Translations under genes and position numbers: made by a program
From: a virus
Taxonomy: Duplodnaviria > Caudoviricetes
IMG/VR virus record: IMGVR_UViG_3300025607_000005
Span: 1-29,295 of that record
Reading direction: 5' to 3' (one strand)
DNA length: 29,295 bases
The notes under the pieces: model-generated
What the model was told of the DNA's origin: nothing
Database searches by the model: none
The model's input: the letters and a program-made list of their open reading frames with translations, nothing else
Part shown: piece after piece, positions 1-29,295 of the stretch
Layout of the letters: every line of letters starts with the position of its first letter
Numbering within the stretch: the stretch's first letter is position 1

Positions 1-132
1 TATAAAGCGGTAGGCGGACAAAAAGTAAATGTGTTGTTTTTCTCAACTCTTTTACTTGTGCGGTTGCAAAAAGCGTTGGCTTCTTTTTAAAACTTGCAAC
101 TAACAAGCGTATATAACAACTTTTACAGAAGC

Positions 133-360
133 ATGAAGCCAACAATAACCGTAGTTTATACTATAGAATATGTAATTGATTTTGCAAAACATTACGGTTT
201 CACAAAATGTAAAAAATGTTTCAATTTAAAATCAGGTCGTGAGATCAAACAAGTATTAAAAAGCGCTTGTATTGGTTACTATATTAATACAAGGTTCTAC
301 TCTCTTTCTAAACTGAGGAAACATCTGGTAAAACCTATAGTCAATAATTGTCCTTTCTAA
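133..360 (+). CDS. Small basic phage hypothetical protein (possibly NUMOD4-like)
   Basis: ORF 94..360; ATG at 133 preferred over TTG at 94; followed by a terminator hairpin. Confidence 0.55.
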   Translation: MKPTITVVYTIEYVIDFAKHYGFTKCKKCFNLKSGREIKQVLKSACIGYYINTRFYSLSKLRKHLVKPIVNNCPF

Positions 361-381
361 CTAAATCAACACCAATTATCA

Positions 382-415
382 AAAACCACCCAATAGGGTG
401 GTTTTGTTTTTTTTC
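382..415 (+). terminator. Intrinsic terminator
   Basis: AAAACCACCC-aata-GGGTGGTTTT followed by a T-tract. Confidence 0.8.
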
Positions 416-485
416 AAATCCTCGGACTCCTAAGATTAAAAAATTTATGCAAATTTTTTTTAGCAGAAAATATGGACAGTTGCGA

Positions 486-696
486 GTTCCACAGTTCCAC
501 ATACTTACTTATAATAGATTCTATCTATGTGATATATAGTATATTAAGTCTAAATAACAGTTGTTTAATTGTGTGGAAAAAGTGTGGGACTTGTGGAACT
601 ATTTTTTAAGGTTCCCACAAAAAAGACTCATTCCCACACTTTCCACGTACTTTAAAAAGTTAACTATTTGATAATCAGCGTGTGGGACTGTGGGAC
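486..696. repeat. Iteron-like cluster of TGTGG(G/A)A(C/A) octamers in both orientations; candidate replication origin
   Basis: GTTCCACA at 486 and 494; TGTGGAAA 572; TGTGGGAC 583, 681, 689; TGTGGAAC 592; TTCCCACA 612, 631; partial copy at 641. Non-coding AT-rich context. Origin function is inference. Confidence 0.7.
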
Positions 697-826
697 TTTT
701 TTACACGAAATACACTCCTTTTTCGAGCGTTTTACTGTTTTTTTTTCAAAAAAGATAAAAACTTTCATTTTTGAGTATGCTGTTATTCAATTCCTTATAT
801 TTACATAACCAATATTACTTACTAAA

Positions 827-1285
827 ATGATTGAAGTTTCTATTCCGGTACGTAGTCATGTAAAAAAGCACCTTGAAAAACGTTATGGAGCTGTGCATAC
901 GGTTTCTAAAAAATCTTTTATCGGAATTCTGGTATTAGAGCTACTGCATAAAAAGGTAGCAAAAATTGATAAAAGTATCAATACCAAGTCTTCCTATAGT
1001 TTTATGATTCCTGAGTATTATTTCAATACCAAAGGCTTCCAGTTAAACCCTGTGAAGGCTAAATTCCTTGGTAATTGCTTAGAAAAACTATTTTTTGAGG
1101 ATTTCTATTCTTTTGTAGATACGGAACTGGCAAAAGGCGATTTAAAAGCACGGGAAGCGGTTAGATTGTTTTTATGTATTTATGAAATTACGGAAGAAGA
1201 GGCAAAATTGGACAGCATGTACCGTAATTATCAGCGACATTGTAACGATAAAATTAAAGAAAAAAAGAAACTAATAGCATATTAA
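827..1285 (+). CDS. Basic phage protein, candidate late-gene transcriptional regulator
   Basis: 152 aa ORF; N-terminal strand-helix pattern (IEVSIPVRSHVKKHL) reminiscent of ribbon-helix-helix; lies just before the structural region; TATATTTA -7-like box at 796-803. Function inferred. Confidence 0.5.
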   Translation: MIEVSIPVRSHVKKHLEKRYGAVHTVSKKSFIGILVLELLHKKVAKIDKSINTKSSYSFMIPEYYFNTKGFQLNPVKAKFLGNCLEKLFFEDFYSFVDTELAKGDLKAREAVRLFLCIYEITEEEAKLDSMYRNYQRHCNDKIKEKKKLIAY

Positions 1286-1363
1286 TAGTTTAAAAACTCG
1301 GTAAGCCCTTGCAAATACTGACGGCAAAAAACGACACTTTTATAAAATAAATTTTTACTTATT

Positions 1364-1834
1364 ATGACATTTGATTGTACGGAACAATTAGGCGGAACTG
1401 CCGAATTAGATTTTTACTTATTGGAGGAAACAAGCAATTGGCCTGTTGTACTTACGGATCAAACTTCTGCGGATATTGTATTTACTCCCGAACCTGTTTC
1501 GGTAGCTGCTACTATTGATGAGGATAGTATAAAAGGATCTGCTACACAGCGTACTAAGGCAGAAGGTTCCTTATGGCGTATTAGTTTAAAGTTAAGTTTT
1601 ATTACGCGCTCGGAAGCCTTGGAGCAGTTGTTGGACCAGTACCAAAATAAACCAGGAGTGGTAAAATTAAAACTCAATAATGGTTTTCAGAAAATATTCG
1701 GTTCCAACACAAAACCATTATACATGAATTTTACGGTTGATGAAGGAGAAAGTATGGATGATAAAAAAGCAGCTACCAAAGTAACTATTAAAGGTATAAC
1801 TAGTCAGAGGCCAGTATATTACACCGTTATATAG
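1364..1834 (+). CDS. Tail-tube-like virion protein (apparent distant paralog of 4651..5217)
   Basis: Shared pattern: CTEQLGG vs CEPTSGL; NGFQKIFGSNTKPLY vs TGNMRQLGSKRLPAW; terminal VTI strand. Confidence 0.5.
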   Translation: MTFDCTEQLGGTAELDFYLLEETSNWPVVLTDQTSADIVFTPEPVSVAATIDEDSIKGSATQRTKAEGSLWRISLKLSFITRSEALEQLLDQYQNKPGVVKLKLNNGFQKIFGSNTKPLYMNFTVDEGESMDDKKAATKVTIKGITSQRPVYYTVI

Positions 1835-1837
1835 TGG

Positions 1838-1873
1838 TGTCCTATTTTATAAAGTAGTATCTCCTTAAAATTG
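1838..1873 (+). promoter_or_regulatory. Putative late promoter, copy 1 (TGTCCTATTTT-N17-TAAAATTG)
   Basis: Exact 11-mer repeated five times, each with a -7-like octamer 28 nt after its start. Confidence 0.75.
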
Positions 1874-1896
1874 TATTGTGCAAAAAGCATTATACA

Positions 1897-3207
1897 ATGA
1901 GTATAAACAATTTACATTCTCTTTTAAACGGCCGTTGGTTTATTAATGAAACTTACGGAAAAACATTGTTGCCATCTTTAGGTTTAATCTTAGATGGTAA
2001 TAATATTGTTGTAAAAGAATCAGACCGTAAGCCAGAAGCTTACACTCAAATTCAAGGAGCTACTCCTGTAGCTGCTACTGCTAAAAATAACAATCCACAA
2101 GAGAAGTATGTATTAATAATGGATTTAAAAAATCCTATTTATAAGTACAGTCAGGATTGTGGTCCAGAAGGAACGAAAAGCAAAATGAGACGCTTATCTC
2201 GTTATGCGAACGATCCGTTATGTGAAGGTGTTGTTTTAGATATTGATAGTGGTGGTGGTCAGGTTTCTGGAACTCCAGAATTTCATGATTTTTTAAAAAA
2301 CTACGACAAGCCAATTGTTTCTTATACTGATGGTATGATGTGTAGTGCAGCTTATTATATAGGTTCTGCTACTGATTATATTGTTGCAAACACCCGTGCT
2401 GATGCAATTGGTAGTATTGGAGTAATGATAAACTTTGTTGATTTAACAGGGTATTACGAAGCTAAAGGTGCTAAGGTAATTACTGAGTATGCAACAAAGT
2501 CTACAGAGAAAAACAGAGCCTACGAAGATTTAATAGGAGGTGATTCTGAAAAATATATTAAAGAACAATTAGATCCTATTAATGAGGTTTTCCATGCAGA
2601 TGTAAAATCTGCTAGGCCAAACATATCTAACGATGTGTTTACTGGTGCTGTTTGGGGTGGGTCAGATTCTTTAGATAAAGGATTAGTTGATGAACTAGGA
2701 ACACTACAAACTGCAATTGATAAAGTTTTTGAATTATCAGCAAAAAATAACCAATCAAATATAAATACAAATATGTCTACAGAACGTACAAAAGTACAGG
2801 CTGTTTTAGATTTGGATGCTCCGTTAGCAGTAAATGAGAACGGTAGTTATTTAAACGATGAGCAGTTGAATACTATGGAGAGTCATTTAGATACTCAGGC
2901 AACAACAATTGCCGGGTTAAATACTCAATTAGAAGCAGCTCAGAATAATACTGAATTGCAAGGTCAATTAACTGCTGCAACGGAAGCTGCATCAGCAACA
3001 GAAGTTTCTTTGGATGCGATGCTTACTGAAGCAGGATTAGCAGTTGAAGGAACTGTAACTGAAAAATTAACGGCATTATCAGCTAAAGTGCATACGATGG
3101 CTAATGCAGATGGGGCGGCTCATACAAAAGTAAAGTTGGACGCGGATAACGGTGCTGCTACTTCTAAAGTAGGTGGTGTTGATATTTCAGCAGCAATGAA
3201 TAATTAA
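1897..3207 (+). CDS. S49 (SppA/ClpP-like) prohead protease with C-terminal scaffold-like region
   Basis: DIDSGGG, CSAAYYIGS and IGSIGV motifs of the S49 family; Ala/Thr-rich coiled-coil tail; precedes capsid. ATG at 1897 preferred. Confidence 0.9.
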   Translation: MSINNLHSLLNGRWFINETYGKTLLPSLGLILDGNNIVVKESDRKPEAYTQIQGATPVAATAKNNNPQEKYVLIMDLKNPIYKYSQDCGPEGTKSKMRRLSRYANDPLCEGVVLDIDSGGGQVSGTPEFHDFLKNYDKPIVSYTDGMMCSAAYYIGSATDYIVANTRADAIGSIGVMINFVDLTGYYEAKGAKVITEYATKSTEKNRAYEDLIGGDSEKYIKEQLDPINEVFHADVKSARPNISNDVFTGAVWGGSDSLDKGLVDELGTLQTAIDKVFELSAKNNQSNINTNMSTERTKVQAVLDLDAPLAVNENGSYLNDEQLNTMESHLDTQATTIAGLNTQLEAAQNNTELQGQLTAATEAASATEVSLDAMLTEAGLAVEGTVTEKLTALSAKVHTMANADGAAHTKVKLDADNGAATSKVGGVDISAAMNN

Positions 3208-3228
3208 TTTTAAAAAACCATTTAAGAA

Positions 3229-4188
3229 ATGTCAGTTATCAAAACAGATTTAGTTGCCTCATTCGGTGACTTTTATTTAGAAGAAGGGCAGAACATGGAT
3301 CGTTTAAAGTCGGCTATTCGTCTGCCTTCTGTAACGCCATCTTTTGCAAAACCACTTATCACAGAGAGTGATGTGTACAGAAGTGCCAATGTAGTGTTAG
3401 GAGAAATTGTTCAGCAATTTCAAAAAGCCTTTACTACAAAAGGTGATTTAGATTTTAAACCGAATGAAATCAGATTGCGTAATGCAAAGGTTGATATTTC
3501 ATTATATCCAGATGATTTAAAAGCGTCATGGTTAGGATTTTTAGCTTCTTTAAAAGAGGAGGAAAGAGCTAAATGGCCAATTATTCGTTTCGCATTGGAA
3601 AACGAGATTGTTCCTCAAATTCCGCATGATCTGGAAACCAAAGCATACTTTAACGGTGTGTATGTAGCTCCAACTCCGGGAACTCCGGGAACTGCTGCAG
3701 GAACTATGGACGGTGTTAAAAAATTATTAGATGATGGTTTAACTGCAACTACTATGAATGCAGTTGCTTTAACGGCTGCTCCAACAGTTTCAAACATCTT
3801 TGATGGTGTTGAAGAATTTGCAGATAGTTTTGACGCTGCATTGTCTGGTACAAAAATGAGAGTTTACATGAGTGCTACTTGGTTAAGACGTTACTTTAGA
3901 GATAAGCGTAATACTCATGGTACTGACATCAATTATACAACTACAGGAATCCAATATGTTGATTTTATGCCGAATGTAGAGCTTGTTGGTTTACCAAGTA
4001 TGGAAGGTTCTGATTATATCTGGGCATCTCCAGTTGATAACTTTGTGCATTTACGTAAAGTAAATGGTATGAAAACTCCTAGAGTGGAGGAAAGCAAGCG
4101 TGAGTGTTTCTTAATGCTTGATTGGTCTGAAGGAATTGGTTTCTTATACAACCAATTAGTATATGTTTATAAACCTGTAGTAGTTTAA
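3229..4188 (+). CDS. Major capsid protein (probable)
   Basis: 319 aa, directly after the protease; TMDGVKKLL resembles the HK97-fold DG motif. Confidence 0.75.
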   Translation: MSVIKTDLVASFGDFYLEEGQNMDRLKSAIRLPSVTPSFAKPLITESDVYRSANVVLGEIVQQFQKAFTTKGDLDFKPNEIRLRNAKVDISLYPDDLKASWLGFLASLKEEERAKWPIIRFALENEIVPQIPHDLETKAYFNGVYVAPTPGTPGTAAGTMDGVKKLLDDGLTATTMNAVALTAAPTVSNIFDGVEEFADSFDAALSGTKMRVYMSATWLRRYFRDKRNTHGTDINYTTTGIQYVDFMPNVELVGLPSMEGSDYIWASPVDNFVHLRKVNGMKTPRVEESKRECFLMLDWSEGIGFLYNQLVYVYKPVVV

Positions 4189-4201
4189 TTTAAAGTTAGA
4201 T

Positions 4202-4648
4202 ATGTCAGAAAAAAATAATACAACATCAGCAGGAGAAGCTCTTGCTGATGTTAAAAATTTGCAAAAGCAGTTAGCGGATCAAGCTGCTAAAAATGAAAAA
4301 GCTATTAAAGCTAAAGATGTTGTAATTGAAAAGTTAACAGCTAAAGAAAAATTAGCTTATGATCAGTTTAATAGTCTTAAAAAAGAATTGGAAGTAGCCT
4401 CTACTTCAGTAAATTCTGATTTGGATGCTGCTAGAAGAGAAATAGCTGATTTAACTGGAAAGTTAGCAGCAGCTACAAATAAAACCAAAGCAGTAAAAGG
4501 TACTGTTTATGAGGTTGATGGTAAGAAATATGAAACTACCGTTAAGGAGTTCCGTTTTCAAGGGCAAAAAATTCAAGCAAATGATATTTCGGAAGAAGTA
4601 GTTGTTGCTTTAGTAGAAGGTGAATCGTTTATTTTAAAATCTATTTAA
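4202..4648 (+). CDS. Coiled-coil phage protein (head-associated?)
   Basis: 148 aa, Ala/Lys-rich helix plus small C-terminal domain; between capsid and tube genes. Confidence 0.6.
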   Translation: MSEKNNTTSAGEALADVKNLQKQLADQAAKNEKAIKAKDVVIEKLTAKEKLAYDQFNSLKKELEVASTSVNSDLDAARREIADLTGKLAAATNKTKAVKGTVYEVDGKKYETTVKEFRFQGQKIQANDISEEVVVALVEGESFILKSI

Positions 4649-4650
4649 TT

Positions 4651-5217
4651 ATGTCAGTTCTTGTATTAGAAGATATTGGAGATGAAAGTTGCGAGCCAAC
4701 ATCAGGTTTAGCATCAGAAGTACGTTACTCGTTGCATGGTGATTACACCACTATTGAAGATCCGTTAGATTTATGTGGTACTGTTAGTGCTACAAGTTAC
4801 ACGGAGTTAATTGAAATTCCTGCGTCTCCTGGTCATATTATGGCAACAGGAAAACAGATGCATAAAATGACTACCATTATCGAAACAGGTACTATAAAAA
4901 GTACTATGATTGGTGAGAAGGGTAGACGTTTATTTGAAAACGAATTAGTGGTTGAATTAGCAGGATCTAATTTGGAATTGTTAGGATTCCTACGTTGGAT
5001 TAAAAACCAAAAATTAGTATTTCATGTTGAAGAATTTGGAACTGGTAATATGCGTCAGTTAGGTTCAAAACGTTTACCTGCATGGGTAGAAGGTATTGAA
5101 CATGCTATTGAAGCAGCTGCAGAGGGTAAAAACTCTGTTACTATTACGTTAAAAGACAAACAAAAGTGGCCAGCTTCTGTTTATAAAGGAACAATGCAAG
5201 ACATACCAGTAGTGTAA
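4651..5217 (+). CDS. Major tail tube protein (probable)
   Basis: 188 aa beta-rich protein at the end of the capsid operon, before a strong terminator. Confidence 0.55.
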   Translation: MSVLVLEDIGDESCEPTSGLASEVRYSLHGDYTTIEDPLDLCGTVSATSYTELIEIPASPGHIMATGKQMHKMTTIIETGTIKSTMIGEKGRRLFENELVVELAGSNLELLGFLRWIKNQKLVFHVEEFGTGNMRQLGSKRLPAWVEGIEHAIEAAAEGKNSVTITLKDKQKWPASVYKGTMQDIPVV

Positions 5218-5238
5218 TTTTTTTTGAGTTAGTTAATT

Positions 5239-5274
5239 AAAAGCGTCTTAACCTTAGTTAAGACGCTTTTTTTT
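5239..5274 (+). terminator. Intrinsic terminator closing the capsid operon
   Basis: AAAAGCGTCTTAAC-ctta-GTTAAGACGCTTTT followed by more T. Confidence 0.9.
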
Positions 5275-5366
5275 ATTCCTTATAATTAGTGATTAGTGAA
5301 TCACTAGTATTGGGTATTTTTGAAAGTTTTAAGAAAATAATTCATTTTTTTGGGTAACGTTTTGTT

Positions 5367-5374
5367 TAGCTTTG
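5367..5374 (+). promoter_or_regulatory. Possible Bacteroidota -7 promoter element for the accessory operon
   Basis: TAGCTTTG matches TAnnTTTG; a second candidate, TATATTTA, lies at 5471-5478. Confidence 0.4.
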
Positions 5375-5514
5375 GAACTATAATAAAATAGCCGTTCTCA
5401 TTGTTTTTTGAGTGTTAAAAACTAATGGGTATTTATTGTTTTGTAATCAGGTAGTTACTGTTTTTTTGAATATATTTAATATTCAATATTATAAATTTTT
5501 AAACTACATTGATT

Positions 5515-5802
5515 ATGAAAAAAAGAGTACTATTTACCGCATTAACAGTTGTTTTATTTGGTTTAATTTCTTGTGAAGTAGAGGAAGACTACACTGTTAA
5601 TCAGGAGTATTTAACCGAAACAGGAATATTAGCAAGAGAAGGAGATGATTCAGGAAAGGACGAAGAGCCTGACCCGGATGATAGAGATAGACATGGTATA
5701 GATAAAGTAAATACCAAAAATTTTGATACTGCTTATGAGCAATACAGTAGAGAAGGAGACTCAGGAAAAGATGAGGAACCAGATCCAGACGATAGAGACT
5801 AA
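5515..5802 (+). CDS. Small lipoprotein-type precursor with two copies of an acidic core REGD(D)SGKDEEPDPDDRD
   Basis: MKKRVLFTALTVVLFGLIS-C20 signal peptide and lipobox; cores at 5635-5688 and 5749-5799 differ mainly at synonymous sites. Confidence 0.85.
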   Translation: MKKRVLFTALTVVLFGLISCEVEEDYTVNQEYLTETGILAREGDDSGKDEEPDPDDRDRHGIDKVNTKNFDTAYEQYSREGDSGKDEEPDPDDRD

Positions 5803-6559
5803 ATATAAAAAAATTGCTTTTTTAATATTCATAGGAGCTGTACTTTTTTGTGCAGCACCTTTTGTACATATGGATTTTGATAAAGTGCCTGAGATAACCA
5901 AATCGTTTAAGAAATCGATAAAATTGAAAGATAATGCGCTTTCGGATAAACAATTGGAGTTGCGTAAATCGTACGATGCAGGAAGTATTACTGCAACTAC
6001 ATATATTTCCGAGAATGATGTGTTAACTTCCGAAATTGAATCAGTTGAAAAAGAGAATGCTATTGCCTTAAAAAAACTAATTGATGATAATAGAGTGTTT
6101 GGCTTTAGTACAATGAGAAGGTTTTTAATTGGTTTTGGTATTCGTTTGCCTTACTTGTTTTTTTCTGTAGTAATATTATTACTCTCCCTACAAATCCCAA
6201 AAAAGAAATACATTACCCCAGCACTTGCTTTTTTAACTACAACATCCATGTTTATTAGTATGTATTTAATTACGTGGTTTTTGTGGGATAGTGATTTTCC
6301 TAAATACATATATCATACAGCAATTGCCGTTATATCTATACTATTAAGTGTTGCCGTTATTTATGGCTTATTACATGTAAATGTGAGTTTTAAAAAGCGC
6401 GACCGTATTATAAAAAATTGGATTGGCTTTACTATTAAAGCACAAAAAAATATAATTACCCCCCTAGTTAAATCTACTAACTTACAAGAAAAGGAAGCTT
6501 TGGCAGCTAAATATGATGCTGAAATGTGGACTAATCTTGACAATACTACTAAAGAATGA
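5771..6559 (+). CDS. Multi-pass membrane protein (N-terminal TM, ~85 aa soluble loop, ~3 further TMs, C-terminal tail)
   Basis: Hydrophobic runs IAFLIFIGAVLFCAAPF, LPYLFFSVVILLLSL, LAFLTTTSMFISMYLITWFLW, AIAVISILLSVAVIYGLL. ATG at 5771 overlaps the upstream peptide gene; exact start uncertain. Confidence 0.75.
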   Translation: MRNQIQTIETKYKKIAFLIFIGAVLFCAAPFVHMDFDKVPEITKSFKKSIKLKDNALSDKQLELRKSYDAGSITATTYISENDVLTSEIESVEKENAIALKKLIDDNRVFGFSTMRRFLIGFGIRLPYLFFSVVILLLSLQIPKKKYITPALAFLTTTSMFISMYLITWFLWDSDFPKYIYHTAIAVISILLSVAVIYGLLHVNVSFKKRDRIIKNWIGFTIKAQKNIITPLVKSTNLQEKEALAAKYDAEMWTNLDNTTKE

Positions 6560-6861
6560 ATACGGGAGAAAAACAACAAATAATAAATAAATTAGCTGCT
6601 AAGGGTTGGATTTCGGATGAAGATGTAAATGTTTTATCAGAATTAAATGATACTATTTTTAACCATCATACTGCTGAGGATACCAACACTGATGTAGATA
6701 AACTGTTTTTTAGCTTTATTGCTTCGGATGCTGCAGAACTTACTGAGGAACGACAATCGGTTATTGAAAGTTATATTCGCATGAAACGTTTGTTACATTG
6801 TTTAATTCACAAGGAACATCCTGATAACATAAACCAACTTAATTTTAATACTGGGTTTTAA
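6556..6861 (+). CDS. Small helical protein, paralog A of a three-member family
   Basis: Shares VL..L..TIF.H, D..F, RQS, KR..C..K..P with 8582..8839 and 20553..20819; ATGA overlap with upstream gene. Confidence 0.8.
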   Translation: MNTGEKQQIINKLAAKGWISDEDVNVLSELNDTIFNHHTAEDTNTDVDKLFFSFIASDAAELTEERQSVIESYIRMKRLLHCLIHKEHPDNINQLNFNTGF

Positions 6862-6864
6862 TTT

Positions 6865-7629
6865 ATGATAGAATTATTTAAAGAATTAATTGCTACTTCA
6901 AGGGAGCGATTGAAGAATCCTTTTGTGGGAGCGTTTGTAATGGCGTGGATTGCTGTTAATTGGAAGCCGATTTCTATTATGTTGTTTTCTACACAATCTG
7001 TTGAAGATAAAATTATTTTAATATCAAGCAAACACGAATTTATTAATAATAGCCTTTTAATACCAATAGGAATTGCGTTGGTTTATGTGGCTGTTTTACC
7101 TTATTTAATGGTAATGGTAGATGTGTTTGTTAAGTTTTCTGTAAGAATGCGGATGGCTATGAAGATAGAAGTGGATAGGGCAAATATTATTGGTAAGCAA
7201 GTACTTGTTGAAGAAGAAATTAAGTTAGAAGACTTGAAGGCCAGGAATATGGATAAAACTGAGTTGAATAACAAGATTGAAAGTTTAGAAACTGTGCTTA
7301 ATAAGCAGTCAGAGATTATTAATGGACATGTAACGTCTTTAAGTGAAAAAGAAACAGTTATTAAAGGTTTGGAGAAATTTAAAAATGATTCATTTGAAGT
7401 TAAGTACAAAGTATTCCAGAATTCATCTATCTATGAGTTTTTAAATGATATAGCTCTTGCAATTGCCGTAAAAGGTGATTTTCCTGAGGGGGTGACTGAT
7501 GATATTAAAAAACAAGCTATAAAGCAAGGTTTAGTTGTAAATGATAATGGCAATCCTTTTAAATATTCGTTATCAGATTTAGGCTCTCGTTTTTATGCTA
7601 GAATGAAGATAGATGAGAATAATAAATAA
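6865..7629 (+). CDS. Two-TM membrane protein with coiled coil and C-terminal domain (accessory)
   Basis: Two hydrophobic segments followed by a heptad-rich region. Confidence 0.7.
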   Translation: MIELFKELIATSRERLKNPFVGAFVMAWIAVNWKPISIMLFSTQSVEDKIILISSKHEFINNSLLIPIGIALVYVAVLPYLMVMVDVFVKFSVRMRMAMKIEVDRANIIGKQVLVEEEIKLEDLKARNMDKTELNNKIESLETVLNKQSEIINGHVTSLSEKETVIKGLEKFKNDSFEVKYKVFQNSSIYEFLNDIALAIAVKGDFPEGVTDDIKKQAIKQGLVVNDNGNPFKYSLSDLGSRFYARMKIDENNK

Positions 7630-7653
7630 CTAAGTAATAAAAATAAATTAACT

Positions 7654-8358
7654 ATGAAGAAAATAATTGTATTACTATTAGTGCTAAGTGTAAATGTGTT
7701 GTGTGCGCAAAGCAGGGTAAACAAAGTTATGGATTCGTTTGTGTCTGAATCAGAAAAGCTAACGTCTTTTATTGGTTGGGATCAAAACACAGGTACTGGG
7801 AAATGGATTGATAATAAAAATGTAATACATCATAAAATTTGCCCTGATTACTGGGTGTCCAGAATAGAACAGAATTTAGATTGGTTACAAGTGAAAACAT
7901 TAATTAAAAACAAGGTGAAATATTATGTTTTCTTGTATGAAAGACAATCTGGAAATTACAGGTATCCAAACATTAGAAAGGATTGGGAAAATCAAAAAAA
8001 CACTCACTTTTTTGTGTTAACAGCTACAGAATATAATTCGTTTAAATCTTCAATTGAATTAAAAGATGGTGTGAGTTTTATTGTTACTAGTAAAATTCAA
8101 GGGTATGTAACAGATAGGTTTCATTCGCTTGGGGGGAGTAGTTTATATAATGAAGCAAATTTATTAGCTAAGATTAACAACGAAATAGACAGTCCTTCAT
8201 ATTGGAGTTATAATATGGTTTTTAATTCACAGTTAACAGATGGATTGGAAGTTGTTCGTTTTCGTTTGCCCTCAAAATCGGATATGGAAAAGGATTATAT
8301 AAAAACTAGTTATTTTGAGAATAGATATGATGCTTTTAAAGTATTGTTAATTGATTAG
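7654..8358 (+). CDS. Secreted/periplasmic hypothetical protein
   Basis: MKKIIVLLLVLSVNVLCA-Q: typical Bacteroidota SPI signal with Gln at +1. Confidence 0.75.
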   Translation: MKKIIVLLLVLSVNVLCAQSRVNKVMDSFVSESEKLTSFIGWDQNTGTGKWIDNKNVIHHKICPDYWVSRIEQNLDWLQVKTLIKNKVKYYVFLYERQSGNYRYPNIRKDWENQKNTHFFVLTATEYNSFKSSIELKDGVSFIVTSKIQGYVTDRFHSLGGSSLYNEANLLAKINNEIDSPSYWSYNMVFNSQLTDGLEVVRFRLPSKSDMEKDYIKTSYFENRYDAFKVLLID

Positions 8359-8387
8359 TCACTAGTGAAAAACCACTATTTCAAAAC

Positions 8388-8425
8388 AAAAACCGATGCA
8401 TTATATTAGTGTATCGGTTTTTTTT
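8388..8425 (+). terminator. Intrinsic terminator
   Basis: AAAAACCGATGCA...TGTATCGGTTTTTTTT. Confidence 0.8.
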
Positions 8426-8426
8426 G

Positions 8427-8434
8427 TAGTTTTG
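8427..8434 (+). promoter_or_regulatory. -7 promoter element of RNA-switch cassette 1
   Basis: TAGTTTTG = TAnnTTTG; same relative position as TATCTTTG in cassette 2. Confidence 0.7.
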
Positions 8435-8437
8435 TAT

Positions 8438-8598
8438 AGCACAGAAATATGAAAACTATGATTTTCAAAAACATTTTTACTAATAATAAATCCTACGAGA
8501 GATGCGGTGTAAGTCCGTCCTTAACTTCGTTTTCGTTGTTTCTGTGCTCCACTCGTAGGTATTTTTTTAAATCTCATTATCATGCACAGAAACAACGA
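8438..8598 (+). ncRNA. Structured leader / C4- or CI-like antisense RNA element, copy 1
   Basis: Outer stem CCTACGAG (8492-8499)/CTCGTAGG (8552-8559); inner hairpin GCGG-TGTAAGT-CCGT; box 8533-8547 is the exact reverse complement of 8584-8598; 8539-8548 also pairs with 8438-8447. Confidence 0.75.
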
Positions 8599-8839
8599 GA
8601 CAACAACAGTCCTAGAGGATTTAGACAACACAATTTTCAATCATCATACAGCGCAACTTGCTAGTGATGATTTAGACGCCATGTTTTTACATTGTATTGG
8701 CGACGAAAACTTTGATGATCACAGAATTAGGCAAAGCATTACACAATCTTTTATAAGTTTGAAGCGCGTAACCCAATGTGTGCGAGATAAAAAGCATCCT
8801 AATGACGTTTTAGTTTTAGAAATAAGAATAGATGTTTAA
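8582..8839 (+). CDS. Small helical protein, paralog B (RNA-controlled)
   Basis: 85 aa; clear similarity to 20553..20819 and 6556..6861. Confidence 0.8.
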   Translation: MHRNNETTTVLEDLDNTIFNHHTAQLASDDLDAMFLHCIGDENFDDHRIRQSITQSFISLKRVTQCVRDKKHPNDVLVLEIRIDV

Positions 8840-8850
8840 ATTTGTATACT

Positions 8851-9204
8851 ATGTAAGCACCAAAATTCACATTTGAGGAAAGTCAATTATTGTTACGTTT
8901 ATTAAAAGCTAACAGTGATAAGGCTGTTTCAGAATTACCAAACCCTACTGGGTATTTGGATTTAGTAGTTAAGCTAAAAGAATTAGTAAACTTTGCTTAT
9001 GTATCTGGAGAAGCGCATCCTCCTCAAATTTTAAGCGAGGTTACTGAATTGGATCCAGAAAAATCTGCAGAATTTTTAGAAAAAATAAGAAATCGTAATG
9101 AGTCTAAAATTACACTAGCTAATGGTTCTACAATTAATCTTATTTCTGGTAGTGATACAGGAGAAGAAGGAAGGGGTTTAACTCCTTTTGAATTTAATAA
9201 TTAG
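8851..9204 (+). pseudogene. Hypothetical protein with terminase-like C-terminal segment; ATG at 8851 is followed at once by in-frame TAA (nonsense allele, or TTG start at 8890)
   Basis: ATG TAA GCA CCA AAA TTC... runs in frame into ORF 8890..9204; TAAATTTG -7 box at 8837-8844. Confidence 0.5.
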
Positions 9205-9207
9205 ATT

Positions 9208-9444
9208 ATGGACTTTGAAAGACATAAAAGAATAAAGGAGGCAATTTTAAATGACAAAAGCATAGAATCTTTGGTTATGCAAAAGCAAAAAATAATGAAT
9301 TCTCTTGATTTTAAATACGTTTTTAACAAAAGTACAAATACAATTTCAGGTAAAATTTTTGATAAAGACACAATTGAAGCGTTAAGTATTATTGATGCTG
9401 AAATTGAAAGGATTACAGAGAAAATTAAAAAATGTTTTATTTAA
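9208..9444 (+). CDS. Hypothetical protein
   Basis: 78 aa ORF with ATG 3 nt after the previous stop; ends before a terminator. Confidence 0.65.
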   Translation: MDFERHKRIKEAILNDKSIESLVMQKQKIMNSLDFKYVFNKSTNTISGKIFDKDTIEALSIIDAEIERITEKIKKCFI

Positions 9445-9469
9445 GTTTTTACCATCATCCAAAATGATT

Positions 9470-9497
9470 AAACCACTCCTAACCGAGTGGTTTTTTT
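9470..9497 (+). terminator. Intrinsic terminator
   Basis: AAACCACTC-ctaacc-GAGTGGTTTTTTT; nearly identical to 20349-20378. Confidence 0.85.
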
Positions 9498-9498
9498 G

Positions 9499-9534
9499 TG
9501 TCCTATTTTAAAAACTTTACACTTTCCATATTTG
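9499..9534 (+). promoter_or_regulatory. Putative late promoter, copy 2 (TGTCCTATTTT-N17-CATATTTG)
   Basis: Five-copy motif; heads the terminase operon. Confidence 0.75.
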
Positions 9535-9554
9535 TAGTATCAATATATGATGTT

Positions 9555-9800
9555 ATGAAGAAGTTTTTTTTAAAAGTTTGGCAATGGGTTAAGCCTTGGG
9601 TATTATTATTTTTATTCTCGATAGTATTAACCTTGTTTTATTCTATTGTTTATTTCTGTACAGATAAATTAGCAGAAGTGATACCGTTTATGACTAATCG
9701 CCCTTTAACTTGGGATGATGCTCTATTCATGTTTTTTGCTATTGCAATGACGCTGTCTTTAATACAGGAAATCAATATAAAATTGGTTGATGTTGATTAA
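9555..9800 (+). CDS. Small two-TM membrane protein
   Basis: MKKFFLKVWQW start at 9555 (the ORF-track start overlaps the promoter motif); two hydrophobic segments. Confidence 0.6.
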   Translation: MKKFFLKVWQWVKPWVLLFLFSIVLTLFYSIVYFCTDKLAEVIPFMTNRPLTWDDALFMFFAIAMTLSLIQEINIKLVDVD

Positions 9801-10524
9801 CGATTGGCTCAAAAATAAAGGAACGTACGAAGATGGGGTTGCGTTGTATGCGGAACACCCAAAGCATAACCGTAATTTATTAAAGCTTTTTAATAAACGT
9901 AAAAGTGCTGCTAATACACAAAAATTAAAGTACGAGTTAAAAAAAATAGTAGTGGTAAATACTGCTGCTGTAATAAATAAAACACCAGTTGTAGTTGCTC
10001 CGGTAGTTAACCCTAAGGCTACTGTAGCAGCAACAATTGCTGTTTATGAGAAAAAGCAGGCGTTGTTTTTTCATGAGTTACCAGAGGAGTTGCAGCCCGT
10101 ATTGTTAGAGGCTAACACTTTATTTAAAACCAATTGCTTATTAAAAGTGCAATTAAATGCGGTGCCAGATGATCAAGAGGAGGAAGCATTGGCTATTCAA
10201 AAACGAATAGTAAGTAATACTGCTAAAAATACCTTGTGTTGGAAAAAGATTGATTTCTGGAAGCAACACCGCATACTACCAAAACCCGATACTCATAAAG
10301 TAGAAAGTTTAACGCCTGCGCAATTGGTGAGGCGCGAGCAATTATTATTTGCTTCTATTTCCAAACTTAAAAAACGTTTGGAGGTTAATACTAAAAAACT
10401 TACTCAAGCTACCACTACTAAGGAGCGTACGAAATTGGAGCGTGCTATTACCAAACAAACCAACAATATTTTATTTAAAGAAGAAGAGAAGTTAAAAATT
10501 CAACAGTTAATCAATGGGGGATAA
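9787..10524 (+). CDS. Basic helical phage protein upstream of terminase
   Basis: 245 aa ORF overlapping both neighbours. Confidence 0.7.
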   Translation: MMLINDWLKNKGTYEDGVALYAEHPKHNRNLLKLFNKRKSAANTQKLKYELKKIVVVNTAAVINKTPVVVAPVVNPKATVAATIAVYEKKQALFFHELPEELQPVLLEANTLFKTNCLLKVQLNAVPDDQEEEALAIQKRIVSNTAKNTLCWKKIDFWKQHRILPKPDTHKVESLTPAQLVRREQLLFASISKLKKRLEVNTKKLTQATTTKERTKLERAITKQTNNILFKEEEKLKIQQLINGG

Positions 10525-11107
10525 AAAACGTAAAATGTTAGTCAAGCGTAATGACAATACGTTTGATAAAATAAAGGCACATTATATAAATCCTGAAGAG
10601 TATCCGCTTACAGAAACTAATCAGGCTATACTTAATAGATGGAATGAGGTTTTGGTATTAAGATTAGAGCGTTTTACTAAAACTGAAATTGCTACAAAAT
10701 GGAAAGAAGAAAAAGATTTGTCTCCTGCGCAGGCTTATATAGATATTAAAAATTCTGAGTTGTTTTTTGGAGATGTGTTAAAAGCAAATAAAGAAGGAGC
10801 AAAGGCAATTTGGCTGGAATATGCTATTGATTTTCTAAAACGATGTGTCAAGAAAAAGGATAGAGCAAATGAAGCAAAAGCCTTAAAAATGATTGCTGAA
10901 TATGGTGACTTTAAGGAAGAGGATAACCCAGACTTTAACCCTGAGAAACTTGAAAACGTAAAAATTGAGTTTGCAATACCAAAGCAGTATTTAAAATATT
11001 TAAAAACTGCTCAATCCTCAGGTGTAGATGATTTTAATTTAACAGAACCATTGGATGTTGATTATGAAGAAATCGAAATCGAGATAAAAGATGCTAAAAA
11101 AGAGTAA
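10514..11107 (+). CDS. Terminase small subunit (probable)
   Basis: 197 aa, helical, HTH-like segment (KTEIATKW...LSPAQAYIDI), overlaps the terL start. Confidence 0.6.
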   Translation: MGDKKRKMLVKRNDNTFDKIKAHYINPEEYPLTETNQAILNRWNEVLVLRLERFTKTEIATKWKEEKDLSPAQAYIDIKNSELFFGDVLKANKEGAKAIWLEYAIDFLKRCVKKKDRANEAKALKMIAEYGDFKEEDNPDFNPEKLENVKIEFAIPKQYLKYLKTAQSSGVDDFNLTEPLDVDYEEIEIEIKDAKKE

Positions 11108-12611
11108 AAAAGTTTTTTTAAACATACCACAAGCTAGAGCGTTTTCAAACATACGACAAATGAATTTTTGGGAATGGGGACGTGCTACTGGTAAATCTAC
11201 TGGATTGGGTTTTGGTGCAAGAAAATTTGTTACTCAATTACCTAGAGCTTCCATGTTTTTGGTTGGTAGTACGTATTCTCAAATATTATCAAGGACATTG
11301 CCTTCTACTATTGAAGGAATGGAAATGTTTGGCCTGTATCAAGATGTTGATTATGTTGTTGGTAGGTCGGGCAAAAAAATGGGTTTTAAAATGCCGTTTC
11401 AACCACCTAACCAATGGAATAATATTATTCATTTTAGCAATGGGGCTATATTTCAGTTAGTGTCCTTGGATAACCCTAATTCGGGGCGTGGTTTAAATAG
11501 TTATGGAGGTATTGGTGATGAAGCTGCATTATTGGATCCTGAGAAACTATTTAATAATGTGCAAACAACTAACAGGGCTAAAAAGGAAGTATTTTCAAAA
11601 TGCCCAATGTTAGGGGTTGAAATATATGCCTCATCAACTCCAATCTCTAAAAAAGGAAAATGGTTTATTGAGAATGAAGAAAAAGCAAAACGGGACCCAG
11701 AAAACATTTATTTTTCAAAAGCAAATGCTTTTTGGAACCCTTTCTTACAGGATAATTACTTTCAGAAAATGAAGGATCAGTCTCCTTCTGAAATGTTATA
11801 CAATGCCGAAATATTAAACATAAGGCCTACTGAAATCACTGATGGTTTTTATGCTAACCTTAATCCTGACAGACATTATTATAAAGACTATAACCAAAGT
11901 TATTTGGAGGGGTTGGATGCAGGGATGTTTGGTAGTGCTACTGATGATAAGTTGTTATCTGAACACTTCAATTGTCACCAAGACAATGACATCAGAAGGA
12001 ATGAGCCATTGATAGTGTCCCTAGATTTTGGGGTATTTAACTGTTGTGTAGTGTCTCAGGTGCAGGGTAATGAGTACCGTGTACTCAACTCCTTCTGGGT
12101 AAAGTCTCCAAAGTTATTGGATGACCTATTCATTGAGAAGTTTATACCCTACTACCGTCCGCACCAGGAGAAGAAGATATATCTATATGGTGGGCATGAT
12201 GGTAACAACCGAACAGCTAACAGTTCAAGTACTTACTTTCAGCAAGTAACTGACCTGTTAACCAAGCATGGATGGACTGTGTATCTAATGGTTAAAGGTG
12301 TGCCCTCTGATCATGCTGATAGGTACCTATTGAACAATGCAATGCTCAAGGAGTCTAGCAGTAGGCTTCCTGTGTTGCGTATCAATGAGCATAACAACCC
12401 TGATCTTATTATTGCATTGGAAAGAACTGAGGCAAAAGAAACACCTACTGGTGTAGGTAAGAACAAGAAGGATGAGCGTAACAGTAACTTTCCTCAGCAA
12501 CACGCGCCTCACCTCACTGATGCCTTTGATGCTCCTATTGACACTATGTATATGGATACCTTTAAAGGAAACAATCTGTTTGCGTCCGAAAGCTCAATCC
12601 GAAGCTTGTAA
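11091..12611 (+). CDS. terL: Terminase large subunit
   Basis: Walker A GRATGKS; GRG then Walker B GGIGDEA; motif III ASST; nuclease motifs SLDFG and HLTDAFD. Confidence 0.92.
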   Translation: MLKKSKKVFLNIPQARAFSNIRQMNFWEWGRATGKSTGLGFGARKFVTQLPRASMFLVGSTYSQILSRTLPSTIEGMEMFGLYQDVDYVVGRSGKKMGFKMPFQPPNQWNNIIHFSNGAIFQLVSLDNPNSGRGLNSYGGIGDEAALLDPEKLFNNVQTTNRAKKEVFSKCPMLGVEIYASSTPISKKGKWFIENEEKAKRDPENIYFSKANAFWNPFLQDNYFQKMKDQSPSEMLYNAEILNIRPTEITDGFYANLNPDRHYYKDYNQSYLEGLDAGMFGSATDDKLLSEHFNCHQDNDIRRNEPLIVSLDFGVFNCCVVSQVQGNEYRVLNSFWVKSPKLLDDLFIEKFIPYYRPHQEKKIYLYGGHDGNNRTANSSSTYFQQVTDLLTKHGWTVYLMVKGVPSDHADRYLLNNAMLKESSSRLPVLRINEHNNPDLIIALERTEAKETPTGVGKNKKDERNSNFPQQHAPHLTDAFDAPIDTMYMDTFKGNNLFASESSIRSL

Positions 12612-12805
12612 ATCCTCATTTTCATATATCCTTAGTTTTTGCAAAATGGAAAGTGCAAAAATTCATAGGGCATGGCGTGGCATCGGCTCGCATTTTAGAA
12701 AAAAAGAAATAAAATTACAATGTAAATAATTGAGTTATAAATAATTAGGTTTTTTAAAACTAGAATAGAATACCGTATTGATATGGTTTTATGAGTATTT
12801 ATTGC

Positions 12806-12841
12806 TGTCCTATTTTATTATAGGGTGTTTTTTGAAATTAG
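12806..12841 (+). promoter_or_regulatory. Putative late promoter, copy 3 (TGTCCTATTTT-N17-GAAATTAG)
   Basis: Five-copy motif; heads the portal operon. Confidence 0.7.
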
Positions 12842-12845
12842 CACT

Positions 12846-13154
12846 ATGAATAACGAAGAAGTAATACTATTAAAAGACGCTTTAAAAATATTTTCAGAAA
12901 AGGAATCTTCTGGAATGTATAAGCCATTTTTATTGGTATATCGTACTTATAATAAAACCACTAAAAAAGGTGGTAAGCTTAAAACAGAAATTAGCGCGAA
13001 GTATTTACCTAATGCAAAAGAAGAAACTGTTACCGTAAAGAATCCCAACCATTATAAAAACAGAACTCGAAACATAGAATTGCCTTCTGGTGAAATTCGA
13101 ACTATAAATATTGATTTCATTATTTCCATTAATAACAAAAAAGTAATTTACTAA
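12846..13154 (+). CDS. Small basic phage protein preceding the portal
   Basis: ATG at 12846; stop overlaps portal ATG (TAATG). Confidence 0.7.
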   Translation: MNNEEVILLKDALKIFSEKESSGMYKPFLLVYRTYNKTTKKGGKLKTEISAKYLPNAKEETVTVKNPNHYKNRTRNIELPSGEIRTINIDFIISINNKKVIY

Positions 13155-14497
13155 TGACTGATTTTCTAGGTCCACATATCGCAGTATCTAAAAATAATTT
13201 TTTCTCGTTTAAAAATTCCGTTGATAGATTAGACGACTCTGTTACTACAATTAAAGTTGAAGTAAAAGACAAAGTTGGAGCAATTGCTTCATGGGGTAAA
13301 AAAAATGATTACCCACAACAGGTAATTGCATCTGCAGAAAAAAACGCCTCTGCTACTTCTGGACTTCAATTTTTACGTAAAGTACATTATGGTAATGGTT
13401 TGGTGTTAATTAAAAATAAAGCTACTGAGGATGGTAAAAAAGCTCCAAAGATAGTTCCTTTTTCAAGTCACCCTGAAATAGCTGAGTTTTTCAAAAAGTC
13501 AAAAATGAAAAAAATGTGGAAGGAGATCATTCTTGATTTGGAATGGTTTTCAATTGCATTTCCTGAGTATATTCTTTCAAATAATTACAAAACCATTAAC
13601 CGTGTAAAACGCCACAAAGCTGCATGGTGTAGGTTTGAAGTAATGAATAAGGAAAACGGATTAGTGGAACACGTTTACATTTCTGAAAAGTTCGGTAAAG
13701 GATCTGTTGATTTAGAAGGAGAGTTTGTTTCTAAGGTACCATTAATAGATTCGTATTGGACTGCGGATGAAGTTAGGGAGTATTGCAAACTAAACGGAAT
13801 AACAAAATTTGTGCGTCCGTGTTTTTACCCACTATTAAATGAAGCATTTTATCCAAAATCAGCATTGGATCCAGTAATTAAATCTGGTTGGATGGATGTT
13901 GCCAACTCGGTACCAGAATTAAAACAATCCATTTTTGAAAAACAAATGGTTATCGATTTCCTTATTGAAGTTGATGAGCGTTATTTTGAAGCTATTTACA
14001 AAACCAATTGGCAGGACTTCTCTCCTGAGAAACGTAAAGAAATACGTAACGGGGTTATTGATACCATTAACGATAGTTTAACGGGTAGCGATAAAGCAGG
14101 GAAGTCAATCCAATCAATGACAATTATGGGCGGTGATGGTAAGCCGTACCCTGCAATTAAAATCACACCAATTGATAACAAATTAAAAGATGGTAGTTAC
14201 CTACCAGAAGCGGAAGCAGCAAACTCTGAAGTTTTGTTTGCGCTTGGTGTTGATCCTACATTAATTGGTGCAGGAATACCGGGTGGTAAATTAGGTTCTG
14301 GAGGTGGTTCGGATAAACGAGAAGCCTTTACAATTCTATCAGCATTAAAGAAAACAGACCGCGAAACTACATTAGAGATTTTTGAATTTATTCAAGAGTA
14401 CAATGGGTGGGATGAAGAATTAGAGCCTGCTTTTGAAAACACCATATTAACCACACTAGACGCTAACCCAACAGGAACTAAAAACGTTGCATCATGA
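13154..14497 (+). CDS. Portal protein (probable)
   Basis: 447 aa, downstream of terL; WG..NDYP near the N-terminus and ALGVDPTLIG near the C-terminus, portal-like. Confidence 0.7.
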   Translation: MTDFLGPHIAVSKNNFFSFKNSVDRLDDSVTTIKVEVKDKVGAIASWGKKNDYPQQVIASAEKNASATSGLQFLRKVHYGNGLVLIKNKATEDGKKAPKIVPFSSHPEIAEFFKKSKMKKMWKEIILDLEWFSIAFPEYILSNNYKTINRVKRHKAAWCRFEVMNKENGLVEHVYISEKFGKGSVDLEGEFVSKVPLIDSYWTADEVREYCKLNGITKFVRPCFYPLLNEAFYPKSALDPVIKSGWMDVANSVPELKQSIFEKQMVIDFLIEVDERYFEAIYKTNWQDFSPEKRKEIRNGVIDTINDSLTGSDKAGKSIQSMTIMGGDGKPYPAIKITPIDNKLKDGSYLPEAEAANSEVLFALGVDPTLIGAGIPGGKLGSGGGSDKREAFTILSALKKTDRETTLEIFEFIQEYNGWDEELEPAFENTILTTLDANPTGTKNVAS

Positions 14498-15453
14498 TTA
14501 TAGCTACAACAGAAGATTTAAAAAAGCACGTTCCTGTAACTGCAAACTTTGAGTTTACTGATTTCCAACCCTACATAAACAAAGCTGTAAATTCTTACAC
14601 CCGTAAATATGTAGGTGCGTTACATGCAATTTTAGCAGATGTTGCTACTGGTAATGATGCAGTTGTTAAAAATGAAGCGCGCGATTTATTACAGTCTGCA
14701 ATTGCTAACTTTGGTTGGTTTAAATATTTGCCATTTGCAACGGTATTAATGGATGGCTCAGGGATTTCGGTTGCTCAAAATGATCACCGTAAATCTGCGG
14801 AGTGGTGGCAAATTAAAGATATTAGAAGAGAGTTTTTAAAAGCAGGTCATGATGCACTGGACTTGCTTTTGGAAGTGCTAGAGGCTAACCCTTCTATCTT
14901 CACTGATTATGCTACCAATTACAACACCATTAACAATGAATTAATTGTAAATAGAGCAACAATTTTTAGTAAATACTATAACATTTTCAACTCTCGACAA
15001 ACCTTTTTGGCTTTAATGCCTACTATTCGATTAATTGAGGACCAATATGTACACACGTTTTTATGTCCTGAACTAATTACAGTCTTAAAAACAGATGTTT
15101 CTGATAATATTCTATTAGTTAAAACAGCAATGCAGAAAGCTATTGTAGCATTTACAGTTGCACAAGTAGCTGCTACTGGATTGTTTTTGTTAGATGAAAA
15201 AGGATTGCGTATCGATTTCGAAAACTTTTCTGATGGACGTAAGCAATCGCCTGAGTATGGTAAAACTTCTCAGCAAGTGCAACAATTAATGAATACCCAA
15301 ATTGATAACGGTACACAATACTTAAAACAAGCTAAAAAGATTATTGAAAATAATATTGCAGACTTTAATCAGTGTGCTGCTCCATTAGTTCATGCTTCGG
15401 AAACGGGTTCTGGTTTTACAGCACATGATACTACGGGAGTATTGGGTTTATAA
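14494..15453 (+). CDS. Head-tail adaptor-like protein (DUF6712-like)
   Basis: 319 aa helical protein coupled to the portal gene; family recalled from pattern, not searched. Confidence 0.5.
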   Translation: MIIATTEDLKKHVPVTANFEFTDFQPYINKAVNSYTRKYVGALHAILADVATGNDAVVKNEARDLLQSAIANFGWFKYLPFATVLMDGSGISVAQNDHRKSAEWWQIKDIRREFLKAGHDALDLLLEVLEANPSIFTDYATNYNTINNELIVNRATIFSKYYNIFNSRQTFLALMPTIRLIEDQYVHTFLCPELITVLKTDVSDNILLVKTAMQKAIVAFTVAQVAATGLFLLDEKGLRIDFENFSDGRKQSPEYGKTSQQVQQLMNTQIDNGTQYLKQAKKIIENNIADFNQCAAPLVHASETGSGFTAHDTTGVLGL

Positions 15454-15455
15454 AC

Positions 15456-15491
15456 TGTCCTATTTTTTCAAACAGAATAACTACATATTTA
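15456..15491 (+). promoter_or_regulatory. Putative late promoter, copy 4 (TGTCCTATTTT-N17-CATATTTA)
   Basis: Five-copy motif; heads the fibre/lysis operon. Confidence 0.7.
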
Positions 15492-15495
15492 CATT

Positions 15496-16233
15496 ATGAT
15501 AAACGGTTCAAATAATCCATTTTCCTGCTCCCCTGCAATTGTGACTTCAGGTTCTAATTTGTATGTGGGAACGTATGTCGATTTAACTGCTTTAACGACA
15601 GCTCACCCTTCGCCTGTTAATGGAAGTCGCGCTATTATAGTAACTGCTTCAGGAAGTGATCAAATCGCACATTGGGATGAAGGGGATTCTGTTTGGTTTG
15701 TCCAGGGGGTTGGAGGTGTTTCTGCAAAAAAACAGTTTGCTTATGCTATAACTGGGTTTCATAGGTTATATTTTCCAGCTAATACAAACTTAATGAAGTA
15801 TAATGCAAACTATGGTATGTATACACCATCGAGTGCGGTAGATTCAGGAACTACTGATGCAACCTCATTAATAACAACAAACACCAATCAGCATTTTTTT
15901 ATTGCTCCTGTTGACTTAAAACTGATTCAAAACACAAGTAAAGCCACTTCTACAAGTTTTGGAGGATTCGATTTAAAACAGATTGTAAGCTACTACGAGC
16001 AAACAAACGTAGCTTCACCTTCTCCATATTATTCTAGTATAAATCCAACGGTTGTTCATGATAAAGATTATTCACCACATCAGTCAAATGCATTACACAT
16101 TAACATGATAGAAGACGTTATAAGTGCGGTTGTCATACCAAAAGGAGCTTTGGTATGTGTTCATTATGCACACCTGAGAACTACAGCGGCTTATATTTAT
16201 ATAAATACGGGTTTAATTTTTGAAGAAGCGTAA
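15496..16233 (+). CDS. Fibre/receptor-binding-like virion protein
   Basis: N-terminal YVGTYVDLTALTTAHP...WDEGDSVW resembles fibre anchor domains; Ser/Thr-rich beta C-terminal part. Confidence 0.45.
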   Translation: MINGSNNPFSCSPAIVTSGSNLYVGTYVDLTALTTAHPSPVNGSRAIIVTASGSDQIAHWDEGDSVWFVQGVGGVSAKKQFAYAITGFHRLYFPANTNLMKYNANYGMYTPSSAVDSGTTDATSLITTNTNQHFFIAPVDLKLIQNTSKATSTSFGGFDLKQIVSYYEQTNVASPSPYYSSINPTVVHDKDYSPHQSNALHINMIEDVISAVVIPKGALVCVHYAHLRTTAAYIYINTGLIFEEA

Positions 16234-16235
16234 CA

Positions 16236-16727
16236 ATGGATATAGTTAGCAAGATAAATAGTGATAAATCACATGGAGGAAGATTTTCAATTGACAATGT
16301 TCAAGAGGGTTGGGATACTACTTCAGTATTGTATTTAGGTGGTTTAATTAAGGAGTTTTGGAACGGTACCGAATGGATAGAATCGGCAACAGACATAGAA
16401 ACAACCGCGTATCAAGACAAGATAACAACGGAAAATATCATATTAAAATACACAACAGTACACGAACCAAACGGATATGACTATTACCAACGCTTTAAAG
16501 CGTATTTGATTACAGACTTATATAAAACTGTAATCACACAGGCTGAAGCTATACAGATAGAAAATTTATTAAGCACGCCAATGCTTAAAATAAAACAAAA
16601 TGGCGATTGGAAAACGGCACTATATGAATTAAGTGTAATGACAGAAACACCCGCTTTTATACAAGTATACCGTAATAAAGCAATACAGGAAATAACAGAA
16701 TACATAACTAAAAATTACGAAGATTAA
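16236..16727 (+). CDS. Hypothetical protein, possible fibre assembly partner
   Basis: 163 aa; FWNGTEWIE motif; follows the fibre-like gene. Confidence 0.5.
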   Translation: MDIVSKINSDKSHGGRFSIDNVQEGWDTTSVLYLGGLIKEFWNGTEWIESATDIETTAYQDKITTENIILKYTTVHEPNGYDYYQRFKAYLITDLYKTVITQAEAIQIENLLSTPMLKIKQNGDWKTALYELSVMTETPAFIQVYRNKAIQEITEYITKNYED

Positions 16728-16731
16728 TATT

Positions 16732-17236
16732 ATGAGTATCACTAAAAACTTTGCAAAACTAGAAGTAATACTAGCTACCTTTTTACTGTTTGTGCCATTA
16801 ATATTAATAGGCTACACTAATGAAGTGCGTGGTAGTATTTCCAACTACGCTTATTCAAAAGCACCGCATGTATTTTCAATGTTACTCTCTATTGCTAGTG
16901 CTATGTTTATTTACAACGGGGCAGTTAAAAGTAAACAGTGGTTTAATATAATTTTAGGCTGTGCTTTAATTGGAGTGATCCTAACACCACATTTAGACTA
17001 TCCAATATGGCATTATTCATTCGCTACGCTGTTTTTTTTTAGGGAGTGTATTTGTAATGATATTTTTTAGTTCAACAAAACAACGAGTGTATAAAATTGC
17101 TGCAGGAATGATTATAGTGTTGGGGTTACTCGGTCATTTCTGTACGCACTCGTATAGCTTACTATATGCGGAGTGGATTGGCTTGTTTCCAATATCCATT
17201 CACTTCATTGGGGAATCACTAAACAAAATCGATTAA
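16732..17236 (+). pseudogene. Multi-TM membrane protein (DUF998-like) frameshifted at a T9 tract
   Basis: Removing one T from 17032-17040 gives a 167 aa ORF ending ...LLYAEWIGLFPISIHFIGESLNKID; SISNY and H..FA.LFF motifs. Confidence 0.75.
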
Positions 17237-17258
17237 TAACTATAACTACCAATATAAA

Positions 17259-17843
17259 ATGAAACTTACTTTACTCTCAAAAATCCTAAAGCTCACAGTT
17301 TTTAAAAAAGCACTTGCATATAAAGGTGGCAGTTTGCTAGCTGTAGGTGTTGCAGGTTCAATTACACTAACCTCTGTTTTAAAAGAAGTCTTTCAAGGCG
17401 TGTTAATGCGTGATATCTGGGTGCTTATATTACTCATGTTTTCAGCATTAGGATTGTATTTACTTTTCTGGATTACCGATTTTATAACTGGTCTTAGAGC
17501 TGCAAGATATTTACATTTTGTAAAAACCAACCAAACCTCTGGATGGATGACAAGTGATAAGCTGTATAATTCCTTCGGTAAAATAGGAGGGGTGTTGCTT
17601 ATTAAGGCTTTGATGTTTTTTGTTTGTATAGCTACCCTGATTGCGAAAATTAACTTTGGTTTTTATTCAGCAATAGCAGCTACTGTTTTTTTAGATGTGT
17701 TGGCTGTAGGGTTTGAGTTTAAAAGTATCGGTGAAAATTTAGAGAAAAAAACAGGAAACAAACCCATGTTATTTAGGTTTTTCGATAGAGTGTTTGGTTT
17801 GTTAGAAGAGGGGTTTATTAAAAAATTAAAAACATATTTCTAA
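17259..17843 (+). CDS. Holin (phage holin 4-type)
   Basis: Several TMs; DFITG and EFKSIGENL motifs. Confidence 0.8.
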   Translation: MKLTLLSKILKLTVFKKALAYKGGSLLAVGVAGSITLTSVLKEVFQGVLMRDIWVLILLMFSALGLYLLFWITDFITGLRAARYLHFVKTNQTSGWMTSDKLYNSFGKIGGVLLIKALMFFVCIATLIAKINFGFYSAIAATVFLDVLAVGFEFKSIGENLEKKTGNKPMLFRFFDRVFGLLEEGFIKKLKTYF

Positions 17844-18250
17844 TGAAAGCACTACTAAATAGATTAGTTCACGAAACAAAACAAACCCTTGGAGAATTAA
17901 ATTTTTACCAAGGTGTAAGCAAAGTGTTTTCTTGTAAAATATTGGAGTTGCCAGATAGAAAAAATCAAACTTCTATCAGCAGAATTCCTGCAGGAACGTA
18001 CACCTGTATTTTGCGTTGGTCACCAAAATACAAATGGCATTATCATGTTACGAATGTTCCGGGAAGAAGTTTAATATTGATTCATTTTGGAAATTTTTTC
18101 AAGGACACCAGAGGCTGTTTAATAGCAGGGGTTAATTTTCATGATATTAATCACGATGGATATAGAGATGTAACAAGCTCCAAAAAAACCATGAAGCGTA
18201 TGCTTGCCATTGCTCCAAAAACATTTGAATTAACAATAATCGATTTATAA
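17843..18250 (+). CDS. DUF5675-like protein, putative endolysin
   Basis: TLGEL, ILELP, IPAGTY, ILIHFGN..DTRGCL pattern; follows the holin. Confidence 0.75.
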   Translation: MKALLNRLVHETKQTLGELNFYQGVSKVFSCKILELPDRKNQTSISRIPAGTYTCILRWSPKYKWHYHVTNVPGRSLILIHFGNFFKDTRGCLIAGVNFHDINHDGYRDVTSSKKTMKRMLAIAPKTFELTIIDL

Positions 18251-18414
18251 TATGCAACTACCATCAACTCATGTCCTGTTGTTTTTAGATCAACAGGCAA
18301 AAGAATTAGAAGAGATCAAAATTAACTCATAAGTGAATTATGAAAAAAAGAGAAGAGGAGTATACTGGAGATGTAATCTCATGGGATATTATCGAATTTT
18401 AAAATCATTGCATT

Positions 18415-19053
18415 ATGACAATCAACGCTATTAAAAACTACACCATAGCAACATTAGTAATAGTGTTGTTTTTATCGGTTTATCAATGCACAAGCAATAA
18501 AAAACTATCTACCTCTCAGGCAATTGCTTTAATAGATACTACCAATCAGTATAAAAATGAAATAGGTACCATTACGGCCACAAAAAAAGTATTGCAGTTA
18601 GAAAAAAAGGATCTAAAAGAATTGGTGTATTCTAAAAATGATACCCTTAATACATTGCGTAAAGAATTTTCAAAGGTTAAGGCTATAGTGAAAATAAAAA
18701 CTGTTACCATTATTGACAGTATTCCCGTTCCTTTTGAGGTTCGTGTGCCTTGTGATTTTGAGCGTTCTGGCAAACACCTCGATAAATGGTTGCAGTTTGA
18801 TTATGCCGTAAATCAAAACGGATTTAATATTTCAGATTTTACCATGAAAAACAAACAAACCACTATTACAGGCTTTAAGCGTAAATGGTTTTTAGGCAAA
18901 CAAACCTATACTACGGATGTTACTAACACCAATCCTCATATAAAAATCACCGAAGTACAAACTATTGAAGTAGTAGTTCCAAAACGTTTTTATGATACCA
19001 GACTCTTTAATATTGGTGTCGGGTTTTTGGGGGGAATCTTAATAATGAAATAA
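18415..19053 (+). CDS. Spanin-like lysis accessory protein
   Basis: N-terminal membrane anchor, coiled coil, C-terminal hydrophobic GVGFLGGILI; after the endolysin. Confidence 0.55.
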   Translation: MTINAIKNYTIATLVIVLFLSVYQCTSNKKLSTSQAIALIDTTNQYKNEIGTITATKKVLQLEKKDLKELVYSKNDTLNTLRKEFSKVKAIVKIKTVTIIDSIPVPFEVRVPCDFERSGKHLDKWLQFDYAVNQNGFNISDFTMKNKQTTITGFKRKWFLGKQTYTTDVTNTNPHIKITEVQTIEVVVPKRFYDTRLFNIGVGFLGGILIMK

Positions 19054-19811
19054 TGAAAAAATTAAAAATTAACATACCAAAAACGTGGAATGAGTTAACA
19101 CAATGGCAATTGGAAAATATTGCTTTGTTATTATTTACCCATGACGCTAACCGCCAGTTAGATGTAAAAATATTTAAAATTTTGTATCAGGTTCGTTGGT
19201 GGCAGTTTTTAAAACGTGCTAAAACACGATACATCCTGCGCCAAGTTCCAATTTCCGAACTGCGTACTCATTTCGAATTTCTGTATAAAAAAATTGAATG
19301 CACTAGTTTTCCAAAACAACTACAACTGAAAAAGAAAATATATGTTCCTCCTGCTGATCGTGAGGCAAATTTAACAGCGGATGAATTTGCAGCTGCGGAA
19401 TCATTACACCAAAGCTTTCGAAAAACTAAAAACATTGAATACCTACAGTATTTAGCAGCAGTATTGTATACTCCAGAAGTTGATACTGAAAATATGCGTC
19501 CTGAGTTTAGTAAACTAAAGCTTCCGTATTTGGTGACACCATTTAAAAAGGTAAAACTAAAAACATTACTGGCTATTGAGTTGGTGCATTTCGGTTGTAA
19601 AAACAATTTAGTAAAACGCTTCCCGAAAGTGTATCCGAAAACATCGGGTAAAAAAACGAAAGGTACCGGACATGGTTTCGGTAAAATTATACTGGAAATG
19701 GCAAAGGCCGATTTATCAAAGCATGAAGCTATAAAGCGTGTAAACATATTTACGTTTCATGAGCAATTTCAGCAGGATATTATTAACGCAAAGGAAAACA
19801 CTACAAAGTAA
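19053..19811 (+). CDS. Phage protein (tail assembly chaperone-like?)
   Basis: 252 aa; IP..WNELT..Q start; coupled to both neighbours. Confidence 0.5.
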   Translation: MKKLKINIPKTWNELTQWQLENIALLLFTHDANRQLDVKIFKILYQVRWWQFLKRAKTRYILRQVPISELRTHFEFLYKKIECTSFPKQLQLKKKIYVPPADREANLTADEFAAAESLHQSFRKTKNIEYLQYLAAVLYTPEVDTENMRPEFSKLKLPYLVTPFKKVKLKTLLAIELVHFGCKNNLVKRFPKVYPKTSGKKTKGTGHGFGKIILEMAKADLSKHEAIKRVNIFTFHEQFQQDIINAKENTTK

Positions 19812-20317
19812 TGGCTAGAGAAACCACACACAGTAAAATTGTGATCTTTCATAAAAACATATCACTAGCAAATAAAGTGCTACAAGGTTTTTATCGTTTT
19901 AATTGGAATGAGATAAACGGTAAGTTTCGTTCGGGGGTTTCAGCTCCTGCATTGTTGTTAGAAAGTCATTCCGCAGCATTAGATGAAAACGCTAATAAAA
20001 CAACTACGTTTAACGGTAAGGCAATTTCGTTTTTACTGATTGACTTTGCAGGTAAGCCGGGCAATTTTGACGAACAGGAGCAGGTATTGGATGACTTGGA
20101 AAATACGGCTCTGGATATTTGTGCCTATTTAAAAAAAGAAAGTAAAAACCGCGACTCCTGGTTATATGGTAAATTGGAAATAGCTTCGGTTACTTATGAA
20201 AAAGTAGGACCTATATTCGGTAATATGTATGGTTGGAATATACTCTACACCTTAAAAAACCACGAGCCAATGTGTTATAAGGAAGATAAATGGGATTGGA
20301 CAGCAGTAAACCCTTGA
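19811..20317 (+). CDS. Tail completion/terminator-like protein
   Basis: 168 aa; PALLLE strand and position in the tail region. Confidence 0.45.
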   Translation: MARETTHSKIVIFHKNISLANKVLQGFYRFNWNEINGKFRSGVSAPALLLESHSAALDENANKTTTFNGKAISFLLIDFAGKPGNFDEQEQVLDDLENTALDICAYLKKESKNRDSWLYGKLEIASVTYEKVGPIFGNMYGWNILYTLKNHEPMCYKEDKWDWTAVNP

Positions 20318-20348
20318 TTGGATGCTTGAAACTCGAAAATTCTAATTT

Positions 20349-20378
20349 AAAAACCACTCCTAATCGAGTGGTTTTTTT
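20349..20378 (+). terminator. Intrinsic terminator
   Basis: AAAAACCACTC-ctaatc-GAGTGGTTTTTTT. Confidence 0.85.
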
Positions 20379-20405
20379 GTAGATAAAAATATTTATGTAT
20401 CTTTG
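20376..20405 (+). promoter_or_regulatory. Bacteroidota -33/-7 promoter of RNA-switch cassette 2
   Basis: TTTG (20376-20379), 18 nt spacer, TATCTTTG (20398-20405). Confidence 0.75.
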
Positions 20406-20408
20406 AAG

Positions 20409-20569
20409 TGCGAACCGAATACAACATTATGATTTTCAAAAACATTTTTATTAATAATAAAGCCTATGAGAGAGGCGGTGTAAGTCCGTTACTCACTTCG
20501 TTATCGTTGTTGGTTCGCAGCACTCATAGGTCTTTTATAAAATCTCAATATTATGCGAACCAACAACGA
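20409..20569 (+). ncRNA. Structured leader / C4- or CI-like antisense RNA element, copy 2
   Basis: Outer stem CCTATGAG (20463-20470)/CTCATAGG (20523-20530); same inner hairpin as copy 1; box 20504-20519 is the exact reverse complement of 20554-20569; its 3' 8 nt also pair with 20409-20416. Confidence 0.75.
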
Positions 20570-20819
20570 GACAACAAAAGAAACAACAGCAGTACTGGAA
20601 AACTTAGACAGTACAATTTTCCTAAATCATGATGTGCAAGTGGCTATCGATGATTTAGATGACATGTTTATATCATGTATGACAAGTGAACAATACGAAA
20701 GTGATTTTTTACGGCAAAGTACTATGGAAACACACATAACGGTAAAACGTTTACTACAATGTGTTAGAGATAAAAAAGCCCCTGAGTATGTAACGGTATT
20801 AGAAATGAGAATAAAATAA
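20553..20819 (+). CDS. Small helical protein, paralog C (RNA-controlled)
   Basis: 88 aa; similar to 8582..8839 along its whole length (VLE.LD.TIF, DDLD.MF, RQS, QCVRDKK.P, VLE.RI). Confidence 0.8.
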   Translation: MRTNNETTKETTAVLENLDSTIFLNHDVQVAIDDLDDMFISCMTSEQYESDFLRQSTMETHITVKRLLQCVRDKKAPEYVTVLEMRIK

Positions 20820-20852
20820 TAAATCAAAAAATAAAGGAGCTTAGTTTAGTAA

Positions 20853-20918
20853 GTCCCACAAGTTCCGAAAACAGAACCTTCGGAACGTACTGTTTCCGCA
20901 TATGTGGAACTGTGGAAC
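20853..20918. repeat. Second cluster of TGTGG(G/A)AC-type octamers
   Basis: GTCCCACA 20853; GTTCCGAA 20862 and TTCGGAAC 20879 (inverted pair); TTTCCGCA 20893; TGTGGAAC 20903 and 20911. Confidence 0.7.
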
Positions 20919-20951
20919 TTTACACTGCTAAATATCTTACTTTCAAAATAT

Positions 20952-20982
20952 AAAACCTCACTGGATCCAGTGAGGTTTTTTT
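20952..20982 (+). terminator. Intrinsic terminator
   Basis: Perfect palindrome AAAACCTCACTGGATCCAGTGAGGTTTT followed by more T. Confidence 0.85.
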
Positions 20983-20983
20983 G

Positions 20984-21019
20984 TGTCCTATTTTTTGAGT
21001 GTCCCCTCGGTTACTTTAG
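20984..21019 (+). promoter_or_regulatory. Putative late promoter, copy 5 (TGTCCTATTTT-N17-TACTTTAG)
   Basis: Five-copy motif; heads the tape-measure operon. Confidence 0.75.
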
Positions 21020-21036
21020 CTATAAATACAAGTTAA

Positions 21037-21420
21037 ATGTCCGGTAATATCGATTTGTTAAGTAAAGAAAAAGCAGTAGCACAAAAAGCTACTAAAGCAT
21101 TGCGTTCCAACCTTCGTAGTGCTATAAGCCAAACAACAAACAAACGAACTGGCTTAGCTTCCAAAGCAGGTTCCAGAGCAGTATTTAAATTCGGGCGTTT
21201 GCAACGAGTAACCTTAAAAGCTCCTCATTATATATTCAAACAACATTATGGTTTTGAAGGCAAAAAATCCAACGGGGTAAACATGCGTTTGAAAGCAACT
21301 GATGTATTGAATAAAGCATTGGCCTCTAGCAATGTGTTGGACACTTTAGCCGATGGTATTGCCGATATCAGATCAGAACAAGTTTTAGCAACTATCAACT
21401 TCAGTAAAAATGGCAAGTAA
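21037..21420 (+). CDS. Basic tail/neck component (HK97 gp10-like?)
   Basis: 127 aa; RTG and Y.F..HYG pattern; overlaps the tape measure start. Confidence 0.5.
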   Translation: MSGNIDLLSKEKAVAQKATKALRSNLRSAISQTTNKRTGLASKAGSRAVFKFGRLQRVTLKAPHYIFKQHYGFEGKKSNGVNMRLKATDVLNKALASSNVLDTLADGIADIRSEQVLATINFSKNGK

Positions 21421-24400
21421 AAAAGTAACCAGGGAACTCTCCATTTTTGTTAATGACCGTGAGGTAGTTAATTCATTGGGTGGTATTAGTAGAGAAATTG
21501 GAAAGGTTAGCGGTCAAATGCGTAACCTAAACAAAAACTCTGAAAGCTATGATCAAGATTTAAAACAATTAAAAAACACACTTGGTGGTTTAAAAGATAA
21601 ACAGTCAGAATTCAAAGAGGAGATATATGATACTAATCAAGCTGCGGATATAGCAAAGGATAAGTTGTCAAATATTTTTGTAGGCTTACGCTCTGGAAAC
21701 TTAGCGATGGTTAAGGATGGGTTGAGTGGTATTCGTGGTTCAATTGTTAGTGTTACTAAAGCAGGTTTAGCGTTTATTGCAACTCCAATTGGTGCTGCAA
21801 TTGCTGTGCTTACTACTGCTTTTGTCGCAGGTAAAGCAATTTTTGAATATAATAGTGGTCTTCGTGAAATGAATGAAGAGTTACGTGCGTTAGGTGTTTC
21901 TTCTGAAGAAATGTCTAAAGTGCGTTCAGAAGTTCATGCAACTGCAGAAACTTTTGATAAAGAGTTTTCAGAAATTGCTAAAAAAGCAAAGGGATTATCT
22001 GAAACTTACGGTATATCAATGACCGAAGCGAACGACGTTATAGCACAAGGATTAGCGGATGGTGGTGCTAAAAATGAGGAGTTTTTGGATTCTTTAGGAG
22101 AATATGATGAGTTCTTTTCTAAAATGGGGTACTCTGCAAAGGAAACTGCAGACATAATTAATCAAGGATATGAATTAGGAATATACACCGATAAATTACC
22201 AGATGCGCTTAAAGAAGCGGACTTAGCCTTACGAGAGCAATCAAAATCCTCTCGTGATGCACTGGTTAATGCTTTTGGAGCTTCGTTTACAGATGATATT
22301 TTAAAACGTGTAAATTCAGGAGCAATTACTACTAAAAAAGCTTTAGAGGAAATTGCAGAAAAATCAAAAACAGCAAATCTATCTCAACAACAGCAAGCGC
22401 AATTAACGGCTGATGTTTTTAAAGGAGCAGGTGAGGATGCAGGTGGTGCGTTGAAAATATTAACGGCCGTTGGTAAAGCAGCTACTCGGGAGTTAGATGC
22501 AACGGCAAAGGCACAATTAAAACTTACTGAAGCAAACGAACGCTTAAACAAAGCACAAGCAAAATTATTTGAGGTTGAAGGGTTTGGTGATATGTGGACT
22601 CAAATTCAAACCGTTGCTGTAGAAGCTTTTTCTTCTATGTTAGAATACATGGCTGATGTTAAAAAAGATATTCAGCCACTTATTGATTTAGTTGCTGTTG
22701 TATTTGTAGCAGCATGGCATCATTTGAAGTTTGTGTTTACAAATGTTTTTGATATCATATCAGGATTAGTTAAAGCAATGATAGCTCCATGGAAAGGTTT
22801 TGCAAAAGCTTTTAAGAAACTAATGAAAGGTGATGTTCAAGGTGCATTTGAGTCCTTTGTTGAAGGAATTAAAAATGCTTACAAACACATCGGTAATATC
22901 TTTATTGATTTGTACAATAACGCAGTCGATTTTGTTAAAAACATGTTAGATGTTGCGTCTCCAGTATTAGATGCATTAGGTTTTAAAGTTGACGCCTTAA
23001 AGAAAAGTTTAGATGGTATTAAAAGCAAGAAATTTGAAATTTCTGGTACCATAAAAACTGATAACGAAACAACTAATACCACTACTCCAGATAAGGATCC
23101 AAATAAACCTACTCCAACAGGTTTAAGTCAAGCAGAAAAAGATGCAGCAGCTGCTCGTAAGAAATTACGCGAAAAGGAAGTGGAGGAGGCAAAGGCTGCT
23201 GCACTAGCTGTAGCAAAAGCAAAACAGGAATTAGCGCGTCAGCAATTAGAAAGTTATATAGCCGACAATCAAACGAGAGTTGAAAAAGGACAGGAATTAA
23301 CGCAGCAATTGCTTAATGAGGAAACGGTGAGGCTTTCTTCTATTAGGGATAAGAAAATTGCTTTTAATAATGAGGAGAAGGAAAGAGCTTTAATTGATGC
23401 TGAAGAAAAAGCATTGTCTGATGAAGAAGCTAGTTTATTAAAAGAAGCCGTTTTATTAGATTATAAAACCCGTGAGCAGGAAATTGAATTAGAATTTCAG
23501 CGTACGACTGACGAATTAAAAAAGGAGTACGAGGAAGAGCAGCGCGTTTTAAAAGAGGAAGAAGACGCTTTAAAAGAGGCTGATTTACTATTAAAACAGG
23601 AGCAGCAGGCTTTAGACCAGGATCTTGCAATTGCAGAAGAAACAAATAAATTTAAAGCAGATGGGTTACGCCAAAACAAGGCGTATAAATCGGAGCTACT
23701 AGGATATAAAAAGTTACTTACTGATAAAAAGATAACGCAGAATGAATATGATCGTTTCGTTGCAGTAGCTACGAAAAAGAACGATGAACTGAAAGCGCAG
23801 TCTCAAATGCAACAAACACAATCCACTTTAAGTGGTTTGAGTCAAGTAGCAACTGCTTTAGGTGATGCTTTTGGTCAGTCTAAGGAAATGGCAATTGTGC
23901 AAGCTAACATTAGTGGGGCTCAATCAATATTGTCTATTTGGGCAGGTCAAATATCAGGAAATCCCGTAATAGATACAGCTATAAAGGTAGCTTTAACTGC
24001 TGCGACTGCAGTTAGTACAGGTAAAAAAATTAACGAAATTAGAAAGCAGAAAAAACCTAAACAACCTAAGTTTTTTAAAGGAGGGTTTACTGGTTCCGCT
24101 TCTGCTTTGGGTACTGATGAATATGGTCCCGTAACTGGAGTAGTTCACAAAAATGAATATGTCATTCCTGAGGTAATGACGCAGGATCCTGCGTATGCGG
24201 ATACTATTGGTTGGTTGGAAGCAAACCGACAACAAACAGTAAAAGGTTTTGTTGATGGTGGTGCAACTACTCCTGGTGCAATTCCATCTACGGGAACAAC
24301 TACTCCTTCGGATGATAGTACTGCAATGCTCATGGCCATAAATACATTAAACGGAATTTTGGGTAAAGGTATAACCGCCAAACTATTATTAGGTTACCCC

Positions 24401-24472
24401 GAAATTACAGCTATTAATGAAATGAATGACGAAATAAACGAATCAGCAACAAACGGAAAAATTAACCAATGA
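21410..24472 (+). CDS. Tail tape measure protein
   Basis: 1020 aa, Ala-rich and helical; C-terminal F..GGFTG...GVVHKNEYVIP motif. Confidence 0.92.
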   Translation: MASKKVTRELSIFVNDREVVNSLGGISREIGKVSGQMRNLNKNSESYDQDLKQLKNTLGGLKDKQSEFKEEIYDTNQAADIAKDKLSNIFVGLRSGNLAMVKDGLSGIRGSIVSVTKAGLAFIATPIGAAIAVLTTAFVAGKAIFEYNSGLREMNEELRALGVSSEEMSKVRSEVHATAETFDKEFSEIAKKAKGLSETYGISMTEANDVIAQGLADGGAKNEEFLDSLGEYDEFFSKMGYSAKETADIINQGYELGIYTDKLPDALKEADLALREQSKSSRDALVNAFGASFTDDILKRVNSGAITTKKALEEIAEKSKTANLSQQQQAQLTADVFKGAGEDAGGALKILTAVGKAATRELDATAKAQLKLTEANERLNKAQAKLFEVEGFGDMWTQIQTVAVEAFSSMLEYMADVKKDIQPLIDLVAVVFVAAWHHLKFVFTNVFDIISGLVKAMIAPWKGFAKAFKKLMKGDVQGAFESFVEGIKNAYKHIGNIFIDLYNNAVDFVKNMLDVASPVLDALGFKVDALKKSLDGIKSKKFEISGTIKTDNETTNTTTPDKDPNKPTPTGLSQAEKDAAAARKKLREKEVEEAKAAALAVAKAKQELARQQLESYIADNQTRVEKGQELTQQLLNEETVRLSSIRDKKIAFNNEEKERALIDAEEKALSDEEASLLKEAVLLDYKTREQEIELEFQRTTDELKKEYEEEQRVLKEEEDALKEADLLLKQEQQALDQDLAIAEETNKFKADGLRQNKAYKSELLGYKKLLTDKKITQNEYDRFVAVATKKNDELKAQSQMQQTQSTLSGLSQVATALGDAFGQSKEMAIVQANISGAQSILSIWAGQISGNPVIDTAIKVALTAATAVSTGKKINEIRKQKKPKQPKFFKGGFTGSASALGTDEYGPVTGVVHKNEYVIPEVMTQDPAYADTIGWLEANRQQTVKGFVDGGATTPGAIPSTGTTTPSDDSTAMLMAINTLNGILGKGITAKLLLGYPEITAINEMNDEINESATNGKINQ

Positions 24473-25872
24473 TTGAAGTATTAAACCATCCAGTAGAAAA
24501 TAGTTGTTTGTTAGACGGTAACATTACCAAAGTGTCTATTAAATCGGACAATGGTGCCGACCATTATTTCCGTGCTAAAATATATGTAAACGGAGTGCTG
24601 TTTGATGAGCAGGGTTGGAGCCGAGTTGATAATTTTACAGCACATAAGGATTTGTTGTACCTATACTACGCTTATTTTAAACCAGTATTTAATCCGTTAT
24701 TTCCTGATGGTTTACACCAACAAACACACTTAGTTAATAAAGTTCAAATTGATATTGAGGAGTTTGATTTAAATACGGGTAACACAACAAATCAGCTTAG
24801 TTTGCCTGTTTTTTTTATGTTGTACAATGTAAAATCAGAAGTGTTTACGGATGCTGATAAAATTGCTTTGTTAGGTGTTGGTGCTGCTGCTTTGCAAATA
24901 GATCCGAAAGGAAAAATTGTACTGCCTATTTATAGTAATGCTACAACGGAAGCACTTTCTGTTACTACCAAATTAAATGATGGTACCGTTTTAAATACGG
25001 AAACCACTGCTTCTTTTTCAGGTAAAAAAGTGTATTTATATTCGTTTGATTTAGGGAGTGCTAACATTGACTATAGTTATTTGTACCTAACGGTTAACAT
25101 TGTATTAGGAGCTGAAACGCTTGTAAAAACATTCAAGTTAACCCGTAATCCCGATCATGTTATAAAGGAAATTGTGTATCAAAATAACTTCGGGTTTTTT
25201 ATACCTGCTTATTTTGATGGGCAATTATCGGAGTCCAGTAGTTTTAAAACTAAAACATACGATCAGTATGACGGTACAAAGAAAATTTATCAAATAGATG
25301 AAAATATTACCTATACGGTTAATACAGGTTCTATTGAAAATACAGAAACATATTTAGCAAATGATGTGGCCAATTCCTTAGAAACGTATTTGCATGTAAA
25401 CAATGAGTTTGTTCCAATTAACACGAGCATTAAAAGGAATCTTGTGCAAAAAGATAGAACCCATGTGTATAATAACAGTTTAACTTTTTACAAAAAAGCA
25501 GGTATTCCGTTGTATAATAATTCGGGTACACCAGTAGTATTGAGTCCTACTATATATGCAACGGGGGGAATGGATGTAGCTTTTGATATTGTAAAGTCAA
25601 TATTTGAAGCTATTTATTCGGATTCCGATCCGTTGTATGCTATTGAATTTTTAACACAAACTGATAAAAACCTATTGGCGGTTAATACAGCTTCCGATAG
25701 TTTTACGGCAATTGTCGGTGTCCCGTATTTATGGAGCGATGTGGTTTCTTTTAGATATAAGAACTTACCTGCTGAATTTGGATCTCCATATACTTCAATA
25801 GATTTTAAGCTTACAAACGGAACTGTTGATGTGCTTACAGCAACATTGGTCATAAACATCACTAACCCATAA
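24469..25872 (+). CDS. Distal tail protein (probable)
   Basis: 467 aa beta-rich protein coupled to the tape measure gene. Confidence 0.6.
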   Translation: MIEVLNHPVENSCLLDGNITKVSIKSDNGADHYFRAKIYVNGVLFDEQGWSRVDNFTAHKDLLYLYYAYFKPVFNPLFPDGLHQQTHLVNKVQIDIEEFDLNTGNTTNQLSLPVFFMLYNVKSEVFTDADKIALLGVGAAALQIDPKGKIVLPIYSNATTEALSVTTKLNDGTVLNTETTASFSGKKVYLYSFDLGSANIDYSYLYLTVNIVLGAETLVKTFKLTRNPDHVIKEIVYQNNFGFFIPAYFDGQLSESSSFKTKTYDQYDGTKKIYQIDENITYTVNTGSIENTETYLANDVANSLETYLHVNNEFVPINTSIKRNLVQKDRTHVYNNSLTFYKKAGIPLYNNSGTPVVLSPTIYATGGMDVAFDIVKSIFEAIYSDSDPLYAIEFLTQTDKNLLAVNTASDSFTAIVGVPYLWSDVVSFRYKNLPAEFGSPYTSIDFKLTNGTVDVLTATLVINITNP

Positions 25873-25883
25873 TTGCATAAACA

Positions 25884-27794
25884 ATGAATTTAATTAAAAT
25901 ACTAGTTTCATCACATAATGGTAGAGTGTTTGATACTACAGAACTTGATTATGTTAAAAAAACATTGTCTATTAAGCGCGAAAACAATGCTTTTTCACCT
26001 GATTTTGAGGTTAGTCATACCACACACCCCTTTTTAATTATTGAAAACGATAAATCAATAACAGCTTTGGGACCTCGCGATTTAACGACTGTTTTTAAAG
26101 TGAAAACAGTTACTGTTACCGTTGTTGAAATGGATCAGCATTATGTTGGTGAACTCCAAATTCGTCAGTATACTAATGGTTTTCGGAAGGCTAACCTAAG
26201 ATACGCCTCAAACCTATTAACATTAAAGGATAGTAAAATAGCTAGTTTTATGCCTGTTATTTCGGTTGTCCCAAACAACCCCAATCCTGCTCCTTATGTG
26301 GAAGAAACAATTAATATGCCTCCTCCATTTAGTTATTGGACGGATTATGTAACCGCACTTGAAACTAAAGTGTATCCGGATGTAATGTTTCAAGTGCCTG
26401 TTATGCATTGGCCTAATAAATTTGGGACTGAGATGAATGCGAATAGCGAGTGGTTTGATTATGGAGGAGAAATAAATAAACGGACTAACGGCTTACTTCA
26501 TTTTAACGATGGTTTTGGTGCGGATACACTTGCGCCAGTAAGTAATGTTAGTGTAGTGTCTCCCCAAGTGTTTTTATTAGCTCCGTTACATTATATTGCT
26601 CAAAGCATGGGGTATGCTTTAAAAGGAGACTTCCATACGCATGAATTTGTAAAAAAAATACTACTGTTTTCGGATAAAGATAACATGGTAGCTACAAATG
26701 TTGATGATGAAGATATTATTGATTTAAACAGTGAGTCATTTGTTGCTTACACAATAATAGAGGGTTTACCAGATAATAGATCTGCTCTTTCGGTGTTTTG
26801 GAATCCTGCTATGGGAGGTAGTGCAACCTTGTCTTATTATTTTGAAGTTCCTCCAAGTGCGATACCAGATACTTATGTTTCTTTAAATATAACTGGTTTC
26901 GATACAATAGAAATTTTAAACCAACAAATTGGAGCTAATAATGGCGATAACTATGTTTTTCAAGGAACCTTTCCGTTTTCGATTTCGGAAACCGATACGG
27001 GAACTATCCATTTTACACATACTAATGGTGTAAATCCCATAAATCCAGACCTTGAAATACAAGTTATTTCACCTAATAAGCATTATCATACCCATACTAC
27101 AGTCGATTTAGGAAGGTATGTACCTGATATGACGGTACCAACTTATTTTACAATGTTAAAAAACCTGTTTAATTTAAGTATTGAGGTAGATGATTCTGTA
27201 AGGGAAATTGATATTAATTTCAATGAAAATATAGGTGTAACTGAAGTGCCTGAGATATTAAATCATTCTTTGAAATTGGCACCTTTTAATATTGCTCCAA
27301 ACACCTCTTTTTTATTGAAATACACTAATGAGGTTGATGCAGCTATGTTTGTAACTAGGGATTTAGCTACTGTTTACTCTAATCAATATGATCAGTTTAA
27401 TAAAGAATTAAATATCCCGTTTAAAACAATACCTCATAACGGTACTACAAGTGAGTTGAGTAGTAAAGTAGTAGAAAGGGATGGTGTTGGTTTAATGATT
27501 TATGATCCAACGACATATCCAAATACAGCAACAGTTGTTGGAGGACAAACTTTATTTCTTGATGGTGTAGGTGGTATTTATGAATCGTTTTGGAAAAAAT
27601 GGTTGAAATTCAGGTTAAGTGCATCCAGAATAACATTGGAAGGGCCTTTAACAAGAACTGAATTTACTAAAATTAATAAAGCAAATGCTATGTATGTTGA
27701 TAATCAACACTACAGAATAGTATCAACTACATTAATGCAGTCCTCCAATACATTAAATGAAGTTAAGTTCGAGTTGGAGAGTGTTAATTTTTAA
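25884..27794 (+). CDS. Tail tip/hub protein (probable)
   Basis: 636 aa; last structural gene; VPDMT...F...LKNLFNL pattern. Confidence 0.6.
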   Translation: MNLIKILVSSHNGRVFDTTELDYVKKTLSIKRENNAFSPDFEVSHTTHPFLIIENDKSITALGPRDLTTVFKVKTVTVTVVEMDQHYVGELQIRQYTNGFRKANLRYASNLLTLKDSKIASFMPVISVVPNNPNPAPYVEETINMPPPFSYWTDYVTALETKVYPDVMFQVPVMHWPNKFGTEMNANSEWFDYGGEINKRTNGLLHFNDGFGADTLAPVSNVSVVSPQVFLLAPLHYIAQSMGYALKGDFHTHEFVKKILLFSDKDNMVATNVDDEDIIDLNSESFVAYTIIEGLPDNRSALSVFWNPAMGGSATLSYYFEVPPSAIPDTYVSLNITGFDTIEILNQQIGANNGDNYVFQGTFPFSISETDTGTIHFTHTNGVNPINPDLEIQVISPNKHYHTHTTVDLGRYVPDMTVPTYFTMLKNLFNLSIEVDDSVREIDINFNENIGVTEVPEILNHSLKLAPFNIAPNTSFLLKYTNEVDAAMFVTRDLATVYSNQYDQFNKELNIPFKTIPHNGTTSELSSKVVERDGVGLMIYDPTTYPNTATVVGGQTLFLDGVGGIYESFWKKWLKFRLSASRITLEGPLTRTEFTKINKANAMYVDNQHYRIVSTTLMQSSNTLNEVKFELESVNF

Positions 27795-28957
27795 AAAGAA
27801 TAAGAAGAGTTTTTTACCATTGCATCGGCACCGCTATTTCTATCAGTATATCCCTCAGTAACTTTTAAATCGTGGTGTCTGGCTTGGTCTCTTACTTTTA
27901 TTGCCGGTATTCCAGAGTTTAACAATTCTGTAATACCACTATCTTTTAAAGAGTAAAATTGATACACATCACTTAGTCTTAGTGCTTTTCGCATTCTTGC
28001 CCATTCGTCACTAATAGCTTTCGGTTTTAATTGTATGTCTCCGCACTTATAATTGTTTTCTGAAAATAAATAATCTGAATTTTTAGCGTTTTTTATATGG
28101 TGCGCTAACATATTAATGTACTCGTTAGGAATTGTGATTGGTTCTGTTTTGTGGTTTTTAGAATCATCTCCATCAATTAAAATGTAACCATCCAGAAGTC
28201 TTACATCTTTAACTTTGATTTTTGTTAACTCAGTTCTTCTAATAAAACAGTAGTAAGTAGCTAAGCAAAGTGTCATATAGTCTTTATTATTATTTAAAAA
28301 ATAATCTCCAATTTTCTCTCGGATAATTTTCGGTATGACTTTACGTTTCTTTTTCTCTTTCTTTTTCGTTTCCATTTTGGAGGTAGGATCTACTTTAATG
28401 AAATCACGTTGTAGCAAATACTTGCAAAAAACTCTTATTCCAAGTAAATAATTGTTGTGGGTTCCGGTAGAGTTATTTCTTTCATAATATATATGATCAA
28501 TAAACCCCTGGACAAAAGCGGAATTAAAATGAAGACAATACATTTCTTCCTTCCCCTCCCTGATCATATAGTTTTGCAGGTTTTTTATATAGGACCTATA
28601 TGACCTAACGGTATCTGGGCGTAAGGCTTTATCTTTTAATTGTTTTTGCAATCTCTTTAAATACAATTCCGCAACCTCATTTAAACTAGCAAAACTTCGT
28701 GTAGCTTCTTCTTCAATAAATGGGTTCCATCCTTTTTCAAGTTTAATATTGATTTCGGCTACTATTCTGCGTGCGTATTTTAGCCTTAGAGTAGCGTTGT
28801 TCATTGGCTTTACTCTATTCCTTTTTCTAACTAATTTGTTCGAAAACGGGTTTAAAACATAGAAGACAATGTTCCATTCTTTATTTCTTCTAAGTTCTGC
28901 GGGGACATAATCAACCAAAGGGATATTTGAGCTGAGATTTTTTTGAAGCTTTTCCAT
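27791..28957 (-). CDS. int: Tyrosine recombinase (phage integrase)
   Basis: FIRRTEL (catalytic R), K, YSLKD in place of HxxR, RH...T.GY; adjacent to the tRNA. Confidence 0.93.
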   Translation of the reverse strand: MEKLQKNLSSNIPLVDYVPAELRRNKEWNIVFYVLNPFSNKLVRKRNRVKPMNNATLRLKYARRIVAEINIKLEKGWNPFIEEEATRSFASLNEVAELYLKRLQKQLKDKALRPDTVRSYRSYIKNLQNYMIREGKEEMYCLHFNSAFVQGFIDHIYYERNNSTGTHNNYLLGIRVFCKYLLQRDFIKVDPTSKMETKKKEKKKRKVIPKIIREKIGDYFLNNNKDYMTLCLATYYCFIRRTELTKIKVKDVRLLDGYILIDGDDSKNHKTEPITIPNEYINMLAHHIKNAKNSDYLFSENNYKCGDIQLKPKAISDEWARMRKALRLSDVYQFYSLKDSGITELLNSGIPAIKVRDQARHHDLKVTEGYTDRNSGADAMVKNSSYSF

Positions 28958-29010
28958 TTTTTTTTTACCCTATTAACTAAAATTAAAAGGTAAAAAACTT
29001 GAAACTTGAC

Positions 29011-29031
29011 TTGACACAGTTTTGACACAGT
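29011..29031. repeat. TTGACACAGT direct repeat; candidate integrase arm-type sites
   Basis: Exact 10-mers at 29011-29020 and 29022-29031, between the int start and the tRNA. Confidence 0.55.
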
Positions 29032-29042
29032 GTTTTTAACTG

Positions 29043-29087
29043 AAAACACCTCAAACCCTTATAGTGAAAGGTTTGAGGTGTTTTTTT
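29043..29087. terminator. Hairpin terminator downstream of the tRNA (probably bidirectional)
   Basis: AAAACACCTCAAACC-N12-GGTTTGAGGTGTTTT. Confidence 0.8.
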
Positions 29088-29088
29088 G

Positions 29089-29162
29089 TAGCGTGAGGCA
29101 GATTCGAACTGCCGACCTCCTGAGTATGAATCAGGCGCTCTAACCAACTGAGCTACCACGCC
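29089..29162 (-). tRNA. tRNA-Met(CAT), elongator type; probable integration site
   Basis: Minus strand GGCGTGGTAGCTCAGTTGGTTAGAGCG-CCTGA-TTCATAC-TCAGG-AGGTC-GGCAG-TTCGAAT-CTGCC-TCACGCT-A; no initiator features; CCA not encoded. Ile2 not formally excluded. Confidence 0.93.
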
Positions 29163-29179
29163 ATTTTGCTAACGGTGTG

Positions 29180-29187
29180 CAAATATA
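29180..29187 (-). promoter_or_regulatory. Host -7 promoter element for the tRNA
   Basis: TATATTTG on the minus strand, 17 nt upstream of the tRNA. Confidence 0.65.
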
Positions 29188-29295
29188 AAAACAATATTAG
29201 ATACTGCAAGGAATATGTGTAAAATATATGAAAAAAAATATTTGTAAATTATTTTCTTTAATCTCTAATAAATATTTATATTGTGAAAAATATTG

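Follow-up and report, generated by a model that had tools for sequence, protein, structure and literature searches.

The stretch of DNA analysed here, referred to below as the window, is a whole virus record of 29,295 bases that carries an S49 head protease gene together with terminase-like, portal-like, and tape-measure genes, an integrase gene (27791-28957), and a tRNA-Met gene (29088-29162). Because head and tail genes, an integrase, and a tRNA-Met occur together, the record represents one end of a prophage with a flank of host DNA. Within it lie two cassettes with 82% identity over a stretch of 158 nt, and terminator-like hairpins flank each of them, one 5′ of the promoter and another 3′ of the cargo gene (Table 1). 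Their −7 boxes are assigned as Bacteroidota promoters by the TAnnTTTG consensus, which we take to apply here; a clear −33 box was not found upstream of the −7 box of copy 1. From these boxes and from the kinship of the leaders with those of Flavobacterium phages we infer a Bacteroidota host, and the prophage is likely to belong to that phylum.

Table 1. Positions of the features of the two cassettes in the window.
Feature	Position	Strand	Basis or remark
Terminator-like hairpin	8388..8422	+	16 pairs, T tail; insulates cassette 1 from the upstream gene
Copy 1 −7 promoter box, TAGTTTTG	8427..8434	+	Sequence; −7 box common to 11 of 11 elements
Copy 1 box A	8439..8456	+	G8439, 5 nt past the −7 box, is the putative transcript start; 8438-8447 pairs with 8539-8548 (10 bp), GAAAAC 8451-8456 with GTTTTC 8529-8534
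Copy 1 upstream ORF, 68 aa	8458..8664	+	Translation doubtful; starts 19 nt past the putative +1 and crosses the RNA
Copy 1 stem-closed RNA domain	8492..8559	+	8-bp closing stem, CCTACGAG 8492-8499 with CTCGTAGG 8552-8559
Copy 1 constant hairpin	8504..8518	+	4-bp stem, 7-nt loop UGUAAGU
Copy 1 antisense box B	8529..8548	+	Pairing; 8533-8547 with box C (15 bp, all Watson-Crick)
Copy 1 box C	8584..8598	+	Pairing; G of ATG into codon 6
Copy 1 cargo	8582..8839	+	85-aa protein, unnamed family
Two further ORFs, 8890-9204 and 9208-9444	8890..9444	+	No named function
Bidirectional terminator-like hairpin	9470..9493	+	End of cassette 1
Hairpin insulating cassette 2	20351..20380	+	Repeat of 9470-9499
Copy 2 −7 promoter box, TATCTTTG	20398..20405	+	Sequence
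Copy 2 box A	20410..20433	+	7 bp perfect from the putative +1, G20410, then bulged pairing; 20409-20416 pairs with 20512-20519 (8 bp)
Copy 2 upstream ORF, 67 aa	20429..20632	+	Translation doubtful; crosses the RNA
Copy 2 stem-closed RNA domain	20463..20530	+	Closing stem CCTATGAG 20463-20470 with CTCATAGG 20523-20530; constant hairpin 20475-20489
Copy 2 antisense box B	20504..20519	+	Pairing; whole box with box C (16 bp)
Copy 2 box C	20554..20569	+	Pairing; T of ATG into codon 6
Copy 2 cargo	20553..20819	+	88-aa paralog (54% identical), predicted three-helix bundle
Bidirectional terminator-like hairpin	20952..20979	+	End of cassette 2

One 30-nt terminator-like hairpin, 97% identical between 9470-9499 and 20351-20380, closes the first cassette and precedes the second, which suggests that the cassettes travel with a common insulator. 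The two ORFs behind the copy 1 cargo probably share its transcript, there being no terminator-like site before 9470. Behind the copy 2 cargo, the 130 nt that precede the terminator include imperfect inverted repeats rich in TTCCG/GGAAC (20852-20915), which might form a structured 3′ UTR or bind a protein. Elsewhere in the window, DUF7103 is spread over two overlapping ORFs at 16732-17236 (112 and 59 aa, covering model positions 1-103 and 105-158), an arrangement that suggests a frameshift or a split gene.

In both cassettes, box B within the stem-closed domain is complementary to box A at the head of the leader and to box C on the cargo gene. The helices described in the first-pass annotation are present at the places it had claimed, with 15 and 16 bp for B:C, 10 plus 6 and 8 bp for A:B, and a closing stem in each copy; the closing stem and the two B pairings are mutually exclusive. 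The address reads GCACAGA in copy 1 and GCGAACC in copy 2, and the four differences said to be common to A, B, and C are borne out in all three boxes. The 8-bp closing stems likewise covary as proposed, with one compensatory change between the window copies. Box C had been placed over the start codon, which is accurate from inside the ATG to codon 6, but the bases before the start codon are left uncovered. The loop UGUAAGU of the constant hairpin is presumably T-loop-like, judged by the consensus. Mimicry of tRNA was considered and rejected, as the hairpin comes after the 5′ stem strand and not, as in tRNA, after the 3′ strand, and ARAGORN finds nothing there.

The complementarity is unusually strong when compared with shuffled B boxes. 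The B:C energy was reached by 0 of 1000 shuffles in either copy, and that of B:A by 0 of 1000 in copy 1 and 2 of 1000 in copy 2. When the window and five related loci were scanned for complements of at least 11 nt upstream of an ATG, three places emerged, of which two are the window copies. Because no other start codon within the window carries a complement of at least 9 nt to either B, each RNA seems to address its own cassette only. The two copies had been called orthogonal, and this is partly true: predicted duplex energies are −27.5 and −29.9 kcal/mol for the cognate pairs, about twice those of the pairs formed between copies (−14.2 and −14.4 kcal/mol), but the two C boxes have AACAACGA in common, which leaves 8 shared bp and cross-pairing at about −14 kcal/mol. 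Since cross-pairing reaches about half of the cognate energy, the two channels are predicted to be separated, with partial orthogonality.

A covariance model of the kind that the first-pass annotation had recommended was built from the two stem-closed domains, and hence contains B but neither A nor C; searched against cellular genomes, it returned a new copy with a new address in all three boxes. The match, in one of 150 genomes at 58 bits, is a locus (L072) directly 5′ of a tape-measure-like gene in another prophage. It has the −7 box and, five bases on, the G that opens box A; its closing stem is CCCAAGGG/CCCTTGGG, its hairpin loop is UGAAAGU, and its third address, GCACGACAAAA, is found in both A and C, which pair with B over 12 and 14 bp, respectively. 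In the three compact copies all 36 stem cells are paired; both bases have changed in 4 of 12 pairs overall and in 3 of 8 pairs of the closing stem. With three sequences only, this covariation, with shuffle counts of 6-25 of 500, is weak by itself. Both B:A and B:C are strongest between cognate partners in 3/3 copies. The cargo of L072 is a different ORF of 56 aa, unrelated to the window cargo; it is similar (36% over 44 residues) to the C-terminal portion of what the second gene encodes in the Unahavirus cassette described below. A fourth compact copy was not found: the compact model gave the same single match among 22 genomes of the genus that contains L072 and in another search of 150, and 0/75 and 0/75 in two further cellular sets, all genome sets being overlapping samples. 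Within the genome samples searched, the compact form is rare.

The A/B/C layout is also present in eight longer leaders from related phages, Flavobacterium Unahaviruses among them. When identical leaders are entered once, the elements number 11 (three compact and eight long) and fall into six address classes. The G five bases past the −7 box is as constant as the box itself (11/11), and the first bases of A and C, at least six of them, are identical in all elements except L031. BLAST with one long leader found the Flavobacterium phages 6H, 1H, 23T, 2A, FPSV-F7, D15, D35, and D17, and the leaders of 6H, 1H, 23T, 2A, F7, and D15 were examined in sequence. The address GACTAAA goes with a cargo beginning MTKE in 6H, 1H, and 23T, versus GCAAAAA with MQKE in 2A, F7, and D15; the Unahavirus address thus changes together with the first residues of another cargo, and it does so among close phages. 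A further address, GTCAAAA, goes with MSKE (L056). As a structure the long core (six sequences) has good support, with 93% of its cells paired and both partners changed in 10 of 24 pairs. L072 and the eight long leaders, as independent homologs, support the C4/CI-like layout and the co-varying address that had been read from the window copies.

The two pairings of B are not equally conserved in the long leaders. Pairing with A is long and the cognate partner is the best one in 7 of 8 (9 of 10 elements in a set that does not include L072). Pairing with C is weak, at 5-10 bp, with the cognate partner best in only 2 of 8, and strong B:C pairing is confined to the three compact copies. Complementarity of B and C in homologs, on which the earlier interpretation depended, therefore holds for L072 (14 bp) but is reduced to 5-10 bp in the long leaders and lost in one. 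That leader (L031, 614 onward) has A:B intact and is a natural test case for the need of C pairing.

Several other features of the long leaders were observed. In phage 6H (L028, 7735-7787, minus strand) the leader is intact and is followed by a cargo truncated within a few codons, which abuts the tail gene, unlike in phage 1H, which keeps a 103-aa ORF behind its leader; a leader kept without cargo fits, and would be compatible with, a role in trans. In phage 2A (L036, 2177-2885; also in 1H, F7, and D15) the leader drives a 103-aa ORF that overlaps the start of a 134-aa ORF; in public annotation the second gene is started too early (184 aa) and the first is absent from some records. The long-leader pattern gave six matches, two of which (L030 and L033) were dropped as chance pattern matches. 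In cellular genomes the pattern matched 0 of 401 and the long-leader model 0 of 150. Common descent of the compact and long forms may be argued from layout, position, and shared cargo, and from these only.

A search of cluster representatives gave 43 relatives of the window cargo at E<=0.001; the alignment used (A8) left out the top row, a 3950-aa repeat protein, and eight others that were mostly short or partial matches. Among 22 related virus records the cargo matches nine places, five with an A/B/C leader and three without such a leader, and because three of the nine homologs lack it, the cargo does not need the leader. Many relatives begin MTKE, MSKE, MQKE, or MHKE, residues that are encoded by known addresses. 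An AlphaFold model computed with 45 sequences has three helices (mean pLDDT 88.5). The cargo has no informative Pfam, PHROG, PDB, or fold match, a result that does not in itself show a new fold; the best structural comparison (Z 6.8 over 51 residues, rmsd 2.6) was to generic helical hairpins, and Atlas matches were all below 0.9. Wider searches added little. The cargo profile matched 0/151 and 0/301 cellular genomes, protein-pattern scans returned only one locus already known and the window's own record, with no new confirmed relative, and tblastn of a cargo homolog against phages found none. With copy 2 as the query, BLAST against phages and plasmids gave short chance or terminator matches only. 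The pattern of the constant hairpin had no match in one scan of viral contigs; in a further scan it had four, all of which were rejected as chance.

How the three helices might work together was approached by folding. When the full leader, from the putative +1 to codon 10, is forced into each state, the closing stem gives −21.1/−24.4, A:B −28.8/−29.9, and B:C −35.0/−38.3 kcal/mol (copy 1/copy 2). In growing 5′ pieces A:B forms first, and B:C once C is complete. Because the closing stem is the least stable of these states and is nevertheless kept with compensatory changes, a domain free of A and C fits best; the conservation would be easiest to explain if the stem-closed domain exists cut free of both boxes, as CI and C4 do.

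We consider it somewhat better than an even bet that each cassette is a switch of the c4/CI type, in which a pulse of cargo is followed by shut-off through a short RNA acting in trans, specifically for the address of each copy. Transcription would start at the G that opens box A, and the emerging B would pair with A, leaving the start codon free and allowing a pulse of protein in a cell that does not contain the RNA. A part of the transcripts would instead fold the closing stem and yield, by cleavage, a stable product of about 70 nt. Acting in trans, the cut RNA would then bind both boxes, A and C, on newly made transcripts, blocking initiation over codons 1-6, and this binding would leave the B domain of the new transcript free for folding and cleavage in its turn, a positive feedback that would keep the gene off in the lysogen. 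In the compact copies B could in addition displace A and take C in cis, making the pulse shorter. A cassette that enters the cell with a different address would evade this silencing. In this scheme the cargo is likely to be a small three-helix protein that is released in a brief pulse and then shut off. A role in immunity would be suggested by likeness to C4 and CI, and by likeness only, because the cargo lacks an assigned function.

The same folds can be read as a switch or timer that acts wholly in cis, with no RNA cut out, in which A:B frees the start codon, B:C displaces A:B, and the closing stem is a timing intermediate. In the folds, no state of the whole leader is more stable than B:C, and A:B is the first to form in growing pieces, as such a device would require; the device would also be served by the terminator-like hairpins that close each cassette and by the lack, in the window, of any other start codon with a B complement of at least 9 nt. 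However, a timer in cis needs no address of its own for each paralog, yet the 11 elements have six classes that differ even between close phages, and its timing intermediate retains compensatory changes though it is weaker than both other states. On this evidence we regard the timer as the main alternative, although an unlikely one.

A ribosome-driven version is quite improbable. It would have the upstream ORF translated through the RNA, melting B:C or the closing stem, and A:B or the bound free RNA would hide the start of that ORF. All three compact copies have an AUG 19-20 nt past +1 followed by 67-72 open codons that cross the hairpin in one common register, and after shuffling the frame remains open as far as the main ATG in 165, 106, and 329 of 2000 trials, odds that cannot be multiplied because the three copies are related. 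According to the available text of PMC8198154, the c4-icd-ant operon of P1 also contains a small regulatory ORF, icd. Yet six of six long leaders tested have no ATG at this place, the frame of the ORF relative to the cargo varies (1, 1, and 2), and most differences between the window copies change an amino acid. The upstream ORF may serve ribosome control or may be a by-product. An ORF once drawn over P4 CI is a precedent for a by-product of this kind.

We give very little weight to an RNA antitoxin guarding a toxic cargo, that is, an addiction or abortive-infection module resembling a type I toxin-antitoxin system. The self-contained cassette with its own promoter and terminators, the small cargo, and the strong occlusion of the start would suit such a module, but the cargo, predicted to be soluble and to fold into three helices, matches no known toxin family or fold, its homologs occur without the leader, and L072 drives an unrelated 56-aa ORF. 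That the boxes are functionless remnants of a local duplication and inversion is extremely unlikely, for although the window copies are 82% identical over 158 nt and hence not independent, coordinated change at three sites has occurred in several lineages, including coding changes at the cargo N-terminus, and both L072 and the Unahavirus swap already contradict it.

Returning to the trans-acting c4/CI-type switch, we put forward tentatively, and with some doubt, a broader proposal: that the compact RNAs form a separate family of Bacteroidota prophages (about 70 nt, with one stem, a T-loop-like hairpin, and a guide of 14-16 nt) that serves as a portable, re-addressable repressor. Its address would be placed at the transcript start and over codons 1-6 of any cargo, and a genome could hold several insulated channels, each firing only where the matching RNA is absent. 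In this case RNA pairing rather than protein function likely sets the first residues of the protein. Bacteroidota genes mostly lack Shine-Dalgarno sites. If action in trans is true, the RNA would amount to a programmable translational repressor of 70 nt for Bacteroidota. In the literature searched, tests of C4/CI-type immunity RNAs were found for Proteobacterial phages only, and no description of such a leader in Bacteroidota was found in a search that left most subscription papers outside. The present elements provide a Bacteroidota version with a natural series of addresses and two channels in one genome. They also name concrete targets, the 5′ end and codons 1-6, for the c4-2-like leaders of cultured Flavobacterium phages, which makes the c4-2 family testable.

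The relation to catalogued RNAs differs between the compact and the long forms. In the comparison with the Rfam models of C4, c4-2, and c4-a1b1 that the first-pass annotation had suggested, the window copies matched no family. c4-2 (RF02944, clan CL00128; Weinberg 2017) is called a likely distant homolog of a known RNA in the accessible portion of its description (PMC5737381). Its cut-off of 41 bits is passed by three of the eight long leaders (49.4, 47.4, and 43.2), two more score below it (39.1 and 34.0), and the other three have no match. A search for c4-2 had no match in L072, nor at E<=5 across the window or at E<=10 within 8400-8650, and the compact RNA (window copies and L072) had no score against c4-2, C4 (RF01695), or c4-a1b1. 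A model of the six long leaders gave no score on the window copies, and compact-form models gave none on the long leaders. The suspicion that the family is undescribed is thus upheld for the compact copies by the lack of an Rfam match, but not for their long sisters, which score as c4-2, nor for the address principle, which is published for P1 and P7.

Leaders before the same cargo family or at the tape-measure site score as c4-2, and those long leaders have promoter spacing and the A/B/C layout in common with the window copies. Unlike c4-2, the window RNA is shorter, has one 8-bp closing stem without an internal loop and no third stem, and carries a hairpin with a 7-nt UGWAAGU loop where c4-2 has an arm with a GAAA tetraloop; the compact form also has a B:C helix of 14-16 bp. 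The three-way junction, the internal loop of the closing stem, and the GNRA-capped second arm of c4-2 are all absent from it. Judged by eye, the compact stem may correspond to a c4-2 closing stem whose internal loop has collapsed. In cellular genomes, Rfam c4-2 was found in 1 of 151, that copy being without the A/B/C layout. A canonical c4-2 of 67.6 bits lies between two copies of a direct repeat in a Bacteroidia-class genome (L040, 1501-1579, minus strand; G062) and has no start-codon box, and because of this c4-2 can be said to occur both with and without the A/B/C layout.

The C4 RNA of P1 and P7, recorded for Proteobacteria and phages in the part of PMC2864571 available, resembles the window RNA in being a stem-closed RNA within its own leader, with complementary sites upstream and at the next gene, and in occluding a translation start. 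The available text of PMC5320573 covers its structure, its processing by RNase P, and the 4 nt that switch specificity between P1 and P7, so that non-cross-reactivity through a 4-nt address is already published. C4, which controls icd-ant and has its targets catalogued as c4-a1b1, uses two loops (a′ and b′), whereas the window RNA has one continuous box; its target is the ribosome-binding site, whereas here it would be codons 1-6. The window further differs in that the upstream site comprises the putative first bases of the transcript, that the cargo is not a recognised antirepressor, and that the closing stem begins with CC, whereas the RNase P site of C4 is given as GGW in the same available text (PMC5320573). 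P4 CI and Gifsy-1 IsrK share with the window RNA one pairing site upstream and one downstream, and CI is processed from its leader and pairs with seqA and seqC, as far as the accessible part of PMC4825925 describes it. CI, however, acts by premature termination of a replication operon, whereas in the window no terminator lies between the boxes, and the window cassettes are accessory genes among late genes, with two addresses in one phage. What the window cassettes have in common with the C4/CI type are sites in their own transcript both upstream and downstream of the RNA, an address that co-varies with them, and a downstream site on the translation start. The best reading of the compact RNA is that of an uncatalogued variant of the c4/CI self-addressed antisense switch, which works like C4 and CI by its anatomy, stands outside every Rfam family by its score, and employs a principle, the re-addressable guide, that is already known.
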